64,000 nt of DNA, from contig JAZRUW010000027.1 in assembly GCA_045652745.1 (NCBI GenBank), forward strand, positions 353 through 64,352, given 5' to 3'. The notes under the pieces are model-generated. The model was given only the letters and a program-made list of their open reading frames with translations. It made no database searches and was not told the origin of the DNA. Source of the DNA: Clostridia bacterium (GTDB lineage: Bacteria > Bacillota > Clostridia > UBA1381 > UMGS1253). Within the stretch, counting starts at the first letter, position 1, and each line of letters opens with the position of its first letter. The translations under genes were made by a program, and so were the position numbers. Shown in pieces: positions 1-64,000 of this stretch.

Positions 1-480
1 AAATGCTCAAGGCAAATCGAAAGTGATATACGGTCATGGATGTCGCAAAAAAATAATGTAAGCAAGAGAATAAAACGACTTCAGGACAGTATTAATGCAA
101 CCGAGCTTGAGGTTGAACAAATCCTGATGGAGAAAATCAAGGACAGGGATAATGCCGAAAGATATGAAAGAATGATAGAAAAGCGAAACAGAGAAATCGA
201 AGGCTTCAAAAACGAGATTGCAAAGATAGAGAATATTGATAAAACTATCAAAGAGAGAAAAAAGGCAATGCTCGAAAATGCAAATCTGCTTGATAAGATA
301 TTAAGTGAAAAAGAACTGAGCCACACAAATCTGTGTCTGCTGCTGGAAAAAATCATAATTCACGAGGATGAATACGGACTCCGCCTTGAAATACGAATGA
401 AAGCACCATTCCTCGAAAAAAGCTATACAGATGAAATCGGTATGATATACGAGGACGATTACGAGGAAGTATCAGCCTGA
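1..480 (+). CDS. C-terminal part of a large serine recombinase-like protein (coiled coil plus DUF4368-like tail); 5' end outside the window
   Basis: The frame of ORF 40..480 stays open back to nt 1, so the gene is cut by the window edge. A Lys/Glu-rich coiled coil is followed by LLLEKIIIHEDE..LEIRMK. I associate this pattern with the C-terminus of clostridial large serine recombinases. The gene ends 16 nt before a hairpin terminator. Confidence 0.45.
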   Translation, partial: KCSRQIESDIRSWMSQKNNVSKRIKRLQDSINATELEVEQILMEKIKDRDNAERYERMIEKRNREIEGFKNEIAKIENIDKTIKERKKAMLENANLLDKILSEKELSHTNLCLLLEKIIIHEDEYGLRLEIRMKAPFLEKSYTDEIGMIYEDDYEEVSA

Positions 481-495
481 AAAATAATAGGCACG

Positions 496-529
496 AAAAA
501 AGCTTACAGTCAAATCCTGTAAGCTTTTT
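496..529. terminator. Bidirectional intrinsic terminator between the recombinase gene and tRNA-Leu
   Basis: The stem is agcttacag (501-509) / ctgtaagct (517-525) with a 7-nt loop. It is flanked by an A-run (496-500) and a T-run (526-529). Confidence 0.7.
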
Positions 530-534
530 GTCGG

Positions 535-618
535 TGGTGCGGATGAAGGGACTTGAACCCCCACGATAAAATCACTAGATCCTAAGTCTAGCGCGTCTGC
601 CAATTCCGCCACATCCGC
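535..618 (-). tRNA. tRNA-Leu (anticodon UAG)
   Basis: The reverse complement reads GCGGATGTGGCGGAATTGGCAGACGCGCTAGACTTAGGATCTAGTGATTTTATCGTGGGGGTTCAAGTCCCTTCATCCGCACCA. It has a 7-bp acceptor stem GCGGATG/CATCCGC, an anticodon stem CTAGA/TCTAG with loop CTTAGGA, a long variable arm, a GTTCAAGTC T-loop and an encoded CCA. Confidence 0.9.
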
Positions 619-945
619 ATATTAAGTTTTTACCTCTTAATTTTTACACGGGAGAGGTTACCCGAGGAGGAGCATATCGCTTAACTCTCATATATGAAAA
701 CGGATAAAACCGTAATCAACAATAAAATCACATACAGGACGGAACCTAAGTCTAGCGCGTCTGCCAATTCCGCCACATCCGCATATTAAGTTTTTACCTC
801 TTAATTTTACACGGTGGAGGTACACCGAGGAGGAGCATATCGCTTAATCCTCATCTATGAAAACGGAAAAATCCGTAATCAACAATAAATTCACATGCAG
901 GACTGATCCTAAGTCTAGCGCGTCTGCCAATTCCGCCACGGGCGC
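581..945. repeat. Tandem array (164 + 163 + 38 bp) repeating the 5' half of tRNA-Leu plus about 125 bp of its upstream leader
   Basis: The string cctaagtctagcgcgtctgccaattccgccac starts at 581, 745 and 908. Units 1 and 2 continue with near-identical leader sequence (atccgcatattaagtttttacctcttaatttt...caggac). Unit 3 ends in ccacgggcgc, which gives a different acceptor strand (GCGCCCG). Confidence 0.85.
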
Positions 946-1072
946 GAATGTTGCACTTTCTTTTTTTGAAAACAATATGCTATTATTATAACAGTGAATT
1001 CAGAAAAAGTCAAGAGGAGAGATACTGATGGAAAGAGCGATTGACAGACCGGATGCCTCTCAACCGATAGAG

Positions 1073-1106
1073 AAATAAATATCCCCCGTGCGGGGGATAT
1101 TTATTT
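1073..1106. terminator. Hairpin terminator overlapping the stop codon of the 1101..1457 gene
   Basis: The palindrome aaataaatatccccc-gtgc-gggggatatttattt forms a 15-bp stem with a 4-nt loop. Confidence 0.6.
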
Positions 1107-1457
1107 CTTAAAACTCTGCTGAATATATTCCGAGGCATTTTTGGCGTTTGCAACGTAAAGGCAATCTGTTATGTCGCACAGTGGAGCGACCTGTTTTAAA
1201 ATGTCCGAACTTTCGCTGTTGTCTAGAACAATGAGTTCATAACGGCCTTCGGGGTTTTGTTCATAGAGCAGATTTAAAAGATTGGCAATACCACCACGCG
1301 CATTTTCGCGGACGGCCTCGGCCGGAATAAGCACCGTCATTTGGACAGGCAGCGTATCTTTAAACATAAAATAGCGCACGATATCGCATAAAAGCACCGC
1401 AAAGCCAGCCAGGGCAAAAAACCAAAGCAAAAGCTCGGGCAAGATATTTGTCTGCAT
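1101..1457 (-). CDS. Hypothetical small membrane-anchored protein (118 aa)
   Basis: The ORF has an N-terminal hydrophobic helix (LLLWFFALAGFAVLLC). I recognise no family. Confidence 0.45.
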   Translation of the reverse strand: MQTNILPELLLWFFALAGFAVLLCDIVRYFMFKDTLPVQMTVLIPAEAVRENARGGIANLLNLLYEQNPEGRYELIVLDNSESSDILKQVAPLCDITDCLYVANAKNASEYIQQSFKK

Positions 1458-1569
1458 ATTGCATCCCTCCTGTCATAATGTATGCGCACAAATACAAGAG
1501 TGTGCGCATTGACGGGCGGCATTTTTCTTGGTATAATGTGAGATAGAAAATCCGAAAAGGAGAGCGGAT

Positions 1570-3831
1570 ATGGGACGCAGAAAAATATGGACGCGAATTT
1601 TTGTCGGTTATATATTGCTGGGTGTTTTTTGTGCAACGGCGCTTATAGGCGCTCTTGTGGCCTGGACCAATACATATGTAAATTACCGTGAAGAAAGTGA
1701 ACTTAGGCAAAAACTGACCAATGTGGCCAAGAGTATTGATATACAGACCAATACGGCGCAGGAGGTTGTAAATGCTTTATACTGGGATGCGGATATTCGC
1801 AGTATGGCGCAGGTCGGTGCAGAAAATGTAGACACCGAGGCGGTATGCCGCGCCTTAAAACAGCGTTCGGACAGCGCAAACGCAAAACAGATGGAAGTGT
1901 ATGTTTCTACGCTGGAACATTCACTTGACAGTGTCGTTGGTGCAGAGCGTGTTTCCAGTGCGCTCAGTTTTTTGAAAACCGAGGGTTTCGGTTCGAGTTC
2001 GGCGATGGATATTGCCAATTACTTTACAAGCAATGCGACAGATACGTATTTTCGTCTGATGGAAGAAAGCGCTACGGGCAAGCTTGGCAGTCGTTTGGCT
2101 ATTGTGGAGAGAAAGTTTTACGGAAATGATCCGATTTACTTTTTCACATTTGTGGATTTAAATCATTTTGTGCCCGAACAATCGGTGTCGGACACGGTGA
2201 TGATTGTTTCTGAGGGTTTGCTTTTGGCGAGCAGTAATTACAGCTTGGGTGCACCACGCAAGGGGATGTATGCGCTGTTAGAGCGCATGGGAAGCTTTTC
2301 CGCCATGGAGGGCAAGCCGAATATAGAGCAAGACTATGCCTTCGCTGTGAGCCAGTCGGAGGTAATGAGTTGGTATTACGTGTTGGCAACGCCGTATGTA
2401 TTCTTTTCGCCGTTGCGTATGAATTTGTATTTGCTGTGTATGGCGATTGTTATGCTCACGCTGGGCGTTTATACAGCCATCGGCCTGTTGCTTCGCCGTT
2501 ATGCATATGCGCCGTTGGCAGAAACGATAGAAAAACTGGGGGCATATACTAACGCGCGATGTGATGCAGAGGATAAATATATTTGCGATACCGTACAGAC
2601 ATTGGCAGAACTGGCTCGAGAATATCGTGAGGAAAATGCGGGGCATATACAGCGTGCTTATTTGGAAACATTGCGCCATATGCTGCGCGGCATCAAGCCT
2701 TCGGAGGAGATGCAACGGAAATTAGAAGAAGTTTTTTGCGCGCAAAAAGACGGTCCGTACCGCGTATGTGTATTGGAGTTTTCCAGATATGCGCAACTTG
2801 GCGATGCATTTTCGGAAGAAATGATTTACGAAATTCGCTGCCAAGTGATTGAGTTTATCGTGCAGCAACTCGGTGAAAGTGTCGTTGCTGCGCCGATGCT
2901 GATGGATTACAAAAGTTTTGTTGTAATTACGGCAGGCGTGGAAATGCGTATATTGCGTGCGAAACTGATGAATGTGGTTGCGACCGTGGAGGGTAGTTTT
3001 GAAACGGAACTTGCCGGCGCGGTAGGCGATTTGTGTGAGCGGCTTTCGCACATCGGCACATCTTATGCATCCGCACTGAAAATTTTGGACACCCATTACA
3101 GTCTCGGCAGTCGAAATTCGATTGTGACAAGTGAAGATGTGGTAGTCAACATGGGCGGAAACGGTCTGTTTTATCCGATTGACACAGAGCGCGAACTCAT
3201 TGCCGAGGTTATCCGTTGTCACGAAGAAGAAGTGGCACAGATTTTGACACAGCTTTTGGATGAAAACTTCGAAAAGCACGCACTGACCAAGGAGCGTTTA
3301 AATTCGTTTGCATTTTCAATTGCATCTACCGTCAACCGTGTGGCAGAGACCTTGGGCAAGGGTACGCAGGAAATTTTCGGTGAGGGCAACATTGTTTTTC
3401 TCGAACTGAAAATGTGTACGGACAAGATGGAACTACGCGGTAAGGTGTACGGGATGTTTAACACCTTAATTGAGTTCGTGCAAAAGCAAACACCGGACAC
3501 GGAGCGCGATATTTCCGCTTTGATGCTTGAATACATTCATGCACATTACAATGAGGATATTTCGCTCTCGGACTTGAGTAATGCTTTTTCGCTGTCGCTG
3601 AGTTACACAAGTACGCTTTTCAAAGAAGTGACGGGCGAGAATTTTAAAGATTACTTAAACCGATATCGAATCAAGCGCGCCTGCGATGTTTTATTGCAGG
3701 AGCCGGGGATTAAAAATACGGAACTTGCAAAACGTGTGGGATGCAATACCGTCGCAACGCTTTTGCGTTTATTTAACAAATATGAAGGGGTAACGCCCGG
3801 TCAGTATGGGAAAAAAGTGAGTGACGGTTAA
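1570..3831 (+). CDS. Membrane-bound AraC-family transcriptional regulator (753 aa)
   Basis: The C-terminus has a typical AraC double HTH (YIHAHYNEDISLSDLSNAFSLSLSYTSTLFKEVTGENFKDYLNRYRIKRACDVLL ... GVTPGQY). There are two hydrophobic helices, at aa about 10-32 and about 293-318. The RBS is aaaggagag. Confidence 0.8.
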   Translation: MGRRKIWTRIFVGYILLGVFCATALIGALVAWTNTYVNYREESELRQKLTNVAKSIDIQTNTAQEVVNALYWDADIRSMAQVGAENVDTEAVCRALKQRSDSANAKQMEVYVSTLEHSLDSVVGAERVSSALSFLKTEGFGSSSAMDIANYFTSNATDTYFRLMEESATGKLGSRLAIVERKFYGNDPIYFFTFVDLNHFVPEQSVSDTVMIVSEGLLLASSNYSLGAPRKGMYALLERMGSFSAMEGKPNIEQDYAFAVSQSEVMSWYYVLATPYVFFSPLRMNLYLLCMAIVMLTLGVYTAIGLLLRRYAYAPLAETIEKLGAYTNARCDAEDKYICDTVQTLAELAREYREENAGHIQRAYLETLRHMLRGIKPSEEMQRKLEEVFCAQKDGPYRVCVLEFSRYAQLGDAFSEEMIYEIRCQVIEFIVQQLGESVVAAPMLMDYKSFVVITAGVEMRILRAKLMNVVATVEGSFETELAGAVGDLCERLSHIGTSYASALKILDTHYSLGSRNSIVTSEDVVVNMGGNGLFYPIDTERELIAEVIRCHEEEVAQILTQLLDENFEKHALTKERLNSFAFSIASTVNRVAETLGKGTQEIFGEGNIVFLELKMCTDKMELRGKVYGMFNTLIEFVQKQTPDTERDISALMLEYIHAHYNEDISLSDLSNAFSLSLSYTSTLFKEVTGENFKDYLNRYRIKRACDVLLQEPGIKNTELAKRVGCNTVATLLRLFNKYEGVTPGQYGKKVSDG

Positions 3832-3891
3832 GCCGATTTGGTTTGTCCGTTCCAAACATTTTTATTTCGCCACTTAAAAAATAAAGTTGAA

Positions 3892-3927
3892 AAGACCGTC
3901 CGCTTTGCACAAGCAGACGGTCTTTTC
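3892..3927 (+). terminator. Intrinsic terminator after the AraC-family gene
   Basis: The stem is agaccgtc / gacggtct and is followed by tttt. Confidence 0.6.
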
Positions 3928-4231
3928 GTTGGGGGAAAAGGATTGACCTTTTCGGCGGCGCGTTTGATTGGGGTTGGGGTCGCCCGCGCCGCATCGAAAA
4001 TGTATTTCGTGAGGTCATTATCATTATGCACCTGTATGTTTGAGATTATACATGAATTTTAAAAATTAATTTTAAGCAAAATAAACGGGCGAGTACATAA
4101 ACTGGCCCGTACAATGTTTGTATCCATTTGCATGCAGGGCAATGGTGCATCATTGCCGACTTTTAGTTCCCGTAATTTTCTGTGTTACATCCGCTAAAAG
4201 TGTATAGGCTTTGTTTTCGAAAAGTTTTATA

Positions 4232-4918
4232 TTATATTTTCTCCAACAGCCTTGGAATTTCGACGAGTGTTTTTACGGTAAAATCCGGTTTGTTATCCGC
4301 CGGCATGGGTGCACCATGCGGATTAAACCAGCAGGTGTGAATTCCTGCGTTTTTGCCGCCGTTTATGTCGGAGGACAAACTGTCACCGATGATGACTGTT
4401 TCCTCTTTTCTGAAATTTTCAATTTTAGAAAAACAGTAGTTAAAATAGCCGATGTCCGGCTTGTTGATGCCGACATCCTGAGAAATAAAAATCTCATCAA
4501 AATAGCGCGCGATGCCGGAGCTTGCGATGCGCCCTTTTTGCACATGTGTTGTGCCGTTGGAGGCTAAAAACAGTTTATATTTGCCGTAAAGCGCATCTAA
4601 AAGAGCCTCGGCACCGTCTATAAAATAATGGCCTTGTCCGAGGTGGTTTTCGTAGCACGTTTTGACCTGCCACGCATTGCAATCAATGCCAAATTCATCA
4701 AATAAAATCTTGAAACGGTTAAGCAATACCTGTTCACGAGTCACTTCTTTGCGCTCGAGCGCTTTCCAAAGGCTTTCATTGATTTGGCTGTAACGCGAAA
4801 CAATGGCGGGTGTCGGCTCAAGTCCGTGCTCGGTCAGCGTCTTAGAAAGGGCTGCCGCTTCTGCTTTTTTAAAATCAAAAATTGTATCATCTAAATCCAA
4901 AAAAACATTCTTTATCAT
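4232..4918 (-). CDS. HAD-superfamily hydrolase (YjjG-like nucleotidase type)
   Basis: The protein starts MIKNVFLDLDDTIFDF (DxD motif I). It also has SNG (motif II) and IGDSLSSDINGG (motif IV). I moved the start to the ATG at 4918, because the ORF-track start at 5050 would overlap the upstream gene and its terminator. Confidence 0.8.
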   Translation of the reverse strand: MIKNVFLDLDDTIFDFKKAEAAALSKTLTEHGLEPTPAIVSRYSQINESLWKALERKEVTREQVLLNRFKILFDEFGIDCNAWQVKTCYENHLGQGHYFIDGAEALLDALYGKYKLFLASNGTTHVQKGRIASSGIARYFDEIFISQDVGINKPDIGYFNYCFSKIENFRKEETVIIGDSLSSDINGGKNAGIHTCWFNPHGAPMPADNKPDFTVKTLVEIPRLLEKI

Positions 4919-4962
4919 AGCTTTAATGAAAAGGGGCGTAAAACGCCCCTTTATCCCTTCGA

Positions 4963-5610
4963 TTAGTATCCTAAAACTTCCGGCACCAGAATTACGGTAA
5001 TTCGCTCCGGCCATTTTACGCAGGTATGTACAATGCTTGTGGTGTTGCACATTCTGGCTTTGCAGTCACAATCTACACATACGCCTGTCTCTGCACACGG
5101 AGTCTGATGTTTGATGCGCTTTGCATTGAGCGGAGCAATCTTCATACTTCTTTCAATACCCTCGGCGATATCTTCTACAATTTTGTTTACACCGGCGATG
5201 ACGATAACCTTCTTCGGGCCGAAACTGATGCAGCCTACGCGGTTACCGGTCGAGTCGGTGTTGACAAGTTCACCATTTTTGGTTACGGCATTGGTGCTGG
5301 TTACAAACCAGTCTGCAAAGTAACCTTCGCGGTATTTATCCATAATGATTTCGAAGTTCGGCTGATGATAGCGGTCAATCCAGTTATATTTTCCGCTATT
5401 TTCGAGCAAATCCTCTACGCCGGTTTCAATCAGCGTAACAGAGCCGCCGACTGCAACGGTTGCTTTTTCCGGAATCATCTCTTCTACGATGCCGCGGATT
5501 TCATCTGCACTGTTTGCAATCACTACGCCGTAGTGCTTTCTTCTCAGCGCCTCGGCAACTTCGTTAATTTTGTTTTGCGCGTCCCATTTGAGTACTTCTT
5601 TTGCATCCAT
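4963..5610 (-). CDS. LUD-domain (lactate-utilization, YkgG/LutC-like) protein
   Basis: Full-length pattern: ..ATVAVGGSVTLIETG..SSNAVTKNGELVNTDSTGNRV..GPKKVIVIAGVNKIV..TPCAETGVCVDCDC..ITVILVPEVLGY. Confidence 0.7.
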   Translation of the reverse strand: MDAKEVLKWDAQNKINEVAEALRRKHYGVVIANSADEIRGIVEEMIPEKATVAVGGSVTLIETGVEDLLENSGKYNWIDRYHQPNFEIIMDKYREGYFADWFVTSTNAVTKNGELVNTDSTGNRVGCISFGPKKVIVIAGVNKIVEDIAEGIERSMKIAPLNAKRIKHQTPCAETGVCVDCDCKARMCNTTSIVHTCVKWPERITVILVPEVLGY

Positions 5611-5630
5611 TTTAACATTCTCCTCTCGGT

Positions 5631-6017
5631 TTATACTAACGGTTCCGGTCTGTAAATCAAGTGGCTGATGTTGCCTTCCGGATCGGCAAAAAAGAAGGTC
5701 TTAATGCCTTTCGGAGATACGGCTACATCTGCAATTACAGCTACATTGGCCGCCTTTAATTTTTCGACCATGGCATCGAATTTGTCATCGTCGATGGTAA
5801 GTGCCAGATGGCGAATACCTGCGGTTTTGTCGGTTGCGTCCTGCTTCGGCGCTGCCGCCATGCAAAACTCAATCATATCTCCGCTTTCAAAGGCAAGAAA
5901 AATTGTACCCTTGCCGTTGTTGTACACTTCGCGCAGACCGAACATCTCCTTGTACCAGTCGGTCAGCGTTTTGGTGTCGTTTGCAAAAACTGCAACGTGT
6001 TCCATACCTTTTACCAT
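5631..6017 (-). CDS. VOC / glyoxalase-family protein
   Basis: The protein contains MEHVAVFANDTKTLTDWYKEMFG...IRHLALTIDD...FFFADPEGNISHLIY. I placed the start at the ATG at 6017, which is preceded by aggagg. Confidence 0.7.
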   Translation of the reverse strand: MVKGMEHVAVFANDTKTLTDWYKEMFGLREVYNNGKGTIFLAFESGDMIEFCMAAAPKQDATDKTAGIRHLALTIDDDKFDAMVEKLKAANVAVIADVAVSPKGIKTFFFADPEGNISHLIYRPEPLV

Positions 6018-6030
6018 TTTATATTGCCTC

Positions 6031-6696
6031 CTAAAAAATGAATTTACCTTTTGCATACACTGCCGTTCTGTGCGGCAGTATACATTCTGCTTTAAAGTCC
6101 GGCAGGTATTTTTGCATTGCGGCAATTACCAGCTCCGGTTTGATGTTTTTTTCGTTGCCGCACGGCAGGCACATTCTTAATGTGTATATACCGTTTTCGC
6201 AACGTTCCGATTTGAGCACGGAAATGTCGGGTTTGATGTCAATTTCTTTTATACCTTTTTTGGTTTTCTTTTCAATTAAGATTTCAGGAAGCGCCAAAAA
6301 CATATCTATGTCCGGTACCGCTCCGGAAAATTCCACATCCACGATATAACTTGCGGAGTCAATCTCACGAAAGGCGATGCTCTCGTTTGTCACTTCTTTG
6401 GCCTCGAGGACATGTATGCCCTCGGGGAAAGTCGCATCCAGATGCGCCGCCAGAAATCTTGTGTCCTGTTTTGTATCGAAATCAATGTCGATACATTCAT
6501 AACTGCTCGTTGTGCCCACCGGAATCGGCGCGGCAACCGTCATTACCGGGTGCGGATTAAAGCCGACCGTATACGTTACGGGCAGGCCGCTTCTGCGGAT
6601 GGTGCGGTTTAATACGCGCACAAAGTCGAGTTGAGAGATATAGCGTACATTTACGCCCTTTTCGTAGAGCAGGCGATAGGTGTAATTACCTTTCAA
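6031..6696 (-). CDS. TIGR03936 / DUF2344-family radical-SAM-associated protein
   Basis: The protein contains YRLLYEKGVNVRYISQLDFVRVLNRTIRRSGLPVTYTVGFNPHPVM and is paired with the upstream TIGR03960-type radical SAM gene. The start is uncertain: TTG at 6696 after GGAGGAGG, or GTG at 6705. The ORF-track start at 6786 lies inside the upstream gene. Confidence 0.7.
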   Translation of the reverse strand: MKGNYTYRLLYEKGVNVRYISQLDFVRVLNRTIRRSGLPVTYTVGFNPHPVMTVAAPIPVGTTSSYECIDIDFDTKQDTRFLAAHLDATFPEGIHVLEAKEVTNESIAFREIDSASYIVDVEFSGAVPDIDMFLALPEILIEKKTKKGIKEIDIKPDISVLKSERCENGIYTLRMCLPCGNEKNIKPELVIAAMQKYLPDFKAECILPHRTAVYAKGKFIF

Positions 6697-8521
6697 AGCA
6701 CACACCTCCTCCAAAACAGCTTGCACCGCAACCGGTGCACTTTTCGCGGCAGTTTGGGGTAACAATACCCTTGTATGCCAGTTCACATTCTTTTTGTAAA
6801 AATGCCTTGGTTACGCCGACATCGATGTGATCCCACGGCAGAATTTCGTCAAAACTGCGGCGGCGGTTGTTGTAAAAACGGATATCGAGGCCACATTCTT
6901 CAAAGGCCTGCATCCAACCCTCAAAATTAAAGTATTCGTCCCAACCGTCAAACTTGCATCCGTGACGGTGTGCGGCCAGAAGCACTTTACCCAAACGGCG
7001 GTCGCCGCGGGCGAATACGCCTTCCAAAATGGTGACTTTGGATTCGTGCCAACTAAACGAAATCTGGCGCGAACGGATGGCGCTGCGCGCAACCTTCTGC
7101 TTTTCTAAAATCGTGTCCAAATCATCCTGCGCTTCCCACTGAAACGGGGTAAACGGCTTGGGCACAAATGTAGATGCGCTTACTGAAATGCGCGGACTGC
7201 CCTGACGTTCTTCTTTGGGCTGGGCATAGTAGGCGTCGAGCACTTTGTGTGCCAGAGCGCCGATACCGCGCACATCATCTTCCGTCTCCGTCGGCAGACC
7301 AATCATGAAGTAGAGTTTTAAATTCGTCCAGCCGCCGGAGAAAACCATAGATACAGAGCGGATTAAATCTGCTTCGGTTACGCCCTTTTTAATTACGTCG
7401 CGCAGACGCTGTGTTCCGGCCTCCGGTGCAAAGGTGATGCCGCTTTTGCGTACGGTCTGCACCTTGTGCATTAAATCGAGCGAGAAATTGTCGATGCGAA
7501 GCGATGGCAAAGACAAATTGACTTTCTGCTTTTCGATTTCGTCTAAAAGTCCTTCGGTGAGTTCATTTAATTCGCGGTAATCGCTGGTGCTCAGCGAGCA
7601 GAGCGAAATTTCCTCATAACCGGTGGATTTCATCAGCTTGTCTGCCAAATCCAGCAGTTTTTTTGCGCTCTTTTCGCGTACCGGACGGTAGACGTAGCCT
7701 GCCTGACAGAAACGGCAACCGCGGATACAACCGCGGAAAATTTCAAGCGTGATGCGGTCGTGTACCGCTTCGCCGAACGGTACGATAATACTTTCCGGAA
7801 AATAGGAATTGTCAAAATCCGTGATGATGCGTTTGCGGATTTTATCTTTCGCGTGCGCATTGTTTTTGGTAAAGGACTGAATTGTACCGTCTTGGTTATA
7901 CGCTACATCGTAAAAGGACGGAACGTAAATACCTTCCAGTTCGGCAACGCGTTCCAAGAAAGTCTTGCGGTCCTGCTTTTGCTTTTTCCAGTCCGCATAG
8001 ACGTCCATCACTTCGTTTAAGATTTCTTCCCCTTCGCCGAGGATGAAAAAGTCGATAAAATCAGCTAAAGGTTCTCCGTTATAGGCGCATGCGCCGCCGG
8101 CGCAGACAAACGGGTCGCCCTCACCGCGCTCGGATGCCAAAACGGGCACACCGGACAAATCGAGCATGTTTACCACGTTGGAGTAGCACATTTCGTACAT
8201 GAGCGTAAAGCCGATAAAATCAAAATCGCGTACGGCGGATTTCGTTTCGATGGAAAACAACGGCTCACCGCGCTCGCGCATTTTTTCTTCCATATCCGGC
8301 CACGGCGCAAATACGCGCTCGCAGTAGGTATCGGCTCTTTCGTTTAAAAGATGATATAAAATTTTCATGCCCAGATGCGACATGCCGACTTCGTAATTGT
8401 CCGGAAAACAAAAGGCGAAGCGAATGTCTACCGCATTCGGGTCTTTTTTTACCATGCCGAGCTCTCCGCCGGTGTACTGTATCGGCTTGGAGACGGACAT
8501 AAGCAGTTTATCGTCAATCAT
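6686..8521 (-). CDS. B12-binding-domain radical SAM protein (TIGR03960 type)
   Basis: The 611-aa protein has the radical SAM cluster motif CIRGCRFCQAGY and an N-terminus PIQYTGGELG typical of this family. Confidence 0.8.
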   Translation of the reverse strand: MIDDKLLMSVSKPIQYTGGELGMVKKDPNAVDIRFAFCFPDNYEVGMSHLGMKILYHLLNERADTYCERVFAPWPDMEEKMRERGEPLFSIETKSAVRDFDFIGFTLMYEMCYSNVVNMLDLSGVPVLASERGEGDPFVCAGGACAYNGEPLADFIDFFILGEGEEILNEVMDVYADWKKQKQDRKTFLERVAELEGIYVPSFYDVAYNQDGTIQSFTKNNAHAKDKIRKRIITDFDNSYFPESIIVPFGEAVHDRITLEIFRGCIRGCRFCQAGYVYRPVREKSAKKLLDLADKLMKSTGYEEISLCSLSTSDYRELNELTEGLLDEIEKQKVNLSLPSLRIDNFSLDLMHKVQTVRKSGITFAPEAGTQRLRDVIKKGVTEADLIRSVSMVFSGGWTNLKLYFMIGLPTETEDDVRGIGALAHKVLDAYYAQPKEERQGSPRISVSASTFVPKPFTPFQWEAQDDLDTILEKQKVARSAIRSRQISFSWHESKVTILEGVFARGDRRLGKVLLAAHRHGCKFDGWDEYFNFEGWMQAFEECGLDIRFYNNRRRSFDEILPWDHIDVGVTKAFLQKECELAYKGIVTPNCREKCTGCGASCFGGGVCFER

Positions 8522-8721
8522 TTTTATTTACCGCTTTCTTTATTAAAATCAATTTGTCTTATTGTATCATATGTTCGCAAAAAACGCAATGCATACGGGC
8601 AATCTGTCGAAAAAAATTTTCTATTTATATATATTATAGAAAAAAAGTTTTGACAAAGCGACGGTTTTGTAGTATGTTAGAAAAAGGGTTTTGTATTCCG
8701 AGAGGGAATGGAGGTCAAATT

Positions 8722-9885
8722 ATGGATAAGAAAATATTATGGATTTGGCTGACAACGCTTTCCGGAATTACGAGCACGAAAATCGGCGCATTGTTCGAAC
8801 GGTTTGACTCGGTGGAGGATATTTATCGTGCAGGGACGGACGAACTTGTGCGGGTACCGAGAATTACAAAGAAGGATGCACAAAACATTGCGGCGCACGA
8901 TTTAACACGTGCAAATGAGATTTGGACGCGCATTTGTCAAATCGGTGCGTGGGTGCTTTGCTATGACGATGCGCTGTATCCGTCTGCTTTGCGTGAATTA
9001 GATGATATTCCGTATGTACTCTACGGCATGGGGGAAATCCTGAGTTGGGACAGAATGCTTGGGATTACCGTGGTCGGTACGCGTGATGCAACGCCGTACG
9101 GACTGAAAGTCACCGAAACCCTTGCGTATGATTTGGCACAAAACGGAGTAACCGTGATTGCAGGTATGGCGAGGGGTATTGATGCGGCGGCACACTTTGC
9201 AACCATCGCCGCGGGCGGCAAAACCGTTGCGGTGTTAGGCTGCGGCATTGATGTGGTTTATCCTGCGGAAAACCGCAAATTGTATGCACAGATTATCAAA
9301 AACGGTGCGGTCATTACGGAGTTTGCTCCGGGGACGGCTGCCATCGGTACAAATTTTCCGCGCAGAAACCGGATTATGGCGGCCCTGGGCGCAGGTACGC
9401 TTGTTACGGAAGCGCCGACAAAGAGCGGTGCACTGATTACGGCAAGTAAAGCGCTCAACATGGGAAAAGATGTATTTGCCGTGCCGGGCGATTACAATCG
9501 CCACTTTTCGCAGGGATGCAATGATTTGATTCAAAACAGTGGTGCAAAACTGTGTAAAAAGGTAGAGGATATTTTAGAAGAATACACCTACCAGTTGATG
9601 CTTTTGCACGGCGAAGAATATAAAATCCGTAAGGGTCGGCGCTGGATAAAACCGAAACCTGAAACGGTAAAGAAGGTAGCGATTTCACAGGAAAAGTTAC
9701 AGGCACTCGACGAAGAAAGTCGCGAAATCGTCGTTTTGCTTGCAAAGGAAAATATGCACCTTGATGCACTTTGTGCCGCACTCGGCAAAGATGCCGGCAC
9801 GGTAAGTGCGCTGCTTACCATGCTCGAGCTTTCGGGCTTGGTGCGTAGTTTGGGCAGTAACAATTTCGCTATCATCGTTGAATAA
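8722..9885 (+). CDS. dprA: DNA-processing protein DprA (Smf)
   Basis: The protein contains ..VVGTRDATPYG..VIAGMARGIDAAAH..TVAVLGCGIDVVYPAEN..PRRNRIMAALG. The start ATG at 8722 follows ggaggt. dprA-topA-trmFO synteny supports the call. Confidence 0.9.
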   Translation: MDKKILWIWLTTLSGITSTKIGALFERFDSVEDIYRAGTDELVRVPRITKKDAQNIAAHDLTRANEIWTRICQIGAWVLCYDDALYPSALRELDDIPYVLYGMGEILSWDRMLGITVVGTRDATPYGLKVTETLAYDLAQNGVTVIAGMARGIDAAAHFATIAAGGKTVAVLGCGIDVVYPAENRKLYAQIIKNGAVITEFAPGTAAIGTNFPRRNRIMAALGAGTLVTEAPTKSGALITASKALNMGKDVFAVPGDYNRHFSQGCNDLIQNSGAKLCKKVEDILEEYTYQLMLLHGEEYKIRKGRRWIKPKPETVKKVAISQEKLQALDEESREIVVLLAKENMHLDALCAALGKDAGTVSALLTMLELSGLVRSLGSNNFAIIVE

Positions 9886-9915
9886 GAAATTTCATACAGA
9901 TACACGGAGGAACTT

Positions 9916-12015
9916 ATGGGAAAGAAACTGATTATCGTAGAGTCCCCGTCCAAGGCGGACACCATTAAAAAATACCTCGGCTCCACGTACAGCGTGGAGG
10001 CATCGGTCGGTCATATCATTGATTTGCCGAAGAGCCAGATGGGTATTGATATTGCAGACGATTTTGAACCGCATTATATCACAATTCGCGGTAAGGGAGA
10101 GATTTTGGGCAAACTGCGTAAACTCGCAAAGGAAGCAGACCAGGTTCTGCTTGCAACCGACCCTGACCGCGAGGGTGAAGCCATCAGCTGGCATCTTGCA
10201 AATGCGCTCGGTTTGCCGGCGACGGATAAAAACCGTGTGACCTTTAATGAAATCACGAAGGATGCGGTAAAAAAGGCCGTGAAGGAGCCGCGTGCTATTG
10301 ATCAGAGTTTGGTAGATGCACAGCAGGCAAGACGAGCACTTGACAGAATTGTGGGTTATCAGCTAAGTCCGATTTTGTGGAAAAAGGTAAAGAAAGGTCT
10401 TTCCGCAGGCCGCGTACAGAGTGTGGCAACCCGTTTGATTTGTGACCGTGAGGCGGAAATTGATGCATTCATTCCTCGTGAATATTGGTCAATTTCGGCA
10501 TTTTTGCTGCCGGACGGCAGCAAAAAGAAGTTTAAGGCTGCGTATTATGGTACGAACGGCAAAAAAGTTGAGGTGGCGGACGAAGCATCTGCAATGCAGA
10601 TTGTGCAGGATGTTACGGGCGGCAAATTTACTGTGGAAGAAGTGAAGAAGGCGGTTGCGCAAAAGAGTCCTGCACCGCCGTTTACAACCTCGACTTTGCA
10701 ACAGGAGGCTTCCAGAAAAATCAATTTCCAGGCTAGAAAAACCATGTCCACGGCACAATCGCTCTACGAGGGCGTCAATGTAACCGGTATGGGCAAGGTC
10801 GGCTTGATTACCTATATGCGTACCGACTCTGTTCGTATTGCGATTGAAGCGCAGACGGCGGCGAAGGCGTTGATTGGCGAAAAGTATGGTGAAAACTACG
10901 CGCCGAAGTCGTTTCGCGTGTATAAGACGCGTAAAAATTCTCAGGATGCGCATGAAGCCATCCGCCCGACCAATGTGTATTTGACACCGGAGGCGGTTAA
11001 AGGGTCTTTAAATAATGACCAGTATAAGCTCTACAAGTTGATTTGGGAGCGTTTTGTTGCCAGCCAAATGGAAAATGCCAAGGTGGAAAACACCACTGCT
11101 GAGATTACATGCGGCAAGCATAATTTCCGTGCAAGCGGTACGACGGTGCTCTTTGACGGTTTTATGAAGGTGTATACCGAAGGCAGCGATACCGAAAGCG
11201 AAAAGCAGACGGCACTTCCGAACTTAAATAGGGGCGATGTGCTTAAGGCAGACAGCATTGAACCGGAGCAGCACTTTACTGCGCCGCCGATGCGTTATAC
11301 CGAAGCAACGCTCGTTAAAGCGCTCGAAGAAGAGGGTATCGGCAGACCGTCTACCTATGCGCCGACCATTACCACGATTTTGGCGCGCGGTTATGTAACG
11401 CGCGAGAAAAAGTCGCTTGTGCCGACCGAACTCGGCAAGGTAACGACCAAACTCTTGAAAGAGAACTTTGAAAATATTGTAGACGTGGAATTTACGGCAA
11501 ACATGGAGTCGCGTCTGGACGATGTCGAGAGCGGTGATGTGGCATGGAAGCAGATTCTGCGTGATTTCTATCCGTCTTTTAAAAGTGAGCTTGAACGTGC
11601 GGAAAAAGAACTCGAACACGTCAAGATTGCCGATGAGGTTTCGGATGTTGTGTGCGAAAAATGCGGACGCATGATGGTATACAAAATCGGCAGAAGCGGT
11701 AAGTTTTTGGCATGCCCGGGCTTTCCGGAATGCAGAAACACCAAATCCATTCGCGTAGAGGCCGGTGTGGCTTGTCCGAAATGCGGTAAGGCGCTGCTCA
11801 CAAAGCGTACCCGTACGGGCAAAACGTACTACGGCTGTGAAGACAATCAGAATTGTGATTTTATGACTTGGGATGCACCGCTTAAGAGCCGCACCTGTCC
11901 GAAATGCGGCAAGGCGCTGTTTACCAACATATCGCGCGCAGGTCGCAAGACCGTATGTTTAAATCCGGCCTGTGATTTTGAAGAAAGCGGAAAAAAAGGC
12001 GGTAGCAAAAAGTGA
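9916..12015 (+). CDS. topA: DNA topoisomerase I
   Basis: The protein has a Toprim N-terminus ([19 protein letters not shown]), the motif [12 protein letters not shown], the active-site region YMRTDS and C-terminal Cys4 zinc ribbons. Confidence 0.95.
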
Positions 12016-13322
12016 AAGTAAAGGTAATCGGAGCAGGGCTGGCCGGCTGTGAAGCCGCCTGGCAGCTTGCCGAGCGCGGCTTTGAAGTCACGCTGTATGA
12101 AATGAAACCCGAAAAGCGCTCGGAGGCGCATCATTATGACCATTTTGCAGAGTTGGTATGCTCAAATTCTCTGCGCTCCAATCAGCTTGCCAATGCGGTC
12201 GGTCTTTTAAAAGAGGAAATGCGCAGATTAAACTCTGTGATTATGCGCTGTGCGGATGTAACGGCGGTGCCGGCAGGCGGTGCGCTTGCGGTGGACCGTA
12301 TCGGATTTGGTGAAATGGTGACCAAATGTATCCGCGAACATAAAAATATTACGGTTGTGCATGAAGAAGTGACGAATATAGATTGCAATATACCGACGGT
12401 GGTGGCCGCAGGACCGCTCGCTTCCGCGGCGCTCAGTGAAGAAATCGCACGCATGACGGGCAAGGATTATTTGCACTTTTTTGATGCGGCGGCACCGATG
12501 GTGACCAAGGAAAGTTTAGATATGTCCAAGGCGTTTTATGCGGCACGTTATGACCGCGGCACGGCGGATTATATCAACTGCCCGATGACGAAAGAGGAAT
12601 ATGAAGCCTTTTACGAGGCGCTCATCGGTGCGGAAACGGTGCAGCTTAAAAGTTTTGAAACGCTTAAGGTGTTTGAAGGCTGTATGCCGGTGGAAGTGAT
12701 GGCATCGCGCGGGCATGATACCCTTTTGTTCGGGCCGCTCAAGCCGGTCGGCATCACGAATCCAAAAACGGGCAAAGACGATTTTCACGCGGTGATTCAG
12801 CTTCGGCAGGACAATGCGACAGGGTCGCTCTACAACATTGTAGGCTTTCAGACGCATTTGACCTTCGGCGAGCAAAAGCGTGTGTTTTCTATGATTCCGG
12901 GACTTGAAAATGCGGAGTTTGTGCGCTATGGTGTGATGCACAGAAACACATTTTTAAATTCTCCGAAGCTTTTAAATAATGCTTATCAGATGCGCGAAAA
13001 TGAAAATATCTTCTTTGCCGGACAGATTACCGGCGTAGAAGGGTATGTGGAGTCGGCGGCGAGCGGACTTCTGGCCGGTATCAATATGGCGCGCTATTTA
13101 GAGAAAAAGCCGTTTGTGGATTTTACGCGCTATACGGCCATCGGTGCACTTGCAAATTACGTTTCCGACGAAAGCGTGGAAAAATTCCAGCCGATGAATG
13201 TAAACTTCGGCATTATGGAAAACTTAGGCGAACGCATCAGGAATAAGAGAGAGCGCTATGAGCGCATTTCGGCACGTGCGCTTGAAAAACTCGATGAAAT
13301 TATAGCAGGTTCTTTGACATAA
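12012..13322 (+). CDS. trmFO: Methylenetetrahydrofolate-tRNA-(uracil-5)-methyltransferase TrmFO
   Basis: The N-terminus [19 protein letters not shown] is FAD-binding. The protein also contains LVCSNSLRS and [18 protein letters not shown]. The GTG start overlaps the topA stop. Confidence 0.9.
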
Positions 13323-13342
13323 AGATATACTGAGGTGATACG

Positions 13343-14395
13343 ATGAAAAAACAGATTTGCGTACTCTTCGGCGGTGCTTCGACGGAAAATGTTGTTTCCT
13401 GTCGTTCCGCATATACAATTCTTACAAATATTAACCGTGAGATATACGATGTTCTTTGCGTCGGCATTACGATGGAGGGGCAGTGGTATCTCTACGAGGG
13501 CGCATATGAGGCTATCCGCGATAATTTGTGGGTTGGTCCGCAAAACAAGCGCGTAGTGCTGTCGGCTTCGCAGAAGTGTCTGTACGTTTTGAGTGATGGT
13601 ACTTATGAAACCTTGCCGGTAGATGCGGTATTTCCGGTGCTCCACGGCAAAAACGGCGAGGACGGTACCGTGCAGGGACTTTTTGAACTTGCGAATCTGC
13701 CGTATGTCGGTTGCGGCGTGCTCTCGAGTGCCGTTTCGATGGATAAGGTATATACAAAACTTTTGGTCGACGGCTTGGGCATTGCGCAAGCGCCGTATGT
13801 GTACGTACAAAGTGCGCAGGAAGTGGAAGACTTTAAAGACAGAATTTTGGCACTCAAATTTCCGGTGTATGTCAAGGCAAGCCGTTCCGGTTCTTCCAAG
13901 GGTGTATATAAGGTGGACAGTTATGCGCGCCTGAAAGCGGCGGTTGCCGAGGCACTGCATTACGACAGTAAGGTGCTCATTGAAGAGGGCATTGTCGGCA
14001 GAGAAATCGAATGCGCCGTTTTGCAAAGCGGCGACGAATATATCGCGTCCTATCCGGGCGAAATTCTGGCAGACGATACGTTTTACAGTTTTGATGCAAA
14101 ATACAACAATCCGCAATCGCGCACCGAGGTAGAGCCGCAGTTGCCCGAAGGTGTAGCGGAGGAAATCCGTACGGCGGCGGTGGAAATTTTCAAGAGATTG
14201 GATTGCCGCAGTTTGTCGCGCGTGGACTTTTTTGTGGAAAAGGACACAAATCGCGTGATTTTCAATGAAATCAATACGCTTCCGGGATTTACATCCATTA
14301 GTATGTATCCGATGATGATGCAAAAAGCGGGAATCGAATTGCCGGAGCTGGTAAATCGACTGATTTCGGATGCAATTGCAGGCATCAAACGATAA
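13343..14395 (+). CDS. ddl: D-alanine--D-alanine ligase family protein
   Basis: The protein contains VLFGGASTE, VLHGKNGEDGTVQGLFEL, an ATP-grasp core and EINTLPGFT. Confidence 0.85.
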   Translation: MKKQICVLFGGASTENVVSCRSAYTILTNINREIYDVLCVGITMEGQWYLYEGAYEAIRDNLWVGPQNKRVVLSASQKCLYVLSDGTYETLPVDAVFPVLHGKNGEDGTVQGLFELANLPYVGCGVLSSAVSMDKVYTKLLVDGLGIAQAPYVYVQSAQEVEDFKDRILALKFPVYVKASRSGSSKGVYKVDSYARLKAAVAEALHYDSKVLIEEGIVGREIECAVLQSGDEYIASYPGEILADDTFYSFDAKYNNPQSRTEVEPQLPEGVAEEIRTAAVEIFKRLDCRSLSRVDFFVEKDTNRVIFNEINTLPGFTSISMYPMMMQKAGIELPELVNRLISDAIAGIKR

Positions 14396-14400
14396 AATAT

Positions 14401-14423
14401 AAGGCGACCTTGCAGGTCGCTTT
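14401..14423 (+). terminator. Hairpin after ddl
   Basis: The sequence is ggcgacc-ttgca-ggtcgc followed by ttt. Confidence 0.45.
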
Positions 14424-14451
14424 ATGTGCTTTATGTAATGAGAGGATACCG

Positions 14452-15138
14452 ATGCACGAGCTTACAATTCAACCAATTGCATATATTCGCACGGCGTTTA
14501 AAGAAAAGTTTGGCCTGCCCAGACAGAGCGGCCTTGTGCCCGAACTTATTGGAGAAATCGTTTTTAAAAAATCATATCGCAATGCGGACGCTTTGCGCGG
14601 TCTGGACGGTTTTTCGCATTTATGGCTCGTGTGGGGGTTTAGCGAAGCTTTCGGTGCGCCATGGTCAGCAACGGTGCGGCCGCCGAGATTGGGTGGCAAC
14701 AAACGTATGGGCGTATTCGCAACGCGTTCGCCGTTTCGTCCCAACCCGCTCGGCCTTTCGTGCGTGAAAATTGAAAGGATAGATTTTAAAGGAGAAAACG
14801 GTCCGACCATTACGGTATCGGGTGTGGATTTGATGGATGGCACGCCGATTTACGACATCAAGCCGTATCTGCCGTATGCTGACAGTTATCCCGAGGCGAG
14901 TGCAGGCTTCGGTGGCACGGTTTTGGATTATGCACTTGAGGTGGAATTTCCGTCCGAACTTTTAGATAGGGTGGATGTGCAGCTACGCGATGCGCTTTTG
15001 GCGGTTTTGCGCCAGGACCCGCGACCGGCATACCAGAGTGATGCCGAGCGTGTATACGGTTTTGTGTTTGACCGATACGAAATTAAATTTACGGTGGAGA
15101 ATGCGCTTTTGCGCGTATGCGAGGTTGCGTGCTTATGA
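14452..15138 (+). CDS. tsaA: tRNA (t6A37) methyltransferase TrmO / TsaA
   Basis: The protein contains IAYIRTAFKEKFGLPRQSGLV...LDGFSHLWLVWGF...ATRSPFRPNPLGLS. The start ATG at 14452 follows gagagga. Confidence 0.8.
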   Translation: MHELTIQPIAYIRTAFKEKFGLPRQSGLVPELIGEIVFKKSYRNADALRGLDGFSHLWLVWGFSEAFGAPWSATVRPPRLGGNKRMGVFATRSPFRPNPLGLSCVKIERIDFKGENGPTITVSGVDLMDGTPIYDIKPYLPYADSYPEASAGFGGTVLDYALEVEFPSELLDRVDVQLRDALLAVLRQDPRPAYQSDAERVYGFVFDRYEIKFTVENALLRVCEVACL

Positions 15139-16202
15139 AACAATATAAAATGTTGCCCGATGCGCTCTTGCCTTGGTATGCAAACAACGCGCGCAAGCTG
15201 CCTTGGCGCGAGGATAATTTACCCTATCATGTATGGGTATCAGAAATTATGCTTCAGCAAACGCGCGTGGAAGCGGTCATCGGCTATTATCATCGGTTTT
15301 TGTCGGCGCTTCCGAATATAGAGGCGCTTGCAAACGCATCCGAAGAACAATTGTTGAAACTTTGGGAAGGACTTGGCTATTATAACCGCGTGCGCAATAT
15401 GCAAAAGGCGGCGCGTGTGATTACAGAAAAATACGGCGGAATATTTCCGCAAACCTATGAAGAAATTTTATCTTTGCCGGGCATTGGTGCCTATACGGCC
15501 GGAGCGATTGCTTCCATTTGTTTTAACTTACCGCGTGCGGCGGTGGACGGCAATGTTTTGCGTGTAGTTTCGCGCATCACCGCTTCGGATAAGCCGATAG
15601 ATACGGACGAAACGAAAAAAGAGATTGCGGAAATGTTGGAGCGCGTATATCCCAAGGATTGCCCGGGAACATTTACGCAGGCACTTATGGAGCTCGGTGC
15701 GTGCGTATGCACGCCGAAATCGCCGTCTTGCGATATTTGCCCTTGCGCGGTCTTTTGCAAAGCGCATAAAAACGGCGAAGAAATCAAATATCCGGTGCGT
15801 TTGCCGAAGCGTGAAAAACGCGTAGAAAAACGCAGCGTGTTTTTGCTCGAATGTGACGGCGAATTTGCTCTGCAAAAGAGGGGCGATAGTGGCCTTCTGT
15901 CCGGACTTTGGCAGTTGCCGAATACGGATAATACTTTTGAAAAGGTTGATGATGCACTTGCATTTGCGAAAAAAATGCGCATTGTGTCCAAGCGTCTTGT
16001 ACGTACGATGGAGCGCGTACATATCTTTACGCACATCCGCTGGGAGATGACGTGCTATCATATAGAGTGCCGTGAAAAATGTCCGGATTTTGTGTGGGCA
16101 AATGCAAAAGAGATTCAAAAAAAGTATGCTTTGCCGACCGCATTTCGTATGTTTTTGGAAGATATGGAGTTCATCGGTGATGAAACCGGAGAAATAGTTT
16201 AG
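15135..16202 (+). CDS. mutY: A/G-specific adenine DNA glycosylase MutY
   Basis: The protein contains LPWR..PYHVWVSEIMLQQTRV, the HhH motif LPGIGAYTAGAI and an FeS cluster loop CTPKSPSCDICPC. The start overlaps the tsaA stop (ATGA). Confidence 0.9.
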   Translation: MKQYKMLPDALLPWYANNARKLPWREDNLPYHVWVSEIMLQQTRVEAVIGYYHRFLSALPNIEALANASEEQLLKLWEGLGYYNRVRNMQKAARVITEKYGGIFPQTYEEILSLPGIGAYTAGAIASICFNLPRAAVDGNVLRVVSRITASDKPIDTDETKKEIAEMLERVYPKDCPGTFTQALMELGACVCTPKSPSCDICPCAVFCKAHKNGEEIKYPVRLPKREKRVEKRSVFLLECDGEFALQKRGDSGLLSGLWQLPNTDNTFEKVDDALAFAKKMRIVSKRLVRTMERVHIFTHIRWEMTCYHIECREKCPDFVWANAKEIQKKYALPTAFRMFLEDMEFIGDETGEIV

Positions 16203-16224
16203 GAGACGAAAAAGGAGGAAAGCA

Positions 16225-17823
16225 GTGATACCCGAATTGATTATTGTCGGCATCATTATTATGTGCTGTGTGTTCTTTAATAAAATTTCACATAAAATCG
16301 GTCTGCCGGTGCTTCTTTTATTTATTTTTATCGGTATGCTTTTTGGTTCGGACGGATTATTGAAAATTCAGTTTGATGACTACAAGTTTGCCGAACAGAT
16401 TTGCTCGATTGCCTTAATTGCGATTATTTTTTACGGTGGTTTCGGCACGAAGTGGAGTGTAGCGAAAAAGGTTGCGCCGCAGTCTATGCTTTTGGCTTCG
16501 GCGGGCGTTATTTTTACGGCACTGTTTACGGGACTGTTTTGCTATTTTGTTTTGCGTTTTGATTTTTGGGAAGGACTTTTGCTCGGTGCGGTTTTAAGTT
16601 CGACGGACGCCGCCTCTGTGTTTTCGGTATTGCGTTCCAAAAAACTGAATTTAAAGCATCATACGGCCTCTGTGTTGGAGTTGGAGAGCGGCAGTAATGA
16701 CCCGTGGGCCTATATGTTGACGGTGCTGATTTTATCTGTGATGCGCGGACAGACAGCCGGGGATGCCTTTGCCTATGCGCTTTTTGCGCAACTCTTTTTC
16801 GGCATTGTTTTCGGTGTGATTATTGCACTTCTTGCTCGGTTTGTGCTTTTATATGTACATTTTGAAACGTCTGGGTTTGATGCGATTTTTGTGACGGGTA
16901 TTGCACTTTTGTCGTATGCATTGCCGTCAGCGCTCGGCGGGAACGGCTACTTGAGCGCCTACATTGTCGGTATTGTGCTTGGCAACACCCGTTTGCTCAA
17001 TAAAAAGTCGCTGGTGCACTTTTTTGACGGCATTACGGTGTTTATGCAGATTTTGGTCTTTTTTCTGTTGGGCCTTTTGGCAACCCCGTCGCAGATTCCA
17101 CAGATTTTATTTCCTGCGGCGGCGATTGCGCTGTTTTTGTCTTTAATTGCAAGACCGGTGGTGGTATTTGTGCTGCTGAAACCGTTTGGTGCCGGGTGGG
17201 GGCAGATGGGGGTCACTGCATGGGCAGGCCTGCGAGGTGCTACCTCTATTGTATTTGCCATTATGGCGCACATTGATACGGCCTATACGAAAAGCGATAT
17301 TTTCCATATTGCGTTTTGCATTGTCCTTTTGTCCATCGGCATACAGGGAACGCTTTTGCCGTGGGTTTCTAAAAAGTTTAAAATGATAGACAACCACGAA
17401 AATGTTATGAAAACATTTAATGACTATTCGGATGAAACGCAGGTACAGTTTATCCGTATCGGTATTACACAAAATAGTGTGTGGGCGCACAAGCGCATCC
17501 GAGAAATTGTGATGCCGCACGGACTTTTGGTGGCACTGGTTTTACGCAAAGGCAAGCGCATAGTGCCATCCGGCAATACAAACATCCTGCCGGGAGACGT
17601 ACTGATTTTAAGCGGTGAGGGTTATTATGATGATAATCACATGGCGCTGAGCGAAATTCACATTCATGCCGAGCACGAATGGTGCGGTATGGCGATTGCC
17701 GACCTCGGTATTACGCCGGAGAGCTTGATTGTGCTGATGAAACGCAAGGGCAGAACGGTCATCCCGAACGGAAAAATGCGTTTGAAAGACGGCGATGTTT
17801 TGGTCGTAACAAATGAGGTGTAG
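16225..17823 (+). CDS. K+/H+ antiporter (CPA1, NhaP2/CvrA type) with C-terminal TrkA-C domain
   Basis: The protein is polytopic (IGLPVLLLFIFIGMLFGSDG..ESGSNDP..) with a soluble C-terminal RCK_C-like domain. The GTG start follows aaaggagga. Confidence 0.8.
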   Translation: MIPELIIVGIIIMCCVFFNKISHKIGLPVLLLFIFIGMLFGSDGLLKIQFDDYKFAEQICSIALIAIIFYGGFGTKWSVAKKVAPQSMLLASAGVIFTALFTGLFCYFVLRFDFWEGLLLGAVLSSTDAASVFSVLRSKKLNLKHHTASVLELESGSNDPWAYMLTVLILSVMRGQTAGDAFAYALFAQLFFGIVFGVIIALLARFVLLYVHFETSGFDAIFVTGIALLSYALPSALGGNGYLSAYIVGIVLGNTRLLNKKSLVHFFDGITVFMQILVFFLLGLLATPSQIPQILFPAAAIALFLSLIARPVVVFVLLKPFGAGWGQMGVTAWAGLRGATSIVFAIMAHIDTAYTKSDIFHIAFCIVLLSIGIQGTLLPWVSKKFKMIDNHENVMKTFNDYSDETQVQFIRIGITQNSVWAHKRIREIVMPHGLLVALVLRKGKRIVPSGNTNILPGDVLILSGEGYYDDNHMALSEIHIHAEHEWCGMAIADLGITPESLIVLMKRKGRTVIPNGKMRLKDGDVLVVTNEV

Positions 17824-17825
17824 GC

Positions 17826-18716
17826 ATGAAAATTTATGCACCGTCCTACTATAAGGATTTTGCCTGCATTGCCGACCGTTGCAAACACAGCTGCTGTATC
17901 GGTTGGGAAATTGATGTAGATGAAGATACATATATGTATTACAAAGAAATCGGCGGCGCGTTTGGCACGCGGCTACTAGGTAATATTGAAAGTGATGCGC
18001 AGAGCGCACATTTTTGTCTGGATAAAGATGAGCGCTGTCCGTTTTTAAATCGGCAGGGATTGTGCGATATTATTACAACCTTGGGTGAAGATGCGCTGTG
18101 CCAGATTTGCGCAGACCATCCGCGGTTTCGCAATTTCTACGCGGACCGCACGGAAATCGGACTCGGCCTTTGTTGCGAAGCGGCGGCAGAATTGATATTG
18201 AATTTTCCGGAAAAGATGACTGTCGAGCTGATAGAAGATGACGGCATAGTAGAGGAAAAGGATGAAGATGAGGCAACCTTTTTTTCCTTTCGTGCGCGGG
18301 TGCTTTCCGTTGTGCAAAACAGAGAGAAAACGTTAGCGGCACGCATGGAAGATTTGTGTGCGTTTTGCGGTTTAAAAGAGGACCAAGTCGATCTTGACAC
18401 CTGGCGGCCGGTTTATTTAAAATTAGAACGACTCGATGACGCGTGGACACAGGTGCTTTCTGCTGCACGGAAAAATGCGTATATGCCGACGGATTTGCAA
18501 CGCGAACAACTCTTATGTTATTTTATCTACCGTCACACGGCGGATGGGATATACGACGGCAGTTTACAGGCGCGTTTGCAATTTTGCCTGCATGCTGCGG
18601 CGTTGATCTGTGCACTTTCCACGGATGCATCATCGTTTTTAGATATCGCGCGTATGTATAGTGCGGAGATTGAGTATTCCGAAGAAAATATAAAAAAACT
18701 GCTATCACAGATGTGA
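17826..18716 (+). CDS. Cys-rich FliB-family protein (putative lysine-N-methylase)
   Basis: The N-terminus YYKDFACIADRCKHSCCIGWEIDVDEDTYMYY matches the CxxxC..CC-GW-I-D pattern of flagellin lysine-N-methylase-like proteins. Confidence 0.55.
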   Translation: MKIYAPSYYKDFACIADRCKHSCCIGWEIDVDEDTYMYYKEIGGAFGTRLLGNIESDAQSAHFCLDKDERCPFLNRQGLCDIITTLGEDALCQICADHPRFRNFYADRTEIGLGLCCEAAAELILNFPEKMTVELIEDDGIVEEKDEDEATFFSFRARVLSVVQNREKTLAARMEDLCAFCGLKEDQVDLDTWRPVYLKLERLDDAWTQVLSAARKNAYMPTDLQREQLLCYFIYRHTADGIYDGSLQARLQFCLHAAALICALSTDASSFLDIARMYSAEIEYSEENIKKLLSQM

Positions 18717-19089
18717 TTGATGTGATAGCAGTTTTTTTATATCCGATACAATATTTTGTGCCCACCTGCCTTTTTTTGAGTAAGAAGAAAATCACAACAC
18801 ATCTTATCGCAATTAAGACCTGCATAATAAAATAGAGCGGTGTTGCGGGCAGGTCGGTAAATCTGGATAAAATGAAGGCGAGCGGAATTTCGATGGTGAA
18901 TAAAAATCCGCTGTCTACAAGCAGCATGGTGATGGACTGACCGCCGCAACGCAGCGTATAATAGCCGGTATGATAAAAGGCGTGGAGCGGCAGCATAACC
19001 GAGCGAATCAAAATAAAGTTTCTTGCCAGCGCACGCACGACGGGTTCGGTGTTGTAAATCACCGGAAAAATGCCGGAGCGTAATCCCAT
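18523..19089 (-). pseudogene. C-terminal remnant of a MATE-family efflux transporter
   Basis: The segment ..FILIRSVMLPLHAFYHTGYYTLRCGGQSITMLLVDSGFLFTIEIPLAFILSRFTDLPATPLYFIMQVLIAIRCVVIFFLLKKRQ resembles only the last 3-4 helices of MATE pumps. No N-terminal 300 aa is present. The frame runs on through the neighbouring terminator and into the FliB-family gene. Confidence 0.5.
18699..18743 (+). terminator. Intrinsic terminator after the FliB-family gene
   Basis: The stem is ctgctatcaca / tgtgatagcag and is followed by ttttttt. Confidence 0.7.
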
Positions 19090-19227
19090 AAAGATGCCTG
19101 CGGCGAGAAGAAAAGAGAACAGGACGAAATAAAGTTTGTGCCGATGAATTTGTGCATATAGGACTCCTTGGTTGTAGAAAATCGTATATAGTCTGGCACA
19201 AAAGGAAGATAGGTGTCAAGAAAGGGA

Positions 19228-19257
19228 TTGACAGACGCGGTTTGTGCCTTTTATAAT
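19228..19257 (+). promoter_or_regulatory. Sigma-A-type promoter for the lipoprotein gene
   Basis: TTGACA (19228-19233), an 18-nt spacer, then TATAAT (19252-19257). Confidence 0.6.
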
Positions 19258-19294
19258 AAAACTACGGAGCAACCGCTTGAAAGGAGACGTGTAT

Positions 19295-19723
19295 ATGAAA
19301 AAAATATTTGCAATCGTATTGAGTTTGATTTTTTGTTTTAGCGGGTGCGCACAATTACATACGCCGGCACTGGATACTGCAGAAACGCCGTATATGGGCG
19401 AGTGGAAAATATATACCCAATCTGAAGATAAAGGCGATAGCATTGGGAATATGAAACTCACACAAACGGGCGTGGAAAACTTTGCCATAGAAGTCACTGA
19501 CTTCACAGGCGGCGTGGATATTACGCAGTATAAGACGGCTTTTAAAGTGACAGACGGGTATGCGGCAAGCGTCGAAACTGTAGAAAACCACGGCGAGCAG
19601 TTGGTGATGCAACTTTTCTTTGCGAAAACTGCAGATGGGCAAGATACGATTATTTTAGACTTTGCCAATGCGGCAAAATCTTCGCAGAAATTGCTTGAAA
19701 GTTTATATTTGTACAGAGATTAA
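19295..19723 (+). CDS. Small lipoprotein, function unknown
   Basis: The signal peptide MKKIFAIVLSLIFCFSGC carries a lipobox. The RBS is aaggag. A terminator follows (aaaaaagcaggggcacctgcttttttt). Confidence 0.7.
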   Translation: MKKIFAIVLSLIFCFSGCAQLHTPALDTAETPYMGEWKIYTQSEDKGDSIGNMKLTQTGVENFAIEVTDFTGGVDITQYKTAFKVTDGYAASVETVENHGEQLVMQLFFAKTADGQDTIILDFANAAKSSQKLLESLYLYRD

Positions 19724-19919
19724 AAAAGCAGGGGCACCTGCTTTTTTTATCTAATTTGGAAGTATCCAGGTTGGAATATAAATGCGCGTCGCAGTAAATT
19801 TAATTCTTTTGGTGTTTTAAAAGATGCAAAGAAATTATGAATTTGCTTTGTTAGGTTATGAAGAACCTCTTTTTGCGGTACAATAGAATGTAGGGATTGT
19901 CGGAAAGGAGATAAATACT

Positions 19920-20249
19920 ATGCAATTGGCTGTTTTTGTACTCAGCAAAACGGAGATGTTGGATGCGTTTTTGACGACACTTGCGCAAAACGGCATCCGC
20001 GGCGCAACGGTGATAGACAGCAAGGGTATGGCGCACGCGCTGCCGAAAGAAAGTTCGTTTGCCGCATCACTTCGGCTAATCTTAACGCCGGGACACGAAG
20101 AGAGTAAGACGGTATTTATGGTTGTGCCTGAGGAAAAACTGTCTGTGGTTTCCAAGGTGGCAAACCAGGTGTGCGGCGATTTAAACGGACCGGAGAGTGG
20201 CGTGCTGTTCTCCGTGCCGGTGTCTTATACGGAGGGTATCAAGCGATGA
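19920..20249 (+). CDS. Hypothetical 109-aa protein, possibly with a P-II-like fold
   Basis: The RBS is aaaggag. The beta-alpha-beta-like start MQLAVFVLSKTEMLDAFLTTLAQNGIRGATVIDSKGM prompted the fold guess. This is pattern resemblance only. Confidence 0.35.
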   Translation: MQLAVFVLSKTEMLDAFLTTLAQNGIRGATVIDSKGMAHALPKESSFAASLRLILTPGHEESKTVFMVVPEEKLSVVSKVANQVCGDLNGPESGVLFSVPVSYTEGIKR

Positions 20250-20251
20250 AA

Positions 20252-20275
20252 AAATCCCCATACGGGGATTTTTTT
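20252..20275. terminator. Bidirectional terminator
   Basis: The hairpin aaatcccc-atac-ggggattt is flanked by A and T runs. It lies between convergent ORFs. Confidence 0.65.
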
Positions 20276-20280
20276 CGTAA

Positions 20281-20457
20281 TTATTTCATTTCGCAAGACA
20301 TGGAGTCAAACATATCGCCGACCCCCTGCATCATGCGATTGGCTGTGCGGCGCATTTTGCGGCGTTGACGCGGTGTAATCGGGTCAAAAATCAGCATGGT
20401 CACACCACCGGCGACCATACCGGCAAGCATGCCTTTTAAAAAGCCCATTTTTTTCAT
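20281..20457 (-). CDS. Small membrane protein (58 aa), below the ORF-track cutoff
   Basis: The protein reads MKKMGFLKGMLAGMVAGGVTMLIFDPITPRQRRKMRRTANRMMQGVGDMFDSMSCEMK. The RBS is gagaggtgag, 5 nt upstream, and a terminator lies downstream. Confidence 0.5.
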   Translation of the reverse strand: MKKMGFLKGMLAGMVAGGVTMLIFDPITPRQRRKMRRTANRMMQGVGDMFDSMSCEMK

Positions 20458-20600
20458 ATTCTCACCTCTCGTTTGTTACGGACACAAAATTAGTATAAGT
20501 TTTCTAAAAGAAAATAAACAGAAAAATTTAGGCAAAGCCTTTAAAATGCTGAAGGTTTGTGATAAAATGGAAAAAACAACAAAAACGGAAGGATTTACAT

Positions 20601-22220
20601 ATGCAAAAGGCAAATCAAACCGGAAAAGCCTTTGTGCGCGGTGCGGCCGTGATTGCGGCGGCGCACCTGCTCATCAAGGTGCTTGGCGCGCTGTATAAGA
20701 TACCGCTCGACCGTATGATATTGGGAACGGCAGGGATGGGCATTTACAATGCGGCGTACTATATCTACAATTGGATGTTTGTGATTTCGACTGCCGGACT
20801 TCCGGTGGCCATTTCCAGAATGGTTTCGGCCGCCAATGCAAGAGGGCATTATGCGGAGGCGGAAAAAATCTTTACCGTCTCGGTGCGATTTATGCTTGCG
20901 GTCGGTCTTGCAGGATTTTGCATTTTATTTTTTGGCGCGCCGCTGTTTGCAAAAATGCTCAATGCCGATGCGGCAGGCATGAGTGTTTCGCTTGCCATCC
21001 GTGCGCTGTCTCCGAGTATTTTATTTGTTGCATTGATGTCGGCATGGCGCGGCTACACACAAGGCTTTGGTGCAATGGTGCCTACGGCACTTTCGGAGAT
21101 TGCAGAGGCTGCGGGCAAACTTTGCATCGGTCTGGTGTTGGCGGGCCTTTTGGTACACAACTCTCTGGCTGCAGGAGCGGCAGGCGCCATCGGCGGCGTA
21201 AGCTCTGGCGCTTTTTTAGGATTTTTACTGATTGTGCTTGTCAGCCGCAAGCAACGAAAAGAAGAGAAAATACGTGTGAAGCAGACGGCGGAACTCTTGC
21301 GTTCGGGAAAAGGGATTTTTGCAGAGCTTTTTCGTACAGCTGTGCCGATTACATTGGGCGCATCCGTATTTACCATGACCTCGCTTTTGGATACGGTGAT
21401 GATTTTTCATTTGCTTGAAAAGCTGGGTTTTAGCGAGCAGATGTATTACAGTATGAGCGGATATCTCGGCCGCGCGGTCACGCTGTTTAATCTGGCGCCG
21501 ACGGTGGTGGCGGCATTGGCGGTCAGCGTTGTGCCGGCGCTGTCTGCTGCGCTCGCAGTCGGCGACCGTAAGTCGGCCGCGCAAACCACGCAGTCGGCGC
21601 TCCGTATCACGGTGCTTGTCGCTCTGCCGTGCGCTATTGGTCTTTCTGTGCTGGCGCAGCCGGTGCTATCCTTTATTTATAACGATGCAAGCCATGCATT
21701 TTTATTGAATGTCATGGGGATTGCCGTTGCTTTTGTGACGATGGTGCAGGTGACAAACGCGGTTTTGCAAGCGCATGGCCGTGTCTGGAAACCGGTGTTG
21801 TTTATGGCGGCCGGCGGCGTAGTTAAAGTAATTTTTAACTTTCTGCTGGTGAGTCGACCGTCGGTACATATCTATGGTGCGCCGATTGCAACGCTTTTGT
21901 GTTATGCGACGGTGATGGTGCTCAATTTGATTGAAATCAGACGCATTTCCGGTGTGCGCTATGCGGTGGGGACTTTGCTTGTCAAACCGCTGCTGAGCGG
22001 TCTGGTGATGGGTGCGGTGGCCTTCGGTGTATATACGGGACTGGCCGGCGCACTGGGCAATACGATTGCGCTGTTTTGCGGTATCGGCATTGGCGCGGCG
22101 GTGTATTTTGCAATGTTGCTGCTTTTGCGCGGCATTTTGGCAGAGGATGTGCTTTTGTTGCCGAAAGGCGAGTGGATTTTGCGTATACTGGTAAAATTAC
22201 GTTGGATGGAGGAAAAATAA
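20601..22220 (+). CDS. MurJ/SpoVB/YabM-family polysaccharide or lipid II flippase
   Basis: The N-terminus is ..GAAVIAAAHLLIKVLGALYKIPLDRMILGTAGMGIYNAAYYIYNWMFVISTAGLPVAISRMVS, with about 14 TM helices. It sits at the yabM position upstream of mazG. The start ATG is at 20601. Confidence 0.8.
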   Translation: MQKANQTGKAFVRGAAVIAAAHLLIKVLGALYKIPLDRMILGTAGMGIYNAAYYIYNWMFVISTAGLPVAISRMVSAANARGHYAEAEKIFTVSVRFMLAVGLAGFCILFFGAPLFAKMLNADAAGMSVSLAIRALSPSILFVALMSAWRGYTQGFGAMVPTALSEIAEAAGKLCIGLVLAGLLVHNSLAAGAAGAIGGVSSGAFLGFLLIVLVSRKQRKEEKIRVKQTAELLRSGKGIFAELFRTAVPITLGASVFTMTSLLDTVMIFHLLEKLGFSEQMYYSMSGYLGRAVTLFNLAPTVVAALAVSVVPALSAALAVGDRKSAAQTTQSALRITVLVALPCAIGLSVLAQPVLSFIYNDASHAFLLNVMGIAVAFVTMVQVTNAVLQAHGRVWKPVLFMAAGGVVKVIFNFLLVSRPSVHIYGAPIATLLCYATVMVLNLIEIRRISGVRYAVGTLLVKPLLSGLVMGAVAFGVYTGLAGALGNTIALFCGIGIGAAVYFAMLLLLRGILAEDVLLLPKGEWILRILVKLRWMEEK

Positions 22221-22221
22221 A

Positions 22222-23010
22222 ATGGAGAAGAAAACGTATACAATAGAGGATTTGGTGCACATTATGGAGCGACTGCGCGGCGATGGCGGATGCCCTTGGG
22301 ATGCGGCACAGACGCATGACTCCATCAAGGCCAGTATGATTGAAGAATCTTATGAGGCCATTGACGCACTGGAAAAGGGAGATGATGCGCTGTTTGCCAA
22401 CGAACTCGGAGATTTGCTGCTTCAGGTGGTGTTTCACGCACAAATTGCCAAAGAACGCGGTGCGTTTGATTTGAGCGATGTGCTTTATGAAATTTGCGAA
22501 AAACTCATTTCCCGTCACAGTCATGTATTCGGTTCGGATGCGGCCGAAGATGATGCCGCGGCGCTTTTGACATGGGAGAAAAACAAGCAAAAGGAAAAGG
22601 GACTGAAATCCACCACGGAATCTATGCGCGATGTCATTTCCGCCTTGCCGGCACTCACACGCGCGGCGAAAGTGCAAAAGAAGGCAAAAAATGTCGGCTT
22701 TGACTGGCCGGATGTTTCGGGGGCAATAGAAAAGCTGAAGGAAGAAACGGCGGAACTGGAGGTGGCCATCGCCTCGGGCAAACAGGAAGACATTGAGGAG
22801 GAACTCGGCGATTTGCTGTTTTCTGCGGTCAATATTTCGCGTTTTGTGCAGACGGATGCGGAAGAATCCTTGCGCCACGCAACGGATAAATTTATTGATA
22901 GATTCGCGGTTTTAGAGCATATTGCACAAGAAAATGGCGAAAATTTGTGCAGTTTGCCGCTAGAAACGCTCGAAAGCCTATGGCAACGGGCAAAAATCGA
23001 AAAAAAGTGA
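22222..23010 (+). CDS. mazG: Nucleoside triphosphate pyrophosphohydrolase MazG
   Basis: The protein contains LRGDGGCPWDAAQTHDSIKASMIEESYEAIDA and a tandem EExGDLLF motif. Confidence 0.9.
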   Translation: MEKKTYTIEDLVHIMERLRGDGGCPWDAAQTHDSIKASMIEESYEAIDALEKGDDALFANELGDLLLQVVFHAQIAKERGAFDLSDVLYEICEKLISRHSHVFGSDAAEDDAAALLTWEKNKQKEKGLKSTTESMRDVISALPALTRAAKVQKKAKNVGFDWPDVSGAIEKLKEETAELEVAIASGKQEDIEEELGDLLFSAVNISRFVQTDAEESLRHATDKFIDRFAVLEHIAQENGENLCSLPLETLESLWQRAKIEKK

Positions 23011-23091
23011 AAATTTTTTCGCAAAATAAAAGGATTTTGCAAACGCAAAGCGAAATTTCTAAGTACTATACTTTTTAGGAGGTAATTTACT

Positions 23092-23364
23092 ATGAACAAG
23101 GCTGAACTTATTGCAAATGTAGCTGCAGCTGCTGGCGTATCCAAGACAGATGCTGCAAAAGTACTGGGCGCTCTCGTAGATAACATCACAGACGCACTCA
23201 AGAAGGGTGACAAAGTACAACTCGTTGGCTTCGGTACATTCGAAGTTAGAAAAAGAGAAGCTAGAATCGGTAGAAACCCGCAGACCAAGGCTGAGATCAA
23301 GATCCCGGCTTCCAAGGTTCCGGCATTCAAGGCTGGTAAGGCTCTCAAAGACGCTATTAAATAA
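23092..23364 (+). CDS. hup: HU-family DNA-binding protein
   Basis: The protein reads [11 protein letters not shown]...[48 protein letters not shown]. Confidence 0.95.
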
Positions 23365-23380
23365 TTTAGCACAATTGCGG

Positions 23381-23412
23381 ACAACCCCGGCGCTTGCGTC
23401 GGGGTTGTTTTC
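23381..23412 (+). terminator. Terminator after hup
   Basis: The stem is acaaccccg / cggggttgt and is followed by tttt. Confidence 0.7.
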
Positions 23413-23440
23413 ATCAGAGTTATATGTAGCGGAGGATTAT

Positions 23441-23683
23441 ATGCGTTTAGATAAATATTTAAAGGTATCCAGACTCATCAAGCGGCGCGGCGTAGCAAAC
23501 GAAGCGTGCGATACGGGGCGCATCAGCGTCAACGGCAAGGTGTGTAAGGCCTCGTATGCCGTAAAAATCGGCGATGTCATTGAAATTGCCTTCGGCGAAA
23601 AACTGCTTCGCGCCGAGGTGTTGGAAATTCGTGAGCACGTACTTAAAAACGATGCGGCGGCAATGTACAAAATTTTAGACTAA
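23441..23683 (+). CDS. S4-domain RNA-binding protein (YabO type)
   Basis: The protein starts MRLDKYLKVSRLIKRRGVANEACDTGRISVNGK. The start ATG at 23441 follows ggagga. Confidence 0.85.
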   Translation: MRLDKYLKVSRLIKRRGVANEACDTGRISVNGKVCKASYAVKIGDVIEIAFGEKLLRAEVLEIREHVLKNDAAAMYKILD

Positions 23684-23744
23684 ACAGACCATTCCTTTCA
23701 TATATTTGTAAAAACAATATGCAGATATATGGGAGGATTTTTTT

Positions 23745-24020
23745 ATGCCGATGGAGGAAAAGAGAATGCAGCACAGTATGCAACTCGAGGATAGAGCACG
23801 TCTGATTTTGACGGGCGTGGAAGATGTGGAAAGTTTTGATGAGCAGGGGATGGTGATTGAAACTGCGCTGGGTGCGGTCTTGGTCGGCGGAAGCGAGCTT
23901 CGTATACAGCGCTATAATGTCGACAGCGGAGAGCTGTGTATTGAAGGCAATATTGATGAATTGGTCTATCAGGATGCAACCGGTACAAAAAAAGGCCTTC
24001 TCGGCCGTCTGTTCGGGTAA
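23745..24020 (+). CDS. yabP: Sporulation protein YabP
   Basis: The protein contains HSMQLEDRARLILTGVEDVESFDEQGMVIETALGAVLVGGSELRI and sits in the conserved position. Confidence 0.85.
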   Translation: MPMEEKRMQHSMQLEDRARLILTGVEDVESFDEQGMVIETALGAVLVGGSELRIQRYNVDSGELCIEGNIDELVYQDATGTKKGLLGRLFG

Positions 24021-24026
24021 AAGCCC

Positions 24027-24524
24027 ATGGAGGTCAATTTAAATGAGGAGCTTTATGTGTTCGCTATGCTGTTTCTCGGCGGCATAGCGAGCGGTGTGCT
24101 GTGGGATTTGTTTTTGCCGCTTCGCCGCAGGTGCGGTCGCAAACGGCTGACGGTCGGCATTGCTGATTTTTTACTTTGGCTCGTATGGGCGGCAGGAATT
24201 TTTGTTTTAAACCTGACGGTAAATAACGGACAGGTGCGCTGGTTTGCTTTTTGTGCGCTTCTGCTGGGCAGTGTAGTGTACTTTTTGACCATCAGCCGTC
24301 TGCTTCGACCGATTTTTATGTGGCTTTTCGTCGTGGTAGAGAAAATCGTGCGTTTAATTTTGAAAATAGTATTGACTATACTGGCATTTTTGTATAAAAT
24401 AATATCGTATATAATTGTGTTTATACAGCGATTGCTCCAACCGTTTTTGCGGTGGTGGAGAAGGGGTGCATCGCGCATAAAGCGCACGGCCTTACTGACG
24501 AGGCTAGTGCTGAAAAAGAAGTGA
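24027..24524 (+). CDS. yabQ: Spore cortex biosynthesis protein YabQ
   Basis: This is a multi-TM protein following yabP (FLGGIASGVLWDLF). The start could instead be the GTG at 24057. Confidence 0.75.
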   Translation: MEVNLNEELYVFAMLFLGGIASGVLWDLFLPLRRRCGRKRLTVGIADFLLWLVWAAGIFVLNLTVNNGQVRWFAFCALLLGSVVYFLTISRLLRPIFMWLFVVVEKIVRLILKIVLTILAFLYKIISYIIVFIQRLLQPFLRWWRRGASRIKRTALLTRLVLKKK

Positions 24525-24537
24525 GGAGGGCGGCTTC

Positions 24538-24870
24538 ATGGACAGATTGGAAGAAAAAAGAGCAAATCGCATAAACCGCCGCGCCCAAACAGCAAACCGC
24601 GTGCGCTGGGTACTTTTATTGGGGATTGTTGTGTTTGCCCTGGGCTTTCTGGGCGTGAAGTTTTACCGCCAGAGCGCGTTAAATGCAAAACTGGATGAGC
24701 AAATTGCGAGCCTCGAGGAGCAAATTGCCCAGCAGGAAGCGCAAAAAGAGCATTATGACAACTTGACCGAACTATACAAGACGGAGGAATATCAGAAACT
24801 GTTTGCAAAAGAGCGCCTCGGTCTGGTAGAGGAAAATGAAAAAATATTTATTGATGTTTCGGGGCAGTGA
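24538..24870 (+). CDS. divIC: Septum formation initiator (FtsB/DivIC family)
   Basis: The protein has a single TM helix plus a coiled coil (LDEQIASLEEQIAQQEAQKE) and ERLGLV. Synteny supports the call. Confidence 0.8.
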   Translation: MDRLEEKRANRINRRAQTANRVRWVLLLGIVVFALGFLGVKFYRQSALNAKLDEQIASLEEQIAQQEAQKEHYDNLTELYKTEEYQKLFAKERLGLVEENEKIFIDVSGQ

Positions 24871-24941
24871 TTTAGCAGATATAGAGCCTAAGGGGTTCGA
24901 TATACAACAGAGGAGTATCCGCGAAGGAGGACAAACGGTTT

Positions 24942-25391
24942 ATGGCAGTAGAGGTTGGTAGCGTAGTAGAAGGAAAGGTAGTCAGTGTTATGCCTTTCGG
25001 CGCATTTGTCGAGTTAGAGGGGGGCACAAACGGCCTTGTACATATTTCGGAGATTTCGACCGAGTATGTGCAATCGGTGGCAGACCATTTGAAGATCGGC
25101 GATGTGGTGAAAGCCAAGGTCGTGAAAATTGACGAAAGCGGCAAAATCAGCCTTTCGATTAAAAAGCGTATGCTCGATGAGCAGAAGCAAAACCGTAAGC
25201 CGAGAAGCGGCGGTCCGCGTCCGACAGGCGGCGCTGTACGTCCGGCGGATGTCGATTCCTTAAAGAGTGATAATTCGGCTTTGTCCTTTGAGGATTTGAT
25301 GGCCAAATTCAAGTCTGACAGCGATGAAAAACAGCAGGCATTGCGCCGCAGTTCGGATTCGAAACTCAGAAGCGGCTATAAGAGATTTTAA
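24942..25391 (+). CDS. S1-domain RNA-binding protein (YabR type)
   Basis: The protein contains VGSVVEGKVVSVMPFGAFVELEGGTNGLVHISEIS...VKAKVVKIDESGKISLSIK. Confidence 0.85.
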   Translation: MAVEVGSVVEGKVVSVMPFGAFVELEGGTNGLVHISEISTEYVQSVADHLKIGDVVKAKVVKIDESGKISLSIKKRMLDEQKQNRKPRSGGPRPTGGAVRPADVDSLKSDNSALSFEDLMAKFKSDSDEKQQALRRSSDSKLRSGYKRF

Positions 25392-25484
25392 TATATGCAA
25401 AATAGCGAAAGGAATGGCGATGCCATTCCTTTTTGTATATGCGTTTTCAATGCTTCTTTGTGCGAAAATTTTTCGAATTTTTCA

Positions 25485-25513
25485 TTGACAGATGTTTTTT
25501 CTTTTCTTAAAAT
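25485..25513 (+). promoter_or_regulatory. Sigma-A-type promoter upstream of the YaiI-family gene
   Basis: TTGACA (25485-25490), a 17-nt spacer, then TAAAAT (25508-25513). Confidence 0.5.
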
Positions 25514-25530
25514 GAATACGGAGGGATTAC

Positions 25531-25962
25531 ATGAAAATTTTAATTGATGCGGACGGATGTCCGGTGGTACGCGCTTGTGTGCGCATTGCAAAAGAATATC
25601 AAATCGAGTGCGTGATTTACTGCGACAGTGCGCATAAAATGGATATCGACGGGGTGAAAACCGTTACGGTTTCCACCGGTGCAGACAGTGTGGATTTTTA
25701 TCTGGTCAACCAATTGGAAAAGGGCGATATTGTACTGACGCAGGATTACGGCCTGGCGGCGATGTGCCTCGGCAAGGGAGCAAGAGCACTCAATCAGAGC
25801 GGTATGATTTACAGCGACAGTAATATGGATGCGCTTTTGTTTTCGAGATACAGCGCCAAGAAGGCGCGGATGGCGGGCGAGCGCGTGCGAGGCCCGAAAA
25901 AAAGAAAGCCGCTCGACGATGCGGCTTTTGAGACGGCTTTGCGTAAGATGTTAGAAGATTAA
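25531..25962 (+). CDS. YaiI/YqxD-family protein (UPF0178, DUF188)
   Basis: The protein starts MKILIDADGCPV and also contains ..TQDYGLAAMCLGKGA. Confidence 0.8.
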   Translation: MKILIDADGCPVVRACVRIAKEYQIECVIYCDSAHKMDIDGVKTVTVSTGADSVDFYLVNQLEKGDIVLTQDYGLAAMCLGKGARALNQSGMIYSDSNMDALLFSRYSAKKARMAGERVRGPKKRKPLDDAAFETALRKMLED

Positions 25963-26924
25963 ATATATTCAATATCCTGCGCGTGGTGCAGGGGATAGGT
26001 GATAGGCTTGTCCTTATCCAAATCCGCTTTGTGCATGTCTACAGCACGGATACGGCGGTTTTCATAGGTGGTATAATAGTAAATGCCGAGGGCGGTGTTA
26101 CAGCAGGAGCTGTACACCGTTTTTTCGTTCCCGTTTTCCAGACGAACGGTTCCGGCCACCTGAGCAACGCTGTCTAAAATGTGAAAAAATTGCGTGACAC
26201 TTTCTTCTTCGCTTTCGCACGATGCGGAATTGAGCGCAGTAAATGCGGCGCGTACAAAGCGCGACGGGCTCGATACATCTCCCGGCAGACCGAAAGCACC
26301 TAATCCACGGCTGTATCCGCTTTCCGGCAGTGCATCCGTAAGGCGGTTTTCCTGCGGCGCGGCAGACAAATGCGCGTAGGTGCGCAAGTTTGCAATCTGG
26401 AAATCAAACGGCGGTGCGTTGGTTAAAATGCCTACGGGATTTTCGTGGAGATGTACGCCGTCTTGCCTCGGCTCGATAACCAGATTTTCGTGTTCGTCGG
26501 AGAGCATCCAATGTAGTGGGGTGTTCGGCAGGTTGGCGCTGAAAGGCAGATCGACAATTTTCAGTTTTATAAGTTTTTCACGCGCTTCCGCAACGGTGGA
26601 ACATGAGGACATGAGGTAGGAAATCACCTCAAACGGTGCAAGTGCAGGTGCGCTGTCCGGTGTCGGGTAATGTGCGTATTCCGGAAAATTTAAGGCGGCG
26701 ATGCTTAAACCGCGCTCATTGGTGGCATCATAATACAGCGGCGTAGCGTCCGCAATGGTTGCCATGCCGATAAATGCAAGATGGTGCGTGAGCGCAGGCA
26801 GACGGCGAAAGGACAGCGGAAAATCGCGCGGAGTGATTACGACTTGTTCATTATAACTGAATTCCAAATCGAGATTGCGCCCGAAATAATGGTGTTTTGT
26901 TTTGTAATTTACGGCAGTACACAT
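25959..26924 (-). CDS. Choloylglycine (bile salt) hydrolase-family Ntn hydrolase
   Basis: The protein starts MCTAVNY (nucleophile Cys2). It also has GRNLDLE, TNAPPFDFQ and SSPSRFVRAAF, which are hallmark BSH/PVA positions. Confidence 0.85.
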   Translation of the reverse strand: MCTAVNYKTKHHYFGRNLDLEFSYNEQVVITPRDFPLSFRRLPALTHHLAFIGMATIADATPLYYDATNERGLSIAALNFPEYAHYPTPDSAPALAPFEVISYLMSSCSTVAEAREKLIKLKIVDLPFSANLPNTPLHWMLSDEHENLVIEPRQDGVHLHENPVGILTNAPPFDFQIANLRTYAHLSAAPQENRLTDALPESGYSRGLGAFGLPGDVSSPSRFVRAAFTALNSASCESEEESVTQFFHILDSVAQVAGTVRLENGNEKTVYSSCCNTALGIYYYTTYENRRIRAVDMHKADLDKDKPITYPLHHAQDIEYI

Positions 26925-27030
26925 CTGTTTATTTCACCTCGTTTACAGTATGGCTTTTTTGTTGACAACTTATGAAGAATTTTATATACTTATTTGTAGA
27001 ATAAAGTAGAATTTTGCGAGGAGTAAAACG

Positions 27031-28266
27031 ATGGACAGACGAACGGTACACAGACGCGGCAGTTATAAAAATCAAAAAAAGAGCGGCGGTTTTTGGCGGG
27101 GTCTATTGGTGATTGTGCTGATTGGTGTATTGGCTGCGGCGGCGTATTTTGCATGGCCGATGTTTACAGGCGATGCGCCTGAAAAGCCGATTGCTTCGCA
27201 GGACAAGCCGCGGGGGGACAGTGCGGCGGCAAAAGCCGTGCTCGTCGATATGAGTTTAAAAGAAAAGGTGTATCAGATGCTCTTTGTCACACCAGAGTCG
27301 ATTACGGGTGTGGGGCAGGTCGTTGTTGCAGGTGATGCCACACGCGCGGCAATTGAAAGCCAGCCGGTCGGCGGGCTTGCTTATTTTGGACCGAATCTGA
27401 TGTCGCGTGAGCAGGTGCGCGATATGCTATCCGCAACGCAGGGGTATTCAAAAATCGGACTGTTTACGGGTATAGACGAAGAGGGCGGGCGTGTGTCGCG
27501 CCTGACGGAAAATCCTGAGCTTGGGTATACAGCGCTTCCGTCCATGAAAGAAATCGGGGACGGCGGTCAGCCGCAGGCGGCGTATAAACACGGGCAAACT
27601 TTGGCTGAACGCTTGACGGAGCTTGGATTTAATGTGGATTTTGCGCCGGTGACGGATGTGCTGGTGAATTCGGACAATACGGAAATCGGCAACCGAGCCT
27701 TCGGCAAAAATGCAAAAACGGTAGAAACGATGGTGCCTGAGGTGGTATCCGGTCTGCAAGACGGCGGTGTTCGAGCGGTACTCAAGCATTTTCCGGGGCA
27801 CGGCAGTGCGCTTTCGGATTCGCACACGGGGTATACCGAGAGTCTGCGTACCTATGACCAATTGCGCGAAACGGAGTTTTTGCCGTTTGCATCGGGTATC
27901 AAGGCGGGCGCGGATTTTGTGATGGTTTCACATATCACCCTGGTCAATGAGGTGGAAGAAAATGTTCCGGCATCGCTTTCTTATGAGGTCGTGACCGAGT
28001 GGCTCAAAGAAGAACTCGGTTTTGAAGGTATCATTATTACCGATTCGTTTGCGATGGGCGCAATTACCGAGCACTATTCGCAGGCAGAGGCGGCCTTGCT
28101 TGCTGTAAATGCCGGCGTGGATATGATTTTAATTCCGGCGGATGTGACGGCGGTGGCGGATGCGATTATTGACGCTGTGGAAAGCGGAGAAATCGAAGAA
28201 GAACGTATCGATGAAAGTGTACTCAAAATTTTGATGTGCAAAGAAAAAATGGGACTGTTGGAATAA
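27031..28266 (+). CDS. Membrane-anchored glycoside hydrolase family 3 (NagZ-like beta-N-acetylhexosaminidase)
   Basis: The protein has an N-terminal TM helix, then ..IDEEGGRVSRL.., NVDFAPVTDV and KHFPGHG. Confidence 0.8.
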   Translation: MDRRTVHRRGSYKNQKKSGGFWRGLLVIVLIGVLAAAAYFAWPMFTGDAPEKPIASQDKPRGDSAAAKAVLVDMSLKEKVYQMLFVTPESITGVGQVVVAGDATRAAIESQPVGGLAYFGPNLMSREQVRDMLSATQGYSKIGLFTGIDEEGGRVSRLTENPELGYTALPSMKEIGDGGQPQAAYKHGQTLAERLTELGFNVDFAPVTDVLVNSDNTEIGNRAFGKNAKTVETMVPEVVSGLQDGGVRAVLKHFPGHGSALSDSHTGYTESLRTYDQLRETEFLPFASGIKAGADFVMVSHITLVNEVEENVPASLSYEVVTEWLKEELGFEGIIITDSFAMGAITEHYSQAEAALLAVNAGVDMILIPADVTAVADAIIDAVESGEIEEERIDESVLKILMCKEKMGLLE

Positions 28267-28282
28267 ATTAAAAACAAATAAA

Positions 28283-28307
28283 GGCTGAACGGAATTTCCG
28301 TTCAGCC
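28283..28307. terminator. Bidirectional terminator between the GH3 gene and mreB
   Basis: The sequence ggctgaacggaatttccgttcagcc is a near-perfect palindrome flanked by A and T runs. Confidence 0.7.
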
Positions 28308-28321
28308 ATTTTTGTTTGATT

Positions 28322-29377
28322 TTACTTGTCCAAATCGTACATATACGAGCCTTTATCACGCAGAACGTGGAGGTTGTCGAGCGATGCGCCCGTACCTTTC
28401 GCCACGCAGGAGAGCGGGTCGTCTGCAAGGTATACATGAATACCCGTTTTTTCCATAAGCAGTTTATCCAGACCCTCAATCATTGCGCCGCCGCCGGTCA
28501 TTACAATGCCGTTTTCGGCAATGTCGCCCACGAGTTCAGGCGGTGTGCGTTCGAGCACGGAGTGTACGGCATCTACAATCTGCACCGCAACTTCGTCAAG
28601 TGCATCGCGGATGTCTTCGCTGGAAACGGAGATGGATTGCGGCAGACCCGTCAAAAGTGAACGACCGCGGACTTCCATGAAGGTTTCCTTGCCGTTCGGG
28701 TACACACTGCCGATTTCCTTTTTGAGTTCTTCGGCTGTTCTGTCACCGATAACCGCATTAAACTTTTTACGGATGAAACGTACGATGGCATCGTCAAACT
28801 TGTCACCTGCGACTTTGATGGAGGTGCTTACAACGATACCGCCGAGGGAAATAACGGCGATGTCACTTGTACCGCCGCCGATATCTACAACCATACTGCC
28901 GCATGCGCGGGAAATATCAATACCTGCGCCAATGGCCGCTGCAATCGGCTCTTCGATTAAGTAAACCTGTCTGCCGCCGGCCTGCATTGCCGCATCAATT
29001 ACGGCTCTTTCCTCAACTTCGGTAACACCGCTCGGTACGCAAATCATAACTCTCGGCTTAAACAGACGGTTTTTTGTCACCTTACGGATGAAGTACTTGA
29101 GCATCATCTCTGTGGTGGAGTAGTCAGAAATTACACCTTCGCGCATCGGACGTACCGCAGTGATATTACCCGGTGTACGGCCGAGCATTTTCTGCGCTTC
29201 CGTACCGACTGCGTAGAGCTTGCCTGTACCCTTGTCGATGGCAACCACGCTCGGCTCACAAAGTACAATACCTTTGTCCTTGACGTGCACCAAAACCGAA
29301 GCAGTACCTAAGTCGATACCGATGTCGGTGGACATGCCAAACATATTTTTCATTTTAGAAATAAAAGAATTTGCCAT
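28322..29377 (-). CDS. mreB: Rod-shape-determining protein MreB/Mbl
   Basis: The protein contains DIGIDLGTASVLV, EPSVVAID, VVDIGGGTSDIAV and MTGGGAMIEGLDKLL. The RBS is gggagg. Confidence 0.95.
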   Translation of the reverse strand: MANSFISKMKNMFGMSTDIGIDLGTASVLVHVKDKGIVLCEPSVVAIDKGTGKLYAVGTEAQKMLGRTPGNITAVRPMREGVISDYSTTEMMLKYFIRKVTKNRLFKPRVMICVPSGVTEVEERAVIDAAMQAGGRQVYLIEEPIAAAIGAGIDISRACGSMVVDIGGGTSDIAVISLGGIVVSTSIKVAGDKFDDAIVRFIRKKFNAVIGDRTAEELKKEIGSVYPNGKETFMEVRGRSLLTGLPQSISVSSEDIRDALDEVAVQIVDAVHSVLERTPPELVGDIAENGIVMTGGGAMIEGLDKLLMEKTGIHVYLADDPLSCVAKGTGASLDNLHVLRDKGSYMYDLDK

Positions 29378-29548
29378 TCTTCTGCCTCCCGAGGGGATAA
29401 CACCCCAACTCTATCATAGTTATTATATTTATTATATACCATTTCCTGCTTTTGTCAAGTAGAACTCAGCGCGGATTTTGCGCAGGGAAGTTTACATAAC
29501 AACTAAAAACTCACAAAACTATCCTTGCATTTTGAGTTTTCCTCAGAG

Positions 29549-29653
29549 TTATCCACAAAAAACATATGTTCTGCACATAGTTTTCCTTGAAAGTATGCGT
29601 TTTGTGTAAAGTTATCCACATAAGATATGGAAAAACAAAATCGGTTATTCACA
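29549..29653 (+). promoter_or_regulatory. Cluster of three co-oriented DnaA boxes
   Basis: TTATCCACA is at 29549-29557 and 29612-29620, both perfect. TTATTCACA is at 29645-29653, with one mismatch. Confidence 0.6.
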
Positions 29654-29862
29654 TAAAACCGGTTTACATAATGCAAAATGACGGGAAAATTGACGAAGAA
29701 AAGTGCGTAAACTACCTGTAATTAAAATGTAAGAATGAACAAAAATGCAGTTGTATCAACGGTTTGCGAGGAATTGTGCTTCGGACGGGACTTTTCAGGA
29801 TGCAAAAAGTGTGTTATGATACAATTGCTGAGATTTATGGGCTTAAAGAGGGGATGATACAT

Positions 29863-31056
29863 ATGAAAAAACCTTATACATATGAAAAATTGAAAGGCTT
29901 TCTCGCCGGCTTGTTGGTGGCAGTACTTTTCATGAGCGCACCGGCGATGGCGGATGCTTTATATCAGTCCATTGACGTATTGGTCAACCGCGTGCAGATT
30001 TTAATCAACGGACAACCGGCAGATATTGACTCATTGGTTTATAACGGGCGTACATATGTGCCGCTTCGTGCATATTCGGAGCTTTTGGATAAAAGTGTGG
30101 ACTATGACGATGCAACCATGACCGTTACGGTGCAAGACCGTGAGCAGTCGCTGATTATGAGCAAGGAAATTGCATTTTTGGTTAACGGAGAAGCGGTACG
30201 CGTGAGTACGTTTAAACAGATGCTTAACTGGTTTAAATACAATCTGGAACTCGGCGAAATGGATGCGCAGACTTACGCGGATTTTAAAGAGTTTGTGCGT
30301 CAGGAAACCGTTGCAAACTACATTGTGCATCAGTATGCAGCAGATGCGGGCATCCGTATGAGCACATCGGAAAGCGCCATGCTGAAATCTCAAATTGATA
30401 TTTACGCGAACAATTTCGGCGGTATGGAGAGTTTTGTGAAAAAACTCGAATCCTTCGGCGTGACTTACGATTTTTATTACTGGCTGCAGGAAACAGCGGT
30501 TTTGCGCGATAAGCTGACAGATATTATTATTGATCCGGTAACAGAGGAAGATATTTCCGACTACTATCAGAAAAATATTGCGCTTTACGCTACGCCGCTG
30601 GTTACGGCAAAGCATATTTTCTTAAATAAAAACGACGATACGGGGCATTCGCTTCCGCAGGCAATGCGCGAAGAGAAAAAACAGTTGATTGAGGATATTT
30701 TGCTGACTATGCAACGCGGTGAGGCGAATTTTGATACGCTGATGCACCGGTACTCCGAAGATCCGGGGCTGGCTGCTTATCCGGACGGCTATACGTTCGG
30801 TCGCGGTGAGATGGTACAGGCATTTGAAACGGCGGCATTTGCACTTCAGCCGGGACAGATGAGCGGTATCGTGGAAAGCGAGCTTGGCTTCCATATTCTG
30901 ATGGTGACCAAGCGTGAAACGCAGTATATACCGCTCGAAAGCGTAAAGACAACCATCTACAATTCTCTGCGCAACGAGCGCTACTACAAGTTTGCTGCGC
31001 CGCAGATTCAAAATGCGTACATTTTGCGCAATACAGAGGTTTACGACTCGATTTGA
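29863..31056 (+). CDS. Secreted PrsA/SurA-like parvulin peptidyl-prolyl isomerase with an N-terminal copper-amine-oxidase-N-like domain
   Basis: The signal/anchor sequence is [30 protein letters not shown]. ..[30 protein letters not shown] is a stalk-domain pattern. The C-terminal parvulin core is AKHIFL...[40 protein letters not shown]. Confidence 0.75.
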
Positions 31057-31066
31057 GGTGAATACT

Positions 31067-31744
31067 ATGGTGCAAATCGGTAACGATTGGGACCGTGTTT
31101 TGGACGGAGAGTTTGACAAGGAATATTATTTAAAACTACGCGGTATTTTAGCGCAGGAATATAAAACACATACCGTGTATCCGGATATGTACTCGATTTT
31201 TAATGCGCTGAAATTGACGAGTTACGAGGATACCAAGGTTGTGATTTTGGGCCAGGACCCGTACCACGGACCGGGGCAGGCGCACGGTCTGGCGTTTTCG
31301 GTGCAAAAAGGCATCGCGATTCCGCCGTCCCTTCTAAATATGTATAAAGAACTCAAAACCGATCTCGGCTGCTACATTCCGGACAACGGTTTTCTGGAAA
31401 AGTGGGCAAAGCAAGGTGTGCTTTTACTAAATACATCGCTCACGGTGCGTGAGGCAAGTCCGAATTCGCATCAGAAAATCGGTTGGGAGATTTTAACTGA
31501 CCGTATTATACAGCTTTTAAATGAAAAGCAGACGTCGGTAGTATTTTTGTTGTGGGGCGCAAATGCACGCGCAAAAAAGGTGTTTGTGACTAACCATGTG
31601 CATACGGTATTGGAAGCGCCGCACCCGTCGCCTTTGTCGGCGAGCCGAGGCTTTTTCGGTTGCCGCCATTTTTCTAAGGCAAATGATATTTTGCGCATGA
31701 ATGGTCTTGAGCCGATTGACTGGCAGATTGAGAACTTGGATTAA
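31067..31744 (+). CDS. ung: Uracil-DNA glycosylase
   Basis: The protein contains [22 protein letters not shown] and HPSPLSA. The start ATG at 31067 follows gaggtg. Confidence 0.95.
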
Positions 31745-32050
31745 AGGTAGGACGAAAAATATAAAAGCAGAGGGATTGGGCGGCGCGCCCAATGCCGCTG
31801 CTTTTTGTGTGTGAAACGGATGCATATTGCGGTTACTGTGTGTGGTATGAGACCTGTATGTCACGAAGTGAATTTCCGTGCAAAATCCTGCATATAAATT
31901 TTTCTAAATCCATTGACTTTTTTTGAAAAACATTGTATAGTGATATTTGTCGTTTTATGTGTTATTTCATATAAAATGCGTGAATATACAGCTTGCGCAA
32001 AAATGGCAAACTACAAACGCCATGCAGGCAGTAAGACAGGGGATTGATAA

Positions 32051-33088
32051 ATGTCTAAGATTATACGTTTGGAGAACGTGTCCAAAAATTTCGGAACAAC
32101 GGAAGTATTAAATAATTTGAGCCTCTCAATCGACAGCAGCTCTTTTGTAACGCTGCTCGGTCCGTCCGGTTGCGGCAAGACAACGACCTTGCGCATTATC
32201 GGCGGTTTTGAGATGCCTTCATCAGGAAGAGTGTATTATAACGACACGGATATTACCGATCTGCCGCCGTACAAGCGCAGTTTAAATACCGTGTTTCAGA
32301 AGTACGCTCTTTTTCCGCATATGGATGTTTATGAAAATATCGCATTCGGTCTGTATTTAAAGAAAATGAAAGAAAGTGAGATTAAAGAAAAGGTAACGCG
32401 CATGCTTAAGCTCATTAACCTTGACGGGTATGAAAAGCGCGATTTCGACTCGCTTTCCGGCGGTCAGCAGCACCGCGTGGCGATTGCACGTGCTCTCGTC
32501 AACGAGCCGAAGGTGCTTTTGCTCGACGAACCGCTCGGTGCGCTTGACTTAAAACTTCGTAAGGAAATGCAGATTGAACTTAAAAATATTCAAAAGTCGC
32601 TGGGCATTACTTTTGTATATGTAACCCATGACCAGGAAGAGGCCCTGACGATGTCGGATACGATTATCGTCATGAAGGGCGGCAATATTTTGCAAAACGG
32701 CACACCGCAGGACATTTACAATGAGCCGCAGTGCGCTTTTGTTGCCGATTTTATCGGTGAATCGAATATTATTGACGGTGTGATGCACGAAGATAAGGTT
32801 GTAAGTTTCTGCGGCCGCAAATTTGAGTGCGTGGATACCGGCTTTGCGCCGGAGGAGGCGGTGGATGTTGTTATCCGTCCCGAAGACGTTAAGGTGGTTG
32901 CGCCCGAGGAAGGCCTTTTGACCGGTGTGGTAAAATCGTGTATCTTCAAGGGCGTGCATTATGAAATGGTCATTGATGCACCGGGTTTTGATTTTCTCGT
33001 ACAGTCCACATTGGCCAGCGAGGTTGGCTCCAGCGTGGGTCTTACGTTTATTCCGTTTGATATTCATATCATGCACAAGGAGGGATAA
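32051..33088 (+). CDS. potA: Spermidine/putrescine ABC transporter ATPase
   Basis: The protein has Walker [10 protein letters not shown], the signature LSGGQQHRV, Walker B LLLDEP and a TOBE-like C-terminus. Confidence 0.9.
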
Positions 33089-33090
33089 GT

Positions 33091-33921
33091 GTGAAAAAAA
33101 CGCTTTCTGCCTATCCGTACCTTGTGTGGGCAGCACTTTTTATTGTTGTGCCGCTTTTGCTTGTGGCGTATTACGGCTTTACTGTAGAGCAGGCGGACGG
33201 TTCTATGGTGTTTTCGCTTGAAAATTTCAAGCACTTTTTCACCAGTGAAATCTATCTGCAGGCGCTCTGGCGCTCCATCTGGATGGCGGCGGTCGCTACG
33301 GCCATTTGTCTGCTTTTAGGCTATCCCGTGGCGTACTATCTTTCGGGCACGCTGTTTAAAAACAAAGGCCTGTTAATTTTGCTTTTGGTCATCCCGATGT
33401 GGATGAATCTGCTTTTGCGTACCTACGCGTGGCTGATTTTGCTTGATACCAAGGGCATCTTTAATACCTTGCTCGGCTTTGTGGGGCTCGGGCCGTATGA
33501 GTTTTTGTATGGTACGCACTCCATCATTTTCGGTATGGTGTATAATTTTTTGCCGTTTATGATTTTGCCGATTCATTCCGTGCTCGTAAAACTTGACGGC
33601 TCTCTTATAGAGGCAGCGCAGGATTTGGGTGCAAATCCGATGCGTGTGTTTTTTAAGGTGACGCTGCCTTTGTCGATGCCGGGCGTGTTCTCCGGAATTT
33701 CGATGGTATTTATGCCGGCGGTGACCACCTTTGCGATTTCAGATATTTTAAGCGGACGTAAAATTCAGCTCATGGGTAATGTAATTGAAAATCAGTTTTT
33801 GCGCGCGGACAACTGGAACTACGGCTCCACCATGTCGCTGATTTTGATGGTGCTGATTTTAATTACAATGTTTATCTCCTCCAAGGCGGATAAAGATTCG
33901 GAAGGAGGCGGTATGTTATGA
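33091..33921 (+). CDS. potB: Spermidine/putrescine ABC transporter permease
   Basis: This is a six-TM permease with an EAA loop (IEAAQDLGANPMRVFFKVTLP). Confidence 0.85.
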   Translation: MKKTLSAYPYLVWAALFIVVPLLLVAYYGFTVEQADGSMVFSLENFKHFFTSEIYLQALWRSIWMAAVATAICLLLGYPVAYYLSGTLFKNKGLLILLLVIPMWMNLLLRTYAWLILLDTKGIFNTLLGFVGLGPYEFLYGTHSIIFGMVYNFLPFMILPIHSVLVKLDGSLIEAAQDLGANPMRVFFKVTLPLSMPGVFSGISMVFMPAVTTFAISDILSGRKIQLMGNVIENQFLRADNWNYGSTMSLILMVLILITMFISSKADKDSEGGGML

Positions 33922-34688
33922 GTAAAGCACTCAAAAAACTTTACGTCTCTCTCATATTTGTATTTATGTATGCCCCGATTGCGGTTTTGGCGATTTATTC
34001 ATTTAATGATTCCAAATTCCGTACGGCGCAGTGGAAAGGGTTTACCTTTAAGTGGTACGAAAAACTCTTTGAAAATGAGCAGATGCTCGGCGCGTTGCAG
34101 ACGACTTTGTACATCGCATTTTTGTCTGCCGTGATTGCTACAATTATCGGCACGCTGGCCGCAATCGGTATCCACAATATGGGTAAGCGCACCAAGGGTG
34201 TCGTGATGGCGGTGACCAATCTTCCGGTACTCAATCCGGATATTGTAACGGGTATTGCGCTGATGCTCTTGTATGTATTTGTCGGCATCCCGCTCGGCAG
34301 AACATCGCTTCTATTGTCGCATATTACCTTTAATATTCCGTACGTGATTATTTCCGTTCTGCCCAAACTCGGACAGCTCAATAAAAACATGTACGAGGCG
34401 GCGCTGGATTTGGGCGCAAGTCCGACCTATGCGTACCGCAAAATTATTTTGCCGGAAATTCTGCCCGGTATCATTACCGGTTTTCTGTTCTCGGTGACGC
34501 TGTCGATTGACGATTTTGTCATCAGTTTCTTTACATCGAGAACGGAAAATTTGTCCATCTACATTTACAATGCGGTCAGCAAAAAGTATGACCCGTCCAT
34601 CAATGCACTTTCGACTTTGATGTTTGCGGTTATCTTTATCTTGCTCGTGATTGTAAATAAGCGAAGTGTGAAGGGGGAAAAACAATGA
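33918..34688 (+). CDS. potC: Spermidine/putrescine ABC transporter permease
   Basis: The protein has an EAA loop (YEAALDLGASPTYAYRKIILP) and sits in the operon position. Confidence 0.85.
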   Translation: MSKALKKLYVSLIFVFMYAPIAVLAIYSFNDSKFRTAQWKGFTFKWYEKLFENEQMLGALQTTLYIAFLSAVIATIIGTLAAIGIHNMGKRTKGVVMAVTNLPVLNPDIVTGIALMLLYVFVGIPLGRTSLLLSHITFNIPYVIISVLPKLGQLNKNMYEAALDLGASPTYAYRKIILPEILPGIITGFLFSVTLSIDDFVISFFTSRTENLSIYIYNAVSKKYDPSINALSTLMFAVIFILLVIVNKRSVKGEKQ

Positions 34689-35716
34689 AAAAGGTTTTAG
34701 CTGTAGTTTTAATGCTGACACTCGTGGCTTGTCTGTTTTCGGGTTGCAGTGATGACCGCGTAACCATTCGCGTATACAACTGGGGCGAATACATCGACGA
34801 GGATATGATTGACCTGTTTGAAGAAGAAACGGGCATCCGCGTGGATTATACCACATTTAACGATAACGAAAGCATGTATGCTAAGGTAAAAAATGCCGGT
34901 GACGATTCCTACGATGTTATCGTGCCCTCGGACTATATGATTAAGCAGATGATTGCAGAAGATATGCTTCTGCCGCTCAACAAGGCAAATATTCCGAATC
35001 TTGTGAATGTAGATGATATTTATGTAAATCCGAGTTATGACCCGGAGAGCGCGTATTCCGTGCCTTACCTTGCAGGTCTGGTCGGTATTTTGTATAACAC
35101 CGATGAGGTGGATGAGGAAATTACAAGTTGGCGCGCGCTCTTTGACGAAAAGTACGCAGGCAAGGTTTGTATGCTCGATTCTATGCGTGACTCCATCGGC
35201 TTGACGCTCAAAATGCTCGGCTATTCGATGAACGATACCGATCCGGCGCATATCGAGGAAGCAAAGAACCTGCTTATCGCGCAAAAACCGAACGTGCTCG
35301 CTTACGGCACGGATGAGTTGACCGAGAAGGTTATGAGCGGTACGGCGGCGATGTCGATGGTATACCCGGGTGAGGGCATCGGCGCGGTTGCAGAGCAGCC
35401 GGAGAATTTGAAGTTTGTTATTCCGACAGAGGGTAGTAACCTCGCGGTGGATTCGTTTGTTATCCCGAAAAATTCTGCGCATCCGGCAGAGGCGGAAGCA
35501 TTTATTAACTTTATGCTCCGTCCGGATGTAGCGGCTGCCAATGCGGTTGCCAGCGGCTATGCGACCACGAACAAAGCGGCGAAAGAATTACTGCCGCCGG
35601 AGGTTGCAAATAATGCATGTCTCTACCCGAGTGCGGACGTTATGGCAAAGTGTGAGGAATTTACCAGTGAAAACACCCCGTACGTAGAAGCGTGGAACGA
35701 GATTAAAGCTAGATAA
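34685..35716 (+). CDS. potD: Spermidine/putrescine-binding lipoprotein
   Basis: The protein has a lipobox (LFSGCSD) and the PotD pattern ..YNWGEYID..VPSDYM... Confidence 0.85.
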   Translation: MKKVLAVVLMLTLVACLFSGCSDDRVTIRVYNWGEYIDEDMIDLFEEETGIRVDYTTFNDNESMYAKVKNAGDDSYDVIVPSDYMIKQMIAEDMLLPLNKANIPNLVNVDDIYVNPSYDPESAYSVPYLAGLVGILYNTDEVDEEITSWRALFDEKYAGKVCMLDSMRDSIGLTLKMLGYSMNDTDPAHIEEAKNLLIAQKPNVLAYGTDELTEKVMSGTAAMSMVYPGEGIGAVAEQPENLKFVIPTEGSNLAVDSFVIPKNSAHPAEAEAFINFMLRPDVAAANAVASGYATTNKAAKELLPPEVANNACLYPSADVMAKCEEFTSENTPYVEAWNEIKAR

Positions 35717-35792
35717 ATCTATTTGAAATTGAAAATCTGGAAGGGAATGGCAATTGCCGTTCCCTTTTGGTTTATAAATTTTGTATTTTTGC

Positions 35793-35821
35793 TTGACAAT
35801 ATGGGTAAAATATGCTAAACT
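35793..35821 (+). promoter_or_regulatory. Promoter of the tRNA-Ser pair
   Basis: TTGACA (35793-35798), a 17-nt spacer, then TAAACT (35816-35821). Confidence 0.55.
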
Positions 35822-35864
35822 AGTGTCTGCGGTTGCGAAGAAGAGCGCCTGACTGCGTTGATCT

Positions 35865-35951
35865 GGAGAGGTGTCCGAGTGGTTTAAGGAGCTGGTCTTG
35901 AAAACCAGTGATACGCAAGTACCAAGAGTTCGAATCTCTTCCTCTCCGCCA
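35865..35951 (+). tRNA. tRNA-Ser (anticodon UGA)
   Basis: The sequence is GGAGAGGTGTCCGAGTGGTTTAAGGAGCTGGTCTTGAAAACCAGTGATACGCAAGTACCAAGAGTTCGAATCTCTTCCTCTCCGCCA. The anticodon stem is CTGGT/ACCAG with loop CTTGAAA. It has a long variable arm and an encoded CCA. Confidence 0.9.
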
Positions 35952-35978
35952 CAATTTTATACCATTTTAATTCGGTTT

Positions 35979-36070
35979 GGAGAAGTACTCAAGTAGGCCG
36001 AAGAGGCGCCCCTGCTAAGGGTGTAGGTCGGGAAACCGGCGCGAGGGTTCGAATCCCTCCTTCTCCGCCA
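35979..36070 (+). tRNA. tRNA-Ser (anticodon GCU); its 3' end is the probable prophage attachment site
   Basis: The sequence is GGAGAAGTACTCAAGTAGGCCGAAGAGGCGCCCCTGCTAAGGGTGTAGGTCGGGAAACCGGCGCGAGGGTTCGAATCCCTCCTTCTCCGCCA. The anticodon loop is CTGCTAA. It has a long variable arm and an encoded CCA. Confidence 0.9.
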
Positions 36071-36079
36071 AAACAAGAA

Positions 36080-36120
36080 ACCGCATAACAACGGGTTTTT
36101 CCCAGTGTTATGCGGTTTTT
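36080..36120 (+). terminator. Terminator of the tRNA operon, supplied by the prophage end
   Basis: The 11-bp stem is accgcataaca / tgttatgcggt and is followed by ttttt. Confidence 0.65.
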
Positions 36121-36197
36121 CTTTGTTTTGATTGTGCGACATATCGCGACATATCGTGCGCATTTTGAATATATTTCTTTGTCAAATCTTTGTCAGC

Positions 36198-37244
36198 TTA
36201 TGCGCTTATTTTGTTTTCGGCGATAAAGGTCAGCCATTTTTCTTTTGAGCTGCCCTGCCGCAGTTCGGAAAGGTGTGTGTAGATTTCAAGTGTGGTTTCG
36301 ACATCGGCGTGACCTAACCATCTTTGTGCGGTTTTTACATCCACCCCGGCGTCATAGAGCATCGTAGCATATGCATGGCGCAGCTGATGCGGTGTTGCCT
36401 CGATGCCAAGCTCTGCTTTGTATTTATCCCACATACGAGTGAATTGCGAATCTCGATATAACTCGCCATATTGATTTGCGAAAATGTATTTGCCTCTCAT
36501 TCGAGGCTTTAACAAGTCAAATATAAAATCCGGTAGCGGGATTTCGCGGTTGCCGGCTTCCGTTTTCGGCGAATATTTGATCTGTGGCACTTGGCCTATC
36601 CATTCCACTGTCTTTGATATGCGCACCGACTTGTCCTTTTTGTTGAAATCGGAAGGCTCAAGCGCAAGCGCCTCACCTTTTCGACAGCCGGAGTACAGAT
36701 AGAACAGCGCAAGCACAGCGGCATCCGTATCCTTTTTTGTTTTGATTTTTTCAATATCTATATCTTTTGGTGGTTCTCTTTTTTTCTGCGGCAGGTCCTT
36801 TGGGAGTTTAGCATCTTTGCATGGGTTGCTTTTCAGCATTCTGTGCTCCACAGCGTAATCAAATATCAGACTACATACGAGCTTGCGTGATTGTACGGTC
36901 TTTTTCGCGTAGCCTTGTTTTTTGAGTGCTTTTAAAAATGCGCTGATGTCAGCAGTCTCGATTTCCTTGATGTGCATATCCCCAAAAGCCTTTACTACTT
37001 GTGCCTTCGCCGGGCGGTATTGCTTCAAGGTGTTGTTCTGCAGGGATGGCCAGTGCTCTTTTTCCCAATTGTCGGCTACAATTTTAAACAACTCGCCGCG
37101 TTCCAATTTCTCTTTGTATTCTATCATTTGCCGGGCGATGTCACGCTCTGCAGCCTTCTCGGTTTTGGCACGGCTGTAAAAGTGTACCGGCTCACCGTTT
37201 ATCACGATGGTTTTCGGCCATCTGCCGTCTGGTCTTTGTTTCAT
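36198..37244 (-). CDS. int: Tyrosine integrase
   Basis: The C-terminal catalytic region is ..GCRKGEALAL..HQLRHAYATMLYDAGVDVKTAQRWLGHADVETTLEIYTH, which gives the R..HxxR..H..Y pattern. It has an N-terminal SAM-like domain and lies next to a tRNA. Confidence 0.9.
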   Translation of the reverse strand: MKQRPDGRWPKTIVINGEPVHFYSRAKTEKAAERDIARQMIEYKEKLERGELFKIVADNWEKEHWPSLQNNTLKQYRPAKAQVVKAFGDMHIKEIETADISAFLKALKKQGYAKKTVQSRKLVCSLIFDYAVEHRMLKSNPCKDAKLPKDLPQKKREPPKDIDIEKIKTKKDTDAAVLALFYLYSGCRKGEALALEPSDFNKKDKSVRISKTVEWIGQVPQIKYSPKTEAGNREIPLPDFIFDLLKPRMRGKYIFANQYGELYRDSQFTRMWDKYKAELGIEATPHQLRHAYATMLYDAGVDVKTAQRWLGHADVETTLEIYTHLSELRQGSSKEKWLTFIAENKISA

Positions 37245-37276
37245 TAAAATAACACATTCCCTTCTGAAAATTAGTA

Positions 37277-37394
37277 TTGCAAATAAGAAGGAAATGCGCT
37301 ATAATGAGTGCGAAGCCATTTTCCTTCAATTTGGTGTTGTTGGTTTTGGTTTTCGTCATAACCCTTGGCATTGCCGTGCCGGGGGTTATTTTTT
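37277..37394 (+). ncRNA. Candidate small antisense RNA unit (promoter plus a terminator that works on the + strand only) in the gap between the zinc-ribbon gene and int
   Basis: TTGCAA (37277-37282), a 17-nt spacer, then a perfect TATAAT (37300-37305). A 13-bp hairpin at 37358-37389 (ataacccttggca / tgccgggggttat, 6-nt loop) is followed by TTTTT on the + strand only. The predicted transcript is about 83 nt. Confidence 0.4.
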
Positions 37395-37396
37395 AA

Positions 37397-37942
37397 TTAT
37401 CCTAAAAATCCTGCAAAAAAGCCGATAAAGATACATACAAGTATAAGTATGAGAATGGCAATGAACGGACCCACTACACAACCGATAGCCGTTTGGCTGA
37501 CTTTTTCCGCCGGTGTAGGTTCGCCGCAATGCGGGCAACGCTTTGCGCGTGGGGATATGGCAGCACCGCACACTTTACAAGTGATTGTACCTGGTCTCAA
37601 ATTTACAGAGGAAATAGAGTTTGCATCAGCCTTTGATGTGGAGTGAGCCTGCACTTTTTCCTCCGGCAACTTTTCGCCGTTTGCATATATATCCATTTTG
37701 CTAGTTTTTGCATTGAATTTTGTCATGAAATTTGCATTTTCGCCATTAATGTTTACTTTTATAATCGTTTCTTTTTTCCACATCGAAATTGAAATAATGT
37801 GCTCTCCATTTTCAACTTCACACTCGAACTGCTTGCCGTTGGCAATCTTACCTACTATGCTATCGTCTATTTTAACTACGCAGCTGACAGCGCTACCGCC
37901 CATGACGCTTTTTCTATTGATAACAATCTTTGTTTTCTCCAT
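37397..37942 (-). CDS. Zinc-ribbon membrane protein co-transcribed with the repressor (candidate superinfection-exclusion function)
   Basis: The start lies 13 nt after the repressor stop, with RBS aagggag. The protein has CKVCGAAISPRAKRCPHCG (a CxxC..CxxC ribbon) and a C-terminal TM helix (VVGPFIAILILILVCIFIGFFAGFL). Confidence 0.6.
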   Translation of the reverse strand: MEKTKIVINRKSVMGGSAVSCVVKIDDSIVGKIANGKQFECEVENGEHIISISMWKKETIIKVNINGENANFMTKFNAKTSKMDIYANGEKLPEEKVQAHSTSKADANSISSVNLRPGTITCKVCGAAISPRAKRCPHCGEPTPAEKVSQTAIGCVVGPFIAILILILVCIFIGFFAGFLG

Positions 37943-37955
37943 TTTTAAAGCTCCC

Positions 37956-38636
37956 TTATATTTCTCTTATCAGCAGCACCGGCATGCCGAGTACACGGCA
38001 ATGCTCCAGTGCTTCACCTTCAATTGTTTTTGGCATATACTCCGGATTTATCGGGAGCATGCGCAACCAGTCCTCGCCCTGGACATATTCTACCTTTTTG
38101 AGCGTTACATTTTCATCGTCGTACAGTATTGCGCCGATTTCGCCGGAACGGTTTAATGTCGACTGTCTTAATATAAGTACTTTGTCCCCGTCCATATAGA
38201 GCGGATACATACTGTCGCCGACTACTTTTAATACGAAGAAATCTGATGCCTTTCGCCCACGTAGATAGGATGTTGGTACATCCACCGTATCGCCGGACCA
38301 ATCCTCAACGGCAAGTTTGTCATATCCTGCAGCCACATCTCCGATAACCGGGAATGTCACGACATCCTCTGCGATGCGAGGATGCTGCAGAATAATGCTC
38401 GACCGTGAATTACTTGATGTAGATTTTCCGTTCAAATAATCTATAGACACATTAAACAAATCCGCAATACAGGTAATTGTATATATTTCCGGTGTTTGAA
38501 ACCCAGTTTCCCATTTGCTTATCATCACGCGATCGGTTTTTAGATTGTACTGTTCGCGCAATCGTTTTGCCATTTCTTCTTGTGTTAATTTGTGAGCCTT
38601 GCGAAGTTCTCGAAGGCGAGTTTGTAAATTACTCAT
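37956..38636 (-). CDS. CI/LexA-type phage repressor (XRE HTH plus S24 peptidase)
   Basis: The HTH is LRELRKAHKLTQEEMAKRL..ISKWETG. The Ala-Gly cleavage site is GDVAAGYD. The catalytic residues are the Ser in VVGDSMYP and the Lys in VTLKKV. The start ATG at 38636 follows ggagggga. Confidence 0.9.
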   Translation of the reverse strand: MSNLQTRLRELRKAHKLTQEEMAKRLREQYNLKTDRVMISKWETGFQTPEIYTITCIADLFNVSIDYLNGKSTSSNSRSSIILQHPRIAEDVVTFPVIGDVAAGYDKLAVEDWSGDTVDVPTSYLRGRKASDFFVLKVVGDSMYPLYMDGDKVLILRQSTLNRSGEIGAILYDDENVTLKKVEYVQGEDWLRMLPINPEYMPKTIEGEALEHCRVLGMPVLLIREI

Positions 38637-38657
38637 GTAATCCCCTCCGTTAATGCA

Positions 38658-38766
38658 ATAATAACATAAATGTGTCGAAAGTGCAACAGTTTTTTGAGAT
38701 TTTTTTAAAAAAAGTGTTGACAAAGGAACGAAACGGTGCTAACATAAATGTGTCGACAACGAAACA
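38658..38766. promoter_or_regulatory. Divergent lysis/lysogeny switch: repressor promoter, cro-side promoter and operators O1/O2
   Basis: On the minus strand, TTGCAC (38686-38681), 17 nt, then TATTAT (38663-38658). On the plus strand, TTGACA (38717-38722), 17 nt, then TAACAT (38740-38745). The operator-like 26-mers are aacataaatgtgtcgaaagtgcaaca (38663-38688) and aacataaatgtgtcgacaacgaaaca (38741-38766). The core includes the palindrome TGTCGACA. Confidence 0.7.
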
Positions 38767-38781
38767 ATGGAGGTGATATGG

Positions 38782-38997
38782 ATGGGAAAACGCGAAATTA
38801 AGCACCCGGAATATTATGCAATTCCAGGGTATATGATTTTAGCAAAAAAGAGCGATGAAGACTGTGCGGATTTTCTTGATATGAGCGTTAGAACTTATAA
38901 AGAAAAGATTAAAGGTTTTTCGGATTTTTCTGCTGAACAAGGAAGAAAATTAGCGGAGTTTTTGGGAGTTACGCAGAGTGAAATTTTTTTAATTTAA
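38782..38997 (+). CDS. Cro-like small HTH regulator
   Basis: It is divergent from the repressor. The RBS is ggaggtg. The HTH-like segment is ..DCADFLDMSVRTYKEKIKG..LAEFLGV. Confidence 0.65.
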   Translation: MGKREIKHPEYYAIPGYMILAKKSDEDCADFLDMSVRTYKEKIKGFSDFSAEQGRKLAEFLGVTQSEIFLI

Positions 38998-39017
38998 AAT
39001 GTGTCGACAACGAAACA
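38997..39017. promoter_or_regulatory. Third copy of the operator 21-mer (O3), downstream of the cro-like gene
   Basis: The sequence aaatgtgtcgacaacgaaaca is identical to 38746-38766. Confidence 0.6.
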
Positions 39018-39072
39018 TGTCTTACGAAAAGAGGTGAAAATATGAAAAGGTTTTTCAAAGAGTATGGATGGA

Positions 39073-39432
39073 CTATTTTAGTATCTGCCATAGCTTCGGC
39101 AATATGTAATTTGATAATAAAGTGGTTATAAAGGCGACAACAATCGGAATCCAAGCATTTTTTAGCCATAATTCACGGAACTTTAAAGCTTTGTGCTCAA
39201 AGTAATGTAAACCTTCGTGAGTCAGTATAACAGAGGCGGGGCTATCTTCATCAAATGTCGGATAGTATGAATCAAGCAATCCTTGCTTTATCAAATATTC
39301 GCAAGCTGCATTCAGTTCAGAATAATGCATATTTACATCTGCGCTTGAAACATCTATAAGCTCTCCTAAGTCGTCGCTATGATGGTTAACTATGTATTTG
39401 ATTACTTTTTTAGCTTTTTTATCTAATACCAT
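39073..39432 (-). CDS. Prophage moron: 119-aa protein with a C-terminal TM helix, function unknown
   Basis: It has its own promoter on the minus strand: TTGCCT (39479-39474), 17 nt, then TGgTATAAT (-10 hexamer at 39456-39451). The RBS is gaggtga. It is oriented opposite to the early operon. The start is at 39432, not the ORF-track 39633. Confidence 0.6.
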   Translation of the reverse strand: MVLDKKAKKVIKYIVNHHSDDLGELIDVSSADVNMHYSELNAACEYLIKQGLLDSYYPTFDEDSPASVILTHEGLHYFEHKALKFRELWLKNAWIPIVVAFITTLLSNYILPKLWQILK

Positions 39433-39496
39433 TACAATCACCTCAGCGTGATTATACCACAACAGAAAAATTAAGGCAAGAAAGAAGGTGACAAAC

Positions 39497-39691
39497 ATGC
39501 CTTTGGAAAAAGAGGGATATAGAGAAAATCTTGAGCGCATCAAAGAGCGTTTTCCTACCAAAGAAATTTTGAGACCGGGTGAAGTCGCAGATTTTTTAGG
39601 TGTATCAAAACGGACGGTGCAGAGGATGTTCAATTTTAATCAATTTGGTCATATCTCTGTTGCCAGCCTGGCGCGGCAGATATGTAGTTAG
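39497..39691 (+). CDS. Small HTH DNA-binding protein (excisionase-family-like)
   Basis: ..LRPGEVADFLGVSKRTVQRMF.. matches the MerR/Xis-type HTH pattern. Confidence 0.5.
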   Translation: MPLEKEGYRENLERIKERFPTKEILRPGEVADFLGVSKRTVQRMFNFNQFGHISVASLARQICS

Positions 39692-39708
39692 AAAGGAGAG
39701 AAATACAT

Positions 39709-39858
39709 ATGATGAAGTTCTTACGCCGCATATCCGGTCTGCCGGAGCTGACGGCTAAAGATGTTATCGAGGGTTTAATCGGCGCTACACTTCTTGTAGT
39801 GATGTTTTACGGCATTATTTTACTGGCCTCCGGAAGCGCGCCGGTGAACGCATTATGA
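39709..39858 (+). CDS. 49-aa membrane protein, below the ORF-track cutoff
   Basis: The RBS aaaggagag lies 9 nt upstream. The protein reads MMKFLRRISGLPELTAKDVIEGLIGATLLVVMFYGIILLASGSAPVNAL. Its stop overlaps the next start (ATGA). Confidence 0.45.
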   Translation: MMKFLRRISGLPELTAKDVIEGLIGATLLVVMFYGIILLASGSAPVNAL

Positions 39859-40082
39859 AGGGAGGTGTAGTTGTGGGCGGAACTGTAAACGGCGCGGATC
39901 ACGAGAAGGAAATGCTCAAGACGATTATGATTCGTGAGTTTGAACGCGCGTTGCGTAGTGCAAAGAACACAGTCGGATTGACACAGGCTTTTTGGGTGAG
40001 CGTGTGTCATGTGGTATCGGACAAGCTCAAGAAAGAGTTTGGTGTTATTGCAAAATTCAGTTTGGAAGAAGGTGAGGAGTGA
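39855..40082 (+). CDS. Hypothetical early phage protein
   Basis: The ORF is translationally coupled within the early operon. I recognise no family. Confidence 0.45.
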   Translation: MKGGVVVGGTVNGADHEKEMLKTIMIREFERALRSAKNTVGLTQAFWVSVCHVVSDKLKKEFGVIAKFSLEEGEE

Positions 40083-40294
40083 TGGCACAAAAAACACAGA
40101 TTGTGTGTGATAAATGCGGAAAGGAAATAGTTAATCCGTACAATGGCTACTCACCAACTTATAGAATTAAAGACTTTTCTGCAAGGATAACACTGTATGG
40201 AGTTGGCGAAGCAAGGTATGGCACAGGACAAAGAATAGATTTGTGCCTGGAATGCTATGAGAAATTTATAAACTTTTTGGAAGAAGGTGATTGA
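40079..40294 (+). CDS. Hypothetical early protein with a CxxC...CxxC zinc-ribbon pattern
   Basis: The two Cys pairs are VCDKCGKE and LCLECYEKF. It is coupled to the flanking ORFs. Confidence 0.45.
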   Translation: MMAQKTQIVCDKCGKEIVNPYNGYSPTYRIKDFSARITLYGVGEARYGTGQRIDLCLECYEKFINFLEEGD

Positions 40295-40538
40295 TGTGTG
40301 TATGGAATGCTTGCAAACGCCGTGCCACCCGAGATGTCCGAATGCACCGGATGATATTCATCCGAAATGCGGCCATTGCGACGGTGAAATCAAACCGAAT
40401 CCGCTTACGGGATTGTATATGGCATATCCTTTGCCGGACGGCGGATATTTGTGTGATTCTTGCGCCAATGAAATGGACGGGCATGAATTTGCTTGTCTGA
40501 TGGGTATAGACAAGGTGGTGATGCAGGATGTGGAATAA
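40287..40538 (+). CDS. Hypothetical Cys-rich early protein
   Basis: The protein has 11 Cys (CMECLQTPCHPRCP..CGHCDG..CDSC). The start is uncertain (40287, 40296 or 40302). Confidence 0.4.
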   Translation: MIDVCMECLQTPCHPRCPNAPDDIHPKCGHCDGEIKPNPLTGLYMAYPLPDGGYLCDSCANEMDGHEFACLMGIDKVVMQDVE

Positions 40539-40608
40539 ACAAAGAAAAAACGCCCCCGATGTTGGCGCATCATTCGTGGGGGCGCAAGGAAGTTCGTATA
40601 AGAACTCT

Positions 40609-40637
40609 TTGCCTAATTATACCACGGAAATTATAAT
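40609..40637 (+). promoter_or_regulatory. Internal phage promoter ahead of the replication/recombination module
   Basis: TTGCCT (40609-40614), 17 nt, then TATAAT (40632-40637). This is the same -35/-10 pair as the moron promoter at 39451-39479. Confidence 0.55.
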
Positions 40638-40667
40638 TTTTCAAGAATTATTTTGAGGTGATGAGAA

Positions 40668-40895
40668 TTGCAGAAATTCAAAGACGGTGTAAAATTCTAC
40701 ACCACCGGGACGGCGACTGTACGCGTCAATTTCCCGGAAAACGATGTCATATGTGCATGGTGTCCTTTTTGCCGCGCAGACGGCGATTTGAAGCGCAGCC
40801 AGTGTAGATTGACAAATGATGTAATATTCAACCCGTTTTACGGTGTGGCAGATACCTGCCCGATTCAATTTAATGTGAAGGAGACTCAAAAATGA
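40668..40895 (+). CDS. Hypothetical phage protein (75 aa, Cys-containing)
   Basis: The TTG start follows gaggtga. It is coupled to the next ORF. Confidence 0.4.
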   Translation: MQKFKDGVKFYTTGTATVRVNFPENDVICAWCPFCRADGDLKRSQCRLTNDVIFNPFYGVADTCPIQFNVKETQK

Positions 40896-41248
40896 ATGCA
40901 AATGTATTAAATAAGATTTTGGATAATCACAAATTATGGTTGTGCACCGCTGGAAGAGAAGGCGAACGTGCGAACCTTAGCGGTGCGAACCTTAGACGTG
41001 CGAACCTTAGCGGTGCGGACCTTAGCGGTGCGGACCTTGATTACTCTTGCTTTCCACTTTGGTGTGGCGGCCTTGGTGTACATATTGATGATAAAATCGC
41101 GACACAGTTGCTTTTCCATCTCGTGCGCAACGTGCTTGAGAGCGAGAATACAAGCAAAGAAATGAAAAATATTTGCAAGTTGAAGAAAATTATCAAAAAG
41201 GCAAATGAATTTCATCGTGTCGATGAATGCGGTTATATAGAGGGGTGA
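40892..41248 (+). CDS. Pentapeptide-repeat protein
   Basis: The protein contains ANLSGANLRRANLSGADLSGADLDY. This is encoded by 15-bp tandem DNA repeats at about 40965-41040. Confidence 0.75.
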   Translation: MNANVLNKILDNHKLWLCTAGREGERANLSGANLRRANLSGADLSGADLDYSCFPLWCGGLGVHIDDKIATQLLFHLVRNVLESENTSKEMKNICKLKKIIKKANEFHRVDECGYIEG

Positions 41249-41252
41249 TTGT

Positions 41253-41858
41253 ATGGGAATTCCGGTATTGATTTTAGGCGAATCCGGTTCGGGCAAAAGC
41301 TCCAGCTTACGCAATTTCGAGCCGGATGAGGTATTGGTTTTAAATGTTGCAAATAAGCCTTTACCCTTCCGGAAGAAGTTGCCGAACATTAAAAATGCAA
41401 GATATACCGAAATTGGACAGACCTTGCAGAAAGGCGAATACAAAACCTATGTGGTGGATGATAGTCAATACCTTCTTGCATTTGAAATATTCGACCGTGC
41501 AAAAGAAACCGGATACGGCAAATTTACAGATATTGCGGTGCGATTTCGCAATATGCTCGATTTTGTAATTCGCGGTCTTCCGGATGATGTAATTGTATAT
41601 TTTATGCATCACGTTGAAACCACGGACGCAGGTAAAGTCAAAGCAAAGACCGTCGGCAAAATGCTCGACAGTCAGCTGACGCTCGAAGGTTTATTCAGTA
41701 TCGTGTTACTCTGCGTAGCAGACGGACAGACGCACAAATTTATTACGCAATCAGACGGCTATACCACGGCAAAGTCGCCGATGGATATGTTCCCGGCAGA
41801 GATTGACAATGATTTAAAAATGGTAGACAAAACCATACGCGAGTATTGGGAATTATAA
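41253..41858 (+). CDS. Sak4-like RecA-core AAA ATPase
   Basis: The protein has Walker A ILGESGSGKSS and Walker B YVVDDSQY. It is about 200 aa and is immediately followed by a DUF669-type gene, as in phage recombination modules. Confidence 0.65.
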   Translation: MGIPVLILGESGSGKSSSLRNFEPDEVLVLNVANKPLPFRKKLPNIKNARYTEIGQTLQKGEYKTYVVDDSQYLLAFEIFDRAKETGYGKFTDIAVRFRNMLDFVIRGLPDDVIVYFMHHVETTDAGKVKAKTVGKMLDSQLTLEGLFSIVLLCVADGQTHKFITQSDGYTTAKSPMDMFPAEIDNDLKMVDKTIREYWEL

Positions 41859-41874
41859 AAAGGAGATAAGAATT

Positions 41875-42477
41875 ATGAAAAAGTTTAACAGTTATGACAA
41901 TGTAGAGGTTATTAAGGCACAGGAAGCATTGCCGGTAGGCGGGTATGTTTTGCGTATCCTGGATGCTAAAGAGGTTACATACACCTGGGGCAGCGTGCTT
42001 GTATTGAGTTTCGATATTTGTGACGGACCGTACACGGGATATTACAAAAAGAATTACGAAGCACAGACACAAGAGAACAAAAAATGGAAAGGTACGTTCC
42101 GCATGAATGTGCCGAAGGATGATGGAACCGACATAGACGAATGGACGGCACGCAAATTTAAGACAAACATCCATGCAATTGAGGACTCCAATCCCGGCTA
42201 TGCGTGGAACTGGGACGAAAAGAGCCTTGTACATAAGTATGTCGGCGCGGTATTTAACAACAAGGAATACGAAGTTGATGGCAGACGTGGTTTTTATACG
42301 AACTGTCACAGTTTAAAGACAGTCGAGGACATCAGAAACGGCAATTATAAGATTCCGGGGGACACACTTTTGCAAGTTAAGGCAGAAGATAACGCTTTCC
42401 CGAGAAGTGATTTTGCGCCTGCCAATGATGCGTTTGCTTTTGCCGCAGCCGCCGACGAAGGTAATCTTCCGTTTTGA
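41875..42477 (+). CDS. DUF669-type phage protein (putative non-canonical SSB)
   Basis: The N-terminus is ..EALPVGGYVLRILDAKE... It is partnered with the Sak4-like ATPase. The C-terminus ends AAADEGNLPF, which resembles an SSB acidic tip. Confidence 0.55.
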   Translation: MKKFNSYDNVEVIKAQEALPVGGYVLRILDAKEVTYTWGSVLVLSFDICDGPYTGYYKKNYEAQTQENKKWKGTFRMNVPKDDGTDIDEWTARKFKTNIHAIEDSNPGYAWNWDEKSLVHKYVGAVFNNKEYEVDGRRGFYTNCHSLKTVEDIRNGNYKIPGDTLLQVKAEDNAFPRSDFAPANDAFAFAAAADEGNLPF

Positions 42478-43007
42478 TTATGAGTAAGTATAACCATTTT
42501 GAGGTCGATGCAATGCTCGACAATATGATTGTGTATTACGACACGCGCGAACAGATAACACGCGCGCTTGAAAAACGGCTTGCTGCTATGCCGTGTAGGA
42601 CCGAAAGAAAAAAACTCGATTACGGCGACTACAGCGCTGCTACAACACTACCGGACGGCGGGGCATTCAGCCTCGCCGATAAAGTAGTGATTGAACGCAA
42701 GATGTCGTTAGACGAAATCAGTGCAAACTTTACGAAAGAGCGTCCGAGATTTGTACGCGAATTGGAACGCGCGAAAACGGATAATGTTCGCGTTCATTTT
42801 CTGATTGAAAACGGCAGTTGGCATAAGGTACTGTTGCACAAATATCGCACTCGATTTTCGCCAGAGTCGTTTGCGGCATCGTTGCTTGCCTGGTGTGCAA
42901 GATATAATATCCATATTCATTTCTGCACGCCGGAGCATACGGGCAAGCTCATACATCTGATTTTGCGGTATGAACTTAGAGAGATTTTAAACGGAATGGA
43001 GGAATAG
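42474..43007 (+). CDS. ERCC4-domain (XPF/Mus81-like) nuclease
   Basis: The motifs are DTREQ, then GDY, then IERKMSLDEIS, which gives the GDY...ERK pattern of ERCC4 nucleases. Confidence 0.6.
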   Translation: MIMSKYNHFEVDAMLDNMIVYYDTREQITRALEKRLAAMPCRTERKKLDYGDYSAATTLPDGGAFSLADKVVIERKMSLDEISANFTKERPRFVRELERAKTDNVRVHFLIENGSWHKVLLHKYRTRFSPESFAASLLAWCARYNIHIHFCTPEHTGKLIHLILRYELREILNGMEE

Positions 43008-43010
43008 CCG

Positions 43011-43823
43011 ATGCAGACGCTTAGTGGCTTTGTTAAGATACACAGAAAACTGTTGCAGTGGGGATGGTATCAAGATCATGCAGTTAAAGAATTGTGGCTT
43101 CATTTGATTTTGACAGCCGCATTCAAGCAAGGTACATACAAAGGCAAAACTATATACCCCGGGCAAGCAATTATCGGGCGACAATCGCTTGCGAAAGAAT
43201 TGGATTTTTCAGAACAAGAGATACGCACGGCGCTAAATAAGTTAAAATCAACCAACGAAATAACCATCGAAACAACCAACAAGTTTTCTGTTGTAACTCT
43301 TACAAACTGGGAAGAGTATCAAGCGACCGAAAAAGATGCAACCAACACGGTAACCACCACTCCAACCAACCATCAACCAACCATCAACCAGCCAGCAACC
43401 AACAATCAACCACATCTTAAGAATGTAAAAGAATATAAAGAATGTAAAGAAGGTAAAGAAAAAGAAAAGGCGGCATCCGCCGCTTGCGCTGATTACCTCC
43501 TCGGCATTGAAAATCTTTCTCTTCGGGAAGCGTTGGAAGGGTTTTTGGAAATGAGGGAACTGATTAAAGCACCAATGACCGAAAGAGCGCTGATGCTTCT
43601 TGTACACAAATTAGAGAAACTTGCTCCGGGCAATATTCATGCTCAAGTGGAAATGCTCAAAGAAGCAACGCTCAACAACTGGAAAAGTGTATTCCCCCCA
43701 AAGAGCGAAGAAAAGAATAAACCGTCTGTGTTTAGCGGTGGTAAATATGATTACGATGAAATCAAACAGAAAGCCAGAGAAAAAATACGACAAAAAATAG
43801 GTAAAGAGTCGGTGGAGGTATAA
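43011..43823 (+). CDS. Phage replisome organizer / DnaD-like replication initiator
   Basis: The N-terminus is GFVKIHRKLLQWGWYQDHAVKELWLHLILTAAFK...GQAIIGRQSLAKELDFSEQEIRTALNKL. A low-complexity linker is encoded by the iterons. The C-terminal domain is DnaD-like (..LEGFLEMRELIKAPMTERALMLLVHKLEKL). Confidence 0.7.
   Translation: MQTLSGFVKIHRKLLQWGWYQDHAVKELWLHLILTAAFKQGTYKGKTIYPGQAIIGRQSLAKELDFSEQEIRTALNKLKSTNEITIETTNKFSVVTLTNWEEYQATEKDATNTVTTTPTNHQPTINQPATNNQPHLKNVKEYKECKEGKEKEKAASAACADYLLGIENLSLREALEGFLEMRELIKAPMTERALMLLVHKLEKLAPGNIHAQVEMLKEATLNNWKSVFPPKSEEKNKPSVFSGGKYDYDEIKQKAREKIRQKIGKESVEV
43364..43470. repeat. Iteron block (about 4.8 x 11 bp AACCAACCATC) plus an A/T-rich repeat tract inside the replication gene
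   Basis: The 11-mers are aaccaaccatc | aaccaaccatc | aaccagccagc | aaccaacaatc | aaccacatc (43364-43416). They are followed by aagaatgtaaa...aagaatgtaaa and aggtaaagaaaaagaaaagg. Confidence 0.75.
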
Positions 43824-43826
43824 GAT

Positions 43827-45641
43827 ATGGCATTATTTGTTGATAATTTTGCCGGCGGTGGTGGCGCATCGACCGGCATAGAAATGGCAATCGGGCGTAG
43901 CGTGGATATTGCAATTAACCACGACCCCGAAGCTATACGAATGCACAAAGCGAATCATCCAGACACGAAACATTATTGTGAAAACGTGTGGGATGTAGAC
44001 CCGGTGGAAGCGTGCAACGGTGAGCCGGTAGCACTTGCATGGTTTAGCCCGGACTGCACGCACTTTTCGAGAGCGAAAGGCGGTAAGCCGGTGGATAAGA
44101 ACATCCGCGGCCTGGCATGGGTTACAATTCGATGGGCTGCTATGGTACGACCGAGCGTGATTATGCTTGAAAATGTGCCGGAGATTCGCACATGGGGACC
44201 GCTCGGCGCTGACAATAAGCCGGATAAGGAAAGAGCCGGCGAAACCTTTGAAGGTTTTATATTGGCATTGACAACGGGATTATCAAAAGAGCATCCGGCA
44301 TTTGCGGAAATGTGTGAGGCGTTGCAGATTGAGCCGGATTCTGATATGGCAACTAAGATTTCGAATGGTCTCGGTTACGATGTAGACTATCGCATATTAA
44401 AATCCTGCGACTACGGTGCACCGACATCGAGACAGCGATTTTACATGATTGCACGCTCAGATGGTAGACCGATTGAATGGCCGAAGCCGACACATGCACC
44501 AAAGAACAGCGAAGCGGTAAAGCGCGGTGAATGTTTGCCATATCGTACAGCTGCAGAGTGTATCGACTGGAGTATTGAGCCGCAGAGTATATTTGAGCGT
44601 AAAAAACCACTCGCGGAAAATACCTTGCGCAGAATTGCTCGGGGTATCGAAAAATTTGTAATCAATAATCCGGAGCCGTTTATTGTAACGGTAAATCATT
44701 CCGGGGACGGCTTCAGAGGTCAGAGCGTGGACAAGCCGCTCGATACAGTGACGGCAAAGAACGGATACGGTGTAGTTACTCCTATAATTACGACATTCAA
44801 TCAAAACAGCAAAGGACAAAAACTTGATGAACCTATTGCCACGGTAATGGCGGGTGCACCGAGATTTGGCCTTGTCGTGCCGACAATCACAGCGATGGGG
44901 CATCAAGGGACGAAAAGTTGCAGAACAAGACCTGCGGATGAACCACTTTCGACGATAGTAAGCAAAAACGAGCACATCTTGGTAGCGCCGACACTGATAC
45001 AGTATCACGGTGAAACGGCAAAAGATGAGGTGCGTGGTCAAAAGGTGGATGAACCGATAATGACTGTAGACACTGCACCGAGATATGCATTGTCGGTTGC
45101 GCACATTATGAAGAACTACGGTGGTAATTATCAAGGCGCGGGCAGTGATGTTGAAAAGCCGTTACCGACAGTAACCGGCAAAGACCACAACAGCCTTGTG
45201 ACGGCGCATGTCGTTACGCTTCGCAACAATATGGACGGACAGAAAATGGACGAGCCTTTGACAACAATTTCCTGTAGCGGAGCGCATCATGCCGAGGTCC
45301 AGGCGTTTTTAGTCAAATATTTTTCAAATGGAATAGCAAAAAGTACAGACGAGCCTCTTGATACAATCACCACAAAGGACCGTTTTGCGTTGGTGACGAT
45401 TTGCGGTGAGCAGTATGTCATTGTCGATATCAAAATGCGTATGCTACAGCCACATGAACTGTTCAAAGCGCAGGGGTTCCCGGATAATTACATAATTGAC
45501 GTTGACGTAGACGGCAACAAAATCACCAAGACAGAGCAAACTGCAAAATGCGGTAACGCGGTAACGCCGCAGGTGCCTGCAGCATTGGTAAGAGCGAACC
45601 TGCCGGAATATTGTACAGTGGAATTGAGGAAAGGAGCGTGA
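43827..45641 (+). CDS. DNA (cytosine-5) methyltransferase with an expanded repeat region
   Basis: The motifs are DNFAGGGGAS (I), FSPDCTHFS (IV), ENVPE (VI), TSRQRFY (VIII), and QGFPDNY and CGNAV (IX/X). The protein is 604 aa, with seven tandem modules between motifs VIII and IX. Confidence 0.85.
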   Translation: MALFVDNFAGGGGASTGIEMAIGRSVDIAINHDPEAIRMHKANHPDTKHYCENVWDVDPVEACNGEPVALAWFSPDCTHFSRAKGGKPVDKNIRGLAWVTIRWAAMVRPSVIMLENVPEIRTWGPLGADNKPDKERAGETFEGFILALTTGLSKEHPAFAEMCEALQIEPDSDMATKISNGLGYDVDYRILKSCDYGAPTSRQRFYMIARSDGRPIEWPKPTHAPKNSEAVKRGECLPYRTAAECIDWSIEPQSIFERKKPLAENTLRRIARGIEKFVINNPEPFIVTVNHSGDGFRGQSVDKPLDTVTAKNGYGVVTPIITTFNQNSKGQKLDEPIATVMAGAPRFGLVVPTITAMGHQGTKSCRTRPADEPLSTIVSKNEHILVAPTLIQYHGETAKDEVRGQKVDEPIMTVDTAPRYALSVAHIMKNYGGNYQGAGSDVEKPLPTVTGKDHNSLVTAHVVTLRNNMDGQKMDEPLTTISCSGAHHAEVQAFLVKYFSNGIAKSTDEPLDTITTKDRFALVTICGEQYVIVDIKMRMLQPHELFKAQGFPDNYIIDVDVDGNKITKTEQTAKCGNAVTPQVPAALVRANLPEYCTVELRKGA

Positions 45642-45645
45642 GTGT

Positions 45646-45987
45646 ATGACGGAGCGTGAAAGATTGATTGAGTTGCTTGCAAATGCTGATTCATATTGTC
45701 AAGAGACACTTGCCGACTACCTTCTTGCAAATGGTGTAATTGTACCGCCGTGTAAGGTGGGTGGTATAGTATGGGTTGTATATTCTCCCAAATATCCTGC
45801 TAACCCTGCCGACAAAGGAAAATGGTTTATGTCACAAGACGGAGTGCAAAGGATAATTTACGGAGCAAAAGGTATATCAATCGAAACTTGGAATATGGGA
45901 ACTATTTCAGCGAAAAAAATAGGTAGTGAATTATTTTTCATCAAAGAAGAAGCAGAGCAGGCGTTGAAAGAGAGGGATGATGGATGA
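45646..45987 (+). CDS. Hypothetical phage protein
   Basis: The RBS is aggaaaggag and the gene sits in the operon context. Confidence 0.45.
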   Translation: MTERERLIELLANADSYCQETLADYLLANGVIVPPCKVGGIVWVVYSPKYPANPADKGKWFMSQDGVQRIIYGAKGISIETWNMGTISAKKIGSELFFIKEEAEQALKERDDG

Positions 45988-46247
45988 AAACATGCAGAAT
46001 GAAACTTGATTATAACGGCTTGGTTGAAATGATTGATGCGGTTATGTCAAACAGTCGTTCTAAAATTGCAAGAGAAAACGGTTTTGGAATCGGAATAGGG
46101 ATTAACATGCTCACAGGTTATATCAAAAAGATTGCCGAGCGAGCGATAGAATTGAACGATGAAGTGTTGCTCGAATTGTTGCAAGATATGATGGTGATAA
46201 AGCAAACCGACCATTCAACCGAGAAAGGTGGTGGAGCTGATGCGTGA
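45984..46247 (+). CDS. Hypothetical phage protein
   Basis: The start is coupled to the preceding gene. Confidence 0.4.
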   Translation: MKTCRMKLDYNGLVEMIDAVMSNSRSKIARENGFGIGIGINMLTGYIKKIAERAIELNDEVLLELLQDMMVIKQTDHSTEKGGGADA

Positions 46248-46728
46248 GATTTTATTTAGAGGTAAAGCGGTAAATCTTCACAATGGGAGCAAAGATTTTG
46301 TTTACGGTCAATATGTGCAAAACAGAGACGGCAAAATGATTTATAGCGATACTTGGGAAGATGGAATACAAAAACATTATGTAATAGAAAAAACAGTAGG
46401 ACAATACACGGGATTGACCGACAGGAACGGCACAAAGATATATGAGGGAGATATTTTAAGATATTTTGTTTGGGGTTCTTACGAGTGTTTTGCAGTTGTT
46501 CGTATTGGAGAATACGAGCAAGACGGAAGCGGAGACGAATACCCTGCAATTAAAATTTGTGGAGTATATGCCGAAGTTAAAAGATATTGTCCGCTTATAA
46601 AAGAAGATGGAGATTATTTCCCTGAATATTTAAAAAAATCAAGTTTGTTTGAAATAGGAAAAGATGTTTTTGAGTTGGTCGGCAACATACACGATAACCC
46701 CGAACTATTGAAAGGCGGTGAGGGGTGA
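46237..46728 (+). CDS. YopX-family phage protein
   Basis: The protein contains MREILFRGKA...QYTGLTDRNGTKIYEGDIL...VGNIHDNPELL. The start ATG at 46237 follows aaaggtgg. Confidence 0.8.
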   Translation: MMREILFRGKAVNLHNGSKDFVYGQYVQNRDGKMIYSDTWEDGIQKHYVIEKTVGQYTGLTDRNGTKIYEGDILRYFVWGSYECFAVVRIGEYEQDGSGDEYPAIKICGVYAEVKRYCPLIKEDGDYFPEYLKKSSLFEIGKDVFELVGNIHDNPELLKGGEG

Positions 46729-47024
46729 TGGCTTATATTGAAAAAATGAAGTTGTTTACTAAAGCAGGGGAAAAGTATGGCAATGGTAGTAGAGAACAAA
46801 TAATGATTATGCGAGTTGTAAACGAAACAATAGAAGATGATGTCGAAAAAGTAAAGCGCGGAGAGTGGCTTGATGTCATAGAGGAAGTTAATAACACTTG
46901 TGCAGGTATAACTTTTAAAGGTTTTGCTGGATATAAATGCTCCTTATGTGGCAGACAAGAAATACGCAAAGAGCCTTATTGTCATTGCGGTGCGAAAATG
47001 GACGGAAGGAGTGATACCGAATGA
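46725..47024 (+). CDS. Hypothetical phage protein with a C-terminal zinc-ribbon pattern
   Basis: The protein contains CSLCGRQ....YCHCGAKMDG. Confidence 0.4.
   Translation: MMAYIEKMKLFTKAGEKYGNGSREQIMIMRVVNETIEDDVEKVKRGEWLDVIEEVNNTCAGITFKGFAGYKCSLCGRQEIRKEPYCHCGAKMDGRSDTE

Positions 47025-64000: not shown

What the first reader, a model, noticed from the sequence alone, without database searches (positions are those of the whole stretch)
37277..37396. Promoter-plus-terminator unit of about 83 nt, antisense in the gap between the zinc-ribbon gene and int (candidate sRNA or 30-aa hydrophobic peptide)
Seen in sequence: on the + strand, opposite to int, the zinc-ribbon gene and the repressor, there is TTGCAA, 17 nt, then a perfect TATAAT (37277-37305). 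About 50 nt further on is a 13-bp hairpin (37358-37389) followed by five T residues. On the minus strand the same hairpin would have A-C mismatches and no U-tract. It is therefore a good terminator only for a + strand transcript and a poor one for the repressor operon. The same stretch holds a 30-codon ORF (37304-37396, MSAKPFSFNLVLLVLVFVITLGIAVPGVIF). Its ATG lies inside the -10 hexamer, so a transcript from this promoter would not include it. Inference: this is a small RNA fully complementary to any read-through from the repressor operon into the int leader. That would be a possible retro-regulator of integrase expression, comparable in logic to lambda sib/OOP or P22 sar. If the region is transcribed from further upstream, the hydrophobic peptide would instead resemble a type I toxin.
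Basis: partly seen in the sequence, partly recalled or inferred. Interest (0 to 1): 0.55.

Follow-up and report, generated by a model that had tools for sequence, protein, structure and literature searches.

The report
Antisense small RNA upstream of integrase
A prophage carries a probable 83-base non-coding RNA gene, with its own promoter and terminator, facing against the repressor-to-integrase operon just upstream of the integrase gene; the same layout recurs in unrelated gut-bacterial phages and probably keeps integrase production low once lysogeny is established.

Summary
TTGCAA-17-TATAAT lies at 37277-37305 (+). A 14-bp hairpin with T5 lies at 37358-37394 (+) and is a good terminator on that strand only.

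A sister prophage (L084) keeps the whole 152-nt gap at 95.4% identity. Its int third codon positions are 28% diverged. Homology stops exactly at the end of the T-tract, where a different cargo gene begins.

The 30-codon ORF is not supported. Its stop codon is lost in L084, no conserved promoter precedes it, and it has no other homologue.

On the int strand, the int Shine-Dalgarno sequence sits in a 17-bp hairpin followed by a U-tract. An upstream mimic of the Shine-Dalgarno arm, lying inside the part complementary to the small RNA, can capture the anti-Shine-Dalgarno arm instead.

Among 27 families of int relatives, 8 have a strong terminator facing away from int within 300 nt upstream, and none has one facing int. 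Seven of the eight also have a promoter 34-52 nt before the hairpin. Faecalibacterium phage Roos has the same unit.

Small RNAs at this position were detected experimentally in Streptococcus pyogenes prophages, with function unknown.

Best reading: a cis-antisense RNA that lowers int expression, most likely through a structural switch in the int leader. Expression is untested here.

The parts
37277..37282 (+). -35 hexamer TTGCAA of the antisense promoter; it lies in the loop of the int leader hairpin
   Evidence: Identical in L084. The surrounding motif ATTTGCAATAC is kept in L005 although both stem arms differ there.
37300..37305 (+). -10 hexamer TATAAT (perfect), at the outer end of the anti-Shine-Dalgarno arm, which it overlaps by 3 nt (37300-37302)
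   Evidence: Identical in L084.
37312..37394 (+). Predicted non-coding RNA of about 83 nt: a weak 5' stem-loop, a linker and a terminator hairpin. The start site is inferred as 7 nt after the -10 hexamer.
   Evidence: Fold -33.2 kcal/mol, z = -5.3. There are 3 differences from L084 over the whole unit 37277-37395 (119 nt). Two of them fall in the apical loop of the 5' stem-loop.
37358..37394 (+). Intrinsic terminator: a 14-bp stem with 3 G.U pairs, a 4-nt loop and U5. It works as a terminator on the + strand only.
   Evidence: 100% identical in L084. Homology to L084 ends at 37395.
37314..37327 (-). Element 1: an upstream mimic of the Shine-Dalgarno arm (GAAGGAAAAUGGCU) in the int leader. It can pair with the anti-Shine-Dalgarno arm and lies inside the stretch complementary to the small RNA.
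   Evidence: The alternative hairpin is -12.6 kcal/mol in the nascent leader, in both the window and L084. Duplex energy against shuffles gives p = 0.02-0.05.
37286..37302 (-). Element 2: the anti-Shine-Dalgarno arm (5' arm of the int leader hairpin)
37249..37265 (-). Element 3: the 3' arm of the int leader hairpin, containing the int Shine-Dalgarno sequence AGAAGGG (37259-37265)
   Evidence: The 17-bp hairpin is -20.0 kcal/mol on the - strand and -10.4 on the + strand. The L084 change at 37258 keeps the pair as U.G. L005 has a different stem sequence with the same pairing.
37245..37252 (-). U-rich tract (UUAUUUUA) between the leader hairpin and the int AUG. Together with the hairpin it resembles an attenuator.
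   Evidence: The tract is U-richer in L084 (UUAUUUUU) and in L005 (U8). A similar tract is seen in L019, L023, L048 and Roos.
36198..37244 (-). Tyrosine integrase gene (348 aa), the likely target of regulation
   Evidence: Pfam Phage_integrase, E = 1.8e-24. Homologues.
37397..37942 (-). Cargo gene of the lysogeny operon (zinc ribbon, weak DUF2846 match, hydrophobic C-terminal stretch). Its stop codon lies 2 nt beyond the end of the small RNA's T-tract.
   Evidence: Replaced by an unrelated 265-aa gene in L084.
37956..38636 (-). Repressor with helix-turn-helix and peptidase S24 domains, first gene of the operon
   Evidence: The 226-aa form is the one called in L084 and in its protein cluster.
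36077..36119 (.). Bidirectional terminator between tRNA-Ser(GCU) and the 3' end of int. It stops host tRNA read-through and ends the int transcript.
   Evidence: -24.3 kcal/mol on + and -22.0 on -. 100% identical in L084.
37304..37396 (+). 30-codon hydrophobic ORF, judged non-coding
   Evidence: Stop codon lost in L084, giving 52 aa that run past the terminator. No homologue except L084. No Pfam hit.

Best explanation
The segment is a small non-coding RNA gene of about 83 nt. It has a sigma-A-type promoter (37277-37305) and a one-directional intrinsic terminator (37358-37394). It is transcribed on the + strand, away from int and against the repressor-cargo-int operon.

Its RNA is fully complementary to the intercistronic leader that precedes int, and it acts as a negative regulator of int.

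The most likely mode of action is a three-element switch in the int leader:
1. In the nascent operon transcript, an upstream mimic of the Shine-Dalgarno arm (element 1, 37314-37327) pairs with the anti-Shine-Dalgarno arm (element 2, 37286-37302). This leaves the int ribosome-binding site free.
2. When the antisense RNA covers element 1, element 2 instead pairs with the arm that holds the Shine-Dalgarno sequence (element 3, 37249-37265).
3. This forms a 17-bp hairpin followed by a U-tract just before the AUG. The hairpin blocks int translation and may also stop transcription.

The expected result is a burst of Int after infection, before the antisense RNA has accumulated, and little Int in the established lysogen while repressor and cargo continue to be made.

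Shown here: the sequence elements, their strand asymmetry, their conservation and their recurrence in other phages.
Inferred: transcription of the unit, pairing of the two RNAs, and the effect on int.
For: 1. The promoter is a 10/12 match with a perfect -10 (p about 0.02 per strand in shuffles of the gap). The terminator ranks sixth in stability in the 64-kb window.

2. The two hairpins have opposite strand preferences. The terminator is -20.3 kcal/mol on + and -13.6 on -, with a T-tract on + only. The leader hairpin is -20.0 on - and -10.4 on +.

3. Sister prophage L084 keeps the gap at 95.4% identity. The int CDS is 88.1% identical with 28% of third positions changed (Fisher p = 1.6e-10). 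Repressor third positions are 14% changed (p = 0.003). Non-coding 36120-36197 is 80.8% identical (p = 7e-4). The hexamers, the spacer, the hairpin with its G.U pairs and the T-tract are all identical.

4. Homology with L084 ends at 37395, the end of the T-tract, where a different cargo gene starts. The unit therefore belongs to the int-side module.

5. No other source of + strand transcripts remains. The tRNA genes are closed off by the terminator at 36077-36119. The only other + strand promoter-like site (36146, 9/12) is destroyed in L084.

6. In 27 families of int relatives, 8 have a terminator of -12 kcal/mol or better facing away from int within 300 nt upstream, and none has one facing int. 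About 2 are expected from the rest of the loci (Poisson p = 0.001). Seven of the eight have a promoter-like site 34-52 nt before the hairpin. Full-length folds gave two-hairpin RNAs of 71-83 nt in WIN, L020, L022, L048 and L056 and about 75 nt in L023. In all seven families with a predicted RNA the promoter is nested in an int Shine-Dalgarno / anti-Shine-Dalgarno hairpin.

7. Faecalibacterium phage Roos has TTGACA-17-TATAAT (12/12) and a 16-bp terminator at the same place, with the same two strand asymmetries.

8. Pairing of element 1 with element 2 beats shuffled controls in WIN (p = 0.02-0.05), L019 (0.015), L023 (0.006) and L020 (0.006). Combining WIN, L019 and L023 by Fisher's method gives p = 4e-4.

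9. Experimental precedent exists in S. pyogenes SF370. An 89-nt RNA with a predicted promoter and terminator lies between int3 and the next gene. Antisense RNAs lie against the 3' UTRs of SPy_0656 and SPy_1487; SPy_1487 is numbered next to int2 (SPy_1488). RNase III cuts with 2-nt overhangs were mapped in sense/antisense pairs upstream of int1 and int3 (PMC4829319; PMC5389636).
Against: - No expression data exist for this organism.
- There is only one close relative with the full gap, and identity between the two prophages is mosaic. The cro-like gene is 98.7% identical. The low divergence of the gap could therefore partly reflect recent exchange rather than selection.
- The -35 hexamer matches only 4 of 6 positions.
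- The element 1 pairing is only marginally significant in the window on its own. It is not significant in L048, L056 or Roos.
- The element 2:3 hairpin (-20 kcal/mol) is much more stable than the 1:2 pairing (-12.6). It also has a 20-nt loop, so it is a poor canonical terminator, and the switch would have to be kinetic.
- The closest int relatives with 50-57% identity (L076, L077, L079, L080) lack the unit. There int follows the upstream gene by 19-44 nt, or by a 172-nt gap without an antisense-facing terminator.
- The G.U count (22 against 3) is partly biased, because the hairpins were selected on the antisense strand.
Confidence: 0.55

Rival explanations
1. Only the int-strand leader is functional. 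The gap is a structured 5' leader that limits int translation or transcription on its own, through the hairpin that sequesters the Shine-Dalgarno sequence and the U-tract that follows. The + strand promoter and terminator are by-products of that structure and make no functional RNA.
For: - The leader hairpin is strand-specific for the int strand (-20.0 against -10.4 kcal/mol).
- It keeps its pairing in L084, and in L005 with a different stem sequence.
- The whole 156-nt int-strand leader folds at -39.6 kcal/mol, z = -3.55.
- Conservation of the gap could be explained by this RNA alone.
Against: - The hairpin at 37358-37389 has its G.U pairs and its T-tract on the + strand, and a T-tract has no use in an int-strand RNA.
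- Promoter-like sites of 9-12 out of 12 recur at a constant 34-52 nt from antisense-facing terminators in unrelated leader sequences. Two of them are 12/12 matches, in L023 and Roos.
- RNAs at this position were detected in S. pyogenes (PMC4829319).
Confidence: 0.15
2. The + strand terminator is real but serves only as an insulator. It stops stray antisense transcription coming across int, from the host flank or from late genes across attP in the circular phage, before it can run antisense into the cargo and repressor genes. The promoter match is a coincidence.
For: - Antisense-facing terminators recur upstream of int in 8 of 27 families.
- One of those families (L024/L034) has no promoter-like site.
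- The terminator abuts the cargo stop codon in every case examined.
Against: - A strong bidirectional terminator already closes the att side at 36077-36119.
- No conserved + strand promoter exists between it and 37277.
- Seven of the eight families have a promoter-like site at a fixed distance from the hairpin. About 0.1 such site per 110-nt stretch is expected by chance.
Confidence: 0.12
3. The stretch encodes a 30-39-aa hydrophobic membrane peptide, such as a type I toxin or a small accessory protein, translated from a longer + strand transcript.
For: - The ORF is open and hydrophobic.
- A Shine-Dalgarno-like AGAAGGA lies 11 nt before the ATG.
- A gene caller predicted the corresponding ORF in L084.
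Against: - The -10 hexamer overlaps the ATG.
- The only upstream promoter-like site (ATAACA-17-TAGTAT, 8/12) loses its essential A in L084.
- The stop codon is lost in L084, so that ORF runs 66 nt beyond the conserved terminator.
- There are 2 non-synonymous changes (one puts Glu into the hydrophobic stretch) against 1 synonymous change.
- An exhaustive search of 1.84 billion representative proteins and a search of 5.8 billion clusters found only the L084 copy.
- There is no Pfam hit.
- The Shine-Dalgarno-like motif is simply the complement of the anti-Shine-Dalgarno arm.
Confidence: 0.04
4. The features are chance look-alikes in an AT-rich intergenic region with no function on either strand.
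For: Promoter-like sites are common. 16 were found against 10.1 expected in the 5-kb region.
Against: - The joint occurrence of the promoter and the terminator.
- Conservation above that of flanking synonymous sites.
- The exact module boundary at the T-tract.
- Recurrence of the layout in other phages.
Confidence: 0.03

Closest known systems
Small RNAs next to the integrase genes of Streptococcus pyogenes SF370 prophages: Spy_sRNA779816 (int3), Spy_sRNA531081 (370.1; antisense to the 3' UTR of SPy_0656) and Spy_sRNA1221370 (370.2; antisense to the 3' UTR of SPy_1487, numbered next to int2 = SPy_1488) (PMC4829319; RNase III data in PMC5389636)
   Same: - A short RNA (89 nt for Spy_sRNA779816; under 150 nt for the others), with a predicted promoter and terminator for Spy_sRNA779816.
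- Spy_sRNA779816 lies between int3 and the neighbouring phage gene; the other two lie antisense to the 3' UTR of a phage gene.
- RNase III cuts with 2-nt overhangs in sense/antisense pairs upstream of int1 and int3.
- A Firmicutes prophage host.
   Different: - The sequences could not be compared here, because the SF370 sequence and the paper's supplements were not available.
- Their function is unknown.
- No leader switch has been described for them.
- The host is a Clostridia-like gut bacterium rather than a Streptococcus.
Antisense-RNA-driven transcription attenuation of plasmid replication genes (pT181 RNAI/RNAII with repC; pIP501 RNAIII with repR). From my own knowledge, not tested here.
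   Same: - A short antisense RNA is made from a promoter inside the leader.
- It is complementary to the 5' part of the leader, which holds an element that otherwise prevents a downstream hairpin from forming.
- When the antisense RNA binds, a hairpin followed by a U-tract forms just before the start codon.
   Different: - The target is a phage integrase within an operon, not a plasmid replication gene.
- The leader is intercistronic.
- The off-state hairpin also sequesters the Shine-Dalgarno sequence.
- It has a 20-nt loop, so translational block may matter more than termination.
- There is no experimental support.
Phage P22 sar RNA and phage lambda OOP RNA (from my own knowledge)
   Same: - 70-80-nt RNAs with their own promoter and intrinsic terminator.
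- They are antisense to part of an operon in the immunity or lysogeny region.
- sar targets an intercistronic region.
- OOP acts with RNase III.
   Different: - sar covers the ribosome-binding site of its target, ant. Here the RNA stops 47 nt short of the int Shine-Dalgarno sequence.
- The targets are ant and cII, not int.
- There is no sequence or Rfam relationship.
Lambda sib retroregulation of int (from my own knowledge; cited in PMC5389636)
   Same: It is an RNA-level negative control of int that depends on which transcript carries the site.
   Different: - sib lies downstream of int, beyond att.
- It is an RNase III hairpin within the mRNA itself, and no separate antisense RNA is involved.
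- Here the element lies upstream of int and has its own promoter.
Type I toxin-antitoxin systems of Firmicutes prophages (from my own knowledge)
   Same: - A small hydrophobic ORF.
- A Shine-Dalgarno-like motif that can be sequestered.
- Overlapping transcription from both strands.
   Different: - The ORF is not conserved at its stop codon.
- It has no promoter.
- It has no charged tail.
- It has no homologues.

Membership tests
Cis-encoded antisense small RNA of a prophage lysogeny module | Its own promoter on the strand opposite the target operon | tested here: met
   TTGCAA-17-TATAAT, a 10/12 match, p about 0.02 per strand in shuffles. Identical in L084. This is a sequence-level test only.
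Cis-encoded antisense small RNA of a prophage lysogeny module | An intrinsic terminator that gives a short, discrete RNA | tested here: met
   A 14-bp stem with U5, -20.3 kcal/mol, + strand only, 52 nt after the -10 hexamer.
Cis-encoded antisense small RNA of a prophage lysogeny module | A target transcript crosses the region on the other strand | tested here: inconclusive
   - No promoter of at least 9/12 on the int strand and no int-strand terminator in the gap.
- Relatives have int 19-44 nt after the upstream gene.
- All examined loci have repressor, accessory genes and int on one strand.
- Co-transcription is inferred, not shown.
Cis-encoded antisense small RNA of a prophage lysogeny module | The RNA is detected in cells | not testable with these tools
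   No transcriptome is available. The only precedents are in S. pyogenes (PMC4829319).
Cis-encoded antisense small RNA of a prophage lysogeny module | Conservation of promoter and terminator in related phages | tested here: met
   Identical in L084, with the gap at 95.4% against 88.1% for the int CDS. The architecture recurs in 7 other families and in phage Roos.
Antisense-RNA-driven attenuation (pT181 / pIP501 type) | The leader has two mutually exclusive structures that share one arm | tested here: met
   Pairing 1:2 is -12.6 kcal/mol in the nascent leader. Pairing 2:3 is -20.0. Against shuffles p = 0.02-0.05 in the window; combined p = 4e-4 for three families.
Antisense-RNA-driven attenuation (pT181 / pIP501 type) | The antisense RNA is complementary to the upstream element, not to the terminator arms | tested here: met
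   The predicted RNA covers 37312-37394. Element 1 is 37314-37327. Elements 2 and 3 lie outside the RNA.
Antisense-RNA-driven attenuation (pT181 / pIP501 type) | The off-state hairpin is an efficient intrinsic terminator just before the start codon | tested here: inconclusive
   A 17-bp stem is followed by UUAUUUUA (U5 in L084, U8 in L005). The loop is 20 nt, which is atypical for a terminator.
Antisense-RNA-driven attenuation (pT181 / pIP501 type) | Termination or translation changes when the antisense RNA is present | not testable with these tools
   This needs in vitro transcription or reporter assays.
Type I toxin-antitoxin | A conserved small ORF with an intact frame and stop codon | tested here: not met
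   The stop codon is lost in L084 (52 aa, running past the terminator). 2 non-synonymous changes against 1 synonymous.
Type I toxin-antitoxin | A promoter upstream of the toxin ORF | tested here: not met
   The -10 hexamer overlaps the ATG. The weak upstream site is not conserved.
Type I toxin-antitoxin | Homology to a known toxin family | tested here: not met
   No Pfam hit. Only the L084 copy was found among 1.84 billion representatives and 5.8 billion clusters.
Lambda sib-type retroregulation | The site lies downstream of int, beyond att, and is part of the int transcript | tested here: not met
   The element lies upstream of int. Downstream of int there is only the bidirectional terminator at 36077-36119.
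Any curated Rfam family | A score at or above the family's gathering threshold | tested here: not met
   Only tRNAs were found in the window and in 8 related loci. The best weak hit in the gap was PyrR at 25 bits against a threshold of 54.

The most novel reading that the evidence does not exclude
Many Firmicutes prophages control integrase through one shared, undescribed device. A small RNA gene is nested in the int leader. Its promoter lies inside the hairpin that sequesters the int Shine-Dalgarno sequence, and its RNA covers an upstream element that otherwise keeps that hairpin open. Int would then be made in a burst on entry into a cell, before the small RNA accumulates, and shut off afterwards while repressor and cargo genes stay on. 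This would be the antisense-RNA attenuation logic known from plasmid replication control, reused for lysogeny. It would also give a function to the unexplained small RNAs seen next to int in S. pyogenes prophages.
Probability: 0.3. Interest if true: 0.7.

Novelty: new member of a known kind. Interest (0 to 1): 0.55.

Why it matters
How temperate phages of Gram-positive bacteria keep integrase low in a stable lysogen, when int is co-transcribed with the always-on repressor, is largely unknown.

This locus offers a compact, testable answer. It is an antisense RNA gene of about 83 nt embedded in the int leader, together with a three-element RNA switch.

The same layout is found in unrelated leader sequences from gut Clostridia phages, including the cultured Faecalibacterium phage Roos. 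That gives an experimental system.

It could also explain small RNAs already detected next to int in S. pyogenes prophages, whose role was left open.

A further practical point is that the homology break at the end of the terminator marks a cargo slot where accessory genes are exchanged. This helps in annotating accessory genes carried by prophages.

Tried and rejected
Searches for close relatives of the region that found nothing or nothing useful:
- DNA search of the region against 50,697 phage records found no match.
- The int protein against viral contigs found no close relative.
- The genome-contig scan found only relatives of 24-35% identity.
- Exact-pattern scans for the int 5' end, the hairpin and the promoter region in metagenome and viral contigs found nothing.
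- Look-ups of the window's own int and zinc-ribbon proteins were not on record.
- L085 holds only the 3' part of int.
- Homologues of the zinc-ribbon gene sit in other contexts, with an ordinary sense terminator.

Ideas tested and dropped:
- Host tRNA read-through as the source of + strand transcripts. Rejected because of the strong terminator at 36077-36119. The simple scan had missed it.
- A long antisense RNA starting from the 36146 site. Rejected because that site is not conserved in L084.
- Repressor operators in the gap. None are present; the three operator copies lie at 38662-39017 only.
- ATTTGCAATAC as a repeated binding motif. Its count in the window is not above chance.
- Trans targets of the small RNA at gene starts in the window. 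The best duplex is within the range of shuffled controls.
- Known RNA families. None matched.
- The peptide reading. Rejected for the reasons given under the rival explanations.

I did not build a covariance model of the units, because the families share architecture but not sequence.
Full report
**1. Observation**

The + strand carries TTGCAA (37277-37282), a 17-nt spacer and TATAAT (37300-37305). Fifty-two nt further on there is a hairpin at 37358-37389, followed by TTTTT. The stem has 14 pairs rather than 13, three of them G.U, and the loop is 4 nt.

On the + strand the hairpin is worth -20.3 kcal/mol. On the - strand the G.U pairs become A-C mismatches, the energy falls to -13.6 kcal/mol, and the following bases (GACGAAAA) contain no U. 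The 30-codon ORF at 37304-37396 exists, and its ATG overlaps the -10 hexamer.

A promoter match of at least 10/12 appears on one given strand in 2.1% of dinucleotide shuffles of the 152-nt gap, and in 0.7% with a perfect -10. The hairpin is the sixth most stable of 99 terminator-like structures found in the 64-kb window.

**2. Context**

Two tRNA-Ser genes lie on the + strand at 35865-36070. They are followed by a strong bidirectional terminator at 36077-36119. Three genes then lie on the - strand:
- int (36198-37244), a tyrosine recombinase;
- a 181-aa cargo protein (37397-37942) with a zinc ribbon, a weak DUF2846 match and a hydrophobic C-terminal stretch;
- a repressor with helix-turn-helix and peptidase S24 domains (37956-38636).

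Three operator copies flank the repressor/cro divergent region, and none lies in the int gap. The gap holds no promoter of at least 9/12 on the int strand. In int relatives of 50-57% identity, int follows the upstream gene by 19-44 nt. In every examined relative, the repressor, the accessory genes and int lie on one strand. int is therefore most likely the last gene of the repressor operon. This is an inference.

**3. A sister prophage**

An exhaustive protein search with the small ORF found one hit. It led to L084, a prophage at the same chromosomal site in another genome. Four findings came from comparing it with the window.

- Homology between the window and L084 runs from 35779 to 37395. 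It stops exactly at the end of the T-tract. It resumes at 37933, in front of the repressor.
- Between those points L084 carries an unrelated 265-aa gene. The terminator therefore belongs to the int-side module and is not the cargo gene's own terminator.
- The gap is more conserved than its surroundings:

| Region | Identity or divergence | Fisher p against the gap |
|---|---|---|
| Gap 37245-37396 | 95.4% identical (7 differences, one of them at the breakpoint) | - |
| int CDS | 88.1% identical; 98 of 125 differences at third codon positions, so 28% of third positions changed | 1.6e-10 |
| Repressor third codon positions | 14% changed | 0.003 |
| Non-coding 36120-36197 | 80.8% identical | 7e-4 |

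- Both promoter hexamers, the spacer, the hairpin with its three G.U pairs and the T-tract are identical in the two prophages.

There is a caveat. Identity between the two prophages is mosaic, and the cro-like gene is 98.7% identical. Recent exchange could therefore account for part of the gap's conservation.

**4. The peptide reading fails**

- In L084 the stop codon is lost, and the ORF runs 66 nt beyond the conserved terminator.
- The changes within the ORF are L10V, V11E and one synonymous change.
- The only promoter-like site upstream of the ATG (8/12) loses its essential A in L084.
- No homologue other than the L084 copy exists among 1.84 billion representative proteins or 5.8 billion clusters. 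Pfam gives no hit.
- The Shine-Dalgarno-like motif before the ATG is simply the complement of the anti-Shine-Dalgarno arm described in section 6.

**5. No other source of + strand transcripts**

tRNA read-through is stopped at 36077-36119. The only other + strand promoter-like site between there and the unit (36146, 9/12) is destroyed in L084. The promoter at 37277-37305 is therefore the natural partner of the terminator.

**6. The int-strand leader**

On the - strand, 37302-37286 pairs with 37249-37265. This is a 17-bp hairpin whose 3' arm contains the int Shine-Dalgarno sequence AGAAGGG. The hairpin is -20.0 kcal/mol on the - strand and -10.4 on the + strand. This is the reverse of the terminator's asymmetry.

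The L084 change at 37258 converts an A-U pair to G.U. L005, whose Int is 93% identical, has a different stem sequence (AUCUCUGCCUU / AAGGAGAGAU). It still pairs the Shine-Dalgarno sequence and keeps the loop motif ATTTGCAATAC.

A U-rich tract separates the hairpin from the AUG. It reads UUAUUUUA in the window, UUAUUUUU in L084 and U8 in L005. This also accounts for the unusually long 14-nt spacing between the Shine-Dalgarno sequence and the AUG.

The antisense promoter is nested in this hairpin, with the -35 hexamer in the loop and the -10 hexamer at the outer end of the 5' arm.

Before the 3' arm is transcribed, the nascent leader folds differently. An upstream mimic of the Shine-Dalgarno arm (37314-37327, GAAGGAAAAUGGCU) pairs with the anti-Shine-Dalgarno arm at -12.6 kcal/mol, in both the window and L084. 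This pairing beats shuffled controls at p = 0.02-0.05. The mimic lies entirely within the stretch complementary to the predicted RNA.

**7. Recurrence in other phages**

I grouped the regions upstream of int in the relatives into 27 families by sequence.

- Eight families have a terminator of -12 kcal/mol or better facing away from int within 300 nt upstream. None has a terminator facing int.
- The rest of the same loci give 0.25 antisense-facing hits per kb, so about 2 are expected (Poisson p = 0.001).
- In seven of the eight families, a promoter-like site lies 34-52 nt before the hairpin on the same strand. These include TTGCAA-17-TATAAT in L019 and a 12/12 site in L023.
- Full-length folds gave two-hairpin RNAs of 71-83 nt in WIN, L020, L022, L048 and L056, and about 75 nt in L023.
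- In all seven families with a predicted RNA, the promoter is nested in a hairpin that pairs the int Shine-Dalgarno sequence with an anti-Shine-Dalgarno arm. In the window, L019, L023 and, as far as its 48 nt show, L005, the -35 hexamer is in the loop. In L020, L022, L048 and L056 the -10 hexamer is in the loop.
- Faecalibacterium phage Roos, a cultured phage, has TTGACA-17-TATAAT and a 16-bp terminator between its metallopeptidase gene and int. It shows the same two strand asymmetries: the terminator is -23.9 against -12.7 kcal/mol, and the leader hairpin is -26.6 against -16.4.
- Across nine families the terminator stems hold 22 G.U pairs on the antisense strand and 3 on the int strand. This count is partly biased by how the hairpins were selected.
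- The upstream mimic is significant in L019 (p = 0.015), L023 (0.006) and L020 (0.006). It is not significant in L048, L056 or Roos. Fisher's combined p for the window, L019 and L023 is 4e-4.
- The closest int relatives (L076, L077, L079, L080) lack the unit, so it is not universal.

**8. Precedent in the literature**

In S. pyogenes SF370, an 89-nt RNA with a predicted promoter and terminator lies between int3 and the next gene, and it was confirmed by northern blot. Two further RNAs lie antisense to the 3' UTRs of SPy_0656 and SPy_1487; SPy_1487 is numbered next to int2 (SPy_1488) (PMC4829319). RNase III cuts with 2-nt overhangs were mapped in sense/antisense pairs in the UTRs upstream of int1 and int3. 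[quoted passage not shown] No Rfam family matches the unit here or in eight related loci.

**9. Proposed mechanism**

Shown here:
- the promoter and terminator elements and their strand specificity;
- their conservation and the module boundary at the T-tract;
- their recurrence in other phages;
- the two alternative leader pairings.

Inferred:
1. The + strand unit makes an RNA of about 83 nt.
2. The operon transcript crosses the gap.
3. The RNA pairs with the leader and covers the upstream mimic.
4. The anti-Shine-Dalgarno arm then closes on the Shine-Dalgarno sequence. This blocks translation and may terminate transcription at the U-tract.

Without the RNA, for example just after infection, the mimic holds the anti-Shine-Dalgarno arm and Int is made. 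Convergent transcription and RNase III cleavage of the duplex could add to the effect.

This works like antisense-RNA attenuation in pT181 and pIP501 (my own knowledge). Membership in that class cannot be claimed without functional tests.

**10. Rival explanations**

- A leader that works without any antisense RNA: 0.15.
- A terminator that only insulates the immunity genes from stray antisense transcription: 0.12.
- A small membrane peptide: 0.04.
- Chance: 0.03.

**11. Verdict**

The feature is real and very probably functional. It is best filed as a new member of a known but poorly understood kind, the small antisense RNAs next to prophage integrase genes.

What is new here is the recurrent nested architecture and a specific, testable switch model.

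- Interest: 0.55.
- Confidence in the core explanation: 0.55.
- Confidence that a + strand RNA is made at all: about 0.7.
- Confidence in the three-element switch specifically: about 0.3.

Noticed in passing
window 37397-37932; L084 5093-5878: There is a cargo slot between the repressor and the small-RNA terminator. The window holds a 181-aa protein with a zinc ribbon, a weak DUF2846 match and a hydrophobic C-terminal stretch. L084 holds an unrelated 265-aa protein that starts like a lipoprotein. The homology breaks lie at 37395/37396 and at 37933, so the gene is swapped almost exactly ORF for ORF.
   Followed up: partly
window 38662-38688, 38740-38766, 38991-39017: Three copies of a 27-nt operator-like repeat (AAATGTGTCGAC..GAAACA) flank the repressor/cro divergent promoters and the end of the cro-like gene.
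   Followed up: no
window 36077-36119: A strong bidirectional terminator (-24.3 and -22.0 kcal/mol) lies directly after tRNA-Ser(GCU) and before the 3' end of int. It is 100% identical in L084 although the neighbouring 36120-36197 is only 80.8% identical.
   Followed up: partly
window 36135-36196: Two pairs of short direct repeats lie between the terminator and the int stop codon. GCGACATATC occurs twice and is not conserved in L084. CTTTGTCA occurs twice and is conserved. They may be arm-type Int binding sites of attL.
   Followed up: no
window 38636 versus 38723: The longest repressor ORF (255 aa, TTG start) probably over-extends. The 226-aa form starting at ATG 38636 is the one called in L084 and held in the protein cluster, and one operator copy lies inside the extension.
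   Followed up: partly
L086 (Faecalibacterium phage Roos, PP479939.1) 2349-2481: A consensus 12/12 promoter and a 16-bp terminator face away from int, between metallopeptidase orf44 and integrase orf43. The -35 hexamer lies in the loop of the int Shine-Dalgarno hairpin. The GenBank record has no feature annotated there.
   Followed up: yes
L020, L022, L048, L056 (int leaders): These four otherwise dissimilar int leaders share the motif CACCTCCAA(A)TAT just upstream of int (exactly CACCTCCAATATA in L020 and L022). It combines the anti-Shine-Dalgarno arm with the complement of a -10-like TATATT (TATGAT in L056).
   Followed up: partly
window 37330-37357, - strand: A C- and A-rich, G-poor tract (ACGAAAACCAAAACCAACAACACC) follows the cargo stop codon on the int strand. 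It resembles a Rho loading site and could add polarity on int.
   Followed up: no
window 39488-39691; L084 7738-7932: A small + strand gene in the early region corresponds to an L084 gene with a weak HTH_17 (excisionase-type) hit. It is a candidate xis.
   Followed up: no
window 23693-23737 (+): A 45-nt stem-loop (18 pairs, -20 kcal/mol) with T7 lies just upstream of the + strand gene at 23745, in the host part of the window. It could be an attenuator or a leader.
   Followed up: no

Follow-up and report, generated by a model that had tools for sequence, protein, structure and literature searches.

A prophage-borne C5 cytosine DNA methyltransferase in the window, i.e. the whole stretch of 64,000 nucleotides that was analysed, carries seven tandem units of 32–37 aa between its motifs VIII and IX. 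We propose, with a probability of about 0.5, that these units form an array of minimal target-recognition modules, which would provide multispecific and self-protective methylation comparable to that of the Bacillus phage enzymes but in another lineage. The initial annotation had placed seven tandem modules between motif VIII and motifs IX/X, and all seven strings as well as the quoted motifs are present. It had also assigned the repeats to the variable region, which holds since the units sit between motifs VIII and IX.

The gene and the conserved parts of its reading frame are located as follows.

43814..43818, + strand: Shine-Dalgarno sequence GGAGG, 8 nt 5' of the methyltransferase ATG, read from the sequence
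43827..45641, + strand: CDS of the orphan, prophage-borne C5 cytosine DNA methyltransferase (604 aa plus stop, ATG start, from the ORF list)
43848..43865, + strand: motif I FAGGGG, aa 8–13, AdoMet-binding loop (from the translation; G10, G12 and G13 invariant in 88 homologues)
44046..44069, + strand: motif IV SPDCTHFS, aa 74–81, with the catalytic Cys77 (S74, P75, C77 and S81 invariant, D76 nearly invariant)
44169..44177, + strand: motif VI ENV, aa 115–117 (E115, N116 and V117 invariant)
44421..44444, + strand: motif VIII PTSRQRFY, aa 199–206 (T200, R202 and R204 invariant; aligned to motif VIII of M.HhaI and DNMT1)
44472..44711, + strand: non-repeated conserved start of the variable region, aa 216–295, including AECIDWS and KPLAENTLRRIARGIEKF (invariant or nearly invariant columns I246–V278)
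45438..45491, + strand: motif IX region RMLQPHELFKAQGFPDNY, aa 538–555 (R538, M539, L540, E544 and L545 invariant; pLDDT >90)
45549..45563, + strand: motif X CGNAV, aa 575–579 (G576, N577 and V579 invariant)

The ORF is an intact C5 cytosine methyltransferase, and its 604-aa product is identical to P0001 of the public protein collection. The enzyme class given by the initial annotation is confirmed by Pfam PF00145 (90.6 bits, E 1.6e-25, gathering score 22) and by Foldseek matches of the modelled catalytic domain to the solved C5 methyltransferases 3g7u, DNMT1, M.HaeIII and M.HhaI (E 4e-11 to 4e-8). The phrog_116 profile matches at full length (aa 4–597, E 5.1e-104). The TIGR00675 dcm superfamily model scores 76.3, under its cut-off of 100.65, because the repeats interrupt the profile. 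Motifs I, VI, VIII and X are found in canonical order with invariant residues across 88–115 homologues, and QGFPDNY is located at aa 549–555 of the translation. Most C5 methyltransferases have Pro-Cys in motif IV. This family has S-P-D-C, with an Asp before Cys77 and the Pro one position further upstream, and SPDCTHFS is aligned with GGPPCQGFS of PDB entry 3g7u. The inteins of long family members are inserted exactly at this catalytic Cys, an insertion site that identifies the residue as belonging to the conserved core. AlphaFold2 was run with two alignments, a diverse one of 88 sequences (A1) and a register-consistent one of 115 sequences (A2). The catalytic domain is confident in both runs (pLDDT >90), and the start of the variable region is modelled with pLDDT 80–95 to about aa 280, including a helix at 264–279. 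An antisense ORF of 225 aa (44457..45134) lies opposite the strongly conserved coding frame of the methyltransferase.

The seven units follow each other in the variable region.

44712..44807, + strand: unit 1 FRGQSVDKPLDTVTAKNGYGVVTPIITTFNQN, aa 296–327, type L, always the first unit
44808..44918, + strand: unit 2 SKGQKLDEPIATVMAGAPRFGLVVPTITAMGHQGTKS, aa 328–364, a cassette unlike that of close relatives
44919..45029, + strand: unit 3 CRTRPADEPLSTIVSKNEHILVAPTLIQYHGETAKDE, aa 365–401, type O, the same type as unit 2 of Roseburia phage Jekyll
45030..45134, + strand: unit 4 VRGQKVDEPIMTVDTAPRYALSVAHIMKNYGGNYQ, aa 402–436, paired by BLASTP with the last M.SPRI target recognition domain (TRD) GEPAFTVNTIDRHGVAV
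45135..45230, + strand: unit 5 GAGSDVEKPLPTVTGKDHNSLVTAHVVTLRNN, aa 437–468
45231..45329, + strand: unit 6 MDGQKMDEPLTTISCSGAHHAEVQAFLVKYFSN, aa 469–501, family-wide type B, almost always penultimate
45330..45422, + strand: unit 7 GIAKSTDEPLDTITTKDRFALVTICGEQYVI, aa 502–532, family-wide type A, last

The span given initially, 44712–45401 (aa 296–525), is right for units 1–6 while unit 7 was only mostly covered, and the end of the array is now placed at 45422. The D/E-E/K-P-x-x-T string starts at aa 302, 334, 371, 408, 443, 475 and 508 with a spacing of 32–37 aa, and a T-V or T-I motif is present in every unit (7/7). The protein contains 7 matches to the pattern [DE][EK]PxxT[VI], whereas 20,000 shuffled versions of its sequence averaged 0.007 matches and never had more than 1. 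Leave-one-out HMMs score each unit at 18–39 bits and shuffled units at no more than 6.8 bits; with the unit HMM all seven reach 39–57 bits, and no degenerate or frameshifted unit is seen among them. Each unit shows a regular strand-loop-strand pattern, and the repeat region as a whole is nearly neutral (net charge −2, pI 6.5). At the DNA level, Tandem Repeats Finder detects no unit array. The sole repeated DNA consists of stretches of ~20 nt with 71–78% identity around GATGAACC, which codes for D-E-P. The repeat is thus visible at the protein level only, which indicates that the unit duplications are old.

Each unit appears as a homologue of the recognition core of a TRD, by an alignment that is weak but in register. 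The unit HMM matches residues 232–243 of M.HaeIII (PDB entry 1dct) with its columns 7–18 in the expected register, at a weak 1.5 bits (99th percentile of shuffles 0.6). Residues 226–249 of M.HaeIII align without gaps to the unit FRGQSVDKPLDTVTAKNGYGVVTP, and Pro, Thr-Val, Ala and the closing Pro are common to both. In this alignment Arg227 of M.HaeIII falls on column 2 and Arg243 on column 18; few positions define the unit type better than column 18, and column 2 is variable and often absent. In M.HaeIII, Arg225, Ser224 and Arg227 contact the GGCC bases and the mutation Arg243Gln shifts the specificity (PMC3526282). The suggestion in the initial annotation that the repeats may be target-recognition modules gains from this register, in which both the Thr-Leu/Val motif and the flanking M.HaeIII specificity positions are found at the corresponding places. 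M.HaeIII (GGCC; PDB entries 1dct and 3ubt) has the same fold as the methyltransferase (Foldseek E 8e-9 and 4e-8), but it contains the segment once, inside a TRD of about 100 aa, whereas seven stand in a row here. A characterised monospecific control enzyme has exactly one unit-HMM match, just before motif IX, and unit 7 (type A) corresponds to the one Thr-Leu segment that ordinary C5 methyltransferases possess. A PDB sequence search with a profile of 73 units gave chance matches only, none of them significant, and no similarity to the GGCC TRD (EPAFT) was found among the unit types.

The comparison of homologues shows units that evolve as exchangeable cassettes, by gain, loss and replacement. 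The mean identity of unit 2 to 119 close homologues is 32%, versus 69–90% for the other units. The nearest homologue, P0002, is 86% identical overall with unit 2 replaced, and the replaced cassette is delimited as follows.

44787..44966, + strand: cassette replaced relative to P0002, aa 321–380 (tail of unit 1, whole unit 2 and head of unit 3)

The DNA identity to P0002 is 45–50% within this cassette, while the rest of the gene is mostly at 80–93% (73–97% by alignment window). In the protein alignment about aa 318–383 are visibly divergent and the remainder is near-identical. Among close relatives (57–86% identical) the unit number varies from 6 to 9, and entire units have been gained or lost between units 1 and 4. 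The best match of every unit is found in another protein (70%, compared with 44% within the same protein). Some unit types are 84–92% identical, at differing ordinal positions, across enzymes whose backbones are 53–64% identical, and conservation in some middle types exceeds that of the catalytic backbone. Between unit types, variation is greatest in the loop that follows Thr-Val-Thr, and within a type this loop is the most conserved part. Loop columns 11 and 14–20 have the highest overall entropy (up to 3.4 bits) and the lowest within a type; in particular, column 18 retains 0.26 bits within types (ratio 0.09), whereas other variable columns keep 63–72%. The unit order is largely colinear between enzymes. 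Inverted orders of middle units were first seen in 29 of 115 enzyme pairs, and with fuller units and stricter identity they dropped to 12 of 103, 1 of 19 and 0 of 4. Since the inversions vanish at stricter thresholds, we claim gain, loss and replacement only and no reshuffling of the order. In Type I HsdS, TRD cassettes are similarly swapped between conserved proteins, leaving sharp identity drops. HsdS has an unrelated fold and belongs to another enzyme class, and its two TRDs act jointly on a bipartite site and form no alternative array. The TRDs of HsdS have been described (PMC12707154).

Seven units are no expansion but a typical layout in a very large family of phage enzymes. This family comprises 2,802 representatives at 50% identity (E<1e-30); 355 phage records, drawn from many phyla, belong to it, 251 of them with at least 80% coverage. 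Diverse members have 1–12 units, mostly 5–8, and 106 of the 120 enzymes of the close clade have seven, which refutes the earlier idea that the repeat had been expanded here. A length of 604 aa, noted initially as unusual, is indeed large for C5 methyltransferases generally but not within this family, where the 150 representatives listed range from 472 to 1113 aa. Clustering at 50% identity gives 237 unit types in 151 proteins. Type B occurs in 78 of these proteins with 81 copies, 69 of them in the penultimate position, and 88 of the 90 type A copies stand at the end of the array.

Temperate Bacillus phages encode methyltransferases with several TRDs arrayed in one polypeptide (PMC12707154, PMC8936443), and these multispecific enzymes serve self-protection against several restriction systems (PMC12707154). 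M.SPRI, M.Phi3TI, M.Rho11sI, M.H2I and M.SPBetaI are likewise phage orphan C5 methyltransferases with tandem recognition segments between motifs VIII and IX, and their last module is likewise constant while the upstream modules vary. In an alignment by eye, their segments share with our units the string x-P-x-x-T-(L/I/V)-T followed by a hydrophobic (I/V)(A/S)V strand. The lineage differs, however. M.SPRI and our enzyme are 23% identical over 269 aa by BLASTP (E 8e-5), so the kinship to the SPR, phi3T and rho11s enzymes does not extend beyond the superfamily, against what the initial annotation could suggest. Motif IV is SPDC here and SPCQ in the Bacillus enzymes. The unit HMM scores no more than 4.6 bits against four Bacillus enzymes, with the last TRD DEPAFTVNTIDRHGV as the best match. 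The modules here number seven (up to 12 in the family) with 32–37 aa each, compared with ~3–4 segments in the four Bacillus sequences. Mapped Bacillus TRDs have 38–54 aa and are longer than the units here. Furthermore, members of our family occur in many bacterial phyla and in the phages of these, while the Bacillus type belongs to one Bacillus phage group, and it is the Bacillus enzymes whose specificity has been mapped experimentally. The methyltransferase would at most work like the Bacillus multispecific group, outside its lineage.

The methyltransferase gene is found in the early region of a prophage that adjoins a tRNA gene.

35979–36070: tRNA-Ser, beside the prophage integrase
36198..37244, − strand: tyrosine integrase of the methyltransferase's prophage (Pfam Phage_integrase, E 1.8e-24), adjoining tRNA-Ser

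It is flanked by the integrase, an S24 repressor, replication genes, a terminase and tRNA-Ser. The ten neighbours scanned contain no restriction-enzyme match (ERCC4, which is matched there, is a structure-specific nuclease family), and the precomputed Pfam matches of the P0002 neighbours include no restriction-enzyme family. A 56-mer of a host gene had no exact match in the genome contigs scanned; the nearest loci come from MAGs of uncultured gut Clostridia, and the organism is inferred from these alone. Homologues of named phages are also located in the early region, beside Lar or adenine methyltransferases. The initial view of a phage methyltransferase agrees with these findings, i.e. a prophage-borne orphan in an early region whose named-phage homologues stand beside other anti-restriction genes.

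The protein is predicted to be an active orphan C5 methyltransferase of a temperate phage, made probably from the early/replication module upon prophage induction. Its variable region would be a string of seven minimal modules of ~33 aa each and not one TRD. Every module would repeat a scaffold which occurs once in ordinary enzymes, namely Gly-Gln, Pro, Thr-Val/Ile and then a hydrophobic Leu-Val strand; the two variable positions or loops with which M.HaeIII reads bases would be particular to each module. With the modules on a flexible chain, any one of them may dock opposite the catalytic domain on DNA. In the docked module Thr-Val would support the flipped cytosine while the loops would select a short sequence. 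One polypeptide could methylate several unrelated short sites in this way, each module contributing a specificity of its own, and during replication the phage genome would be shielded simultaneously from several Type II restriction systems of the host. The type-defining loops and the replaced cassette point indirectly to such separate specificities. The first unit of type L and the last two units (B and A) are family constants and probably also provide the fixed frame of the small domain, and the units between type L and B/A would be the exchangeable part. A more far-reaching version, in which the specificity of the whole family is written as strings of up to a dozen exchangeable ~33-aa modules, each an autonomous reader of a short sequence, and in which this gene methylates about five to seven motifs, is put forward only tentatively and may well not hold.

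The units could instead jointly build one extended beta-rich small domain or clamp along the DNA. The specificity would then be single and possibly short or relaxed, and a change in the number of units would adjust the footprint, affinity or processivity and not the motif count. The near-constancy of types A and B is no less compatible with a structural role than with recognition. Both are fixed in position and nearly invariant; in unit 6, H487, V491, L495 and Y498 are nearly invariant among homologues. Moreover, the fewest-unit members among the 150 representatives listed mostly still have ~3 units (first, B and A), so one unit alone may not suffice; two of the listed representatives have 1–2 units by HMM, with weak sub-threshold matches nearby. 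The mostly colinear unit order and the strand-loop-strand pattern of each unit would also suit a common domain. We nevertheless consider it unlikely. A fixed geometry would poorly tolerate the gain, loss and replacement of whole units among enzymes that are 57–86% identical, and discrete loops that are conserved within a type and radically different between types have the pattern of specificity determinants and not of packing residues. AlphaFold2 is usually good on solenoid-like repeats, yet it gives no consistent packing with the two alignments. In both runs the repeat region has pLDDT 23–57 and forms neither a rigid domain nor a usable model, and the small domain likewise has no confident model. 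By the same result, independent docking of the units receives no structural support.

Most units could also be silent, with only the terminal unit or units recognising DNA and the middle ones being inactive 'pseudo-TRDs', spacers or a recombination reservoir for new specificities. Lange et al. 1991 reportedly described inactive pseudo-domains in Bacillus phage methyltransferases. In our enzyme the last unit alone has the canonical position before motif IX, and the recurring ~20 nt of conserved DNA could support unit-to-unit recombination. Silent units would hardly be expected, however, to keep their Pro (99%) and Thr (95–97%) equally conserved in middle and terminal positions, to conserve the loops of middle units strongly within a type and some middle types beyond the catalytic backbone, or to be without a single degenerate or frameshifted copy in the query. 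We regard this reading as quite improbable. Highly improbable, in our view, is a main role other than writing 5-methylcytosine, whether by transfer of another group as in the C5-carboxymethyltransferase of PDB entry 8yf3 or through repeats that bind a host protein or mimic DNA. Motif I (FAGGGGASTG) is weakly similar to 8yf3 (E 3e-4, Foldseek rank 13), and motif IV has Asp-Cys in place of Pro-Cys. But the motifs of AdoMet-dependent C5 methyltransferases are all intact, and a CmoA-like gene is absent among the ten neighbours scanned. A DNA-mimic role of the repeat region is rejected because of its net charge of −2, unlike that of acidic mimics.

Should the modules prove to be independent readers, a single protein from one very common phage gene family would explain how temperate phages in many phyla evade several restriction systems. 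Phage 5mC patterns and host range could in that case be predicted from sequence through the composition of the unit array, and the 33-aa units would be a compact natural toolkit for the design of multi-site cytosine methylases. A 'unit type to motif' dictionary could be read from sequence, swapping cassettes would allow the enzymes to be reprogrammed, and no modular DNA-sequence reader smaller than these ~33-aa modules would be known for methyltransferases. If the units form one domain, the finding shrinks to an unusual repeat-built small domain. In the literature searched we found no paper on the family, its repeat architecture or its specificity, and no methylation data for its members. PacBio detects 5mC poorly (PMC8936443), therefore 5mC methylomes are under-sampled and even a widespread architecture could have escaped notice.

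Within the phrog_116 family the methyltransferase is a plain member. Its relatives there include the cytosine DNA methylase of Roseburia phage Jekyll, Met of Citrobacter phage phiNP and a putative methylase of Klebsiella phage 5 LV-2017. These proteins are 47–53% identical at full length, match in architecture and genome position and differ only in their set of middle units, while their records say no more than 'methylase'. With the same unit HMM, named phages have 3–6 units, e.g. 3 in phi105 and 6 in phiNP. Roseburia phage Jekyll also has 6 units, and three of them are of the same types as units 3, 4 and 5 of our enzyme.

The methyltransferase gene of the prophage is an unremarkable representative of a very common family, already annotated as DNA cytosine methyltransferase in databases, and it matches the phage family phrog_116 (E 5e-104). 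The ORF and its C5 methyltransferase motifs, which follow the canonical order and do not vary across alignments of 88 and 115 homologues, are:

43814-43818, plus strand, GGAGG sequence ahead of the methyltransferase ORF
43827-45641, plus strand, C5 methyltransferase ORF, 604 aa, ATG start
aa 8-13, motif I, FAGGGG
aa 74-81 (nt 44046-44069), motif IV, SPDCTHFS
aa 115-117, motif VI, ENV
aa 199-206, motif VIII, PTSRQRFY
aa 538-552, motif IX, RMLQPHE...QGFP
aa 575-579, motif X, CGNAV

The catalytic domain is modelled confidently by AlphaFold2 (pLDDT >90), and the model resembles the solved structures 3g7u, DNMT1/MET1, M.HaeIII and M.HhaI (E 4e-11 to 4e-8). Motif IV reads S-P-D-C-T-H-F-S family-wide, with Asp-Cys instead of the Pro-Cys of most C5 methyltransferases, and motif VIII (P-T-S-R-Q-R) carries a Thr where most have Gln; both are invariant in the homologues. 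The region around motif I (FAGGGGASTG; matched region aa 5-54, nt 43827-43990) weakly matches PDB 8yf3 with its FAGGGGSSTG (E 3e-4), a DNA cytosine C5-carboxymethyltransferase that ranks 13 in Foldseek for the methyltransferase model; this likeness is probably due to mere shared superfamily features. An antisense ORF of 225 aa (44457-45134, minus strand, TTG start) overlaps the repeat region and, lying opposite a strongly conserved coding frame, is most likely spurious.

Between motifs VIII and IX, the seven tandem modules described in the initial annotation are indeed present. Strings of the form D/E-E/K-P-x-x-T-V/I start at aa 302, 334, 371, 408, 443, 475 and 508, with a spacing of 32-37 aa; seven are observed, where 20,000 shuffles give 0.007 on average and never more than 1. 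Each unit scores 18-39 bits against an HMM of the other six, and shuffled units reach at most 6.8 bits. The aligned units share Gly-Gln before the acidic pair, Pro, Thr-Val/Ile and usually Thr; after a 5-7-residue loop come two hydrophobic strands, the first of them Leu-Val. No array of units is found at the DNA level; just ~20 nt around GATGAACC recur, at 71-78% identity, and the copies are therefore ancient. Such ~20-nt stretches, coding G-Q-x-x-D-E-P (GGACAAAAACTTGATGAACCTAT and relatives; 71-78% identity), are found in several units between 44814 and 45268 and might, speculatively, serve as microhomology when units are gained, lost or replaced.

A word-indexed protein search returned at least 8,000 homologous proteins, and an exhaustive search among cluster representatives (clustered at 50% identity) gave 2,802 with E<1e-30. 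In the phage collection, 355 records match the methyltransferase, from phages infecting Gordonia, Mycobacterium, Pseudomonas, Arthrobacter, Vibrio, Klebsiella, Escherichia, Roseburia, Bacillus and others; genomic loci of homologues include Listeria, Paenibacillus, Acinetobacter, Sphingomonas, Bacteroidota and Planctomycetota. An iterated unit HMM counts 1-12 units per protein, mostly 5-8, in the 150 diverse representatives listed. Six are found in Roseburia phage Jekyll and Citrobacter phage phiNP, six above threshold in Klebsiella phage 5 LV-2017, and three in the homologue of Bacillus phage phi105. Of the alternative proposed earlier, a structural repeat of this phage methyltransferase family expanded here, the part on a family-typical repeat is right as a description. 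The expansion here is wrong, because seven units are ordinary in the family and are counted in 106 of 120 close relatives by the same HMM.

The Thr-Leu dipeptide is the one feature known to be conserved in the target recognition domains (TRDs) of C5 methyltransferases, and in M.HhaI it is Thr250 that contacts the DNA backbone where the base is flipped out. Within the M.HaeIII segment checked (residues 222-292 of PDB 1dct), residues 232-243 align to columns 7-18 of the unit HMM with 1.5 bits (shuffle 99th percentile, 0.6), and despite this low score the register is that expected from the Pro and Thr-Val anchors. In that register residues 226-249 give a gap-free alignment to unit 1 that starts at the acidic pair and ends at the closing Pro, which places Arg227 at unit column 2 and Arg243 at column 18. 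Arg225, Ser224 and Arg227 of M.HaeIII contact the GGCC bases, and Arg243Gln moves the preference from GGCC towards GCGC (Rockah-Shmuel and Tawfik, PMC3526282). M_MAGs_10, a monospecific enzyme that has been characterised (CATCGATG; its sequence is given in PMC11954522), has exactly one unit-HMM match, DKPSPTITT, just before motif IX. In four Bacillus multispecific enzymes the best match is the common last TRD, DEPAFTVNTIDRHGV, and the same skeleton is seen by eye in other TRDs of the Bacillus enzymes (GLSPTITTNKGEGLKIAV and AVSHTLSASDW...NAVV). The unit is therefore the TRD recognition core, present once in ordinary enzymes and seven times here.

Within the unit, conservation reaches 99% for Pro (column 9) and 95-97% for Thr (column 12) across all units, and the middle ones are no exception. 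Column 11 and the loop that follows Thr-Val-Thr (columns 16-19) rank with the most variable positions overall (2.8-3.4 bits), yet inside a unit type it is columns 11, 14, 16-19 and 20 that vary least. Within types, the entropy left is 9% in column 18, the Arg243 equivalent, and 21% in column 17, against 63-72% for the other variable columns 5, 7, 8, 23, 25 and 27; since the clustering weighted all columns equally, the contrast carries information, although some dependence on the clustering remains. Loops that are discrete and type-defining, at the base-reading positions of M.HaeIII, are the pattern expected of specificity determinants.

Mean identity to 119 close homologues is 32% in unit 2 and 67-90% in every other protein region. 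The nearest homologue, P0002 (86% identity), is encoded in the same kind of module on another contig; its alignment is identical or conservative nearly throughout, with a divergent stretch at about aa 318-383, and DNA identity is 45-50% over 44787-44966 versus mostly 80-93% otherwise. In the close clade (57-86% identity) units 1, 4, 5, 6 and 7 are kept, and the interval from unit 1 to unit 4 holds one to four further units, for a total of 6-9. Among 987 units of 151 diverse proteins, the best match of every unit lies in another protein (mean 70%, versus 44% within its own); concerted evolution is thus absent. Type A, at the last position, and type B, at the one before it, hardly vary family-wide. 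The first unit comes in a few types, and the middle ones split into well over a hundred (237 clusters at 50% identity). Certain middle types share 84-92% identity where the enzyme backbones are 53-64% identical, and their ordinal positions differ. The units evolve as cassettes. An early signal of frequent inversion of unit order was lost at stricter thresholds.

Two tRNA-Ser genes lie directly upstream of the integrated prophage:

35865-35951 and 35979-36070, two tRNA-Ser genes
36198-37244, minus strand, tyrosine integrase, next after the tRNA-Ser genes

The integrase is followed by an S24/HTH repressor, an AAA_24 protein, an ERCC4 nuclease, a replication-organiser-like protein and then the methyltransferase, after which come a YopX protein, the large terminase (48339) and a likely portal. 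No restriction enzyme adjoins the methyltransferase. The right part contains a long ORF (59622-62102), and the prophage continues beyond the window end, so the right-hand attachment site lies outside the window. The closest genomic relatives are MAGs of uncultured gut Clostridia/Eubacteriales. In a megablast search of a 20-kb prophage segment against 50,697 phage records, the sole matches (68-71 nt, 90-98% identity), in Enterococcus, Listeria and Staphylococcus 'phage' records, are the conserved tRNA-Ser gene (36000-36070), and thus the prophage has no close DNA relative in that collection. In Roseburia phage Jekyll (locus L086) a Lar restriction-alleviation protein (346-597) lies near the methyltransferase homologue. 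In Citrobacter phage phiNP (locus L087) the end of an N6-adenine methyltransferase (1618-2499) overlaps the start of the homologue, and a Dam methylase lies downstream (6540 onward). An early module, an orphan enzyme and named-phage homologues beside Lar or adenine methyltransferases are consistent with an anti-restriction role.

The best-supported reading, to which we give a probability of about 0.5, is that an array of minimal recognition modules would make a multispecific, self-protective methyltransferase. The SPR/phi3T/rho11s Bacillus enzymes would then be its functional analogue, whereas the methyltransferase here belongs to a separate, far larger lineage (23% identity to M.SPRI). As the main rival, the repeats could build a single composite small domain, which we regard as rather unlikely. 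It is favoured by the fewest-unit members examined, mostly still with about three units, by the constancy of types A and B, and by the mostly colinear unit order. The repeats (aa 288-520) are not predicted as a rigid domain by AlphaFold2, since pLDDT is 29-57 with a diverse alignment and 23-44 with a register-consistent one; these models are too poor to back flexible independent docking either. The unit profile found no match in PDB sequences. Less probable still is activity of the terminal units alone, with silent relics in the middle; the strong conservation of the middle units speaks against this.

Multi-TRD phage methyltransferases have been known as a concept since the 1980s. Two reviews (PMC12707154, PMC8936443) restate no more than the Bacillus phage precedent. 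In the literature library searched, no paper on this methyltransferase family and no methylome data were found; in that library, REBASE apart, a variable region made from up to twelve ~33-aa TRD-core modules, the cassette swapping of these modules and the coincidence of type-defining positions with M.HaeIII specificity residues appear to be undescribed.

The longest homologues, P0151, P0187, P0223 and P0258 (~1,050-1,110 aa), and also P0192, carry an intein (Hint, mostly with a LAGLIDADG homing endonuclease). In four of the five it splits motif IV precisely at the junction of Asp76 and the catalytic Cys77 (...WFSPD|CFPAGT...VVHN|CKHFS), which makes this cysteine the +1 extein residue; in the window the junction corresponds to aa 76/77 (nt 44052-44057). 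In P0192 the intein is placed after motif VI.
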